Positions 1 to 64,000 of a stretch of DNA of 64,000 nucleotides are shown piece by piece (positions within the stretch are counted from its first letter, which is position 1; each line of letters begins with the position of its first letter). Source of the stretch: Polymyxa betae A26-41 (Eukaryota; Protista; Endomyxa: Phytomyxea). Under the pieces are notes generated by a model that worked only from the letters and a program-made list of their open reading frames with translations, made no database searches and had not been told where the DNA came from. The stretch spans positions 2,985-66,984 of the forward strand of contig RBZT01000562.1 of assembly GCA_003693705.1 (NCBI GenBank), given 5' to 3'. Both the position numbers and the translations under genes were made by a program.

Positions 1-453
1 ACAGCTACTGAATCAACAATTACCGAAAATCAGATGCTGGTAGCATCCGGTGCATTGCTGACCCTTGCTATCGCTGCTGGCCTGATTATTTGGTTTCGGG
101 TTAAACGTAGCAGACCGGCAAATGCCAGCGGAACTCAGGCACCAACCGATGCGAAGCATCTTTCGGCAGATGTCGTCCAGCTAACGAACCTGGCCAATTC
201 ACAGCCATCATTCGATAATGGACTTCAACTCGGAGCGAGCTGTTCCAAGCTGAATAGCTTGGCGCTGCCTTCGATGGCTAATGGATCGATGTGGGGAGCT
301 CAGCAGACGTATTTCCAGTCGGCGTCGATGAGGTCGGAAGCTCCTTTTATCTACAAACAGTGCTCAATATTTCAACTCGACGTCTTGAAAAAATCGCAGC
401 GCTTTGTGGCATTCATGATGCTTCACGAACATTTCCAGACCTTTCAGTTTTAA
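1..453 (+). CDS. 3' part (TM helix and cytoplasmic tail) of a lectin-receptor family paralogue, truncated by the window edge
   Basis: Hydrophobic helix MLVASGALLTLAIAAGLIIWFRVKR resembles the TM of the 908..3056 gene (ILIAGSVALLILIVTSLYIWMRFR). The tail carries QQTYFQS, similar to the YSQYFS/YGSYFS motif of the downstream paralogues. Confidence 0.6.
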   Translation, partial: TATESTITENQMLVASGALLTLAIAAGLIIWFRVKRSRPANASGTQAPTDAKHLSADVVQLTNLANSQPSFDNGLQLGASCSKLNSLALPSMANGSMWGAQQTYFQSASMRSEAPFIYKQCSIFQLDVLKKSQRFVAFMMLHEHFQTFQF

Positions 454-907
454 TATTCATACAGATTATAGCGGCTATGCCTCTTCGATATGGTCAATGG
501 TGCATGTCCCATAGAATCTAGCAGTATAATATCTCCAACTACACGAGGAAAGTCTGATTCGATTTCATTCTAATCAACGAGGTTTACTAAATTCTGAACT
601 TTCCCGGCAGCGGGTTGCTGTCAAAAGATCTCAGACCAGCATGCCGCCGCCCACTGCCCGCCGGCCCTATCCAGCGCCTCTAGACTCGGCTATTGCCAAA
701 GCTCTAGGTCTGGCTGCACCGCCGCCAGCATTCCTATAAGCGATGACAAGCTGTGTTCTGTTAATTTACTTCGTCGACCGACTAACAAGGCTGTGTTTGT
801 ACAAGATGATGATGGTATGGTCGTGATTTCAGACGTCTGCCGTGTGCCACCATACATCCAAATATCTCTGCCAGAATCTTTCACCTGCATGTGTACCGGT
901 TGTATGA

Positions 908-3056
908 ATGTTCCTTTTATTCGTTAGTCTTTTATTCGCAGCGGAAGCTGCCGTTACAGCGCCACAGTTCAGCGAGCTGTTCTCACAGCCCTACCGAACC
1001 GTCTCATCGGTCATCGTGAAATCGTTCCAGCAACAGACCGATGTATCGAGCGTCGCTGTTTCCTATATGGGCTGGGCCCAAATCCCATCCAGCAAATCAT
1101 CGAATCGTTTGATCTTCCACGTCCATCCGAATTCGGATCAGACGGTCTCGCTGCCGAAGGTCTATATCTATCAGGATAAGTTCCTGGCTGCGAACATAAC
1201 GACCACATTCGGTAATGAGATGCTAATTGGGCCCAATATCACACTCGACACCTGGTTCTCGTTCGGCATCGCCATCGATAACGGCATCGGCCGTAACGTC
1301 ACCTTTTACCTTTCATATCGAGTGACGACAGCCATCTCCATTCCCACCTATGCGATCAAGACGCTGGGCCTCCAGGGCGACATGCTGACGTCCAGCACGG
1401 CCATGGCCACCGTCAACGCCGTCTCACTAACGACGAACCCGGTCCCGGTCTATCTAACCCAGTTGCGCGTGTTCGCGGTGGCCATGGACGAGCTGTTGTT
1501 CGAAGTGTTTCGTACGAGTTTTCCGATGCCTTTCGTGTATCAGACCGGCGCGCAGATCACCGCGCTCGTTTTCGAGAGGTTAACCGTCGGTGCCAATGTT
1601 TCTTGCCCGAACAATTTGATCATCGCATCCATCGATAAAGCGATGTTTGGTCGGCCGGTCTGGCCGACGATGCTGCCGAACCCAGCCTGCGACGTAGGGG
1701 CGTCCGCGGTCGGCGTTGCTCAGAGCGCGTGTCTCGGCCGACGGTCCTGCCTCATTCCGAGGTCAAACGACGCCTTCGGATCCGATCCCTGTAAGGGTTG
1801 GAGTAAATGGACGGCAGTCACTGTCACCTGTAATAAGACCATCACGCAAACGATCGCTCCGTCGCTAGCATCGTCATCGCCAAGTTCGAGATCGCCTTCG
1901 GCCACAATATCGTCTTCGGCCACGAGATCGCCTTCGCCATCTTCAACGCTTTCCTCGAACCGAACGGTCAGCTTTTCGCCGCAAACAATTCCAGGCTCGA
2001 AACCAACAACATCCAGTACACAACCGACCACGTAAGTAGCTTTAGTTTATTAAATTTGGTGAATTAATGTGTTTGTTTTATCTGTTCTGCATTAAGTATT
2101 TCTGTTTTAAGCTTCATTTGTTCAGGCCAATTTTCGCTTGCCTATAGTTAGGGCTCTTTTCTTGATGCTCTAAGGTTTCCTCGTTGGACTCACTTGGTTT
2201 TTTTATTGAATGGCTGTACAGGTCGGCATCGTCACCTTCAACATTGCCAGCCGATGCGAACGCGTGGCGACTGTCTCTCACCGTCGACGATTCCATCATG
2301 GGCATGTCGGACTCGGTCATCGGCATCAAGAAGTCGACTTTCATTGATGATATGAGCTTGGCTTTGAGTGAGCCGTCGTCGCGGTTTCCACTATTGCTGG
2401 TGCAGCTTCAATCCCAGACTCGATCATCTACCTCCGTCTCTTTCGTGATTCTACCCAGCACCGGCGACCCCGATGGCTCGATTCTCGTCGACCTCTTCTA
2501 CCACATGATGCAGATTCCCGGCAGTAGCCTTCGCAATGGCGAGCTACTTCGATGGGCCGGCGACCCTCCCGTTCCTATCACCATTGAAGCAATTCACGTG
2601 TTCCAATGCGCTTCTGGCGCTTACGCTTTTGATGCGAATTCCTGTCCTTCGGCAGCCCCATCAACAGTATCATCAGCCAGTGAACCGCTGCTAGGCAGGA
2701 TGCAGATCCTGATCGCCGGCAGCGTTGCTCTCCTGATTCTGATCGTCACCAGCCTGTACATTTGGATGCGCTTCCGATCTGTGACGCCTGCCGCTGCCAC
2801 GACCATTCCCACCAATGTCCAGCTCCCTGCAGTGAATCCTGTCCAGATGCGTCTTGACAACGTGTATGTTACAGGCAATTCTGGACGAGGCCAGAATCAA
2901 GCATCGGCACATTCGTCGTCGGCGTCGGTGAATGGACTGACTGCACCACTATCGTATAACGTATCTTCGTCAAGGGACTCGACTGCGGCCGTTAGTCCTT
3001 CAATACGGATTGAAAGCGGAGAAGGTCGATATTCTCAATATTTTTCAAGATCATAG
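908..3056 (+). CDS. Type I membrane protein: signal peptide, LamG/ConA-like beta domain, SUEL-type (Gal/Rha-binding) lectin, Ser/Thr stalk, SEA-like domain, TM, tail (paralogue A)
   Basis: ORFs 908..2035 and 2184..3056 are joined in frame by phase-2 intron 2032-2221 (GTAAGT...TACAG). SUEL motifs C...FGR...C...CLGRRSC...DPC..WSKW...C are present, followed by an S/T/P-rich stalk and a single TM. Confidence 0.8.
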
Positions 3057-4031
3057 AAAATAGCCTAGATTGTAGCAATTGAATGCTTCACATTGGCAAT
3101 GTTTTCAAGAAAAAATTAAACAAAACTTCACTAAGGTGGCAAAATTTCTATAAGCTGAACTCAGTTGTATTGTTCTCGCCTTGATGAGGAAGCATGGTGC
3201 TGACGACCTGCGGAGCCAGACGTCTACAGTTGATCGAAGCGTGTTTGTTGGACAGCGATTCCAGGACTCACCCGGGTAACTACCATGCGCTTTCCTGGTA
3301 ATCATCGTTAGGCATACGATTGGTGATTCCTCCTTTGATCGTGCCCTCTCGTTATCATTTGTCTGGAATAGATTTTTGAATTGAATGCTAAGTAGGGCCT
3401 GAGAGCGGCTATCAGTATAATAATATCATGACCGGGATTGGTTCAAGCAAGGCCTTTGATGAAATATTAGGGACCGAGCCATATATCAAATCGACCCTCG
3501 TGAATCAACAATCCACATCACAGTGAATCCGAGCTGATATATTTAGTTATGGGCGCCATTAAGAAGCGAATAGGCGACACATGATCCACTTGTGCAGGAG
3601 CGGCGTTAACAACTCCTGCTTGCGAGTTTCTGACATCTTCCAGACACGTTTTGGTGTATTTAAACCGGTTCTGGGCAATATTGGACCTCAGGAATGATTT
3701 ATAATCTGCTATCCCATCCGATGATCACAAATCAATCTATTGAATTTTTTTGCAGTTGCCAGTTCACTCAATCTCGAACGACCTTACGACGGTGGTGCGA
3801 ACGTCCAATCGAAACCGCTGGAGGTGTGGTGAGTTGATCGCCAGTCGATGTTTGCGTACGGCATGATTTTCCTGAGAGCCAGCACAGCCACGGAGAGATC
3901 GGCGCGGGAATATCGCGAATGGATGGGCGCGTGCAACGCCGCGCTTGGCAATATCTTCGCGTGGCAATAGATAGCGAGGCTGCGATTGCGTGTTTCACAC
4001 AACAGCGGTAACGTAAACACGTAACGCAACG

Positions 4032-6146
4032 ATGCGGCTCGGCCTGGCGCTGCTGCTGCTGCTGGCAGGCGCGGCCCAAGGGGCGACCCCGCCCCCCTGG
4101 ACGATGCTGTTCGGCCCGGCGTACCGGACCAGCACCGAATCGACCGTCGCGGTGTCGTCGTCGTTCACGGCGTCCGCCAATGGCGTCTCGTTTCAGGGCT
4201 GGGCGCAGGTCCCGTCCTCGAATGCGCTGCGGACTCGGTCGCTGTTCGCCCTCTATCCGTCCGAGTCCAGTACGGTGCCGCTGATCAGCGTCTGGATCGC
4301 TAATAGTCGGTACCTGTGCGCGAACCTGTCCACGTCGGCAGGGGCGGAGTCCGTGACGGGCCCGAATATCACCACGGACTCGTGGTTCTCGTTCGGCGTG
4401 GCGGTCGGCGTGGGCACGGACCGCGGCATCCGCTTCTATGCGGCCGATATGGTCAACAGCGGGATCCAGAACCCGACCTATTCGTGGGCTCCGTTCGGAC
4501 TCCGTGGCGACCTCCTGCCGTCCAGTGCGGCCGTCGCCGTCGCTCCCGCTCTGTCACCAACAACGTCCCCCGTCCCGGTCTACATGACCACGTTGCGCGT
4601 CATCACCGGCGCGATCCAGTACGACACGTTCGGGTTGCTGACCAAAGACGTGCCGGCGCCGTATTTCAATCTGGTATGGTGGGGTGTGCTAGGGTTTAGG
4701 GTTATAGGGTTTTAGGGTTTCATTTAGGTCGGGAATGTTGTAGGCGGAATAGCGTTCGAATTAACGACCTCGTCGGCAAATGTATCATGTCCGTCCGGGA
4801 TGAAGTTCTCCTCTGTCATTACAGCTCTGTACGGGCGTCCGCGCGGGATCTGGCCGAACTCGGCGGCCAGTCCGATTTGTAATGTCGGGACGATAGCAAA
4901 GACGGCGTCCGCGTGTCTGGGCAAACCCTGGTGTATTGTCCCGCATTCGAATGATCGATTGACCGATCCATGCGTGGGCCGAGTCAAATGGCTGTCCGTG
5001 GCACTGACATGTTCCGCACCCACGGTATCTCCGCAATCGATGTCACGGACGCGGTCATTGTCTTCGTCGACCAGTGCACCGGTCACTTCGAACTCGTCGT
5101 CCAGGTAAACTCACAGCATGCGCGCACTATTTGCCCTTCGGCAATTTTTACCTTTTCGCTTGTTGAGACTCGCGCAGTTTTTGATCTTTTTACAGTCGGA
5201 CTTTTAGAACTTAACTCAGAAAAACGTTTTTTTTTGAGACTGTGCTAGGCCGACCACGTCACGGAAATTATCGTCATCGGGCGCCTGGCAGGTCTCTCTA
5301 CAGGTCTCACAGTCGACTTTGGGTGTTAATCAGGACGCTCTGAAAGACGCACTCGTCCGCGATCTGAGCGCGGCCCTCCGGGCCAGCACGGACCGGTTCG
5401 TGCTGGTCGCATTCGGAGTCCAGACCCCGCTCTCCACGCTGGTCTCGTTCGTGATTGTCGCCAATGAGACCGACCCGGACGGCATCGTCCTGCTGGACGC
5501 GTTCCGGACGCAGTTGCAGACTCCGGGCAGCGCAGTCCGTGCCGGGGCCGTCCTGTGCTCTGCCGCGGCCCCGCCCGTCTCCATTCAGGTCGTCGCCGTT
5601 CACCTGACCACCTGTCCGTCCGGTGCCGTGACTCTGGGCTCGGCCTCCTGCCCGGTCTCGACGCAGTCCGCCACGGCACAGGGCCTGTTCCAGCGCACTT
5701 TACTCATGTGGATCGGTCCCGTCGTCGTCATGTCCGTCGTACTGGTCGTCGGCGTCTGCTGCTGGGTCCGCTGCTGCGCGAAACCGCGTCCGGCCGCGCA
5801 GCCCATGTCCACGTTACAGTCCACGGTCCCGGTCGAGTTCCCCTTCTCCGGTCCGGTCGCGTTCGCGCCCGATTCGCGGACCGGTACGACGATCAGGGGC
5901 CAGACCATGAAGCCGAGTACGGCGCCGTACCCGCCCGTCGTGCCGCTCACGTCGTCGTGGGACGGCGCCGCGGCCGTGTACGCCGCCGATCGCGCTTCGG
6001 CCCCGGCCCTGGACCAGTACGGCAGCTACTTTTCGCAGAACGACCTGGGCGACGTGGCTCTGGGCGCGGCCCACGCCGCTGACAGTTGGGGCGCGGACCC
6101 GCCCCAAGGCCCCTCTCAGGCGGAGCGGCCTGTTCCGGACTTTTGA
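4032..6146 (+). CDS. Lectin-receptor family paralogue B (same architecture as A)
   Basis: Exons 4032-4673, 4728-5104 and 5249-6146 join in frame. Shares GWAQ(I/V)PSS, GPNITxDxWFSFG, PVPVY, YGR...DPC and VSFVI...DPDG with paralogue A. Confidence 0.8.
4690..4727 (+). repeat. Telomere-like repeats (TAGGG TTTAGGG TTATAGGG TTTTAGGG TTT...TTTAG) filling intron 4674-4727
   Basis: Read directly from the sequence. Confidence 0.85.
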
Positions 6147-6316
6147 GCGCGATCTCTCTGTCGATCTGGTCCGGCAGCTGTGGGCGCCGACGTGATGCCG
6201 CCAGCCTCTAACAGGTTAATGTTACAACATTCGTAACCAATCCACGATACAAAACCGTAACAGAAAGATCTCTGTTTTCCTCGTCGTCGTGTGTCGTGTT
6301 TTATAGGAGCCATTTA

Positions 6317-8070
<1,754 letters not shown>

Positions 8071-8428
8071 AGCGGCTCCAGGTCGGCGGCCTCCGTCTGA
8101 ACGCGGCCCCCGAGCAAGTCCAGGATGATCGTCCTGTCTACTGGTGGTGGTCTAACACGACCTCAGTCCGATCAATGAGGGTAGGGTTCGGCGATCTCTA
8201 TACCCAGAGATCAATGTCATTGTTCTTCGTAGATCGCCCACCCAATCCATCGGATGGTCATGATGGTTCTAGCGGTATGGATAGTGAGAGGGCCAGAAGT
8301 CCCTGGCAACATCATCAGAGCGTCTTGTCTAGAATGCCACCTTATAACAGCGAACCGATTTGTCGTTTGTTTGTCTCCTGTTTAAGCCACTCATATAATC
8401 TAAGTGGGGACTATTCGTGTCAAGAAAT

Positions 8429-8510
8429 GATTCGGTGGTGGAGTGGTTAACACGGTCGCCTGCTAAGTGGCTGCCTTCTGGGCGCGCGAGTTCGAATCTC
8501 GTCCGAATCG
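8429..8510 (+). tRNA. tRNA-Ser (anticodon GCT)
   Basis: Acceptor stem GATTCGG/CCGAATC, D-loop GAGTGGTTAA, anticodon loop CT-GCT-AA, long variable arm, T-arm GCGAG-TTCGAAT-CTCGT, and a downstream oligo-T Pol III terminator. Confidence 0.93.
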
Positions 8511-9156
8511 TTCTTTTTTTGTTTGTTCGAAGCTCGTCCAAACAGTTTTTTTTTATTTGAAAGCGAGGATGCTTTTTCGCCAAACCGCTTCCTGAAAAAA
8601 TCATGTTGTCATAACTCTGACTAGAATGGTGAATCACTATTCTCTTAAGAAGAGTTTTGACAACCTTTGGGAGTTATCAAAAGCAAGTTCTATTTTGTGA
8701 TAACTGGAATTGGTGGGTTTCCATGAAACTCACAGCAGGGTCTCAAAGCGTCTTTGGAAGAGTTTGCAGAACGACAACGAATTCAATATTCTTGTTGTGT
8801 TGAATCAGCGAAAAACTTATCGAATCCAATCCATTCGTGCTATAACAAGTAAAATTGAAACCAATCGTCATGAATTTGGACTTGGAATTCTTTGAAATCG
8901 GCATCGCATGCTGCTATGCATGGAGTGGGAAGTAGCTAGATGAACTCTCAACCATGTACAAAATAATCCAAACGCTTGCTCTTATCAATCGCGACATTTA
9001 ACATATAACGCTAAGAATATGATGTATGTGAAGACGATGCCTACATAATAACTATAATTTATTCACAAAACCGGGATGTTTACCACCAGGTTGGTAACTG
9101 CCATTGATCCATGGCAGCCTGAATAATATATCACAGGAGCAGAGCTTTGATGGGTT

Positions 9157-10564
9157 TTAACCAAACATAGACGGCGTTGACGAACTAGATGATTGTTGCG
9201 GCAGCGCCGACAGATGCTTTTTAACAAATGGATGATTGAGAACCTGGAGAAAGAGAGTTAGTAATAGAAAAGCGGAATCTGTCATTTCTAGCTGACCTGC
9301 TGTAAAGGAAGACGTCCCTTCGGGTTCTTCACAAGTAGCTGCGAACAACATGTTATTGAACAAAAAACAACCTCTTGCGACGAATACCTTGCTGATTAAA
9401 TCTTTAGCATCAGGATCCATCCAGGTTGGATACCGAATATCGACCCGAGCGATCTTCCTATAAGTTTCGTTATGGCCTTCGGTTTCAAATGGCGGCCTAT
9501 GGAACAATATCGTCAGCCCTAATTCTAGATCAGAAAAGCTTCTAATACCTGCCAACTAGAAATTCATATGTTAAGACGCCAAGAGACCAAATATCGACAG
9601 TTTCTGGAAAAGATCAGGCCATTGCTATGCAACAGGAGACCAAGAAGCTTACCATCATGAGCTTTGCCTTCGATCATTTCAGGTGGTAAGTAGTCCAAAG
9701 TCCCACATAGAGTGGTTCGTCGGGAATTTGGTGTATGAACAGACCTGAGAATTGGATTTAGCAAAACCCAGACCAAACGCGATTAGCGCTTACCATCCGA
9801 AATCTGCAATTTTTAATTCCCCATTACGACCAAGAAGAAGATTTTCTGGCTTGATATCTCTAAACCATAGATTGAGTATGTGATATGGAAGCGAGCTTCT
9901 CTTGCTAGTCGTACCTGTGAATAACATGTTTCTTATGACAATAGTCTAAAGCGCCTGCTAACTGGGCGATGTATTGAGCTGTTTGTCGATCGGAGAACCG
10001 CCCCTCTTTCTGAAGCTGCTTGAACAGCTCCCCTTTGCTGGCATACTCGAGAATGAGATAGACTCGAGTGGAATCATAAAAATACCCAAACAGCCGGAGA
10101 ATATTTTCATGCCTGAATCATATGCATCTGAGAAACCCCAATACAGCAACAATGGCAGAGTTTGGGTACCTCAGATGTGATTGGATTTCGATTTCTCGTC
10201 TTAGTTGGTATTCAACGTTGGCTTTGGCCAACTGCGATTTAAACATAACCTGCGCACAGGCTTTCAGACTTTTACAGAAAAGAATCTGAGAATCGTCAAA
10301 CAGACCTTAAGAGCGCAAATGAATTTCGATTTCTTTTCCCGAGCCAGATAAACATTGCCAAACTTGCCTAAAAACCAGCATTGGGATCTTACCGATATTA
10401 TCAGCTAAAAATATGGTCGAACCTTTACCCAGACTTCGACCGATGTCGAAATCCTTCAGGGTCCAACGCTGTGCGGAGCTGCCGCTGCGCGAACGCTCCC
10501 CAGCGGTCATCCCCAGCCCCGCTCCGGGCGCGACATTCTCCTTCGATGTAGTAAACGCCGACAT
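9157..10564 (-). CDS. AURK: Aurora kinase, multi-exon
   Basis: KEN box; [25 protein letters not shown]; [11 protein letters not shown]; [10 protein letters not shown]; ADFGWSVH...[19 protein letters not shown]. Confidence 0.95.
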
Positions 10565-11235
10565 CACGCCACAATGACGACGGCACCCTCACGACGACGA
10601 CGATATGGAGACGATATCAATCTGAAGGACGCAATTAACTGGTACGCATCGATTCTTGCGTTACTACTTCCAACTGGACGCCCCAAACGCACCCGGCCGC
10701 CCCAGATTGCTGAGCCGATCTGGGAGGGAGTCGGCTGGGCGGCGCGACCTGCAAAGTCAGCAGGGCAGCCGGCAAGGCTCTGTGGTCGATTACAATAGGC
10801 GATAGTGTCTATTCAGGCAGAGGATGATCTGATGAGCTCGTCAAGGGGGTTGCCAGGTGATGGTTGTAACCAAAAGGGTCTCCAGTAGCAGCCGTGCATG
10901 GCCCATCTGGAAACGCGTTGACTGGCAACAAGCTCGAGCTATGCTCGGGTGTCGCTCCGTCTAATCATTGGTTTGTTACCTAATCAGTTTTATATGCATT
11001 TAAATATATAAGCATTACGAATACAGAACACCATAAGCATGTTCTTTTTGTTTCAAAACCTCCTTTTCTAATGGGCTCATGGCACCGAGATAAAAAGGCG
11101 AATTGTATGGATTCACTGTGCCATAATCGCCTCCCAAAATGAAGCAGCATTCCCATCACATGTGATTTGCAACTGGTTTCCGTCACCGATCCAGACATGT
11201 CAAACACAGGTTTGCAATTTCGCAAAGAGATATGT

Positions 11236-11630
11236 ATGAGAGATTACATTTTAATTGTGTCTATCCACGGCCGCTGTGCTGGCTCTGGGCATCGCTTTTT
11301 CGCACGACGACCCCAGGCCGAACATCGCGTACAGCCAAGCTCTCTCAGTACGTCAATGACATCGTCTACGAACGGTCGATGCTAACATTCGACCAGCTCG
11401 GAGCTGCCCTGCTGGAGACGGCCTCCTCCGCACTGGACCAGCACGACCTCGACGAGCCACAAGACCGCATGTCGACGAACGACAACGGGACGGGTCAAAG
11501 ACGCGCTCGCAATATTTTTCCGGGCTGCTGCGTGTCGGGGGGGGGGGGGCAGCACGACTGCCCGAGCTGCCGTCATGACGCGCAGCCTGGCGATCGCTGC
11601 AGGTTGATAGCTGCTGCTATAAATGCCTGA
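11236..11630 (+). pseudogene. Degenerate secreted-RING paralogue (frameshifted signal peptide, internally deleted RING)
   Basis: The hydrophobic leader is split across frames (MRDYILIVS / TAAVLALGIA). GTGQRRAR and CCV...HDCPSCR echo GAGPERAR and CIACV...HLCPVCR of 12324..12875. Confidence 0.5.
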
Positions 11631-11869
11631 TCTATCGACGTCCTTGGAGATATTCAGAATAGAGATAGAGACTTATGAATCATTAGGCGGGGAAGGACCC
11701 TACTTATCAATTATTAGTAAGGAAGGGCCGACCTGGTAACATTACATCTGCCGACCCGAAAGATCACGTCGACGAACCCTATCGACGTCACTTGCTGATT
11801 TGACAGATGATGTAACGTTACATCTTAGCGACGCGTCGTATGAGGAGTTCCTCTCGATCAACGCTATAT

Positions 11870-12070
11870 GATATGATGACGGATTCCATCAAAGATGGCC
11901 GAAATCGACCGGCTCGAAGACCCCTTGATAATGGCAAGCGCGGTGCCGGGCCAGATCGCGCCCGTCTGTACTTGATGGATTCGGCCCAGAGCACGAACGC
12001 GCGATCTGTGACAAGGCGGTGGGCGTGCACGACCTGGCCACGAGCTGTGCGCAATGCCTCTTCTGTTGAG
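11870..12070 (+). pseudogene. Second degenerate RING paralogue fragment
   Basis: GAGPDRARLYL is followed, after a frameshift, by EHERAICDKAVGVHDLATSCAQCLFC* (compare GAGPERARQYL...CGICLDEVKPEATSC...CFC). Confidence 0.6.
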
Positions 12071-12323
12071 CTGCAAGTCGAGAAACCCTAACCTGACATA
12101 AACCAACCCTTGTTGGCTCTGTATTCCGTCTCATCCCATTCCATAACATCTCTTCGATGGCCGAGCCGTACTGCCCCCCATGAGCCGTTTGACCACGAGG
12201 CCCCCAGTTGTTTATTAGGACAGTGGACTGTGGATGGACATAGGCTACCCCCGTGATGCGCCACGGCGTCCGAACGAGCCGCCACCAAACTTCTATCGAC
12301 ATCCCATCCCCAACACACACATA

Positions 12324-12875
12324 ATGTTGGCCGTGTTCGTCATCCTCGCGCTGATGCTGACGTCGACGGTGATGGGGCAGCCGAGGGCGAGGGCGCGGCC
12401 GCGCGCCCGCAACATCCTCTCTGATCGCTACATCGTCAATGCCCTGTTCCAAGCTATTCAGGCTCAGGAACAACTCGACGACGACGACCCCGACCTGGCG
12501 CCGAGCCCTCTCCTGGACCATCTGGCTCGCTCGCTATCCGAACGGCTCCTCCTAAGTCATGACCGGAACAGGACCGGTTCCACAATTTTCACAGAATCCA
12601 GTCACGACGACAACGACGACGAGGAAGAGGTCGTCGTCTATCACGTGGACGATCGCGAAGGGGCCGGACCGGAGCGCGCCCGCCAGTATCTGAGCGACAA
12701 TCGCAACGTCCTGTGCGGCATCTGCCTGGACGAAGTGAAGCCGGAGGCGACCAGCTGTCCGCACGCCGCCTCCCATTGTTTCTGTATCGCATGCGTCGCC
12801 CCGGCCCTGGCCACGACGAGATCGCGGAAGCATCTGTGCCCGGTCTGCAGGCAGCCCTGGCAGCACTCAACCTGA
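12324..12875 (+). CDS. Secreted RING-finger protein (candidate E3-ligase effector)
   Basis: Signal peptide MLAVFVILALMLTSTVMG, no TM, C-terminal CGIC...CPH...HCFCIAC...CPVC; intronless. Confidence 0.8.
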   Translation: MLAVFVILALMLTSTVMGQPRARARPRARNILSDRYIVNALFQAIQAQEQLDDDDPDLAPSPLLDHLARSLSERLLLSHDRNRTGSTIFTESSHDDNDDEEEVVVYHVDDREGAGPERARQYLSDNRNVLCGICLDEVKPEATSCPHAASHCFCIACVAPALATTRSRKHLCPVCRQPWQHST

Positions 12876-12882
12876 ACACATC

Positions 12883-12898
12883 AAAACCCTAAAACCCT
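12883..12898 (+). promoter_or_regulatory. Telo-box-like element AAAACCCTAAAACCCT about 40 bp upstream of the P4H start
   Basis: Motif seen directly. A regulatory role is inferred by analogy with the plant telo-box AAACCCTA. Confidence 0.45.
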
Positions 12899-12935
12899 GA
12901 CTAAACTGTTTACCGCTCGTCACACTCGCTTTCGC

Positions 12936-14679
12936 ATGTTTCGCTCGGTCGTAGCCGCCGGCATCGTTGTCTCCATCGCCGTCTATTACCGGCGCCAGCC
13001 GCCTCCCGAGGATCAGCACGACCCCGTCCCAGTCCACGTGACGTTCGTCAACAACGTCGCCGACGACGACCTCGAGCTGTTCTGGTGGGATGCGGACGCC
13101 GCCATCGAGCGGTCGATGGCGCAGATGGGCCGCGACGGCGGCCGATTCGAATCGGAGACGTACGCGGACCATATCTGGACGTTCAGGAACCTCCAAGGCG
13201 TCCTGATCCGCAGCGTCGTGGTCGACGCCGGCGATGGGCCGCAGCGATTCGCGGCCGTCGTCGATCGCGCCCCGATGGACGAATACGCGAGGCGGACGGG
13301 ACGCCCATGGCTCAACGTCTGGCCCCGAGACCCGGTCCGATATCATATGTGGGGCGAGGGGCCCATCGGCCGGGCCGAGACCGTCGAGGTCGGGTACGGC
13401 CATTGGCTGGGCGAAGGCGGCCCCGATTGGGATGAATTGGGTGAGAAAACTCGAGTCGTTTTCGAAGAAAAAAACCCAAAAGTATTTTACGGGCACTTTT
13501 CTCAACCGCTTTTTTTCAGTGATTTTGTGTTTGATTGGTTTTGGATGAATAGAGTGAGAAAAATTCGACTCGTTTTTCGAAAAAAAAACGGAAAATTTAA
13601 GGGCAGTTTTTTCAAAAGTTTTCTTGGATGATATTATGTTTTATTCGTTTGGCTTTAGCGCAGAAGATGATGACGGTAACGATCACGACTGAGGCGGAGT
13701 CTCCGCGGCTTGTCTCACTGGCCGGGTTCATGTCGCCGGCCGAATGCGACCAGTTCATTGCCGAGGCGAACGCTCGCGGCGGCTTCCAACGCAGCCTGAC
13801 GACCGAGTATGATCATTGTCGTGGCCATCGCCCCGTCTAACGCTGCGCAGTAAAGGTATCGTAAGCGAGTCGAGGACCAGCTCGACCATCTGGCTGGATA
13901 CCGCCGAGACACCGCTCTTCGAGCACGTCTCGCGGCGCATGTTCGCCCTGATGCGCATCGATTATACGCCGGAGCGCGCACGCCGCATCACCGAATCGTT
14001 CCAGCTGCTGCATTACGGACCCAACCAGCAATACAAGGTTTATAGGGTTTTAGGGTTTGTATCGCTCCCCTTTTTGGCGTTCTTTTCGGTCATCACCGTT
14101 AATTGCTTCCTGAGAGGGCCTGACTGGCTGATTGATTGACGGTGTGATGTGGTCGTACAGCCCCATACGGATTGGTTCGACGTGGACTCGGAAGAGAACG
14201 CCCACTACCTGTCAGTGCTGAAAGGCCGTAATCGGTTCGCGACCTTCTTTCTGTATCTGAGCGATGTCGATGAGGGTGGCGGTCAGTTTATTGTTGCGGC
14301 GTGGCGCAACCTCCTCGCCTGACTCAGTTTCGTTACAGAGACAGCATTCCCTCTGGCGAAAGTAAAAACGCGTTTTTGGCAAACACCGACACATTAGGGT
14401 TTAGGGTTTCGATTAGGGTTTTGAGTATGAAGGGACCTCCGAGGAAGGCTGCCAGAAAGGCCTGCGCATGCGACCGAAGAAGGGCGACGCGATCATCTTC
14501 TATTCGATGATGCCAGGTAACGTGGGCATCGGACTGGCTCCATGTGGTAACGCTATAATGGGACAGATGGGAATCTGGATCCGCAGAGTCTCCATGCCGG
14601 CTGTCCGGTCATCCGAGGCGAGAAATACGCCGCTAATATCTGGTTCTGGGAGCCGACCCGATTCGGCCCGGATCCATAG
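12936..14679 (+). CDS. Prolyl 4-hydroxylase (2OG-Fe(II) dioxygenase) with N-terminal signal anchor and VHL-beta-like domain
   Basis: Introns 13441-13658, 13807-13850, 14038-14160, 14362-14416 and two more short ones give PRLVSLAGFMSPAECD...RTSSTIWL...HYGPNQQYKPHTDWF...NRFATFFLYLSDVDEGGETAFP...PKKGDAIIFYS...SLHAGCPVIRGEKYAANIW (HxD...H...K). The N-terminal part carries VHVTFVN...FWW...TYADHIWTFR. Confidence 0.88.
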
Positions 14680-15325
14680 TGCTATAAAACAGACCAATTC
14701 AAACCCTAACCACCGGCATGGTGGACGGCGCTCTTTACGCTAGGGCTGGGCGCAGACCCCGAGGGTCCATGAACTTCCTTCTGGGATTGATTCGCTCTTG
14801 AAGGAGATCGTTGAGATTCAACCCAGCAGAGGGCTGAAAAACCTGGTTTGGAAGGGCTGGAACCTGTTGGCCCAATCCTGCAGGGATGATCAACCTAACA
14901 CTGTTTCGATCTCATGCTGGTCACTCAGCTTCTATTTCATACTGACTATCAGATCGGACATTCGTCTATGTAAGCGTTCTGCAGCAGTATTGTTTGTTTC
15001 TGCTTTCATAGTGCTGTATTGACGCCGGTTATGTTGCATTTGCAGTATTCGGTCCTGTTGTCTGATAGGGTCCTATAAACAAATGATTTATTATGAAAAT
15101 TGTTGTGAGTTTCCTTTTTCCGGTTACAAAATCGGAATTTTTTTTATTTGTTTCAACCTTTTTTTGTTACTGCTGAGAAGCGGGCTGCTGTCCTGTGGCA
15201 ACAATTGCGCAGTTACGCAGTTTGTGTGGGACAGGTTGCGCGACCTAAATCCCGTACGGACCCCGTGCGGGCCGAATATCCATCCATCCCTTTCTGCAGA
15301 TCTGCAATCTCCCCGTCAGCCAACG

Positions 15326-18300
15326 ATGCGAAAGGTCGTGGACGCGCGCGTCCGCCAGCTGATCGAGAACGGCGTCGCCCAGCGCCACCGCTCCATGTTC
15401 GTGATGGTGGGCGACAAAGGCCGTGATCAGATCGTCAATCTGCACTATATGCTGACCAAGGCCCAGACCGGCAAAACCAAACCCAAAGTCCTCTGGGCCT
15501 ATAAAAAGGATCTCGGATTCGCCTCGCACCAACAGAAACGCTCCAAGCAAATCAAGCGCGAGGTCACGAAAACCGTGGAGTAGTACGACTGTGCGGCTGA
15601 TTGCTCTGTTTTAGATTAAGCGTGGAGTTCGCGATCCGGACGCGCACGATCCGTTCGAGCTGTTTCTGACGTCGACGGAGATTCGGTTCTGTTACTATAA
15701 AGATTCGCACAAGATTCTCGGGAAGACGTTCCAGATCTGCGTCCTGCAGGATTTCGAGGCGCTGACGCCGAACCTGCTGGCCCGGACCGTGGAGACCGTC
15801 GAGGGTGGCGGACTTGTGATCCTGTTGCTGAAGACGATGACGTCGCTGCGAGCGATGTTCGCGATGGCCATGGACGTGCACTCGAGGTTCCGTACCGAGG
15901 CCCATACGGATGTGGTGCCCCGTTTCAACGAACGCTTCATCCTGTCGCTGGCCCAGTGCCAGCAGTGCCTCGTCGTCGACGATGAACTCAACATCCTGCC
16001 GTTGTCGTCGCATGCCCGATCCATGACCAAGGCGACCCCCGGGTCCCTCGATATCGACCAGGAGCTCGTCGACCTCCAGGTACACACTGAGTTTTACGTT
16101 ACACTTTGTTTACGTTACACTCTGTTTACGTTACACGTTTACGTTACTCATGTTGTGGTAGCGATCGTTATCGGGCGTGCATCCGGCCTGTGAGATGGTG
16201 GGGATGTGCAAGACGCTGGACCAGGCCCAGTCTCTGATGCAGCTGATCAACTGTATCCAGGAGGCTGATACCAAGTCTGTGGTGTCGCTGACCGCCGGTC
16301 GTGGTCGTGGGAAGTCCGCCTGTCTCGGGTTGGCGATCGCCTCAGCGATCAGCTGCGGCCTCAGCAACATCTTCATCTGCGCGCCGTCCGCCGAAAACCT
16401 CGGCACCGTCTTCGATTTCGTCTTCAAAGGATTCGACGCCCTCGACTACGCCGAGCACGTCGACTACGAGATTCTGCGATCCAAGACGACGGGCGACGTC
16501 GTCAAGGTCAATGTCCATCGCGAGAACCGCCGCCAGACCATTCAGTTCATTCACGCCAAACACTCCGACAAACTCCTCAACTGTGAGCTCCTGCTGATCG
16601 ACGAGGCCGCTGCCATCCCGCTCGTACTAGTCCGAGACTTGATGGGCCCGTACGTCACGGTCTTGTCGTCCACCATCAACGGATACGAAGGCACTGGTCG
16701 CTCTCTATCCCTGAAACTGTTCGCCGGATTGCGGAAACAGCGCCAGGGCGCGCCCTTCGTCGAGCTGGCCCTCGAGCAGCCCATCCGATACGGGGGTGGG
16801 GACCCGGTCGAGTCGTGGTTGAATCGCGTCCTGTGTCTCGACTGTCAGCCGGCCCCGATTACGAGCGCGGCCCCGCACCCGTCCACGTGTCAACTGTTCT
16901 ACGTGAATCGCGACACGTTGTTCTCGCACCATGCGCAGTCCGAGACGTTCCTGCAGCGACTCATGGCGCTGTTCGTCACGTCGCACTACAAGAACACGCC
17001 CAACGATCTGCAGATGATGTCGGACGCGCCCGCCCATCACCTCTTCGTCCTGCTGGGACCGGATCCGGCGCCGATGCCCGACGTCCTGGCCGTCGTCCAG
17101 ATCGCCTTGGAAGGGAACTTGAAGGCGTCGTCGGTGGCCACGAATCAGTCGCGTGCGGCCCAGCCGAGCGGCGATCTGATTCCGTGGACGATCTCGCAGC
17201 AGTTCCAGGACAACGAGTTCGCCGCTTTGCGAGGCGCGCGTGTCGTCCGTGTTGCCGTGCACCCCAATCTGCAACGAATGGGATACGGGACTCGGGCTCT
17301 TGCTCTGCTTAAAACCTATTTCTCCGGACAGATGGTGGGCGTGTACGACGACCCGGTGGATATGGCGTCGCCGGCGGCCGTCGCTGCCACCGGTGATCTG
17401 CTTACCGAGGTGATCGCACCGCGATCCGGCTTACCGCCGATTCTGACGGCGTTGGATGAGCGTCCTGCCGAGCACGTCGACTATGTCGGGACGTCATTCG
17501 GCCTGTCGCAATCGCTGATGAACTTCTGGGTGAAGGCCGCCTTCGAGCCTGTCTATCTGCGCCAGACGCAGAACGAGATCACTGGAGAGCATTCCATCAT
17601 CATGCTGTCGGCGCTGGGCGACAACCGCGCCTGGCTCCCGAATTACGTCGCCGATTTCCGCCGCCGATTCATCCACCTGCTGCCGATGTCATTCCCATCG
17701 ATGCCGGTCCAGCTGGCGTTGGCGATTGTGGCGCCGTCGTCGGCCGTCATCTCCGGCGCTGCCCGCGCGCCTGCTGAAGATACCAAGACCATCACCGTCA
17801 ACGAACTGCGAACGATGTTCTCCGAGTACGACCTGCGTCGTCTGGAGGCGTATTCCCGCTCGATGGTTGATTATCATCTGGTGTTGGATTTGGTCCCGTC
17901 GATTGTGCGCCTGATGTTCCAAGATCGGCTGGGCGTGGCGGTTCGCACTAGCTTCACGCAGGCAGCTCTGGCCATCGGGCTCGGCCTGCAGTTCAAATCT
18001 GTGGATCAGCTGCATCAGGAGCTGCAGATTGAGCCGAATCAGGTCCTGGCGTTGTTCAATAAGCTGATTCGGAAAGTGGTGGCGATGTTCCGGTCGTTGG
18101 AAGAGGAGGATGTTCGCAAGACAATGCACGCTTCCGGAGAGCTGAAGTTCACAGCGCTGGGACAGAATCTTGATAAGGAGATGAGCGAAGCTGCTCGCGA
18201 GACCCAGAAAAAATTGGCGGAGAAGCAGAAGGCTCTGCTGAGCAGCTCGGATTTAAAAGAGTACGCGATCACACAGACCAATGATCAATGGGCGGCCGCG

Positions 18301-18453
18301 CTGCCGACTGGTGGTGATGCTGTCCCATCGTCGATCGCATTGCCTTCGACGAAGAGGCGAAAACCTGACGAGACTGTTGCCCAGACAAAATCGAAAAGTA
18401 AAGATAAGAAAAGCAAAAAGTCGACTTTCAAGAAATCGAAACAACGTCAATAA
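15326..18453 (+). CDS. NAT10: RNA cytidine acetyltransferase NAT10/Kre33
   Basis: MRKVVDARVRQLIENGVAQRHRSMFV; QDFEALTPNLLARTVETVEGGG; TAGRGRGKSA; IDEAAAIP; SSTINGYEGTGRSLSLKL; SHYKNTPNDLQMMSDAPAH; two introns. Confidence 0.97.
16091..16149 (+). repeat. Four-copy GTTTACGTTACAC-type minisatellite in NAT10 intron 16080-16161
   Basis: Read directly from the sequence. Confidence 0.85.
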
Positions 18454-18488
18454 ACTGTCTAATGTATGAAATTATGCTATTTTTCAGG

Positions 18489-20258
18489 TTACAGTATAAC
18501 CACGATGGCAGTTATATTATCTTGACTGCCCCTATCGTAAGCCAGTTGAGTCAACGCTTCTGAGGCACGCTGAGCCCTGCCGTTTTCCGTTTCGTGCACG
18601 AATTTGGCGACGAATTCAGCGGCTTCCTGATCTGACAGTACGTCCCAGACACCATCGCATGCAATGATTACAGCGACGTCGTCATTCTCCAATGCGGTTC
18701 TGCCTGGACCCAGATCAGAACATTGCCAGCATCGATCGTTGATCTTACTAATATACGGTTCGACAGAGACTGAAGGTTTCAGATGATGGTCACCAAATGC
18801 TCGCGATACAGCCTGTTTGGATCAAAGAGCAATCAGAATTTGCCAAAAAATCATTCACATCCTCCATAATTTAAATACAAAAGGTTATAAAGAGAGTAAC
18901 GATTAGAGATTCCAACAAACTTCCCAACGAAAATTTGCAACAGTTTCATTGGGGGAAAACGGGGGGAAAGGCTTAATACTGGCTAAACTGCCCAATCTTT
19001 ACGACAATGTTAGAAATGAATAGAAATGAAACCCTGCCAAAAAGCTTTCAAAACAAAACTGGGCCGTGGCTTCTTACAAGTACGCCGTTGACACGGCCTC
19101 CAATAACAAACCCGCCAGCTTTGTTGACGCGCTCCATCTCAGTCGTAGAGTTCGGTTTATGATCAAACGATATCCGAGAGCTATATACCTACAATCACTT
19201 CAGCGATGCATCAAACTGCAAAATCCAACGCACGTTGTTCGAAGCCTTGACCAGAACGGATCGCGCATCGCCGACGTTGGCGCTATAAAGCACACGCTGG
19301 CCGGATTCTTGATGAATGAGACAAACGGCCACTGTGGCTCCTTAACATTCTTAAGTTTATCTGTCGGCTTTCCTTTGAGGTGCTTACCAGATTCCAAAAT
19401 TGACCGTCTTCTCATTTGAGCATCGGTGACCTGAACATAAAATAAGAGTGTGAATCAAACAGGACTAGCGATCCCATACGAAGAACGCCGACTCAATTCG
19501 ATCGTTGATGGACAAGTTCGGGTTGGGGTCTGAAAGCGCACGTTCGAGGTTCTTCTATGAATTCAGCAACATCAAACAGGAGCTGAGAGCAGTTTACAAT
19601 AGGAAAGCTTCGAACGCAGAACTCGGCAGCTCCACGACCACCATGACCATCAAAACAACAGAAAAGCCCCTAGACGAGCTTTAAAAAAAGTGTCATTCAA
19701 GAAAGGTCGTCTCTCATACACTAGATTTTTGGTGCCCGAACGAATCGATTAGCAGGTAATCGTCTTCCATATGCGGTCGACGACCTTGTAATTCAAAGCA
19801 TCCGGCGTCTTTAACAGAGGTCCACCTTGTTTTAATTAGCAGTCAGCGTCAATAGAATATTGCTATTTTCACCTATGATCAACCGGAAGTCGTTCAATAT
19901 CCCAGAATTCATTCTGCAGCTGCTTCTTAGAAGTCAGAACAGCTATTCTCGCCTGCCTCATTCGAATCACGAAATCCTGAACGCCTTCAGCGTTTTCGCT
20001 GACGGCAATGAAATCGTCGTCGTTCGGATCGATGCTAAATCCAGCTGCATCCAGCAACGATAGCGAATGCCTCAAATGTCCAATTCGTTCCTTGAAGTTG
20101 ATATTTGATAGACGAATGCGATAGTATCTCGGATTATCCGGGTGATCGATGAGATTATTGATATAGATGAGGGCGGTGTCCAGGCCCTCGATCACGTCAA
20201 TGGGATTGTTGCCCGGGTCGGATCGCATCTGGCCGAGGCATGCCTCGACCGTTGCCAT
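18489..20258 (-). CDS. PP2C/PPM phosphatase with an N-terminal PUB (PUG) domain, multi-exon
   Basis: N-terminal YINNLIDHPDNPRYYRIRLSNINFKERI...LLDAAGF (PUB). PP2C motifs QGRRPHMED, FDGHGG, ANVGDAR, DHKP, LAVSRAFGD, ACDGVWD, GSQDNIT. Confidence 0.88.
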
Positions 20259-20746
20259 CACACAATCGCAAGCTGAATGATGACGGCACCATCAACCGTC
20301 ACAGGACGATCGAGAGAGAATCTCAATGGGAGAGGCGATTGGTAACGTCAGAGGGTCCCTCTATGAGACTCTTATGACCCATCGGGCTCAGTACGGAGCG
20401 GCCTCGTCTATATTTGATGATTTGATTTAAAAAGGCGATGAGATGCTGGGGTCACTTGATGGCCCCATCAGCAGGTTGACACATGGGGCGGCCTCGTTAA
20501 GAAGGGGGTGATGGGGTCGCTGGTGTGATATCTGTCGCTCTTCTACTTAATTGTTCGGGATTGGCTTTTGTAACTTGCTCGCGTCAAATTTTTCACTGGG
20601 CAGAAGTAGTTTTCATGATTCATGAATGAGATACGGATCCTGTTTCGCTGTTTTTCGCAATTTTGGAATCGTCTTCGAGTTACTGCATTGTGTGACAGGT
20701 TACGCCATTGATGCATAATGTATAAAAGTGAGAAGAGAGCAGGAGT

Positions 20747-20934
20747 ATATAGGCCTCTAAGCTGAGAGCCTGGTCGACACATTGAGGTTTACGATTGGCG
20801 GCTAACGCCAACCGGTGGGAAAATTATTCAATCTGTTGGTGTGATCGGCGAGACCTCAAGACTCCATGGCGGTTGCCGAAGCGAGATTGCCAACGCAAGT
20901 TGCTGAGGTCGAGCCAGACGAAGCCGTATTTTTT
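20747..20934 (+). ncRNA. Candidate structured ncRNA of unknown family (possible Pol III transcript)
   Basis: TATAAAAG at 20721, several nested stems, and a T6 run at 20929-20934; lies in an intergenic region with no ORF on the + strand. Confidence 0.45.
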
Positions 20935-21113
20935 AAATTAGATAGAGGTATCAAACTAGCTTGAGTATCAAGCATCAAAGAGAACTGAAACGAAACGAAC
21001 TGGGTTTGAACGCAAAGCTTGTCTAAATCAGAGATGGCTCGGCAATGATACTATGGACAATTGATTAGAACTATTACAGCCACCATTATATATATTAGAC
21101 GAGGTAGTTATTA

Positions 21114-22988
21114 TTAGTCCATCGTCGTCAACGTCTGCTCCAAATCCGAAATAGTGTTCGCAACGCCTTGTGGTGCCGTACTTACGCCTAACGCAGCGCC
21201 AACACCCGGCCGGAAGTTTTGATGCTTTCCTGATCTCGGCAGTCGGAATCCAGCTGCATCTCCGCTACCACCTGCGGAATCCTTGACTGTTTCGACAAAA
21301 GAGCCAGGTATTGGAAAAATATCGTGAGCAGAACGAGAAATGAACGGGTTATGAGATGTAACAACAGGCAGCGACCTGACAGTTGGCGGCAGCGCCAGCT
21401 CTCGCCGTCTCTTCAAGACGCACCATATGGTTCCGAAAGCAATCAACACAGCAGCGGATGCAGCAACGCCAGTCGTAACGATGGCCGTGGGCATGCTGTC
21501 GCCGCTAGCTGTGGCCGAGCTTGGGCACGACGATTCGGTTAAACAGATGTAATCGCCAGACTGACAACGCATTAATGGAACGCATTCGATATTGATACTA
21601 ATGGGATTATAAGCCGCAGACAGTAAAGTTCCTTGACGAATCACGCTATCAGGATTCTTGATCTCTTCTCGAAACGATAACGCGATTTTTAGCCCATCAG
21701 CAAGAGCAGCGGGCGTCGATCCAGCCAGAATCGTGAATGTCAGAATGGAATCCGTTCGATTCTTTGCGGTGACATCTATCAGCACAAATCTTGATACACT
21801 CAGCAACAGAACCGTGCAGATGTCCCTGACGGCCAGGCGCGCGTCGACCCGGTTCAGCGACTGCGATCTGGAACTGACATCAAGCGCGAGAGCCACCTTC
21901 ACTCGATATCCGTTCTGCAACCTATTACGATCTTGAATGTCGGGTGGCGATTGCGTCGCATAGGTCGATGTATGCAAAGCAGACTCTGATGATGCCTGAA
22001 GCGCGGTGACAAGGCCAGAGGCTGCGCCTGAAGTTGAAGGTAAAGGGCTGAGGGTTGCGCCTCCTGATAATGAAGCGGTAGAGGGAGATGAGCACCAAGC
22101 GATAAGATTCATCCATTTCCGTTGGGTTGGGCAGGGGTCTCCATAGTGCTGGTTGTCCACTGGGATGCTGCAGGACTTTTGCCCGATGCAGATCGCTTCG
22201 ACGGATACCTGCGCCGAGACCGCCTCGCATTTGGGATTTCGGGTAAATTTCGGAAACAGGCCTGTTGATCGCCCATAGGACGCGAATTCGATGTTGACGA
22301 TAACTGAATCGTTGTGGGTGCACGTTAAGACCATGTTGCCATAAAACTCAAAGCTTGTTCCACCTATTAGCTGACCTTGAACATATTGCATGTTTGTCGG
22401 GTAATTATTTCCTAAGCTTCTCACTTCGTTATCGGTTAAAGCAGTGTCATAGAGAGTTGCTAGATTTAAATAGCCTTGGGCTGACGAAAGCTTCAAGGTC
22501 AAGGCGGCGTCAGTAGGTAGAGGTGGTGCAGGCGCCGACATTGTCCTGGTTTGGGATATGATTGTTGTTCCATTAGCTCGCCTCCATGCGACTTTTGCCT
22601 GGTTGTTGCTGGAATCCATTACGAATGCCATCAAAAACCAACCATCCACTGGCGGAAGTTCGCTCGTTATCGCGACCGTTTCGATGGTAGTCAATGAGGT
22701 CATATAATTAGCTGACAGATAGATGCCTTGTGATAGGAACAGCGAAAGGAATACACCTGTGCCAGTTGTTACTGATACTATAGTATGGTCGGCATTCGAG
22801 TTCAGGTTGCTGGAAGATAGCTGCAGCCAGAACGTCCACGAGAAAGTTGGGCCTCTGATCGATTGATAAACGTTGGCGGCCTGATGGATGCCTGGCGACA
22901 AAGCGGTCGCATTGGGGTATATGATATATTCGTTAGCGTTCGCTATTATTGCTAAATAGGCGGAAATCGTTACCAAATGTATAATCAT
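21114..22988 (-). CDS. Lectin-receptor family paralogue C, intronless
   Basis: 624-aa ORF: signal peptide, beta domain, SUEL (FASYGR...CIGQKSC...YGDPCPTQRKW), stalk, SEA-like region, CQSG...CP, TM. Confidence 0.85.
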   Translation of the reverse strand: MIIHLVTISAYLAIIANANEYIIYPNATALSPGIHQAANVYQSIRGPTFSWTFWLQLSSSNLNSNADHTIVSVTTGTGVFLSLFLSQGIYLSANYMTSLTTIETVAITSELPPVDGWFLMAFVMDSSNNQAKVAWRRANGTTIISQTRTMSAPAPPLPTDAALTLKLSSAQGYLNLATLYDTALTDNEVRSLGNNYPTNMQYVQGQLIGGTSFEFYGNMVLTCTHNDSVIVNIEFASYGRSTGLFPKFTRNPKCEAVSAQVSVEAICIGQKSCSIPVDNQHYGDPCPTQRKWMNLIAWCSSPSTASLSGGATLSPLPSTSGAASGLVTALQASSESALHTSTYATQSPPDIQDRNRLQNGYRVKVALALDVSSRSQSLNRVDARLAVRDICTVLLLSVSRFVLIDVTAKNRTDSILTFTILAGSTPAALADGLKIALSFREEIKNPDSVIRQGTLLSAAYNPISINIECVPLMRCQSGDYICLTESSCPSSATASGDSMPTAIVTTGVAASAAVLIAFGTIWCVLKRRRELALPPTVRSLPVVTSHNPFISRSAHDIFPIPGSFVETVKDSAGGSGDAAGFRLPRSGKHQNFRPGVGAALGVSTAPQGVANTISDLEQTLTTMD

Positions 22989-23975
22989 GACCAGGCCTCA
23001 GTGAATCGCCAACGATGCATTTTGAGATTTCCGGGATGTACGGATAAGATCAAGGCACGATTTTTTCGCCCTGGGTGCGCCTTAGGAATCCACGTGCCAA
23101 TAAGATATTGAGGATGACCAGTAATAGTTCTTCCGTATGGCTAGCATTATGCAGTTCTGCGCGTGTTTCATCCAAAATGGAATTGTGCATTTTTCTCACA
23201 TCATTATAGATTAAAAGTGGCTGTTTACATGTTCATTCTCATTGCTAATATTCGTAAACCCGATTCTGTAAAGCCACAGAATCGCATTGACAGCGAATTC
23301 TCTCGTTTTAATGCTAGATAAGAGAATATCAACAAGTAGCTTGCAACCCAGTTTCCGTCTTTTAAGCGAACTGGTCTACAGCGATTAGTGTCCACTGAAT
23401 CGAGACCGCTCAATCCATTGGTGTATATTTTCAGTTTATGGCACATGGAAAGTAGAAATATCACAATCAGACAGTCTTCTACCAAGGAAATTCAGAGTTT
23501 CCTTCATCAGTCAATTTTTCTGGAAAAGCATATCTTTTTATGACGGCCAATTCCGCAGAATGTTCATGGGTTGGCTTGGGGAATTTCGCTTCGCTTTGAA
23601 CAGTTTTTGGACTGGTTTTTCATTCTGCAATTTAAAAATTGTCCAATACTCTTTCTACGAATCGTCTGCTTTGCTGTTTCAATCTGATACGCATGAAAAG
23701 CTTCTACATCCGATGAAACCAGAAACAACACACAGATGAATTGTCTATTGCGCTACTTCTGCCATTTGTTCCCATACTTGCATTGCGATCAGCGTCTGCG
23801 GCCTCTGTCCCAAGTTCGTCGCGATTGCATCAAATTTCTCTTTACGGTCTCTCTACAGCATTTTTGAACGGGAAAGCGGGGCCCCGGAGTCAATTGACTC
23901 AGTTGGTCACCTTGACTCTACGAACACGGCCGTCTGCTGTCATCTGTATCAGCTCATTCATCATTGGTCTCTCTC

Positions 23976-26900
23976 ATGGTAGAGACGATCGTTATCGATT
24001 CCGATGACAGCGCGGACGACGACGCTCTCGTCAAAGTCTATGGCTTTCACTTGCCGGCTTGTCAGGCGTCTTCTGGTCCAGCTCGGCACAAATCCTGCAA
24101 GAGACCGAACTGTCCTATTCGTGTATTTTCGGCCAAGCATTCGGAAGGCCATGGTGGAATTTGGACTCCACCTATAGCTCAAGTATCATCAATTTTTATT
24201 GCATTTCATTGCGATTTTAGAAATTGATAGTTCTTCGTGTTAGGTTACAGCTTTGAAAACTCAGTTGAAAGAAGTAACGCCTCGTTTTCCAGCGACTTTG
24301 CCTGTTGGATTACATAATATGGGCGCAACTTGCTATATCAATTCATTATTGCAAATGATATATGCGAATGTTCGTTTTCGTAACGCCCTCTTGGCTACCA
24401 AATGGTCGAGCCCTATTTTGCGTCAAATGCAGCGTTTGTTTGCGGTACGTCCACATACGACCTGTATCAATCAATGTAATTGTCAATTCAGCGAATGACT
24501 TTGATCACGTCAGCTACAATTACGCCAATAGAATTCGTCGAGTCGCTCAACATAAACAATGAAGTGCAACAGGACCTTCATGAGTTTAATAAGCTCTTAC
24601 TTCAGCATATTCAGGTCCGACCTAGTCCTTTCGCCTTACGATTCTGAATCAATTTCCTAGTCCACTGCTGCACCGTTGACATTGGTTGAGGACGAGTATC
24701 ACGGCCAACTTTCTTATGTCACTGAATGCAGTGTTTGCAATAACGTGACCACTCGCAGCGAATCATTCGCAGATTTACAACTTAACCTGACTGAGTCGCT
24801 TGAGAAAAGGTTGTTAACATTCTTCCTTGGTCCACCTATATTTTCTAAATTGTCAATAGCTTCGAAGAATTGATATCTCCTGAGGTATTACAAGGCGACA
24901 ATGCATACAGCTGTGAAGTCTGCAAGGCAAAACAAATCGCTCATCGACGCTTACGGGTGGATCGTTTACCGCCTACGATCAATCTGCATCTTGTGCGTTT
25001 TATCTTCGATCGAGAGACTTTCCGAAAAACCAAAGTAACGCATATCGTGATATTTTCCTGTAAAAATGACTTCGATTTAGTCGTTCACAAAAACTCGAAT
25101 TCCAAAGTCCATTGACTTGTCAAACTACACTTGTGATCAGTCAGACGTAGTAATTTGTTCGTCAGTGAAATTGGGTCTTAAATTTCTTAGGGCCCATTAA
25201 TTTATGATTTGATCGCTGTTTTAAGGCATCAAGGTGCTTCTGCAGATTCGGGACATTTTGTTGCCGATATTCGATCAACTGATAATCAGACATGGGTAGG
25301 ATCTGCTATTGTGATCGCACACGGAACTAATGTTGGTTGTAGTATAGGTTTGATGACCACAATGTCTGAGTATTCTATTGTTGTGTTGAGCAGCGTGATT
25401 TATGTCCATGCTAGGTAAGGGACGTTATTGGCGGACTGGAGACTGAGGAATCGATCAATTCAAGCAATGCCTATATGCTTGTGTACACATCTCGAAGCTC
25501 AGTGGCTGCTGAAAAGCGAAATCATTCCAGTAGTAAATCAGTAATCGATTGCGAATTAGCAGCGGAGATCGCCGAACAAAACGGAATCTTAGAAAGGAAG
25601 CATACTCGAATATCGTCCGAACTTGCACTGCTTGTATGCTCGTAATTTAATATATGCGAAATTTTGAAATGCTATTGTGTTCAGGAGCAGCGCATTGCAG
25701 AGCGCAAACGCAATGTGGAGGCCGTTTACTCTCCCGAACATTGCGTGCTACCATTAGATTCGGATGTGGAGTTTGATGAAAAAGCTGTTGCTCTTCCTAT
25801 CGATTGGTTACGGGACTGGACGCGAAATGTATCTGAGAGCCCTCTCGATTGTAGTCCAATTATATGTCCGCATGGGCGTTTAAATCCCACACAGTCCGCG
25901 TACGTAGATTATGGCTCATTTCCGCCTAACTGACTTATCAGCAGGAAGATGTCACGTATAAGCAATTCTTCATGGTCGATAATTCAAAGTTCACTCTCAG
26001 CCCCTATTTCAGTTGGCCCTTCGAAGCAGTTATGTCGACAGTGTGTCGATTATTGTGAACATCTGAACGAATTACGCTCTTTACTGCAACCATCGCAACG
26101 AGAATTGGATGTTGAGCCAAATGCCATCTGGATCAGGTAATCTTCAAATTGCTGTCGATCTTCCGCTAAGTTAACTGCTGTCAGTTCTCAATATTTTCGG
26201 GCGTTGAACGCTGCTCTTAAGAATTCCGCGCCTCTTCCGCCAGTGCAAGGCATGCAAGAAGGCGTTTTATGTGATCACGGTGGTCTGTCGCTGTCTAGAG
26301 CTGTAAGGTCTCAGCTTTTCTGAGACTTGAATCCTCAGTTTTAACAGAGCCGATCTTTGATTTCTAATGAGGCATTAACCGTTTTAACCTTTTTGCTGGG
26401 AGAAGGAGATCAGACGCTTCCGGCTCCTATTGGTCGGAACGCTGCTATCTGTATCATCTGTCAAGAGAATCGCGATCGGAATCGAGAAGAGCGGGTAGCC
26501 GATTCCAGCGCCCGCAAAAATGAACGCGGCTTGCTGAAAGATACAATCCGGCTGGGTACAAAACGTCCTCGCTCGGGGAAATATTACATTGCACCGCAAG
26601 AATGGTTGGTAGCTGTCTCGAAGTGGCCTCGCTTTCACATGAATATATTCAAGGTTTGCCTGTTGGAACGATTTTACATTGGCTGGTACGGGCAAATCTA
26701 GTTCTCCTTCGCCAGGGCCCATTCTTACTCGGTAGGATTTTGTTTAGCTTTGCGTCCCTTTTAATAACCCAGCTTTCAGGTCTTTACTTTGTGAGGATCA
26801 TGGGCAGTTGTTGCATAAACTATCATGGCCCGAATCTGACGGCCTCTTGTCTGTCGCGACTGATTCCCCATTGCGGCTTATCGCTGCTAGTGAATATCCT

Positions 26901-27579
26901 TTTCTCAAGTCACGATATAGTGTCTCTGGTCCTGATATACTGGTCACTTTTACCAGCAGGAGTCTGGAGCTTGATGAGTATAGGTTTTGCTATGTGATAT
27001 TTTCTTCTGTTCACTTGTGCACAGTTCACGCAATCAAGATATGGAATGCTCGCATGGAGTGTGCTTTGAGTGCATTCATCTCTTGCAGCTGAAAACCCTC
27101 TCTTATAAAGAAGGAACGATCTATATCGTAGAAGAAAAGGACGCTGAAAAAATGTAATTTATTCTAAATTTCAAGTGATAATACTGAGTGTAGTTAGGTT
27201 GCGAAGAAAACGGAGACGTCAGAGTCGTTCCCATGTTCTTGAGCTCAAAGTCAACTCCACTGACTCGGTGGGAAATGTGAAGCTACGGATCTGGGAGCGG
27301 CTGGATGTGCATCCCAGTCGACAGACTTTGGTTAACATGGATTTCGATCCATTGCCGGATTCTTCTACTTTAGAGGTTTTGTTTTCCGATCCACAAATTA
27401 AATATATAAATGGACTTGTTCAGAAATGCGGCGTAGCCCGAGGCGCGACGTTATTCGTAAGGATTGCAGAAACCGAAGGTGATGAAGACATTGCAGTTGA
27501 TATGGACAGTGCAATGGATATTATTAAGCCTGAACATCGGGCTGGCTTTGCAGGCAGTGCTCTGGAATCGTTGCTGTAA
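23976..27579 (+). CDS. USP48: Ubiquitin-specific protease USP48/UBP26-like (USP, DUSP repeats, C-terminal UBL), intron-rich
   Basis: Cys box GLHNMGATCYINSLLQ, VQQDLHEF, His box HQGASADSGHFVADI, SSNAYMLVY, CPHG/CDHG DUSP motifs, C-terminal UBL and GFAGSAL. Confidence 0.85.
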
Positions 27580-28815
27580 AATGCACAATCAGGGGTGCAG
27601 AAGTGGTATATATCTATCGATTTCTTCTCATTTATGCTTATAAAGTATTTAATCAGAAAACACTTGGATCAAAGTGTTGTAGCTCTTCAAGTGTTTACTG
27701 ATCAATGGCAAAGTCAAAATTTAGCCCCAAAAAACTCGTCGGCTTGTTGCATAATGCATAGTGGGGCGAAAAAAATGGTTTGAGGGATAAAACACTGGAA
27801 CGACTTCAAAACGTTCATTCCCCTCTAACCCTCCTCGTGACGACCGAGGAGTAATTAAACTTGGAAGTGATCCCGACCGTGCGTCCGTGAATGATCTGAC
27901 ATGCAGCCAGCTTCCACTCGGGTACCACCTCCATCACGTTAAGATGCCGGTCGCATTTGGTATCCATAGTTTCGTACCCGGCGAGATTTGGTCGCATCAA
28001 AGCTTCGGGCAGTGTCATCATTGCTAATATTGCGAGCTAGTCTATGTTCAATATACACATCACCCAGTGCATGCGAAGTCTGGTCTCGACGTTTAGAGCC
28101 AAAAAAGGGTTTCTCTGTTGCTATGTCTCAAATTACGAACATTTCAAGGGAATTGAATTTAAGCTGTGCAAGTTTCAGAAGCTCAGTCGAAGGAAAACTG
28201 GACTTGTGCTTTCTGTAATGTTGGCGACTGGCTAAATACTCATGTTTTGCAAGTTTGTTTGCTCTGTTCAAGCACGCAATCGGATGACGGGATGGAAGCA
28301 GAGGTATACTTTCCGGGATTGGACGATAGCGAGTATTGAAATTGAAGAATGTGAGTCCTTCGTTAGTGGAGCATTTTTCTTAGTCACAGCAGGGTCGGGA
28401 TGATTTCGAGCCAGACAACTGGCGATCAAGAATTGCCGAAATCTTTCAAATTTTTCGTTATTGGGCCTGATCCAAGGCTGTGCAAGTGCAATTCCAGCAT
28501 GGGCGTGATAATACATCGTCGCCTGCGACCTATTCCTGCGGACGAATGACACAAAACGTTATGGACTGTCAACACATTTCGGATCATTCAGATTTTCTAG
28601 AAATTCTGGCAAGCTGGCAAGCCCGCCAGACAATGGAAACCCTTTACAAGGTGTTATCCTCGAAGTCTATCTGCAACAGCGTGTGACTTTGACAATTGAC
28701 AATCAGGCCGCATATTGGTCTAATCATCCATTAGTTACAGCTGACCACATACTGCTGTTAAAATACGATGGGAGCTGTTAGGGTTCAATCTGATGAATTT
28801 CCATATTTGGGCGAA

Positions 28816-31569
28816 TTATGACATCTGATGATGATTGTCGGCGACCTTCTTGCACATGTACATGTTCACATCGCGCGTGATGCCGAACAACGCTTTATGG
28901 ACGATGCCGCCGCCGAACGGAAACACCCGGACCCAGCCCCGACGCCTCTCATACTCCTGCTGGCTCTCCAAGCTCAACAGCTCGTGCATCATGGCCGCAT
29001 CCGCTTTGTTCCTGCCTCGCAGCCAATACGAAGGCGACGCCGCCCGATACCGCGTCGCTTCGGGCGCCGGCGTTCGATCTTGCCTCAGGCCAACCATGTT
29101 CAGCAGGTCGGCCAGTACGGTCGACTTCACCTTGTAGTCCAGAGGCGTATCGCTGGTCAGCGACGGATGCCCATTCACCTCCAGCAGCCACGGCCGTAGA
29201 GTCGCATCCAGCAGAATATCGAACCTAACAACCGTTTTCGTCATCGTTGCGATACGAGTCGTACTGGCCGTCGCAAACCCTAGCAAGCAGAAACAGGCGT
29301 CGCGGACGTGAACGTTCTGATGGATGGCGTAAACGACCTGATCCTCGATGGCGACGATGGTCTTGATGATGACCTGGTGGATATCGTGGAAGACGGTGTG
29401 GTCGTTAACGCCTCGTTGGCGAAGATGCCGGCGCAGGGCGGTCAGCGACCATTTGTGGCCGTTATCGTCGTCGTCGGCGTCGTTGTTGTGGACGAACGCG
29501 GCGCTGTTCTTGTTGATCGAGTAGTTGGTCAGGTGAACGAACGGGTTCGAGAGAGAGGCATCGCTCATGGAGAACGGCTCGGTGGCGAACCGCAACAATC
29601 CCTGATTATGTTCAGAACATGATTGGACAGAGGGAGACATCATCGAGACCTCCTCATGGACGTAGATTCGCAGCGGATCGACTGACGTGACGGCGACGTA
29701 CAGACGAATATCAAACTTTCGCCCTGTTTGGAGATGTCAGACGATTTCAAACTTCAATTTAAAAACTGCGCGGTAAAAATTGTGAATTCATTAACTGCGT
29801 CAGTCAAAATCGAAAACCATGCGCCCCAAGAGAACTTTTTTATCGCACAATAAAAACGAATGGCAAATTCACAACTGCGTCAGTGGCAAATCACAACAAT
29901 TGCGCTTTAAGAGAACTTTTTCACCGCGCATTTGAAAAAAAAAAACAACGCAAATTGATAGACTGCGTCAGTCAAAGCCAAAACAATCGCGCACAAAGAG
30001 AACTTTTTCGCCGCGCAAATAATGCCATGTGCCCATATCGATCAATACCTTGAATGAGATAAGGATGGGCGATATATCTGGAGACGACCAGATGAGAATT
30101 GTGAGGGATATCGGTTAGCTGCCGTGTGACGAATATGCCCCGGCCCTGGCAGGAGGCATGCGGCTTCACAATCCAGGCCGATGTCCGATGATTCAGGCTA
30201 TGATAGGTTCGATCGAGCTTGTCGGCGTCCTACTCGCGACCGTTAGATGCAGGCGTCGATCAGGCGACGATTTGAGTACCGTCGGCAGCAGGAACGTTTC
30301 TGGAATGAAGCAATACGGGTTCCCAGCAGCATGATGATCCTGCATTCTCGCCACGTTGATGAACAACGAATCCTTGCGCGTGATTTGCTCCAATAGCGGA
30401 AACCGGTTCACTTTCTGCCCTGAATCTTCTCATTACCATCGAGCATTCATTATAAAAGCAAGAAAAATAGGGAAAAATGTTCAACACAGTCCAAGAAATG
30501 CAAAAAATCGAGAAAAAGTTGAACGCTTTTTTTGTTAATTTCTGTACCTGGACGAAGGTGACGGAAGATCTCAATACGAATTGGAGAGCGGCCGCCGATC
30601 CAATACAGATCCCAGCTGTTCCCTGAACGAAGGCGACGGAACCCGGCCTGTTGCAGAATCTGGCGCAGAATGCGATTATCGCCTAAACAGGATCGCGTTC
30701 AGCGACGTCAGATTTGGCAGATGCCGCCGCCCTACCTGGCATCTTGTAGTACAGAATCGGCGGCAGATTCGTTGCTGGCGGCGGCTCCGAGCCGGGCAAC
30801 GAAAACGGCCGCGAACGACGCCGAGGTCGGGCGCTCCGGGTTCGAACGCATTCGTGTTCGTTGCAGCATTCGTGCTCGTCGCCGTCGTCGTCGTCGGCCA
30901 AGCTTCGCATCGGACGCAGGAACTGAACCGTCTCGGAGCGATTCTCGCAGATCTGGGCGACTTCTGAAAGGCGCTCGTTCAGAACCGATCGAAGGCGTTT
31001 GCAGCCGTACTTTCCGCCGCCTCTGCCAGAATCGAGCAATCTCGTCGTCGTTTCACGACCGAGATCGGCCTGTTGATTGGCGTCGCTGTTGGCCTTCCTG
31101 GAGGCATTCGCGATCGATTCGGCGTTTTCTGCCTGCAGATGGGTTGAGAGAAGGAGCGGATTTGTTGCTGCAATGGTACATGTTGGGCGATGACAAATGG
31201 ATGGGAGGCGGTGTGGATTCGGCGGCGGCCAGATAATCGAGGCGACCGGACGCCCGGCTCCATTGATGGTAATGACGATTAATCAGCGTCTGCTTGGCGT
31301 GCCAATGGACCTGTTTGCGATGCTGCACTCCGGGTCGATGCCGAGCCGGGCCCGAATCTGTCTTCGTTATGAATTCAGTATTGGCAGCTGACTGTTATGT
31401 TACCATCCAGCGCCTTCATGATCCGTTTCAGCTGCTCGCGGGCCAGCTGCTCCTGGCGCTGGACCGTCTCTTCGCCCAGCAGCGGCGGCCACTCGTCGCC
31501 GGTCGTACTGGACTCGATCAGCGTCTCGAGATGGTTGCTGAGCCGGGCTCGCATCTCCGATAACGACAT
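28816..31569 (-). CDS. Tubulin-tyrosine-ligase-like polyglutamylase (TTLL4/5-like), multi-exon; 5' end uncertain
   Basis: KVNRFP...ITRKDSL; WIVKPHASCQGRGI; SRYIAHPYLI...KFDIRLYV; GLLRFAT; HLTNYSINK; FDILLD...PWLLEVNGHPSL. Confidence 0.88.
29794..30020. repeat. Three diverged 80-88 bp tandem units (ACTGCGTCAGT...AAGAGAACTTTTT) in TTLL intron 29724-30048
   Basis: The core recurs at 29794, 29874 and 29962. Confidence 0.8.
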
Positions 31570-31642
31570 GACGAACGTTGCCAATATTGTTTCACCCCCG
31601 ATCTCGGCGGGTACTCGGTTTTGATCCGGGGTCCTGGACCGA

Positions 31643-32077
31643 ATGATGGAGGTCCAGCACGACCGACTCCAGCGCCATTATCGGGACAGTATTCGGCAGA
31701 GGCTGCAACAGAAGCTCTCCGCCGTCGAATTGAGGAAGTCGTCGGCGGCCCAGACCATCGCCAACGATTGCCGAAACGACGCGATGTTGCTCAGCCCGAC
31801 GATCCGCAGCTTCTCCGATCGCAACCCGCCGGAGGATGGACAGTACGACCATGCCCCTGCGATCGCCAGTCAACGCGAAGCGGAATCGACTGTTCCAAGA
31901 GACGAAATTAAGGAGCCGGATAGCCAGGGAACTGTAACAGCGAAGACAGGAACAGAGGCGATCAATGATAAGAAGCAGCTGCTGGTTGAAAGAAGTCCAG
32001 CGCATCTCGTCGTTATCGCTGTATTGCAGGCATTGATCATCTTTCTGCTGGTTTTTTACATAATCAGATTCAGATAA
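31643..32077 (+). CDS. Small tail-anchored protein of unknown function
   Basis: 144-aa ORF with a C-terminal hydrophobic helix ending IIRFR; divergent from TTLL. Confidence 0.6.
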   Translation: MMEVQHDRLQRHYRDSIRQRLQQKLSAVELRKSSAAQTIANDCRNDAMLLSPTIRSFSDRNPPEDGQYDHAPAIASQREAESTVPRDEIKEPDSQGTVTAKTGTEAINDKKQLLVERSPAHLVVIAVLQALIIFLLVFYIIRFR

Positions 32078-32320
32078 AGCGGATGGAATTTCTTGCCAAT
32101 CAAAACAGGATTATCCAGATGGCATCTCACATTTTACCAAGAACAATAGATGCTGAAAGAGATGCAGAAACAAGCACGAAAAACTGCTCGAGAAAAGGCA
32201 CAATGACAAGAGCGAGTGTACTGATCATTCGAGGTGGATCTTTATAGAATGAAAATGTGTCAAATGAAACATCGTATAATTTGGTAATGGCATAAAGGCG
32301 ATAGTAATCGTGAGACAGTC

Positions 32321-33814
32321 TTACAGGAGCTTGTCGAGCTTCCTGCTCATCATGTGCCTGTATATGAGGACGGCGACGAACACGACCTGGAACATGATCA
32401 AGATCGCCCAGATATTCCAGTCGCTGCCCTTCAAGGCGGCCGCCGCCACCCTCGCCGTGCCCTTCCCGATCTCGCGCGCGATCTGCGCCTGGAACGATTT
32501 CGACAGCCGATCGACGACGCCGCCCATGTCTTTGACGGTTTCTTGCAAGGCGGCGATCTGCGCATCGATCGTGTTCGCGCGACGCTCGGTATCGACCCGA
32601 CCGGAATCCACGCTGGCCTTCGTCGATTCGATCGTCTTCGCCAACGATTGCAGCTGCGACGCCGTACTGGACACGTGCTGGGCCAGCGACGAGTCGACTC
32701 GGCGAATCTGCTGCACGATCGAGTTCGTCGACGACTGAATCTTCTGCAGGACGTTGGTCTGGACTTCCTTGAGGGCTTCGCCGGCCTGCTGCGATTCCAG
32801 CGCCGTATGCGTGGTCGCCTTCATCAGCTGGTCGATCTTGTCGTGCAGCGTCTCGGTCACATCGGCGGGTGCCGGCTCGGGAGGCGGCGGCTGGGCGAAG
32901 CCAGATTGGGTCTGCTGCTGATGTTGCGGCGGCGGCTGCTGTTGTTGTTGTTGCGGCGGCGGCGGCTGCTTCCAGCCTTGCTGCTGCTGCTGCTGCTGCC
33001 ACGCTTGCTGAGGCGGTTGCTGCTGCTGCTGAGGTCGCTTCGCATTCCAATCAGGGACACCGGTCACTTCGATCGCCACGACTTCATGCGTCTCCTGCGG
33101 GTATTCGCTGGCGATCGTCTCCGCCGACACACCCAGATACCAATCGCGATCCGTTCGCATCTTGAGCGGCACCTCGAGACATTTCTGAAACCGATTGTTG
33201 CCGGTCAGGTCGACGTGAACCGACAGATCTGTCCCGTTGTAGGCGACACGGGTCGAAACGACTTCGGAGCGGCGATAGTCGGCGACACAGCCGGCCAGCT
33301 GCGTGCTAACACCATCATCGGCGTGCGAATACGGCGTCGCTCCGTCCATGTAATGGGCCGAGATCGACGGGTTGTTTCGTCGCTTGTCGTCGTCGATCGA
33401 GTCGAAGATGATACCCAGACCTCGGAAGAAGTCGCGGCTACCATAAACCGGGCCAAGTTCGCCAGCCAAGGCGTCGTCCGGCTTCTCGAGCAGCCATAGA
33501 CCGAATCCTTTGCCGGTTTTCGGGCCGGTAGCGCCTGTGATTTTCGTTCTCAGCGTGATGTTGAAGCCCTGACGATAGGCGAACGGGTTCGGGTTCCAGA
33601 GAGCGGCTTGCTGCGGCCCAGGACGCTTTCGCGTCGTTAACACGGCCGCGCCCTGGTCGAACAGAGGATTGCCGAGCTTGACCCAGCTCTCAGGCTGAAA
33701 CGGCTTCACAAGGCTCATGCCATACGGATCGTTGGCTGCTTGAAATTGCCCAGACACGACCACGACGGCGATCGCCGACAGCACGACGACATAGCTGGCG
33801 CCAAAACCAGTCAT
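32321..33814 (-). CDS. L-type lectin cargo receptor, ERGIC-53/Emp47-like
   Basis: Signal peptide, GFGLW...GPVYGS...GLGIIFDS...GVSAET, polyQ/P linker, coiled coil, TM, C-terminal KLDKLL. Confidence 0.9.
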   Translation of the reverse strand: MTGFGASYVVVLSAIAVVVVSGQFQAANDPYGMSLVKPFQPESWVKLGNPLFDQGAAVLTTRKRPGPQQAALWNPNPFAYRQGFNITLRTKITGATGPKTGKGFGLWLLEKPDDALAGELGPVYGSRDFFRGLGIIFDSIDDDKRRNNPSISAHYMDGATPYSHADDGVSTQLAGCVADYRRSEVVSTRVAYNGTDLSVHVDLTGNNRFQKCLEVPLKMRTDRDWYLGVSAETIASEYPQETHEVVAIEVTGVPDWNAKRPQQQQQPPQQAWQQQQQQQGWKQPPPPQQQQQQPPPQHQQQTQSGFAQPPPPEPAPADVTETLHDKIDQLMKATTHTALESQQAGEALKEVQTNVLQKIQSSTNSIVQQIRRVDSSLAQHVSSTASQLQSLAKTIESTKASVDSGRVDTERRANTIDAQIAALQETVKDMGGVVDRLSKSFQAQIAREIGKGTARVAAAALKGSDWNIWAILIMFQVVFVAVLIYRHMMSRKLDKLL

Positions 33815-34342
33815 AATAATATAATACGATGCTTAATAAGGTACGTTCGTGTTCGTGCGATACTTGAATTGTGGTGGTCTTGGGCCGAGACAGCGAACAA
33901 GATCGCCGTTCGCGAGCAAATGACTCACACTCGGGTCTGGTTGATAGAAAGATGGCGAACTGCGTGACTCACAAGCAACCCAATTAAATCACAAATCTAA
34001 CGATGAAGCCTCCGCAATAAGTCCGCGCGTGGCCCCTTCATTCCTGTCTCACCCCTTGCAAAACATAAGGTTGAAAATGTCCGTGACGTTCAAATAAAAA
34101 ACACCGTAATACAGAGTGTTGAAAAGTCCAAAAAATAGTCATTTTGCTAATAGGGCAGATTGTAAGAATAGTTTATCTGTGTGAGCGTTCTGATGATACT
34201 GGAAGGGCCACACAAGTCTGCTGGTCAGCCATCATTCAAGTATGTCTCATTTCAGGGTCCGGATTCCATAGCACCGACTCGTTGGCTGGATCCTGACGAT
34301 GACGTACAATCATGTGTGGCAAACAATCGTTTTATGTCGTAG

Positions 34343-34639
34343 CTATCCTGGGAGGAAGCAGTTAGAAGAGTTTCCAAAGCTAGTCCTCGTACTTGGGTCG
34401 ATTAGGAAATGAGCAATGAAAACAAGGATGATTATGAAGGCATAGACGGCGATCAAATCCAGGCGGTTGCGGACGACACAGCCACCAGGATAATATTCGT
34501 CGTATCGTCTGATGGGCTTGTCGACTGGACCCGGAGCGAGCCCCTGTTGCTCATGAACAGCGATCGATACGGATTGCCTACAATCCAAGCGCCTGGGCTG
34601 CTCGGAATCGGACTCGTGTTCGGGTGCCTCGAGCAGCAT
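34343..34639 (-). CDS. Possible small membrane protein
   Basis: 98-aa ORF with one hydrophobic helix; no family recognised. Confidence 0.3.
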   Translation of the reverse strand: MLLEAPEHESDSEQPRRLDCRQSVSIAVHEQQGLAPGPVDKPIRRYDEYYPGGCVVRNRLDLIAVYAFIIILVFIAHFLIDPSTRTSFGNSSNCFLPG

Positions 34640-35097
34640 CAGGGCGAATCGATTCGCCCGAGAGTGAACTAGATGGAAATCGGAGATGAATTCCGCCTAA
34701 TTCATCAAAGTAGCTTTAAATAACGTAAATCCTCGAGATTATCTGACTGCATCAGACTGACAATTTTGGCTGCTTTGTTATATAAATCAGGAGAATCCTG
34801 TTTGCATTTTTGTAAGAAAACAGATCAAGAGCCAAGATCATCAATTAAAGCTGCTAATATACACAGAGTCAATACTCAGCGAATCCTTGCCATTCATTGT
34901 TTGCTTCACCGAATTGCCTACAATAAGACATTCGCCTTCGCTCCAAATCTGTCGAATAAACAGCGCGGCATTGCATTTGACCGTGAGCGGATTCGAAATT
35001 TCGAATCCGAATCAGCAAAATCGACAGCGAAATCAAGCTCAGCGGGCCTCCTACTGGTCAACGTTTCAGTCGTAGAGGGAGGCCGCTCCTTTCCAAG

Positions 35098-37557
35098 ATG
35101 TCCATTCATGATTGGCATCAATGCTGGGTGGTGATAGGTTCAGATTTACCATTAGAACCCGTCGTGTCGGCGGCCGCCATCCTTGCCCCCGAGAACCTGC
35201 TGAAGACGCTGTCGATCGCGCTAAACGACCCGGTGGAAGTCGAGACCGACTCGTTCGTGTGCATCGGACCATGCATCTTGCAGGCGTATTCGTCAGCTTC
35301 AGCTGGATCGGATGAGCTCATTCTCCTAGGCAGCGTTCCTTATAGGGGACATTATGAATTGCCTTTGGCGCCGCTTTCTCGGCGCTCTGCCAGAATCCGA
35401 GCTTTACGTCCTATCCCGGATTCGTTCGAGGTCGCTCTTCAGACCGACTCCCATATTCCAATGCCAAATTACGTACAAAAGCTTCTGTGCTGTCAGCGAA
35501 TGGTTCTTCGTCCTGGATCTGCCTTTGATCTACGTTATCCTGGTCGCGAGCCGGTTCGATGTTCGGTCACACATTGTCGTCCTTCAACCTGCAATATCAC
35601 ACCGAAGACGTGCATTTCCCTCTCTACGTGTTCAAAATCGAACAGTATGGCAGAGAAGATTCGTGCTTATGCGGAACACGAAACAATCCTCGGTTCAGCT
35701 TTCGCCCGGCTTTGCTCATTCTTACGCCTCTCTTCCTGGCGGCCGAAAGGAATTCTTGTTCATGGGGCTCCAGGGAACGGAAAGTCATTGATTGCTGAAG
35801 TTGCCGCTTTGGTGACGAATTTGTCGATTCATCATCTCTCGGGGGACGACCTGGCTGCGATGCCTTCTCCAGGCGATGCTGAACGACTGCTTTCGGAAAC
35901 GTTCTCAAACGCCTCCGATATCGTCTGCATCGATATGATTGAGAAGATCGCCGGGAAACGAGGCGCTCGTCATGCTGACAGCTCCCGCATTCTTGGACAA
36001 TTATTAACATTGATGGCTGGTGCTAATTCCAAGGATGTCGTGGTGATTGGGATCACAACAAAGCCCGATGAGTTGGATCCTGCCTTGCGGAGGCCAGGCC
36101 GGTTCGGTCAGGAGGTACTCAAAGTTTCATTTCAAATTCATGCGGTTAATCTGATTGCATAAGATTGAGGTTGTTGTTCCTGATGTTGAACAGCGTGCTG
36201 CCATTTTACAGTTCTATTTGCAGAACGTGAGCACAGATCAAATCCAAAACATTGCTGAGCGCTCTGTTGGATACAATGGTGCCGATCTGTTCTCATTGGC
36301 CAATGAGTGTGCTTTATCAGCCGCGTTTTGTGGTCGCGACCATATCATCGAGGAAGACATTGCAGCGGGTCTCTCTCACGTCTGCGTTTCGTCATCGCGT
36401 CGTGATACGATAGTTAAAGTTCGATCAACTCAGGTAAGCTCCATTTATGCCTGTTTATCTTCGGTTTATTCAGCCAGCGCTTGCTTTATCATGCGGCGGA
36501 AATCTGACTTCAATAACATTAGTGGAGCGATATTGGTGGATATGACGAAATCAAGTCGAAGCTGCGAAGGCTGATTCACGCCCCGATTACGCATCCAGAG
36601 GAGTATCGTTTTATAGGGCTTCAGCTCCCTCGTGGACTACTGCTTTATGGACCTCCGGGATGTTGCAAGACAACGTTGGCGCGAGCACTCGTTTCTAGTT
36701 CATCCGAGCGTTGGTCCATTCTGAAACTTGACGCTGCCAGCGTCTATTCCTCTTTCGTCGGCGATGCCGAAGCAGCAATTCGACGGGTTTTCACCCAAGC
36801 GCGCTCCAACCTACCTTGCATGCTGCTTCTCGATGAAATTGACGCCATCGTCACCAGTCGCGGTCTACAATCATCTGGATCTGAGCGTGTTCAAGAACGA
36901 GTATGCTCTCCGAACTCGCTCAAATTTGTCTCAATTGAATTGTTACACAGATCCTATCGTCTTTGCTGAACGAAATGGACGGGATAGCTGGGGCCGATCA
37001 GATTCTGGTGGTTGCTTCAACGAACCGTCCTCACATGCTTGATGACGCTCTCCTTCGTCCTGGAAGATTCGACCATCTATTCTATGTAAGTTTGCTCTCT
37101 TTCTTAATGTTTTTTTCACTTGACTGTAGTCGCTCTGCTCTTTCTCTATCCATTATCGTTGATTTCCGTGAGCATTACTGATATTGAATATAATGGTTTA
37201 GGTTGGCCTTCCTGATGCCTTGAGCAGACTAGAGATTCTGAAGGTGCACACAAGGTCTATGCCATTAGAATCTGATGTCGATCTCGAGCGTTTGGCTCAT
37301 GAGGAGCTTGATGGCTATACAGGAGCCGAGATTGAAAACGTTTGCCGCGAGGCTGCTCTGCACGCTTTACGCTCCAATATCGGCTGTTCTGCTGTTGTAT
37401 GCTCAGTCTAGTGACGTGTTTCATTTTTGTTAACTGATTTCATTTCTAGTCAAGGTCGGACTTTAACGTCGCTATCGCTGGCATCAGGCCTACCGTAACA
37501 GCTGAATTGTGCCGAATGTATTTAAATTTTGCAAGTGCAATGGGACCCAAAAAGTAG
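35098..37557 (+). CDS. Double-ring AAA+ ATPase, SPATA5L1/AFG2-like (CDC48 family)
   Basis: D1 GAPGNGKS...[11 protein letters not shown]; D2 [13 protein letters not shown]...LDEIDA...LNEMDG...TNRP...LLRPGRFD. Confidence 0.88.
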
Positions 37558-38902
37558 CCACGACCTTTCATTGTAAATGAACATTATTTATTATTATACC
37601 ATTCAACATGGCTTAAAGGAAACGTTTTTGCTTGTACAGAATGTTCTGTGCTGGCCCTTTCTTGCCGGTCCAATATTCATCTGTTGACAGACAGATTATG
37701 TGCATTTCAGAATTTGCCGCTGTGACCATAATTGCATTCATATTATGGGATTTTGTATCTTTGAGCGCTACACAGATAGTATGTTCTGTTCCAAAAATTT
37801 CCGGTTTAATACGAGCGTGAGTGAGCTGTGGAATCATTGGAATTCATAATTCCTCTCTCATTATTGTACTGACAACGAAATGCATCAATAAATTCGCTTG
37901 CTGATGCTGGCCAGTAATACCATTCGGAACCGTTTTTTTGTGATTGATCTTTGTTTTAGTGGAATGGTGAACATGTTCCCGAAATTATACCAACTGCTCA
38001 CTTTAGATAAGTGCTATGAAGGTAGAAACCAGATAAAGCTAATTCACCCTGAACGAACAGTAGTTCACAGTTACGTATTTTTTTCGGTGGATTCGGATTG
38101 GTGTTTTCATTTCTCGGACCATCTTATTGGTAAGTGCTCACTCGAATTTGAGCGCAAACAGTCAGTTATAAACTTTCATGAACTTAGCGATGAATGATCC
38201 GGGAGATGCTTGAGAAACCTTCACAAGAACGTCAAGAAAGAGATCGACATGGTCGTTGCGGTTTCTTTGAATCTGAACTTATTCATTGTTTCTAATTGAG
38301 TGCTGCTTTCCTTGATTCTCAACCTTCTATTACTTCGTTGCTTTCCAGTTCTTTTTATAATCAGGTTTACATCGAGTAAAACATTTAGTTCCATTCTGTC
38401 CCAACTTTCTGCAAACTCGGACCAAGCTGGTCGATGACTGAATCCGTTTAGGTCCAAAATTAGATTAACAGCGCTCTCAAATCGATGATCTGATGCAGTC
38501 CCAGCAATGAAGTCGGTATTCGTATCATGACCATACTGGCCTCTATTTGAGACCAATTAGGTCGAAACGTGTCAGGTGAAGTCTTTAATTGATGTTACTG
38601 TAACGTGCTTGATGACCGATGGAATCCACTCTGACGCACCCCACGAACGCGTTCATGACTCCGAGCCACGTTACAAGATCCAGGTTCATTCTGTTCTTAA
38701 AACATCATCAAATCGCTACTGGACATTTCCTCCATCTGTCCTCATACAACTAGCAAATTGAATTGACCGCCAACTAGGGCATGTCCGTCTCCAGCCAACA
38801 GCACATCAGAGATGATATTGATTGCATATCGTTGTCTGACAACTTGTCACTCCGCTTGCTTATTCCATACAGATGAAATCGAGACAAATTTCGATGAGAC
38901 CA

Positions 38903-39894
38903 TCACACGAAGATGTCTCTGTAATCCGGTGGAGGTTTCTGATGAGGTTGTTGCTCAATGATATCCAACGATTCATTCTTGCTCACAGAACAAAGCGCAT
39001 CCCGCTTCTCCAAATACAGATACGCGATGTAGCGCATCAAAGGCAGGACCAAATAAACCATAGAATGGGCCAGCAGCCAGAACCGAATAATAAGATTGTT
39101 GCTTACATGGTAGATCCTGGCGGATATCAATAACAGCCAAAGAGCGATCCAGAGGCAGGGCGCCACTGTCACGGAATCGTGAACCCAATGGCACGAATCA
39201 GGTTCAGGAATGCGCTGGAATTCATAAGCGAGGGCGGTCCCCAGAACACGAACAGATCCGTCCAGTTCGCAGATCAGCTCAATCATGATCGGGAGCTCGT
39301 CACGCCCGCCCAGGATCGGGGCGATCATCGCCGACGTGATTTTTCCATGATGCGCGCGGATCAGGGCGCCGATCCGACGATGAATGCGACGCTTGCCGCA
39401 GCCGAACACGAACATTCGCATGTTGCTCAGAAATCCGGCCTTCGTCGACAATTCGCAATCGGGCATCGAATCAATTTCATGGTGGCCCATAAACTCGTCG
39501 ATCCAACAAAATGCGATAAACCGCAGGTACATCTGAAGCCCGGAGCATCCGAGACCAGATCCGAAGTAGGATCTCGCGTTCAACAAGGCCAGGGTGGCGC
39601 AGATGCCCAGATGGACCAGCACGCCGGGCAACACGTTCACCATAATCCAATACTGCGACAAGGTTAGCAGGGTATTGGCCAGGGCGCGTAGCTGGACGAG
39701 GCGATTATAGCGACGGAGCTGGGTCTGAAATCTCTGGGTGAGATCAGATAGAAAGGAACGGGACCCGAATCGGAGTAATCCACAGAGGCCGATCCACTGC
39801 GAATCAGAGCGCAGAGTTCGTGTGGAAGGAGCGCCGACCCGGGAACACGTCGCTCATACTCGTCGATGATCGAGGCCAGCCTCGGAGTCGCCAT
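38903..39894 (-). CDS. Membrane protein resembling the At5g03900/cyanobacterial uncharacterised family
   Basis: ORFs are joined by predicted intron 39734-39783. Motifs FVFGxG, IGxxIxxxxGxxxxxxIAPxL, LDGxxxxxxxxLxYxF and PLxR(Y/W) were recognised from memory. Confidence 0.55.
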
Positions 39895-39980
39895 CCGGTT
39901 CGATTACTGGGAGAAACAACCCCGAACAAGTTCCGCAGCTTTCTAGAGCTACATGGTCCGAAGTCCGAGACCCCAGTTTC

Positions 39981-39997
39981 TAGGGTTTTAGGGTTTT
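39981..39997 (-). promoter_or_regulatory. Telo-box-like element about 90 bp upstream of the 39894 start
   Basis: TAGGGTTTTAGGGTTTT on +, i.e. AAAACCCTAAAACCCTA on the gene strand. Confidence 0.45.
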
Positions 39998-40504
39998 CGG
40001 CGAATATTTCCTCGCTCGTTCTACTGTAGGGTTGGTAATCGATATTGTCAGAATTCTTTGATTGATAGTAATGCTGTGGTCGTTCTTGGCGACGAGCAGG
40101 AATCCGTCTGCACGAACAAAAAACCTGCTTCAGCTTCTGATTTTTTGATGCAGTCATATTGAAGAGATTGAAAAAGAAGCAAGAAGAAATGGCGACCTCA
40201 TCATTGCAATGTTAAAGGCGTTTCACAGGTAATCAATCAACTTTGCGGCTTTTATACTGCATTTGCCTTAAAACATGTTTTCAAAAACTCGAATAGTAAA
40301 ACACTTTCACTCTTCCGCATCATACCATCCTGGGCAGTATCATCCAGCTGACCAGCCACCTATCAAACGAAGTTAACTGATGGGAGACAGCAAAATCAAA
40401 GAAACGATGATCACAGTAAAAAAAACTGCGAAGCTGATCTACAGTCGCGCAGTTTCCTGCGCCAAATTTGGCAATATTTTGATCTGCCAAATTGAGCTGG
40501 GTAG

Positions 40505-40684
40505 TTTCGGATCCCGGTCGTCGTACAGTCCCTGGATTTGAATGGATCGATGAGTGATAATGGCGGCTTTTTGACCAAGTACCGAATCGACAGGCTGACG
40601 CAGGGCGCTCGGGATAAGTTCAATCAAGGCGCTCATACAGTTCAGAGCGAAGCCAGTATGTCCACAATGATGTTCGAGAACTGA
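40505..40684 (+). pseudogene. Possible vWA-domain gene remnant
   Basis: Stop-flanked frame VVVQSLDLNGSMSD...RIDRLTQGA resembles the vWA MIDAS start (LDxSGSM...R). Confidence 0.3.
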
Positions 40685-41496
40685 TTGGCTGGTGCTGGCC
40701 TTGTTTCTCTGTATCATGGTATTGTATAGTCTGCGTATGAACGCGAAGCAGTGAAAGCCACATCCATTAATAAACTTATTGCTTTCTCTGTAGCATGGCC
40801 TCGGCTTAACCTTTTCAGTTCTTCTTTAGCGATTTCGTATCAAAGCTACGTCCAGGTCTCTTCGGTGACGTCGCGCGTGTCGTTTGCAGTATGCCCATCG
40901 ATGACCATTAAATTTGAGCCCGTCCGGCCGACTAACAATAGAGAAATTCCTGAGCAAATTCGTCCTTATCTACAGTTCCATAGATACACGTCACGGTTCG
41001 CAGAAGCCGATCTACAGATGAACCCGCTCAAATTCAAAAATGAGAGATTAAAAATACAAGAAAAGATGATTACCATAGTTGGCTTCAGATACCAAGTCAA
41101 TCTATAACCAACCTTGTTCATCTGATTCCGATAAAGGACGTGCATGATATGTTAACCATACGCGTTCTGCGGCTAATGCAAATAATCTAAATAAAGGATA
41201 ACAAACCTATTTAAACCATTTAAGATCAGAGTAACGAAGTATTTTCGGTCACGCTGCCAGAATTTGCCAATCGGGTGACTGATTACAAGCGCGATGCAAA
41301 CTACAGGTGAGACTGTCAAATCTTTTTTAACTCCGACAAACTTAGTATTTTGGAGTGCATCGGCTAACTAGCGCCCCGTCCAAACTGAATCTCAAGATTG
41401 CCTGTCAACGTGCGTCCGAGCAGCCATCTACTCGAAGGCAAAAACAGCACACAAAAGCAGACGACAGAATCACTGCGTTCGCGAACCGCCGCTTTA

Positions 41497-42288
41497 TCAC
41501 TCGAACTGCCGACGCAGCAATTCGGCTCGGAGCCCGGTCTCGAACTTGAATAGCAGCTGCGGGACGTACTTCATGGGGCACGCACGGGCCACCGATGCCC
41601 TCAGCACTCCTCGAAGTTGGTCGAGATCACCGTCAGCGCCTGCCGCTCTGTCGTCGCTGGTCCAGAACACGTGCGCCCGGCGCAAATCCGTCGACATATC
41701 GACGCCGATCACGTCGATCTCGTACCGGCCCCGTTCCAGGAGAGCGGCGGTGATTGCTTGGCCGATGGAGATGCCGACTCGTTTCCGGCGAAGAGCGCCG
41801 GAACCAGGATGATGGCGCGAGCGCGTCCGGCCGACGAGGGCGTCGTGCGGGACCACGATGTTCCCGTTCGGCGCTTCGATGGCGTTACGCTCCATGTAGC
41901 GATGATCGCGAGATTGGTAGCGCGATCGATGCCGAAGGCCTTCGAAGGCGTCATCGACGATGAAAGACGGTCTGGACTGGTCCCGAGGTCGGCGACGCCG
42001 ACCGGTGCTTTCGGCCGACGCGTCCTCGTCTTGATTGATTTCGTTCTCGTCCAGCCTGAAATCATCGTCGTCGAGCTCCAGATTGGCGAAATCCGGATCG
42101 ACGCGTTTCAGCTGCTGAAGGCGTCGTTCGGCATCGGTTCGGGCAGCAACTTCGGGTGGGATGGACTCAGCAGCTGCTTGTCGGCGCTGGCTGGCGAGCG
42201 GAGTGACGCGCGCCGACGCCCATGTACCCGAAGTTCGTCGTAGGACGTCGCGGCCGGACACCAATCTGGCCAGTCTGGCGAACACCAT
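41497..42288 (-). CDS. RBFA: Mitochondrial ribosome-binding factor A-like protein
   Basis: Arg-rich transit-like N-terminus; RRKRVG...VDMSTDLRRAHVFW...LRASVARACPMKYVPQLLF. Confidence 0.8.
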   Translation of the reverse strand: MVFARLARLVSGRDVLRRTSGTWASARVTPLASQRRQAAAESIPPEVAARTDAERRLQQLKRVDPDFANLELDDDDFRLDENEINQDEDASAESTGRRRRPRDQSRPSFIVDDAFEGLRHRSRYQSRDHRYMERNAIEAPNGNIVVPHDALVGRTRSRHHPGSGALRRKRVGISIGQAITAALLERGRYEIDVIGVDMSTDLRRAHVFWTSDDRAAGADGDLDQLRGVLRASVARACPMKYVPQLLFKFETGLRAELLRRQFE

Positions 42289-42773
42289 CAACAAGATCAC
42301 TCTTTCACAAAGCGACGACGATAGCAAATGCGAGTAACGCAACAACTATCAACACTATAAAAAAATTTCTTTTGAAAGAGAGTTTATTTGTTCGGATTTG
42401 TTGTCAAAATCTGACACCAGGTGAAGTTTTGTGCATGATGTGTTTGGTAGGAGAAGGATGGAAACATTCGCTATGTAAAGAACGGCTCCTGCTGTTGAGT
42501 CACTTCTTCCGCCGGGACCTATCTCTTCCCCAATCGAGCTGCATTCGGCTTCCAACATTCGCCATCCAGTTAGTATTCGTTGGAAAGCGGGCCCTATTGA
42601 CGACAGCTTCGCTGCGCATTCGGGGTCGGATATCTCTCTCTCATTCCGTAGAGTCTGCTCTATCTGACCTGACTCTAACAGTTGATCAAACGTCTTCCTA
42701 CACAAGTTACGTTACTCGCGACTCTCCCTTTACACAGACTGCAGGTGGTCATTGAGAGAAAGACATTTCGCTA

Positions 42774-44620
42774 ATGGTCCGCTGGCTGTCACAAGGCGTC
42801 GACCCGTCAGCCCAGGCGGCCGCCGTCCGGGCCCAGTTCCCCGTTAGCGAGGTGAAGCTAGCGGCCCCTGAATCGCCCGACGGCTGGGATGACCTAGCCG
42901 AACCGCTAGCGGATGTCATCGGCCGTGGTGATATCCCGACCGAGCTGGATTCAGCAAAGGTTCGTCGGGATGATAATCTAGCATATATCGTAGCTGAACA
43001 GGTGACAGTTGGCCATCATGAATCTGAAGAATCGTGCCGCTAATAAGTTCGGTCCGCTAATGACTAAAGTCGCTAAAATGGGCGCTTTAGAGGCCTTGAT
43101 TAAGCGAATTGAAACTCCTGTGTCTTGTTCTGTGCCTCCTCAATCGATCTGGTGGCGAGAAGTAAACTACTATGGCAATTTCATCAGTTTCTTTTAAGTT
43201 TTGATGGCTTAGTTTTCTTTTTTAATTTCGTTTAGGTAACATCTGTGTAGGTATGCCAATCAAGACTTTCGGATTGTCAAATTTTATCAATATTCTGTCA
43301 TAGTCTTGATCTGGTGGCCGCTGTGAGGCCTTTCAGGGCGTCGATCTGTACGTCGATCTTCTCCAGAATGCGAGTATGCAGCTCTGAGTGAATTGTTTTT
43401 AGTGAAAGCAATGAAGTTTCTACTGACGTCATCGCATTTCCAACACATCTACAGCATTCGTTGCATAGCTGTCGAAATCATCATATCACTGGTCATACTG
43501 GCTCCTGATTTCGATACATTTGTCGCTCTTCGACAAGAAGGCTTATTTCAGGTTCTGTGCGGTAGGCATCTTCTTTCTTGAACGGTTTCGGTTTGCTTAT
43601 CTTGTCTAGACCTTTTGAGTTCACTTTCCGCTGATCATGCCGAGAAGAGCGAATGGGTCGTCTACGACCTAGGTAGCCAAGAGAATCCTCTTTGCGTGCA
43701 ATCGATTTGCATCAACATCTTTGCTTATGCCATGTCTGAATGCAATGTCGCGTCTCGAAGTTGGAAAGCGTTTGTCTGAACTTTCCCATTACTGAAATAC
43801 TTCAGGCAAATCTGCCAACCCTGAAGCAAAATCTTTGTTGGCTGAATTGGAAAATTTTCCTGTTTTTATCAAGGCGATTGATGCGATTCGGGAGCACAAA
43901 GACTCTGCTTCCCCAAAATACATCGTACGGCTTAAAGTTTGATTCTCACGTCTTGAAACTAACCTTCTTGTAGGCGGATTCGATTCGTCATTTGACAATG
44001 CTGTTTGTTTTCGGCGGGCGCTCACAGTGCGTGCAAAGAGAGAACTTGAATTGGGTTGACGACGCTGCTCTGTTTCTTTCCGAAGTTCCCAAGATTGTAG
44101 CTGCGAGTTTCGAGCTGCCTGAGTAGGTTGCAATTCCACATCGTTGCTCTGCTCTCATGCGAATTTCTCTCAGTGATGGTACGAAAGCGTTTACTGAAAA
44201 AGTTCAGTTGGAATGTGACTTCCTAATTGCACTAATCCGAGAAAGGCACGAGCCCAGTAGGACCATGAACCGATCCCGCCTTCCTGATTTACGTCAGGTT
44301 TAATTCTGTTTGCTTTTCGCCGTAATGGCTCCTAAATTTATTGATAGAAATTTCGCAATGTCGCTGATAACACCAATCGCAGCATTGCTTCGCCCGAGAT
44401 GTCACCAGGCTCCATTGCGGAGACTGCTTCCCAAAAGCCTTCGTGCCGAACTTGCGGTGCGGATTCGGGTCTCAAAAAATGCCAGAGATGCCTCTCTGTT
44501 CTATGTCAGTCGCGCTGACACAATTGGTATTGTCATTAAGTTAATTGTCCTGTAGATTGCAGTAGACAATGCCAAGTTTCAGATTGGAAGCAGCACAAGG
44601 TTTCATGTAATAAGAGGTAA
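42774..44620 (+). CDS. Multi-exon protein with a C-terminal MYND zinc finger
   Basis: Spliced C-terminus CRTCG...KKCQRC...YCSRQCQVSDWKQHKVSC; internal exon structure only partly resolved. Confidence 0.7.
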
Positions 44621-44814
44621 CAGCTGTGTATTGCTTGCTAAATACATCTATAAACGACGTCATTATCATTCTACAATGCCTTTCAGTTGCTGGTTATCAC
44701 ACTGCTATTATCAGACTTCCTGGTTGTCTTCAGACTTCCTAATTTTATAGCAAAACGGCGATTACCTCTTCAATTTGGTTTGAGAATTAATAAGAATAAT
44801 AAGAATGTGAATAT

Positions 44815-47497
44815 TTACATTTTATTTTTCTTGTTAGGGCGCTTGTTTGACGCCATTCTCTTTTGGCGAAATTGCTGCGTCAGCGCCTTCTGCTTAGCAG
44901 CATGCTTCTGCTTAGCAAACTGAGCCCGCTTGCTCAACTTCTCGGGCTTCTCCGGTTCAGATTCTGGCTCCGATTCTTCGCTCGATTCCGACTCCTCCGA
45001 CGATTCTGATTCAGAGTCCTGATCCTCTTCATTCAGGTCCTGGTCGTCCTCATCCTGGTTCTCAGCGTCTTCGCCCGCAACTTCTTCATCCTCATTGTCA
45101 GATTTGCCCTGAACCTTCACGTCGCCATTCTTTCCCTTAGTTTCCTAATCAATCTCTCAACAAAAAGCACAAGACGTGTTTTAGGGGATTCTACCGGCGT
45201 CTTGGATTTTACAGGTTTGCGAGGACCATCTTGGAACTTCTCGAGCTTGACGACGAAGAACCCGTCCATATTATGAACATGGGGATAGACACGTCTTGCC
45301 AGCGTCATACTCGGATGGAATTGCTTGTCAGACATGCTCTTGAATCCATCTCTACCGAACTCGATTCCCTGAAATCAGATGTCAAAATCATCGCCAATCT
45401 GTTCTGCATCAAATCTTACAGTTGGAACAATCTTGACGAATCGCTTTCGTAAAGCGAATTGAACGACGGATTCGTTCTCTTCAACAGAAATCGAACATGT
45501 CGAATACACCATCGTTCCATTTGGCTTTAGCATATCGATCGCTGCTAAGATGAGGTCCTTCTGTAATTGAGCGCATTTCAGAATATCTACAAATACTATC
45601 AGCAAAGCCGAGCCGAAATCGATCAACTTTACCATCATTTGTTTTTTGAAGTTTGATGGATTCGTCTTTAGAGATGACGCCGAGACCAGAACAAGGCGCA
45701 TCGAGGAGGACGCGATCAACCGATCGGAAATGGTCGGAAAGTTTACGTCCGTCGAAATTGACGACGAGAACGTTTTGAGCGCCCAGACGATGAGCGTTGG
45801 CAACGGTCGCTTTCAGACGATCCTTGTTGACATCGTTGGCGATCACACAACCGGTGTTCTAAGCGAGACCAATCAGCTTCGGATTCGGCTGCTAGGGGAA
45901 TACTGACCTTCATCAAAGCGGATAGATAGGTGGTCTTACCACCTGGAGCAGAACACATATCGACGACGGTCTCGTGCTCTTTCGGAGCTAATGCCATTAC
46001 TGGCAAGAATGACGATGGGCTCTGCAGCATGTAATGCCCAGCAAGATACTACAAACAAAATAAGAAAAGTAAGACACAATACGACAGCAGTTTAAAAAAG
46101 TTTTCAAACGATGTTAAAAGAAAACAAGACAAACTTACAAGTTTCGAAAGAAAAAACTTGGAAATGTATTGAAAGCAGCATAATAGAAAGCCGAGTAAAA
46201 GCAACAACCAACATGATGTCATTAAAAAACTTGTAAAAAAAAGTTTTAAAATTGTCATGATTTTCTGGAAATGAAAAATTTGTAAAAAATTCAAGTGGAG
46301 CAGCCTACTTCGGGGGTTGCAGCAACAGGGACTTGACTGGATGAGATGGTCAGCCCGACTTTGCTCCATTCTGCCAGCGGGTCCAGATTCACACCGCGGT
46401 TAATCAGCGCCTGAGCCAGATCTGCAGAGACGTTAGATGCCCGATCGACGACCTGGGCCTCGACAACCGACCTCGCCGACGAACTTTCAACGTATTGGCA
46501 CGAATGCACATGGGGCGCTGGGTGTCGTTCGCCTCCAGGAACTCGACGCATTCCGCCGGTGAGAACATCGTCAGGAACCTGCCATCATTGTTCAGAAAAA
46601 AATCGTTTTTTGTTGCTAACAATCCCACTTTGAAATCAGATCGGGATTGTAGCCGTAATACAGCGCCAGATCGTTCTTCAACGTATCGATATAATCGGAT
46701 CGCGCGACGCCCTTCTGGCGTTGATTCTTCAAATCCGCCAAGACGAACAGCACCTAACAACCGATGAGAAAAGGAATTGGTGCCATGGGCCAGTACGGAA
46801 CCTGGTTGATGCGCTGTTTGAGGATGGCGAGATCCGGGGACGGGAGCAGACCCTCGGCGTCGCGTTCGTCGCCGGTGGGCAGCGTGAACGCCTCTTGGGC
46901 GCCGGCGCTGATGTTGACGCGCAGCTCGGCGTCGGCGTCGGCCTCGTCTTCCATCTACAGACGATGATCAGCGCGAGACGAAAACGAAGAGAGCGAGGCG
47001 ACGACCTTCTGCTTGTCGAGGGCGGAAGCTTGCGCAACGATCTCGTCGTCTTCGGAGTCGTCGTCGTCGCTGGCGATCCAGTTGGCGTCGAGCTTCTTGT
47101 CGCCGTCGTCATCGGAGTCCTGAACGTCGAATTCGTCGTCCATTTCTTCGCCTTCCGGTCCGTCAGAGCCTTCTTCGTCGTCGTCGTTTTCTGCTTCGGA
47201 ATCGTCTTGCTCCGAAGCGGAATCCCCTTCGACATCTTCGGCGTCGCTCTCTGGTTCGAAATCGCTATCGTCGCTTTCGCTGCCATCATCAGCTACAGAT
47301 TGGTGCGGATGAATTTCGGCATCGTTGGACAGCTCTTCCGATTCATGGTCGGAGGGCGGCTGTTTGCGCTTACGATCCGAGATGGAAGCCTTCTGAGCGA
47401 GTTTCGGGGCTTCATCATCGTCATCACTGCTACAAACAGTGAGAGAGACAGCTGCTGCTGGAGCACGACGATAACGATTCGGTATGGGTCGACCCAT
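44815..47497 (-). CDS. NOP2: 25S/28S rRNA m5C methyltransferase NOP2/NSUN1
   Basis: Acidic N-terminus; RANTLK; LINRGVNLDP; ATPEYLAGHYMLQ; DMCSAPGGKT; DRVLLDAPCSG; VYSTCS; PHVHNMDGFFV. Confidence 0.95.
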
Positions 47498-48291
47498 TTC
47501 TGCAAAATTGATTCTGCTTGGTCAAGCCAGCGGCGAGAAATTTTCCTCGCGTGAGCCTCGGCGATCAATCTCGGACTCCGCCGCGCAATCTTTCCAGAAA
47601 TTTGTTCGAAAAATATTCTCGCAAAAAAGACGTCAAAAATTCAGCTTCTGATTTCAAATGTCGAATTCTATCAATGGGAGGTGTTATCACAAAAAAAACA
47701 CAATTAATTCTCTCTATTTTTTAATCCTATCAGAACAAATAAGGAACCTGATGAATCCTGTCTCTAGATCCTTGGAGCGGAATCATATGGAGTTATCAAC
47801 AAGACTAACGCGCTCGCCGACTATCGGCCGTCGATATCCATTCCCGTAAGCAACCAAAACCGCTGCAAACAAATGTTCTTGTTTCGGGTTTCGTCAGCAA
47901 TCTCGAATATAATAATGCAAAACAGTCTTGGAGTGATGAGAATATCTTTCGTGACAAAAACGTTATCAGACTCCTTGAAAATCAATGACCAGATGGTCTG
48001 AGCCCAAAGCGTTCACCAGGGCCATGAAAAAAAAGAAAAACCCAACTTCTATGCAATGCGGCATCAGTTCGAGGTATGATATTCTTTACACCCAGAACGG
48101 GTCAAAACCGGAAAGTAGCTTCAGGGAGATAAGCCATCTCTGATTATGGACAGCGACGTCGGGGGTCGGTTTGGCTGTTGAAATTTCGCAGCATCCGAAG
48201 CTCGACGAAGAAGTTCGGCATCGATTTGGCGAAATGGGGCGGATTCCGATCTTTCAGGACGAGATGAAGTCGAGTGACCTTCACAGTCAAG

Positions 48292-48307
48292 TTAGGGTTT
48301 AGGGTTT
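48292..48307. repeat. Interstitial telomeric repeat TTAGGGTTTAGGGTTT between NOP2 and the BTB gene
   Basis: Read directly from the sequence. Confidence 0.7.
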
Positions 48308-48715
48308 GAAAGGCTGAACCTCGTCCTTCACGATGAGTGCTACAACGCCCATGAGCTTCTGCCACCGGATTTCCAAATAGAACAGCACTAGAGACCCGGT
48401 TAATAGATCAATGCGCCATCGGAATGCCACTTCATCGACCAAAAACCCACTCTAACCAACTTATCTCATAATCTCCTCAGCAGATGAGACACGTTCTTGA
48501 TTAATCTTGAATCTTCCCCTTCAATCCTCACATAATTTCTGCATCGTCGTCCTCTGTTTCTAAAAAAATATATAAAATAAAACATCTTCAAGTCGATTAA
48601 AAGAGATTATTAATATTCGAAGTCGTAACGTTAGCAATGGGCTTCGCTTCAGTGCGAGCCAGTGGCGCACAATTTAAATTTAGGGACCGACCTTTACGAT
48701 TAACTCATTATTAAC

Positions 48716-49708
48716 ATGCTGAGATCACGAGATGTCGTCAAGTCTCTCTTCAACCAGGAATCCACTAGCGATCTCACCCTCGTCGTCAATGGCAGCCATT
48801 ATCATGGTCACAAGGCGATCGTGGCGCATTGCAGTGAGATGGTCGCTGGAATGCTAAGGTCGAATCTGATCGAGCAGATGGAATCGAAGGCGGTTCTGCG
48901 AATCAACCCGCCGCTTGTAAGCTTGCCAAGCTTCACTGAATGTGATCGCCTTGAAAGGGAGCTGAATGGGGAATCGCTATTTGAGCTCTATCTCTTGATC
49001 ATCTACGGGCTCAAGAATCCTGCGACGCTCACTGTGAAAGAATTATGCAGCGTTGCAGTTCTTGCAAATTTCATGCTGTCTTCTAAGATCGCTTTTGTAT
49101 GCGAGAAATTGATTGTCCAGAAATTGTGGCTTTCTCAAGATTCTTGGCAAGACGCATTCCGGTTTGCCAACCGGCATGGCTTCGCTCTTCTGTCGAAATG
49201 CATTCTGGATTATGCTGCCATGCTTGTTCATCGGAGCGAGTGTATCGAAGATCTGCTCTGCTTGGATCTGCCTGACATTCTCCAAATACTTCGAGTGATG
49301 CGGCTGAGCGCAAAAGAACAATTTCGTCTTCTGATTTGCTATCTGGCTTACCAGTCATGCAAAAGCATCTCTGTCTTAGAACAGTTTGATAGTTGCTGGA
49401 ATTCGAGCAGCGTTGAAAACCTATCAATTTATATTGAAGGAGATGAAAGGGTAGATTTTTTCAAGCAAGCAACGAAGTTATTGGCACCCACCTGGAACGA
49501 TCGTGAGCTTCTCTGCAAGATCAAACTTCTTGCCGATTGTGTCGTAATGAGAACAAGTACAGGGCAGATCACAAAAGACAATTTTCTTTACAGCGCCATC
49601 TTGGACCAGCTCATGATCCTTATGAGGCAATCTACAGGTGCCTCGAGCGCACAGCCCGGTATTTCAACACGTTTGCATAAGGAATCCCACCGAAATACGA
49701 TCATTTAG
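48716..49708 (+). CDS. BTB/POZ-domain protein, intronless
   Basis: SDLTLVVNG...HKAIVAHCSE...FELYLLIIYG, followed by a BACK-like helical region. Confidence 0.85.
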   Translation: MLRSRDVVKSLFNQESTSDLTLVVNGSHYHGHKAIVAHCSEMVAGMLRSNLIEQMESKAVLRINPPLVSLPSFTECDRLERELNGESLFELYLLIIYGLKNPATLTVKELCSVAVLANFMLSSKIAFVCEKLIVQKLWLSQDSWQDAFRFANRHGFALLSKCILDYAAMLVHRSECIEDLLCLDLPDILQILRVMRLSAKEQFRLLICYLAYQSCKSISVLEQFDSCWNSSSVENLSIYIEGDERVDFFKQATKLLAPTWNDRELLCKIKLLADCVVMRTSTGQITKDNFLYSAILDQLMILMRQSTGASSAQPGISTRLHKESHRNTII

Positions 49709-49824
49709 CAAACTGTCAAAGTGACGCACCAACAAGCCGCGAAAGATGGAGCAACTGACATCGATGAGGTATCCAACAAAGTGCACCAGAAACCCAAAGT
49801 AACATATGAGATGTGTTTATCAAA

Positions 49825-51486
49825 TTAATCTATTCCAGCTTGTTTACCGCGAGGCGGTGTTCCAGGCCTACCGAGTTCCGAGCTGGGTGCTGTTCCTCCA
49901 GTGTTATACAAGTACCTAACGATATGACATGATCAAAAACACAATAAAAACAAAGTAACGGGGAGAACATACCTTTGCTTCTTCTCGGCAGGCTTCAGAA
50001 TTTGAAATGAGCACATTAAGGTGTCGTCCACCGACATCATCGAGCCGGCATTATCGAATTCTCCACCTGGTTCGAGTAAGCGATGGAAACATGTTATGGC
50101 TAAAGACAGACAATAGTTTGGTGCAGAAAAGAGCGTCACCAATTGTCTATTAGCGAAAAACTCATAGCCATCTTCAACAACCTAAGCAAGCTTTAGCAAG
50201 GTATATGCTTCACACGAGAAAACACAAATTACTTGGTGAGCTCGGCAGATGAGATCTAAATCATGTTTTTTGAGAAATTTCGATACAACGTCAGCTCCGA
50301 ATGTGTAAGAGACACCACGGTCGTTCTCACCCCATCTGAGGAACAATGAGTTCAAGAGAAGGAGCCAAGGAGACTCGGATACCCGCTGATATCCTTTTCA
50401 GGATCCGACCAAAGAAGATCGCAAAGCAATCCTGTATCAGGGACGTCTGTAGGACGCATAATACGCCGCACCTGAAAACAATCAGAACCATGCGATGCAA
50501 ATTAGTAAATCAAGAAAGCGTCAGAGGCGATTGAAATAAAGCTGTTGCTGACACTAATTAAGAACAAAACTTTGTTGCTTTCATGATAAGAGCAAGATTC
50601 TTAAATGGTGTTCATAACGCAGAACAGATAGGTAAACGGTAATAAAGCGTGAGTTAAATCGAATTCGTAAACCCAACCTGATCGAAGCTTTTCAGTTCTG
50701 GGGATAATCCTCCATGTGTACAAAAGATCTTTTCATCGACAATGGCAGCGACAGGCAAGCAATTGAAACAGTCAGTAAACGTTTTCCAAAGTTTGATGTT
50801 GTAGCGACGTTTGCATTCGTCATAAAATCTATTCGAAACATGAGCCTTGACGCTATAGCATAAAGCATTTCACAAACCCATAAATTCGGTTAATTGAAGC
50901 GCACTCGTGATTTCCACGCAAGATGAAGAAATTCTCAGGGTACTTCACCTGAAATCACAGCTGAGATAAATTAATGAATTATCATGAACGAGCCCTGACT
51001 TTATATGCAAGCAGCAAACAAATCGTTTCTAGCGATTGCTTTCCTCGGTCGACGTAGTCACCAAGGAACAAATAGTTAGCATCAGGAGGAAACCCTGCAG
51101 ATATTAATTACACCAATTAATTGAATGCAAAAAGCTACAATGCTCACCTCCATATTCAAAAAGGCGGAGCAGATCGTAATATTGGCCGTGAATGTCACCC
51201 TGGGCAAGATATTCAAACTTGGATATGAGCGCCTTTTAAGCGATACGCACAACGATTTTAATAGGAGCTTCGAGCTCCAGCAAGATCGGCTGATTGATGA
51301 AAATCTCCCGGCAGCGATTACAAAGATCCCGAATCTCAGCTTCTGTTAACACGACCTGGGCGGGGTTGAGCATGGCGCCATCGGGCCGCAACTCAAATCA
51401 CGAACCTGCTTGCCCGGGCGACAGCCTCGAACCTCGAGCAGGCGCTCGATAATGCTATCGACGTCGACCTCATTTGTATTGGCCAT
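49825..51486 (-). CDS. PP1: Protein phosphatase 1 catalytic subunit, intron-rich
   Basis: [13 protein letters not shown]; GDIHGQ; GDYVDRG; RGNHE; LLWSDP; [13 protein letters not shown]; SAPNYCGEFDNAG; C-terminal TPPR. Confidence 0.97.
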
Positions 51487-51621
51487 GGTCGTGGCAGGCG
51501 CCGTCTATGAAAAACGACCACCGCCGAATGCACTGTGCGGCGCGCAAATTCTTTCACAGCACCCTCGCTTAGATACTTTCAATACAACGGGGCCTTATTT
51601 TTTCTAGGCAGGCCTCGATGG

Positions 51622-54600
51622 CTATGCAGGAGAAGACTGGACTTGCTGCATATTGATAATAAGTGGACTGATTGTGATTTATGAACGACTTACTGGCAGG
51701 AAGGCTGAAATCTGCAATCTAGGTTGACTACAGCCTAAATCTATCGCAGATCTCTTGGCGAAGCGTGCTCCGATAGCAGAAATGGCTGGATTACAGCATG
51801 TTGGTCTCAATGGTTTTCAGATTACGAAAATCTTACTGTTATATAACGTTAAGTCCAAGTTTCTGTCAAACTGGGGACATTAGTTTTATCCATTCTGTCT
51901 CGATTGAATTGCTCTTTCCCTTACGTTTGGTTTTGTAGGATCTAATGGAATAGGTAATGTAGATTATCCAGGAATTTCCCGACAGTGTTTTGAGGAAGTT
52001 ATTCAGACAATTCTGGATAGGTCCAGTATAACAGTAGAGGAATCCACTAGAATTGAATGATTCTGAATTCCAGTATGGCCAAGAATGGTTCCAATTGCAG
52101 GAATCAGCCAAAAAACAATCTATCTCTTACGATTCTTGTCGCAGAAAGGTTGCTGCCAATTCGCAAGAATTATCAACGAAGCTAAACACGAAAGAATCAG
52201 TTGAGCTCTTTTACTTGAGAGACGAAGAAACTGTTATGCTCTGAAACTTTGCCTTGATAGAGAAGATACCCGGCTTCAAAAGAGTTGAACTTGAGATTCG
52301 CTTACCAGTCTCTCAAAGAGAAAGAAGGATGCAGATCGCTTCGAATGCTGAAGCACGCAAAACGGCAACACTGGAAGGCTTCTACCGAAGAAGGCTACCC
52401 TCAGACTACCGGTAGTACCTTTATCAATCTGACACCGAAAGGATTCGATCCAAATATGGTACCTGCATACCACAACACAGAGACTACAGACCACGAAGTC
52501 GAGATATAATTAATCTCAATACAAGAGCTCACAATTGCCAACAACTTGCAGAACTTGACCGTAATAATAAGCAGCGTAAGCTGATAATGTCATTTTATTT
52601 TTCGACGAACGATGTAGCGAGGATTGATGAGCCGTAATTTTCGAGTGTCAAGCTGGAGCTCCTCTGCGCATCTCCATTGCACTTCGGCAATCGGTTTCGA
52701 TTCGTATTCAGGAACCAACTTGATATATGCTGTCGACAGATCAAACGCAAGCTGCAATTCGCCACGATCGATTAGACATCGAAGATATAGCCGGTATATG
52801 TGTGCTCTGAGCTCGGGAACAACTTTAACTGGACCCTCACTCACTTTTGCAGACAACAACTGTATAATCGAAGCCAAATGAGGCTCGAGCTCGCATCTGA
52901 AGTTCTTGTCTGGATACAACCCGTCATGCCTTATTAGCTTCCATAAAATCGTCATCGCGCGAGATAGAATGGAATCATGATGTAATCCTAAACTGACCTA
53001 AACACATGCTATCAGAGACAGGTCAATAATTTTTGAATAGCAACAGAACCGTGTCAAATGATTGGCATCCAAAGCATGAAAAGCTGGAAAACAATATCAT
53101 TCCTTACGCGGATCGATGTTGTTAAATGCCCCACAACTCGCTTCACGATTGAGGAGCGATGAGCGCCTTCAGTACTCAGCATGGTTATCAATAATTGAGC
53201 TGCGTTTTGCTCAATAGAAGCGATTGCAGTGGCATGAAGCGGAGATGACGAGCATTGTTCCGAAGCACATAACTTGCATATAGAAAGCAAAAGCGCAGCC
53301 TGATTCTGATCCAAAGCTTGATCGGAAACAGATGATAGCAGTTCCATGATGACAGCAGATGCTTCAGGCGCCCATGATTGCGCTGACAACTTTTCTAAAC
53401 AAGCGAATGCTTGCTGTGTCGTGCTAAGTCGACTTTCGGGATTGGAGCTTCTAGCACGCTGAACTAGCAGAATGGCTTGTGCTAGATCTGCTTCTTGCCC
53501 TACAATAAATTACCATAAATACAGATTATAATCCATTTCGTAAAGTTAGAAAGTGCAATCGAGAGCGTAAACCAAGCAGCTGCGAGTGAATAGAACAACA
53601 AAAGGTGGAATGAAATTACCAGTCGCGGTCCCTTTGCCAAAAGCAAAGCCAGGCGAAATTCGTTCCAGAATCTGAAGGAAGGGTTTGGCTTCAACCGCCG
53701 AGTGCAAAGGCTCAACAAAATTCAGAGAGATGCTTTTTGCAATGCTGAAATCTCTAATGGCTTCATAAGCTCGAGCTAAAGTTAGACCGATGTTATATGT
53801 CATGGCCGAATCACTGTTACTAAGTTTAGCATATAAATAACCCAAACAAGAGTTTCAAGATGGGAAAGTGTTAACGGAGAACGACGATCAAACAAACAGA
53901 AATCACCTTACAAACAAGAGAAAAAAGCAGATTCGAGTAAACTTGCCTGTTATCTGAGTTTGCAATGATGTCATAAGCGTTTTTTAAAAATGCCACAAGT
54001 TTGGGGTCCAATACAACACCACTTTCGCCAGCAAGATGTCGTTTAATAACGGGATTGATGGCGTTCCAGGTGATGGCAATGGCAGAAGGCACGATCCATT
54101 GCTTGCCAAGCGACTTGCCTACCGACAAAGCATTCGAACAGGCATCGATAACCGGATGAGCCCAGGAAGCTAATACGTAGGAATTACTCTCTGGGGTCGA
54201 ATCGACTTTAGAAGCCGAACTGTTATCCAGAGGCTTTGCTAGCGCTGGGCTGTATTTGTTCTGGGATATTAGGATATTGGCTTTTGCGAAGTTCGCTTTG
54301 CATTGGAGAACTAGAGCTTCCAGTTGTGAAGTAGAATAAGACAGTATCTGATCGGCGCATTGCATGACAAGATCAGTGAGCTGGTTTGCTAGACACAAAT
54401 CCATAATATCTGACCAAATGAAGATCCTATACAAATTCAGCCTTAGAGAATATTAATCCAATTACATAGTGAAACTAGTATATAAAAAGCATCGCCTTCA
54501 TGGCCAAGTTATTACCTTAACTCAACCGCAGCGCTTTCGGTAGCTTGCGGAGAATGAAGAAGCTTCCTCATGACGCGAGCCAGAAGCTTTCGCTGGATTA

Positions 54601-56880
54601 CAGGATCCTTAATTTCTGTGCTGCGCTGGGCCAGAATGAGTGCTAAGTCTTCCTTTGGTGTGGATGGCTGTGGCATGCCGGCGATGAGTTTCTTTTGAAG
54701 CATTCTAATGTACCTACTCATCCGCATCAGCAGAGGTAATGATGTAACCGAAGAATCCCCAAAATGTGAAATTACTTATCGTAAGGCTTTAACAGATCTT
54801 CGACGTTTGGCATCGATCGCGATGCAGGGTCTAGCAGCTCCAACGGGATGGTATAGTCGAGATCGGCAGAGGCAGCGATCTCAATACGAGCTTTGTTGAC
54901 AGACCCAGATTGCAGTTCACAAAGTGCTAGTTCATAATGAAATAATGTACGTAATTCCAGACATGGAAGATCTAAACGCTTCATCGTCTGGCAAAACGGA
55001 TTTAGAAGGATTCAACTGCACTGTAAATTCGCACTTCAGAGCAACGACGTAAGAAAGGATGCAACTGTGGTCGATGTTCGCCACAGATCATAGGTCGAGC
55101 TATGTTCCAGATAGTGATGCAGACGTCTTGAACGAGGTCGGCATCTGCTAAACGTTCCGACGCGGTCAAAGTTTGTTCAATGGAGCGGAGAGCAGAAAAA
55201 CGACTTTGAATTGAGACAGATCTGGACGAGAGTAAATCGAGTTGAAACAATACAATCAAACTGATACCTTTGTTTAGACTCGCGATCACGAACATTAATT
55301 TCAGCAGCAGTAAGGTCAGCCAGAATCCAGCTCCTTTGCAGTCCAGCGAAGCTCTTACAGAACTGCGACCGGGACGTGCACTGCTGCGCCAGTTCGATGT
55401 GACCATGACGCCAAGCAACGCGGCCGATCTCAGCAATTACATCGAGCTTATCTAGATCGAGCTAAGAATTTTTTAAAAAAGGGTAGGCCAATCTGATAAC
55501 AAGAATTACACGTTTAGGAGCGATTTTCATATCTTGGTCGACAATTTGAAATGCCTCAATTAATTTCGCAAGAATCTGCTCGGCTTTGATTATTCCAGAC
55601 TGAATAGCCTGCAGAATGATGATCGCCTTAATGCCGGTTGTTGTGAAGTTTATTGTTGGAGTTGAGCCTTTCGATCTGTTTACATGAACTGCTAGGCGAG
55701 AAGCACGAATCTATCAAAGGGATTAAGATTTTTCGAAATCAAAGATAATTGTGTGAAAATACGATAAACGAACGAAGATTGTTTAGAGATAAAACAAAAT
55801 ACCTTGGCATTTGAATTCAGTAGAAAATATGCAAATAATGAAAAGAATTATAGCTTCAGACCTGCATTTGACGGCTAAAATCTTTTGCCAACGTTAGTGC
55901 CTCGTTGGCGAATTTTGCAGCGCCAGAAATGTCACCAGCATCGTCCAGGCAAAGTGCTAATGTGAATGACAGTTCGAAAAGCCATTCCTTAGGAGTCTGA
56001 TCGCGAACTGACTTCACCAAAGCGTCTAGGATGGTTTGTAGCGAAGGCGCTGCATATTTCCATTTGCCTGGCCGTAGTAATCCACGAACAATGCTCCAAT
56101 AAACAACAGAGCAGTTATAGATCAGAAATGAGCACCTAAACAAGAAGTAAACCAGGAGAATGCGCAACTATATTCTATAGCTCTGAAAAAGAAAGATAGA
56201 AATCCTATGAAGTGGAAAATAGAGCAACGCAAATGAGCTAACAAAGATCCAAATATAAACGATACTAACGTTTTCTGCTGTTGGGCGATACTGAGCGCTT
56301 TCAATACGAGTTTGATTGCGTTATTGGTACTGTCTATAAAAACCTGATAATCTCATGAGACATGATTTACAGTTATGTTTAAATACTTGTCGTTTCAGGC
56401 CTCTGGTACGGCGATTTGCGATTGACGCTTGAGTAAGAAATGCTCGACATAAGAACTGATCAGGGCGAGGGTCGTACACATGAAACATGTTCAGACATTC
56501 TTCAGCTTCGCTTATCAAGTTCACCTATAACAAATTAGACTACAAAAGGAAGAACAGTACCGAAAGACTATTGCAAAACGCGAGCAAGCAATGTGAATAT
56601 TGTTTTGGATTTTCGGTTTGCACGAGTGTAAATGGAAGTTAATGCACCCAGTTGGGGATACGCAACGAAATGTAATTCAAAACGGACAGCATGACGAAAT
56701 AGCCAATTTTACTTGAACACAAGTCTCAGCAGCGATAATCAGCAAGGATGGCGAAGGTGGCGCTCCTTCATGAAATGTCTCGCGCCACTTGATGATCTGA
56801 TCAACAACGACATTTCGTATTGCATTGATATCACGAGATTCGAGTCCTTCCTGTAGCTGGAGTCGAATTCTGGCCTCCAT
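51622..56880 (-). CDS. CFAP46: Cilia/flagella-associated protein 46-like (TTC40), many exons; 3' end approximate
   Basis: AAETC...AEECL...QFLCRA...FLIYNCSVVYWSIVRGLLRPG...SLQTILDAL matches the remembered CFAP46 N-terminus. Confidence 0.7.
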
Positions 56881-57063
56881 AGTGTACAATGGCTGTCATC
56901 AAGGTCCGATTGTCACAGAATCCATAAGTAGGTATCCAGGCACAAAGAAAAATTGAATCTAAAATAGAGTCAGAACACCAGTGAACGTGATTGCAAATGT
57001 TATTCCAACTTATATATATTAGATTCGACAATGCCAAATTGGTTGCTTCCTATAAGAAAGCCA

Positions 57064-58140
57064 TTAAAAGTCTTCCCCATCAGAAGGACCTTTCATGAAA
57101 TCCACAGCACCAGTTAACTTGTAAAGAATGTCTTGAAACCAGATCGGCGATATTGAAGCGACCATACACATGTACAAGACCATTCTCGGGACAAATACTG
57201 TTTCTTGCTGATAAACTATTCCGTCAAATGTCGCTCTGGCGACGTGCTCAGCTGTTAATCGTGGCAGAAGCCATTTCATTTTCAAATCGGCCTTTGCGAA
57301 TAGCTCGGTATCGACAATGTATGGATGGATAATAGTTGTATGAATAAAAGTCGAGAATCCATCTCGAATCAATTCTTATGGCAATTAGCAATTGACAAAA
57401 CGACGCAGATCCCAAACCTAATCGTAAACTGTTATGCATTGCAAGAAGTGCTGCTTTCGTTCCACAATAATCGCTGGCGCTCGAGCCAGCTCCATATGCC
57501 ACAACTGAAGAGAAAGTCACGATATGCCCTTCTCTGCTAGATTTCATTTCTGGCAAGAAGAATCGCATACAGCTGTACCTAAGCGACTTTTCAGGTTTCC
57601 GACAAACAGAAATTAAATGAAATTGTAGGAGTTTAATCAGTTTGGATGCTCACCATGTTAGCACATTGATGTCGAAGATTCTTCTTCGTTGCTTTAAACT
57701 TAGACATTCCACTGATCCATGGTTTACAACGGCGGCAGTGTGGACCAGAATTGAGACATGATCTGGCAATGCTGATGATTTTATCGAATTTGATACCGAT
57801 TCGAATTCAGCTTCATCTGTCATATCCACTTGATATGTATACAATGTCGGCTTTAACTTCATTCGTTTTCCTATAAAAGCAGTGAATTAAATCTGCTCAA
57901 TGAAATCCCTTGAAACCGCCAAATAAATAGGTAGAAACAGTCTAAAACTTGCAGACTTAAGCTTGATAAATTTCTCGCATTCTTATCGATTACATGAACG
58001 ACCAATCCGCCATCCAGTAGGAGCTGGACGAGATCTGAAGCGATCCCGCCGCCACCAGCCACGACAGCATGCTTTCCTACAAGCTGCTGCCCTGGTCTGT
58101 AGCCTAACAAACTCCAAACCGGCGCCAGTAGGTGCGACAT
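57064..58140 (-). CDS. Short-chain dehydrogenase/reductase (SDR16/RDH-like)
   Basis: KHAVVAGGGGIA, ILVHTAAVV, GHIVTFSS, DYCGTK (YxxxK), PYIVDTELF. Confidence 0.85.
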
Positions 58141-58150
58141 AGAACAATGA

Positions 58151-58445
58151 TTAAGCAGGCTCTCCTAAACGGGCAACCTGAATTGTTGTGTAACGCAACT
58201 TCAGCAGAGAACACTTGACGAAGGTCTTTCTCTTTGTTGGTACTTTGTTGAGAACCAACTCGGAAACGAACAGCGGGAAGTACGCGTCCTGAACACCCAT
58301 TTTCATGATACAAACGTTGAAATAATTCTGGATCTCTTCTCCCAATGAGATACGACCGGGCTAATATGGCGAGTAATAATCAGTACTTAAGGACGTAAGA
58401 TGTGACAGCCAGAGATATCGTATCGTCTGAGCAAAAGACGACCTG
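58151..58445 (-). pseudogene. Prolyl-tRNA synthetase N-terminal fragment, degenerate
   Basis: Broken frames give YDISGCHILRP, EEIQNYFN...MGVQDAYFPLFVSE...LNK and KEKD...FSAEVA; the rest of the enzyme is absent. Confidence 0.75.
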
Positions 58446-58893
58446 CGAATACATTAAGGTTGGAACTGCTAACTATTCCTCCTATACATTCGCAGTAAGT
58501 TTTTCATCCAAACCATGATTACTGAACATCGAATTTTGACCGTCCACCTTGCTACCGTCGTTGATACAAGTTGCCGTTGTGCTCTGCAGAAATCTGCTAG
58601 ATAATGCTAGGCAAAAAAAATAGTAAAACATCAGTGAGCAAACAATTGTTTGCAGTTAATAACTTCATGCTCGACATTGTCTTTGGAATTCTGTTAACAC
58701 CAAGAAATTTGCTTTAAGTTTTTTATCCAAATAATGATAATGAGCATAAATCTTGCTTGTCCACCTTGAGATTGTTTATACATAGTGCTACAGATGTATG
58801 CCCAAAGCTGCTGAAAATGCAACTTATGGTGATATAATCAATAAGGAAACTAGATGGACACGCGGTTGTTTGCAGTTAATTAAGCAGCATCAT

Positions 58894-59716
58894 TCACTCT
58901 CCATGTCTTGCCTGGGCGTCATCATCTAAGCTCGCAGACAAGATGGAATATAGGATTTCCGCGAGCGTAACAAGCTCCTCGTTCTCTGAATCCGATTTTA
59001 ACGCCTCTAGCCGAGCTTTCTCAGTTTCCATTTTCTTCTCGAGTAATGGAAATACTTTGTCATCACCTTCAAAGACGGCATTGTCGGCGTCCTGGATGGA
59101 TTGGCGAAAAATCAAATAGTCATGAAATAGCGAAAGATCAGAATCTTTGGTGAGGTCATCAGCAGCTTTTCTAAGTTGTTCTAATTCCGTTTTAAGCTCT
59201 GTCGTTTCTTGGGTGAGCATGTCCGTTTCTTTTTGAGGCTGTTTCACTTCAGGCTGCTTTGTATCTGACTGCATAAAAAACGCATCAGATAAGAAACTTG
59301 CAATTGCATACAGAGAATTGAACAGAAGAAACTATCATTAACAAGCACGAACATTTACTGAGGTAATTATCATACCACATTTTTTGTCTAACGTTTACTG
59401 AAACGAAAAACAAATAGCTATGAAAGAGAAGCAAATATATATTCCATACCGGTTGGAATTCAACCTCTTTAGAGGTAGCTTCCTGATCAGCAGCCTTATT
59501 TTTAAGAGGCCCCTGCGCCGGGTTGTTCTTCCCATTGCCAGCAGAAGTAGCATCCTGATCAGCAGCCTTGTTTTTCAAAGGCGCCTGCGCCGGATTGTTC
59601 TTCCCATTGCCAGCTTGAAGTAAACGGCACGAAGCGAAAGTCAGAAGAGCGATCAAGCCGGCGCCAACCAACACGATCGTCACGAGCAGCAGTTTCGTCG
59701 TACGGCGCTTTGGCAT
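58894..59716 (-). CDS. Small signal-anchored/secreted protein with a 24-aa tandem repeat and coiled coil (two exons)
   Basis: Hydrophobic N-terminus; AGNGKNNPAQ(A/G)PLKNKAADQ(D/E)ATS x2; GTATGG donor near 59449 and an in-frame acidic second exon. Confidence 0.65.
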
Positions 59717-60350
59717 GGTTTAAATTTAGCACAGAAGAAGGATACACCGTGACGACCATCCACCAATGTTGAATTGAAATGAATACAAAGCGATTCGATT
59801 GCATACACCAGCGCTCCTTTTCTCAATTTAGGCTGAGAGTACATCGATTCCTGTAGGCAGCTTCCCCCATATTGTGCAATTTTGAAGCGTTTTCGAATGG
59901 TATCGTTAGGTATGCCTCCTTTTGAGCAATCCGAATATAAAACATTGCTCTGTTTCGTGATATGAGCGAATCACAGCTTTAGAAATGATAATAGTAATGC
60001 CAGCGGTTGCATTAGATAGATCTCTGTTGTGACGTAGAACACCGATTTGCAGGCCCGAATCGCATCAGAATGAGAGTATTCTACCGGGGCGTTATCATGC
60101 CCCCCGTAACCGATCCAGGATAGTGGGCGAACAGTTCGATAGCGACGTGGCTCACCCACGTTTTGCATTTCGCCAGGCGATCCGCGACTGGTGAGCGGGT
60201 CGGGTCCCGGACTGGGAGGGGCGCAGAGGGGCTGCGCAGCTGAAGTTCTTGCGAGTCCGTCCGCGGCCCGCGGGGTCATCCCGGCGTCTGGCCGGCCGGC
60301 AAAGTTTGACACCGATTGTCGTCGGCTTTGTCTCGCATATCGTTATACCC

Positions 60351-60926
60351 ATGGAGATCGTAACTCCAATCCCGACCCGTTTCATGGGCCAGCGCCCCTT
60401 AGCCATACAGGTGCCGGTCCCTATCCATCCGCTCTCTACCCCGAATCCGATGTTCGTATCGCCCTATTTTGTTCCCGTCCCGCAATCGAATTTCGTCACG
60501 ACGTCGCCGCAATTCTCCATGCCGACCCATGCGAATATGTCGGCGTTCTTTCAAAGCCAATCACCGCCGCCTCCACAATCAAGACCGAGCTCTGCTTGTT
60601 CCTACGTCTCGGACATCTCTGCGCCTCTTTCGCCAAGCAGCATTCAAGTCGAACCTCGTCATGTTCATCATTACAAGAACCTGACGTTTTGCGGATATCA
60701 TGGGCAATCGTCGCCTCTGAATCGTATCAGGATGTGGAGGACACCGGACGGTTCTGTTCTCTACGATTGCATCTGCGGGAAACGCGTTCCGAATGGCTCG
60801 CTGCAGAAGGTGAAACGCCACGCCTACCGACATGCTGTCTCGTCATATACGTGTCAAATATGCGGGAAAGTATTCGCTGCCCATTGGTCGTTGAACGCTC
60901 ATTGCCGTATCCATAAAACGGATTAA
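60351..60926 (+). CDS. C2H2 zinc-finger protein with a P/S-rich N-terminus
   Basis: YDCICG...HAYRH and YTCQICGKVF.....LNAHCRIH. Confidence 0.8.
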   Translation: MEIVTPIPTRFMGQRPLAIQVPVPIHPLSTPNPMFVSPYFVPVPQSNFVTTSPQFSMPTHANMSAFFQSQSPPPPQSRPSSACSYVSDISAPLSPSSIQVEPRHVHHYKNLTFCGYHGQSSPLNRIRMWRTPDGSVLYDCICGKRVPNGSLQKVKRHAYRHAVSSYTCQICGKVFAAHWSLNAHCRIHKTD

Positions 60927-61369
60927 GCCTCTCGTTCATCGGCTCCCGTATTTATTTATCGTAATAAAATATTTGAACGTATTTATCAGCTTTGAAACTG
61001 CTCTTGGGCTAACGTGGTTAACTCTGGTAAAGCATCTGGCTTCAGCACGGCTCGAGATTTTATATAGCTATGGGTCTTCCTAAGAAATTCGAACAAACAC
61101 AAACGAGATTTAAGTTGGATTAATCTTACTGCTCAAACAGATGATGATGTTTGTTTTTAATTCAATATTCTAGGATGTCGCCGATCAATCTAGACCTGCT
61201 ACAATTTCACATTTTGGGCCTAGGCTGAGCTCTGGACCTATAATCTCTCACTGGCGCGGCCTCGCTTCAGTTTGGTGCTCCATTCAACATTTCATTCTGT
61301 AAGCAGACTGAGCGAATGGGCATCTGTTGTTTTTCTGTCTCTTTCTTTCTCGATTGGTGGCATGACGTC

Positions 61370-63130
61370 ATGTCAGAATTAACACTGCTCGCGATCCGTG
61401 CCCAAAAGCTTTACAGCTTCTAAGACAGCGACAAGCTTGAGACCGACTTCTAGGCCACACGACAAACCCTTCTGTGTTCTGGATGTCGACTTGATGGGCA
61501 TTCGGGCGATTTTGCTTGATGGCGCCCTGATAAGTCAGAGCTGATTGACAGGCTTCGTGATTGGCGACAATTTCCGTCCTTGAACTCCTCGATGAGGGCA
61601 TTGTTCTCGCGGTGCCGGCGACCTACAATGCGAGAATTAGAAGCTATTTGCAATACCACGCTTGAACTGCGACAAACGGTGTATAGCGCCTCTCCAGAGG
61701 TTGTATGCAGATGATAACCGTCTTCGTAGCTACTTATCAAGGAGCAAATTAACAAGCATAACAAACCCTAGTAACAAAAGCTAGGATATTGAAACAACCC
61801 GAAATCAAGTAAAACGCTTAGAATTACTTTGAAGTGATTCGCAAATGGTGATAGGCGGCCGTCCTTCGTAGCTTGAATAGAATTGTCTAATCTGTGTGTC
61901 AAACATCAAAGCGATAATGTAGAATTCCAAGAAGACCATAAGTTGAGTGGATGTTGGACCATCATCGAGCAAACAATAGCCCCAGGAGATAGGATTTTCG
62001 CCCGGTACGACATATTACTGCCCATCTGCTGTTGACCGCTAACTTTCCAGCGGCGATCGCTCATAATCGAGAGAAAAGCAAAATATTCGAAACTGCGGAA
62101 CTGCCAAAAGGAAAGGAGATGAAAAGAAATGGGGAAACAATGCGTTAACAGTGAAAATTCTCAGTACAGTAACAGATAGTATAACATGTGGATGGGTGAA
62201 GAAATTCAGTTTAGTTGCTACAACGAAGGTGTCCTGGGACTTCGCGGCTTTTCCATAGTCTTGTCTATTCGTGCAGCGGCCAGCACGATACAGGGCCATT
62301 CGGCCTGTAAAGGATAAACTTAAGCTGCTGCCGTACCTGATGATCTCCGAGCTTGATCACCAACATCCGTCGAAATCTGTTGTGGGCAGGCGAAATCCGG
62401 TCAGCAGGAATCCGTATTAATAGAGCGCCGCCTGTTGACCAAATCAACGAACTAGAATAATCCAATCCAATCCAATCCAGCAGGAATCCGTCGCTGCTCA
62501 CCGTCATGCTCACGTCACAACAGTTTCGAGACTGCCTTCGTTTTGATGGCGACATTGACCAGTGCAGTATGATAATTGTCTGTTCCTTGGGGCTGATAAA
62601 ATAATGAATTAAACTTACGTATTGCGTTAAAGGTCAATTGCTTTGACAAACTAACAGACAGACGATTCCGACTTTGATCAACACGGGCGCTATTTTCTCA
62701 ACGACATCCATCATGCTTGATCAGGACCACAGCACTCTTTTAAGACTCCAAACGTACTAGCAGTTGTCTGGAAACCGGATGACTGAGCAAGGGAAGCCAT
62801 GGTTATTGCAAGCTTCATCTTGCGAGCGTTGATGGCAGGAAGCAAGTTGAGCCCGAGCTCGGAGGCAATAGACGCTATCCTGGTTTGCGTAGCCTCGAAT
62901 GAGCAACTATTCATACAAAGATTGGAATGGGACCATCGATCTCCACTTCCAGAATAAACCTGGTCCCAAGTTTTATTTGGAAAAGTTGCCTGCTTTGCTC
63001 TTGGGTCGTTTAGGTCGTCTCCCGTCTGCAAGAAGCACGGATAGTGTCGATTGCAGGCACCCAACAATGGCCTGAACGATGGCAACTTCTCCTTCCAAAG
63101 AGGATCCTTCATCTACTTCTTGAAAGGCGA
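61370..63130 (-). mobile_element. Possible decayed DNA-transposon (CACTA/EnSpm-like) or other pseudogene remnant
   Basis: Multiple broken frames with weak motifs (VSSDGF...YSS, GPVSCW, KSQDTFV); no TIR/TSD found. Confidence 0.2.
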
Positions 63131-63370
63131 CCATCTCATTTTTGCGTTCCGATGAGATTGCGTTTATACAACTTCAAAAAGAAAATCGTTGAAAAATGCC
63201 GAACAAAACGTAGATTCATCACACTTCGCACTTTTTTTCAATTCTTGCGGAAGCTTTGTTGCAACCGAGTCTCTGCTTCTATCGACCCATTTCCTGCTTT
63301 TCTGCTGCGGTGTCTGTTATCAAGTGATCATAAAGCACAATCCCGACGACATTCCAGACCAAGGTAAACT

Positions 63371-63679
63371 ATGGCACAGAATTGTCAGAATGTCCAGGGC
63401 GACTTCATCATGCTGACTCTGGATCCGATAATCCATCAATTGGAAGTCATCAAGGCAGGACTGCTTGAAGGAGACACTCACAAATGGAAAGACCTTCAGG
63501 CAGCTGTAACACAGGTTATAAATCTAAAGCCGAATATGTCTGCAACAATGTGGGATTATATCTTCTTTCCGTTGTCTGTTGTGGAAAGACTAGATGAGAA
63601 CAACCGCTCACATAACGAAGCTGCCACTCGGATATGCGCCCGAGTTGTTGGGAACTATAAGCACTACTTTTCTGCATAA
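63371..63679 (+). CDS. Short ORF with a TTI1-like N-terminal motif (DYIFFPL); fragment or first exon
   Basis: A single remembered motif only. Confidence 0.25.
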   Translation: MAQNCQNVQGDFIMLTLDPIIHQLEVIKAGLLEGDTHKWKDLQAAVTQVINLKPNMSATMWDYIFFPLSVVERLDENNRSHNEAATRICARVVGNYKHYFSA

Positions 63680-64000
63680 TTTGATGAATAGTCTATAACA
63701 TGCATGACTCTCCAGAATTGGATACCATAACTTTACAGATAGCAATTATGTTGTAAATGTATGAGGAATAATATGAAATCGAATCGCATAGTTTTTGAAA
63801 AATCTGACCGATCATCTTCTGCACAAAGCGATTTCTGCGCTCTGGCTAAGTCCCGAAATCTTTTCTGAGTGTCATGGTTGACAGATTGTTTGAAAATATT
63901 GTGTAATGATATTTATCTGTATAGAAAACCGCTTTAATACAGAAAGACGAATGGCGTCATCGGTATATAAAAGAAATAACTAACAAGACGACAAGAGACG

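What the first reader, a model, noticed from the sequence alone, without database searches (positions are those of the whole stretch)
12936..14679. Prolyl-4-hydroxylase fused to a VHL-beta-like domain: a possible hydroxyproline writer and reader in one protein
Seen: after a signal anchor, exon 1 encodes PVHVTFVNNVADDDLELFWW...ETYADHIWTFRN, and the spliced C-terminus is an intact P4H (HTD...H...K). Established: the pVHL beta domain has the pattern V.FxN...V..W...SYxxHxWxFR, and its W88/S111/H115/W117 form the pocket that binds HIF hydroxyproline. The equivalent W, T, H and W appear to be retained here. Inference: the enzyme may bind its own hydroxylated product, giving processive or spreading hydroxylation of Pro-rich secreted proteins, or it may be a compact O2-sensing module in an organism not expected to have HIF. 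No VHL alpha/BC-box is visible, so it is probably not an E3 adaptor.
Basis: partly seen in the sequence, partly recalled or inferred. Interest (0 to 1): 0.8.

Follow-up and report, generated by a model that had tools for sequence, protein, structure and literature searches.

The report
VHL-like domain fused to prolyl hydroxylase
A plasmodiophorid-like protist gene encodes a secretory-type prolyl 4-hydroxylase whose N-terminal part has the VHL-beta fold, which animals use to recognise hydroxyproline; this pairing recurs across Rhizaria, I found no paper on it, and it suggests the fold's link to (hydroxy)proline predates animal oxygen sensing.

Summary
Window 12936-14679 (+) is one seven-exon gene of 398 codons, collinear with Plasmodiophora brassicae PBRA_005650. 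Exon 1 encodes a hydrophobic N-terminus, a VHL-beta-fold domain (residues 29-108) and a conserved ~55-residue linker. Exons 2-7 encode a collagen/plant-type prolyl 4-hydroxylase with the HxD...H...K set intact.

Pfam itself misses the VHL domain. Three other tests support it:
- Profile-profile comparison with Pfam-positive VHL-beta domains gives 98.4% probability, E 8e-15.
- An AlphaFold model matches pVHL 68-152 at Z 11.6, rmsd 1.4 A over 77 residues.
- Every top Foldseek hit is pVHL.

Four of the five hydroxyproline-pocket positions are kept (W50, T75, H79, W81). The Tyr98 position is Met, and it is never Tyr in any P4H-fused member. These residues are also the signature of the whole superfamily, bacterial members included, so they do not prove hydroxyproline reading.

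The fusion occurs in Plasmodiophora, Spongospora, chlorarachniophytes, Reticulomyxa and probably diatoms. This genome has three such paralogues. There is no VHL alpha domain or BC-box, and the enzyme is not PHD-type, so an HIF-like O2 switch is unlikely.

The likeliest role is a peptide-docking module for Pro/Hyp-rich secretory substrates. Splicing could not be checked with RNA reads. Other first-stage notes of this scan record the same fusion here and on another piece of this genome.

The parts
12936..12995 (+). N-terminal hydrophobic segment (residues 1-20): a signal peptide or signal anchor
   Evidence: Read directly from the sequence; no predictor was run. Orthologues have clear type II anchors (P0001, P0010, own paralogue L001) or cleavable-looking signal peptides (chlorarachniophyte P0031/P0035/P0036, diatom P0043).
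13020..13259 (+). VHL-beta-fold domain (residues 29-108). Pocket-equivalent codons: N40 13053-13055, W50 13083-13085, M61 13116-13118 (pVHL Tyr98 position), T75 13158-13160, H79 13170-13172, W81 13176-13178
   Evidence: AF2 model pLDDT 93-95 over residues 31-100. VIA-align Z 11.6, rmsd 1.4 A, 77 residues aligned to pVHL 68-152. Foldseek top hits are all pVHL. hhalign against Pfam-positive VHL-beta repeats 98.4%, E 8e-15. Family profile against PDB puts pVHL first, E 0.002. Residue table.
13260..13439 (+). Conserved linker module (residues ~109-168) between the VHL-beta domain and the catalytic domain; Y117, W125, P130, P133 and G145 are invariant in the family
   Evidence: Alignment A1. On its own it finds P0008, P0014, P0015, P0023 and P0024. 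pLDDT is low when exon 1 is folded alone but 84-92 in the full-length model of orthologue P0001.
13441..13658 (+). Intron 1, AT-rich. It consists of a tandem ~113-bp duplication that includes the last 14 nt of exon 1 and the GTGAGA donor, so a second donor copy sits at 13554
   Evidence: the repeat finder; sequence. Which donor is used was not tested with RNA.
13659..13806 (+). Exon 2: start of the P4H domain
   Evidence: tblastn to P0001 residues 242-294, 49% identity.
13851..14037 (+). Exon 3: P4H core, with the RTS..W motif shared by the whole family
   Evidence: tblastn; invariant R302/T303/S304/W308 columns in A4.
14161..14281 (+). Exon 4: Fe(II) ligands His (14164-14166) and Asp (14170-14172) of the HxD motif
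   Evidence: H358 and D360 are invariant in A4. Weak PDB hits to bacterial and human P4H.
14339..14361 (+). Exon 5: a 23-nt micro-exon (ETAFPLAK)
   Evidence: Gap-free match to P0001 across both junctions.
14417..14516 (+). Exon 6. The acceptor AG at 14415-14416 lies inside a telomere-like TTAGGG unit
   Evidence: 64% identity to P0001 405-437 without a gap.
14567..14679 (+). Exon 7: distal His (14593-14595), 2-oxoglutarate-binding Lys (14623-14625) and the TAG stop
   Evidence: PDB phmmer: Chlamydomonas P4H-1 2JIG, E 6e-5. Pfam 2OG-FeII_Oxy_3, 16.6 bits on this exon alone.

Best explanation
This is one gene for a prolyl 4-hydroxylase of the collagen/plant (P4Hc) type that works in the secretory pathway. 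Its catalytic domain is preceded by a VHL-beta-fold sandwich and a conserved linker. The linker appears to hold the two domains in a fixed arrangement. The VHL-beta domain most likely acts as a peptide-docking module. It would bind a proline or hydroxyproline in a Pro-rich secretory substrate, using the same face that pVHL uses for HIF hydroxyproline, and keep the chain near the active site. It would then play the part that the peptide-substrate-binding domain plays in animal collagen P4H. Shown: the gene structure by homology, the fold, homology to VHL-beta, retention of four of five pocket positions, the catalytic residues, and recurrence of the fusion in other lineages. Inferred: lumenal location, peptide binding, and any preference for Hyp over Pro.
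For: Fold and homology. Phmmer with exon 1 hits proteins that carry strong Pfam VHL repeats.

Pocket positions W50, T75, H79 and W81 match pVHL W88, S111, H115 and W117.

P4H type: the orthologue P0001 hits Cr-P4H-1 at 9e-32, followed by bacterial, human alpha-2, P4H-TM and PBCV-1 P4Hs, and no EGLN at E<=0.001. The window's own exon 7 hits 2JIG.

Single-chain fusion in relatives, some from transcript assemblies: Plasmodiophora P0001 and P0037, Spongospora P0010, Bigelowiella MMETSP transcript P0031, Amorphochlora P0035, Reticulomyxa P0015.

Three paralogues in this genome.

Rigid arrangement: the full-length model of P0001 has pTM 0.71 and linker pLDDT 84-92.

Independent association of the fold with proline chemistry: large bacterial clusters fuse Pfam VHL to DPP-IV/S9 proline-specific peptidases.

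From my own knowledge, not checked here: pVHL also binds hydroxylated collagen IV, and collagen P4H alpha subunits carry a separate peptide-substrate-binding domain.
Against: No binding data exist.

The Tyr98 equivalent is lost in every fused member (M/L/Q/I/K). W117 is Phe outside the plasmodiophorids. One Plasmodiophora paralogue (P0037/P0006) has also lost the S111, H115 and W117 equivalents.

The conserved N/W/H residues could be structural.

Bacterial VHL-beta domains are also fused to sulfatases, a sialate O-acetylesterase family, LRRs, an M56 peptidase and calpain. That pattern fits a generic binding module as well as a proline-specific one.

Pocket geometry and its distance from the Fe site could not be measured, because the tools give no model coordinates.

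Splicing is not verified by RNA.
Confidence: 0.55

Rival explanations
1. Strict writer-reader. The VHL-beta domain specifically binds 4-hydroxyproline made by its own catalytic domain, so hydroxylation spreads processively along Pro-rich repeats through positive feedback. This is a special case of the best explanation.
For: The two residues that hydrogen-bond the Hyp hydroxyl in pVHL (S111, H115) are kept as T75 and H79. They are conserved in most fused members, together with the aromatic walls W50 and W81. The fusion with a Hyp-producing enzyme is a classic Rosetta-stone hint.
Against: The Tyr98 equivalent is systematically lost. The same residues are conserved in bacterial domains fused to enzymes unrelated to Hyp. 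In collagen P4H, the analogous docking domain favours unhydroxylated substrate (my own knowledge, not checked here). No measurement exists.
Confidence: 0.25
2. The domain is a generic beta-sandwich that does not read peptides. It could be a glycan-binding (CBM-like), oligomerisation, or ER/Golgi-retention module that happens to descend from the VHL-beta superfamily.
For: Bacterial relatives are fused to sulfatases, SASA esterases, LRRs and several peptidases in Planctomycetota and Verrucomicrobiota, contexts typical of accessory binding modules. One paralogue has a degenerate pocket yet is retained. Hyp-rich proteins are usually O-glycosylated (my own knowledge).
Against: The pocket-lining positions are among the best conserved columns in the fused clade. 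Proline-specific peptidases are the commonest bacterial partners in the Atlas rows.
Confidence: 0.2
3. A cytosolic O2-sensing unit analogous to PHD-VHL-HIF, possibly working with the RING gene 60 bp upstream.
For: P4Hs use O2. A RING-type ORF ends at 12875, 60 bp before the ATG.
Against: The catalytic domain is collagen/plant-type, not EGLN-type. All members start with a signal peptide or anchor. No VHL_C/BC-box is present in the protein or the genome. The RING neighbour is not conserved: in Plasmodiophora the upstream genes are an Arf GTPase and a PP2C. The genome is compact, so 60 bp spacing means little.
Confidence: 0.03
4. Two adjacent genes wrongly joined: a small secreted VHL-beta protein (the 231-codon ORF 12936-13631) and a separate P4H.
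For: The exon 1 frame stays open through most of intron 1. A second donor copy at 13554 would give a truncated product with the VHL-beta domain and linker only (inference). No RNA reads were obtained.
Against: The P4H part would lack a start with a targeting signal. The linker in exon 1 is conserved only together with P4H domains and becomes ordered only in the full-length model. Orthologous single ORFs exist, including MMETSP transcript assemblies. All catalytic residues are intact.
Confidence: 0.04

Closest known systems
pVHL beta domain (human VHL residues ~63-154; Pfam PF01847)
   Same: Same fold: Z 11.6, rmsd 1.4 A over 77 residues covering pVHL 68-152. Homologous by profile-profile comparison. 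Equivalents of N78, W88, S111 (as Thr), Y112, H115, W117, F119 and R120 are retained.
   Different: No alpha domain, BC-box or Cul2 box, so it is not an E3 adaptor. The Tyr98 equivalent is Met. It is preceded by a signal peptide or anchor and is therefore presumably lumenal. It is fused to an enzyme. Pfam's own model does not detect it.
Chlamydomonas reinhardtii P4H-1 and plant type II membrane P4Hs (PDB 2JIG, 3GZE)
   Same: Best solved relative of the catalytic part. Same HxD...H...K set. Same secretory-pathway organisation with an N-terminal anchor. Expected to act on Pro-rich secreted proteins.
   Different: Those enzymes have no VHL-beta domain and no such linker ahead of the catalytic domain; some plant and algal ones carry a C-terminal ShK domain instead.
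Animal collagen prolyl 4-hydroxylase alpha subunit (peptide-substrate-binding domain plus catalytic domain; PDB 7ZSC for the catalytic part)
   Same: Same logic: a catalytic P4H domain preceded in the same chain by a separate module that docks Pro-rich peptides. The catalytic domains are homologous.
   Different: The animal docking domain is a helical TPR-like fold unrelated to VHL-beta, and the enzyme works as an alpha2-beta2 tetramer with PDI (my own knowledge). Nothing here indicates a PDI partner.
Bacterial VHL-beta domains fused to DPP-IV / S9 prolyl peptidases (Planctomycetota, Verrucomicrobiota)
   Same: The same superfamily domain attached to an enzyme that acts at proline residues. 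The full W/Y/T/H/W pocket signature is present.
   Different: The partner is a hydrolase, not a hydroxylase, in bacteria. Their function is also unstudied as far as my searches show.

Membership tests
VHL beta domain superfamily (Pfam PF01847) | Match to the Pfam VHL model above its gathering score (21 bits) | tested here: not met
   Exon 1 gives no Pfam hit even at E<=10. Relatives do: own-genome paralogue L001 26.4 bits, P0024 26.4 bits, Spongospora P0010 20.9 bits, just below the cut-off.
VHL beta domain superfamily (Pfam PF01847) | Homology to bona fide VHL-beta domains by profile methods | tested here: met
   hhalign of the P4H-fused N-domains (A1) against Pfam-positive repeats (A3): 98.4%, E 8e-15, 77 columns. 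A1 profile against PDB: pVHL is the top family, E 0.002. Phmmer with exon 1 retrieves VHL-repeat proteins.
VHL beta domain superfamily (Pfam PF01847) | Seven-stranded beta-sandwich superposable on pVHL 63-154 | tested here: met
   AF2 without templates, pLDDT 93-95. Z 11.6, rmsd 1.4 A, 77 residues, pVHL 68-152. Caveat: the input alignment contained Pfam-positive VHL domains.
VHL beta domain superfamily (Pfam PF01847) | Signature / hydroxyproline-pocket residues W88, Y98, S111, H115, W117 | tested here: inconclusive
   Four of five are kept (W50, T75, H79, W81). Y98 is replaced by M61, and is never Tyr in fused members. Pocket geometry could not be inspected because no coordinates are available.
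pVHL-type E3 substrate receptor | Alpha domain with BC-box / Cul2 box (Pfam VHL_C, PF17211) | tested here: not met
   No VHL_C hit on exon 1, P0001 or P0010. Best match in the whole genome is E 0.35, 15.9 bits, below the cut-off.
pVHL-type E3 substrate receptor | Hydroxyproline-dependent binding of a substrate degron | not testable with these tools
   Needs binding assays.
Collagen/plant-type prolyl 4-hydroxylase (P4Hc; 2OG-FeII_Oxy_3) | Fe(II) triad HxD...H plus a 2-oxoglutarate-binding Lys | tested here: met
   His 14164-14166, Asp 14170-14172, His 14593-14595, Lys 14623-14625. The same columns are invariant in A4.
Collagen/plant-type prolyl 4-hydroxylase (P4Hc; 2OG-FeII_Oxy_3) | Sequence homology to solved P4Hs rather than to HIF PHDs | tested here: met
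   Exon 7 against 2JIG, E 6e-5. Orthologue P0001 against 2JIG/3GZE 9e-32, 3ITQ, 7ZSC, 6TP5 and 5C5T, with no EGLN chain at E<=0.001. The window's exons are too short for Pfam: only exon 7 hits, at 16.6 bits.
Collagen/plant-type prolyl 4-hydroxylase (P4Hc; 2OG-FeII_Oxy_3) | Prolyl 4-hydroxylase activity on peptidyl proline | not testable with these tools
   Needs an enzyme assay.

The most novel reading that the evidence does not exclude
The VHL-beta fold is an ancient reader of proline/hydroxyproline in peptides that predates the animal HIF system. In SAR protists it was fused to secretory P4Hs, making a self-reading, processive write-and-read enzyme for Pro-rich wall or matrix proteins. In bacteria it was fused to proline-specific peptidases. 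Animals later recruited it, with an added alpha domain, as the Hyp-degron receptor.
Probability: 0.25. Interest if true: 0.8.

Novelty: new variant of a known kind. Interest (0 to 1): 0.66.

Why it matters
The HIF/PHD/VHL axis is usually described as an animal invention that is absent from protists (PMC9618697, citing Loenarz 2011). In this gene, the fold that reads hydroxyproline in animals is covalently joined to an enzyme that makes hydroxyproline. That happens in a distant eukaryotic supergroup and in a different cell compartment. The architecture recurs across Rhizaria and probably in diatoms. If the domain binds Pro or Hyp peptides, three things follow:

- It gives an evolutionary origin for pVHL's ligand specificity.
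- It gives a new example of read-write coupling outside chromatin.
- It gives a small, tractable Hyp/Pro-binding module to characterise.

It also points to Hyp-modified secreted proteins in plasmodiophorids. These organisms are crop root pathogens whose wall and surface biochemistry is poorly known.

If the domain does not bind such peptides, the finding is still a clean new domain architecture, and an example of a divergent VHL-beta clade that Pfam misses.

Tried and rejected
- **Direct searches with exon 1.** Pfam and PDB-sequence searches gave nothing for VHL. Only profile and structure methods showed the relationship.
- **Word-indexed homologue searches.** Searches on the N-domain of P0001 and P0014 found almost only the queries themselves. 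The exhaustive representative search and a full-length profile search were more useful.
- **Bacterial gene neighbourhoods.** Two VHL-repeat proteins (P0012, P0020) sit on contigs too short to say anything about P4H linkage.
- **Intron conservation with Plasmodiophora.** The comparison gave no clean pattern.
- **First guess for the exon 6 acceptor (14426).** Rejected in favour of 14417.
- **RING-P4H functional module.** Rejected for lack of synteny and because of topology.
- **Collagen as substrate.** Unlikely: a survey reports no collagen domains in Rhizaria (bioRxiv 10.1101/2021.10.08.463732).
- **Literature.** Four searches found no description of a VHL-beta/P4H fusion or of bacterial VHL-peptidase fusions. 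This covers open-access text only.
- **Joined protein.** Exons were searched by reference, and the full-length fold was done on the natural orthologue P0001.
Full report
**Gene structure.** Window 12936-14679 on the + strand has GC-rich coding blocks separated by AT-rich stretches with GT-AG ends. Closing the frame gives seven exons:
- E1 12936-13440
- E2 13659-13806
- E3 13851-14037
- E4 14161-14281
- E5 14339-14361
- E6 14417-14516
- E7 14567-14679

That is 1197 nt, or 398 codons plus TAG. A local tblastn of the best database relative, P0001 (Plasmodiophora brassicae PBRA_005650, 478 aa), against the region aligns all exons in order (E 3e-32 for E1, 2e-67 for the rest). The junctions E2/E3, E3/E4, E4/E5, E5/E6 and E6/E7 are gap-free against P0001. 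The two split codons reproduce its Asp residues. I first placed the E6 acceptor at 14426. Homology showed that three more codons belong to the exon, so it starts at 14417. The E1/E2 junction lies in a length-variable stretch of the family. It therefore rests on frame closure and splice signals only.

Every search used single exons by reference or natural proteins from the databases.

**Exon 1 alone shows no VHL match in direct searches.** Exon 1 (168 residues) gave no Pfam family at E<=10 and no VHL chain by phmmer against PDB sequences. An exhaustive phmmer against 1.8 billion representatives gave 29 hits. The best were:
- P0001 (49% identity over residues 22-158), which is a full P4H.
- P0010 from Spongospora subterranea, which carries both Pfam VHL (20.9 bits) and 2OG-FeII_Oxy_3.
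- Proteins with strong Pfam VHL-beta repeats, E 1e-15 to 1e-40.

**Profile and structure methods establish the VHL-beta fold.**
- A profile of ten P4H-linked N-domains (A1) ranks human pVHL first among all PDB sequences, at E 0.002.
- The same profile aligns to a profile of 31 Pfam-positive VHL-beta domains (A3) with 98.4% probability, E 8e-15, over 77 columns.
- An AlphaFold2 model of exon 1, made without templates, has pLDDT 93-95 for residues 31-100.
- Foldseek against PDB returns pVHL chains for every listed hit, 72 of them at E<=0.001.
- VIA-align gives Z 11.6, rmsd 1.4 A, with 77 residues aligned; model 29-108 covers pVHL 68-152, which is essentially the whole beta domain.

**Pocket residues.** I mapped positions from the HMMER alignment to pVHL and the family alignment.

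| pVHL residue | Window residue |
|---|---|
| N78 | N40 |
| W88 | W50 |
| Y98 | M61 |
| S111 | T75 |
| Y112 | Y76 |
| H115 | H79 |
| W117 | W81 |
| R120 | R84 |

Four of the five residues that enclose HIF hydroxyproline are retained, including the two that hydrogen-bond its hydroxyl (established pVHL-HIF structures; my own knowledge). Two cautions apply:
- The same residues (W/Y/T/H/W) are almost invariant in the non-fused, mostly bacterial domains. They are the family signature, not a special feature of this protein.
- The P4H-fused clade has systematically lost the Tyr98 equivalent (M, L, Q, I or K). It has Phe for W117 outside the plasmodiophorids. One Plasmodiophora paralogue (P0037/P0006) has also lost the S111, H115 and W117 equivalents.

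I could not inspect the pocket in three dimensions because the tools return no coordinates.

**The rest of the protein.** After the beta domain comes a ~55-residue stretch that is better conserved than the domain itself. Y117, W125, P130, P133 and G145 are invariant. On its own it finds further P4Hs. It is poorly modelled when exon 1 is folded alone. In a full-length model of the natural orthologue P0001 (pTM 0.71) it reaches pLDDT 84-92. This suggests it packs against the catalytic domain and fixes the position of the beta domain.

The catalytic part is collagen/plant-type:
- P0001 hits Chlamydomonas P4H-1 (2JIG/3GZE) at 9e-32, followed by Bacillus, human alpha-2, P4H-TM and PBCV-1 P4Hs. No EGLN/PHD chain appears at E<=0.001.
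- The window's own last exon hits 2JIG at 6e-5.
- The HxD, distal His and Lys are all present.

There is no VHL alpha domain. VHL_C is not found on exon 1 or the orthologues, and the best match in the whole 27.1-Mb assembly has E 0.35.

**Topology.** The protein begins with a short hydrophobic segment. Orthologues have either a clear type II anchor (P0001, P0010, own paralogue L001) or a cleavable-looking signal peptide (chlorarachniophytes, diatom). I ran no predictor, so lumenal placement of both domains is an inference. It is consistent across the family and with plant P4Hs.

**Distribution.** The fusion is present in:
- Plasmodiophora (two paralogues, P0001 and P0037)
- Spongospora (P0010)
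- Bigelowiella (P0014/P0031, an MMETSP transcript)
- Amorphochlora (P0035)
- Reticulomyxa (P0015, a fragment)
- several marine environmental eukaryote sequences (P0038 and others)

A Skeletonema diatom cluster (P0043/P0045/P0068) has a weaker N-terminal match (local HMM E 1e-4 to 8e-7), followed by a ShK domain and a P4H. ESM Atlas structure rows show two diatom Fe2OG clusters matching the domain. I rate the diatom case as probable.

In the window's own genome there are three VHL-beta/P4H genes: the window copy, C686 (L001/L003, Pfam VHL 26.4 bits) and C675 (L006). There is also a 301-residue membrane protein with two VHL-beta domains on C839 (L004).

The best hits, at 41-49% identity, are to Plasmodiophora and Spongospora. 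The organism is therefore a phytomyxid-like rhizarian distinct from both. From memory, the assembly size would fit Polymyxa, but I did not test this.

**Bacterial context.** The Atlas rows and P0028 show large bacterial clusters (Planctomycetota, Verrucomicrobiota) in which Pfam VHL is fused to DPP-IV/S9 peptidases. From general knowledge, those are proline-specific enzymes. This is a second, independent association of the fold with proline chemistry. The domain is also fused to sulfatases, SASA esterases, LRRs, an M56 peptidase and calpain, so a generic binding role cannot be excluded.

**Mechanism.** The most likely reading (0.55) is that the beta domain docks a Pro or Hyp residue of a Pro-rich secretory substrate and holds the chain near the active site. 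That is analogous in logic, though not in fold, to the peptide-substrate-binding domain of collagen P4H.
- The strict writer-reader version, with Hyp-specific binding and spreading, is a sub-case at about 0.25.
- A non-peptide or purely structural role is at about 0.2.
- An HIF-like oxygen switch is at about 0.03. The enzyme type, the topology and the missing alpha domain all argue against it, and the upstream RING gene is not syntenic in Plasmodiophora, where Arf and PP2C genes sit upstream.
- Two separate genes is at about 0.04, given the single ORFs in relatives, including transcript assemblies.

Collagen is an unlikely substrate, because a survey found no collagen domains in Rhizaria (bioRxiv 10.1101/2021.10.08.463732).

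**Novelty.** Four full-text searches found no description of this architecture. The field's reviews state that the HIF/PHD/VHL pathway is absent from protists (PMC9618697). Both domains are known, and automatic annotation may already show the pair for some relatives. I therefore class it as a new variant of a known kind: a real, conserved architecture, absent from the papers searched, with a testable functional implication.

Other first-stage notes of this scan record the same fusion on this stretch (s1-673993) and on another piece of this genome (s1-696225).

Noticed in passing
window 13427-13652: Intron 1 is essentially a tandem duplication of ~113 bp. It starts 14 nt inside exon 1 and copies the GTGAGA donor, giving a second donor at 13554. 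Using that donor would keep the exon 1 frame open to 13553 and then hit a stop three codons into exon 2. The product would be a truncated protein with the VHL-beta domain and linker only. This is inference; no RNA was checked.
   Followed up: partly
window 14038-14059, 14390-14416; also 12883-12899 and 14700-14711: Telomere-like TTTAGGG units lie inside introns 3 and 5 in G-strand sense. They touch the intron 3 donor and contain the intron 5 acceptor (the AG of a TTAGGG unit). C-strand copies (AAACCCT) flank the gene just upstream of the ATG and just after the stop. The 14-mer with one mismatch occurs twice in the window, against 0.02 expected by chance.
   Followed up: partly
window 12234-12875 (+): A 213-codon ORF with an N-terminal hydrophobic segment and a C-terminal RING-like Cys/His cluster ends 60 bp before the P4H start codon. 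The adjacency is not conserved in Plasmodiophora.
   Followed up: partly
G000:C686 (L001/L003), G000:C675 (L006), G000:C839 (L004/L005): The genome has two more VHL-beta/P4H paralogues. C686 is the counterpart of Spongospora P0010, at 41% identity. C839 encodes a 301-residue membrane-anchored protein with two VHL-beta domains and no P4H (Pfam VHL 36 bits).
   Followed up: partly
P0028; ESM Atlas clusters: In Planctomycetota and Verrucomicrobiota, Pfam VHL-beta domains are often fused to DPP-IV/S9 prolyl peptidases. They are also fused to LRRs, sulfatases and SASA esterases. I found no paper on this.
   Followed up: partly
P0043, P0045, P0068 (Skeletonema cluster): Diatom P4Hs with this layout: signal peptide, divergent VHL-beta-like domain, ShK domain, P4H. 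The W88 equivalent is not Trp there.
   Followed up: partly
window 15083 onward (+): The next gene downstream looks by eye like an N-acetyltransferase 10 / Kre33-type RNA cytidine acetyltransferase N-terminus. I did not check this with any tool.
   Followed up: no
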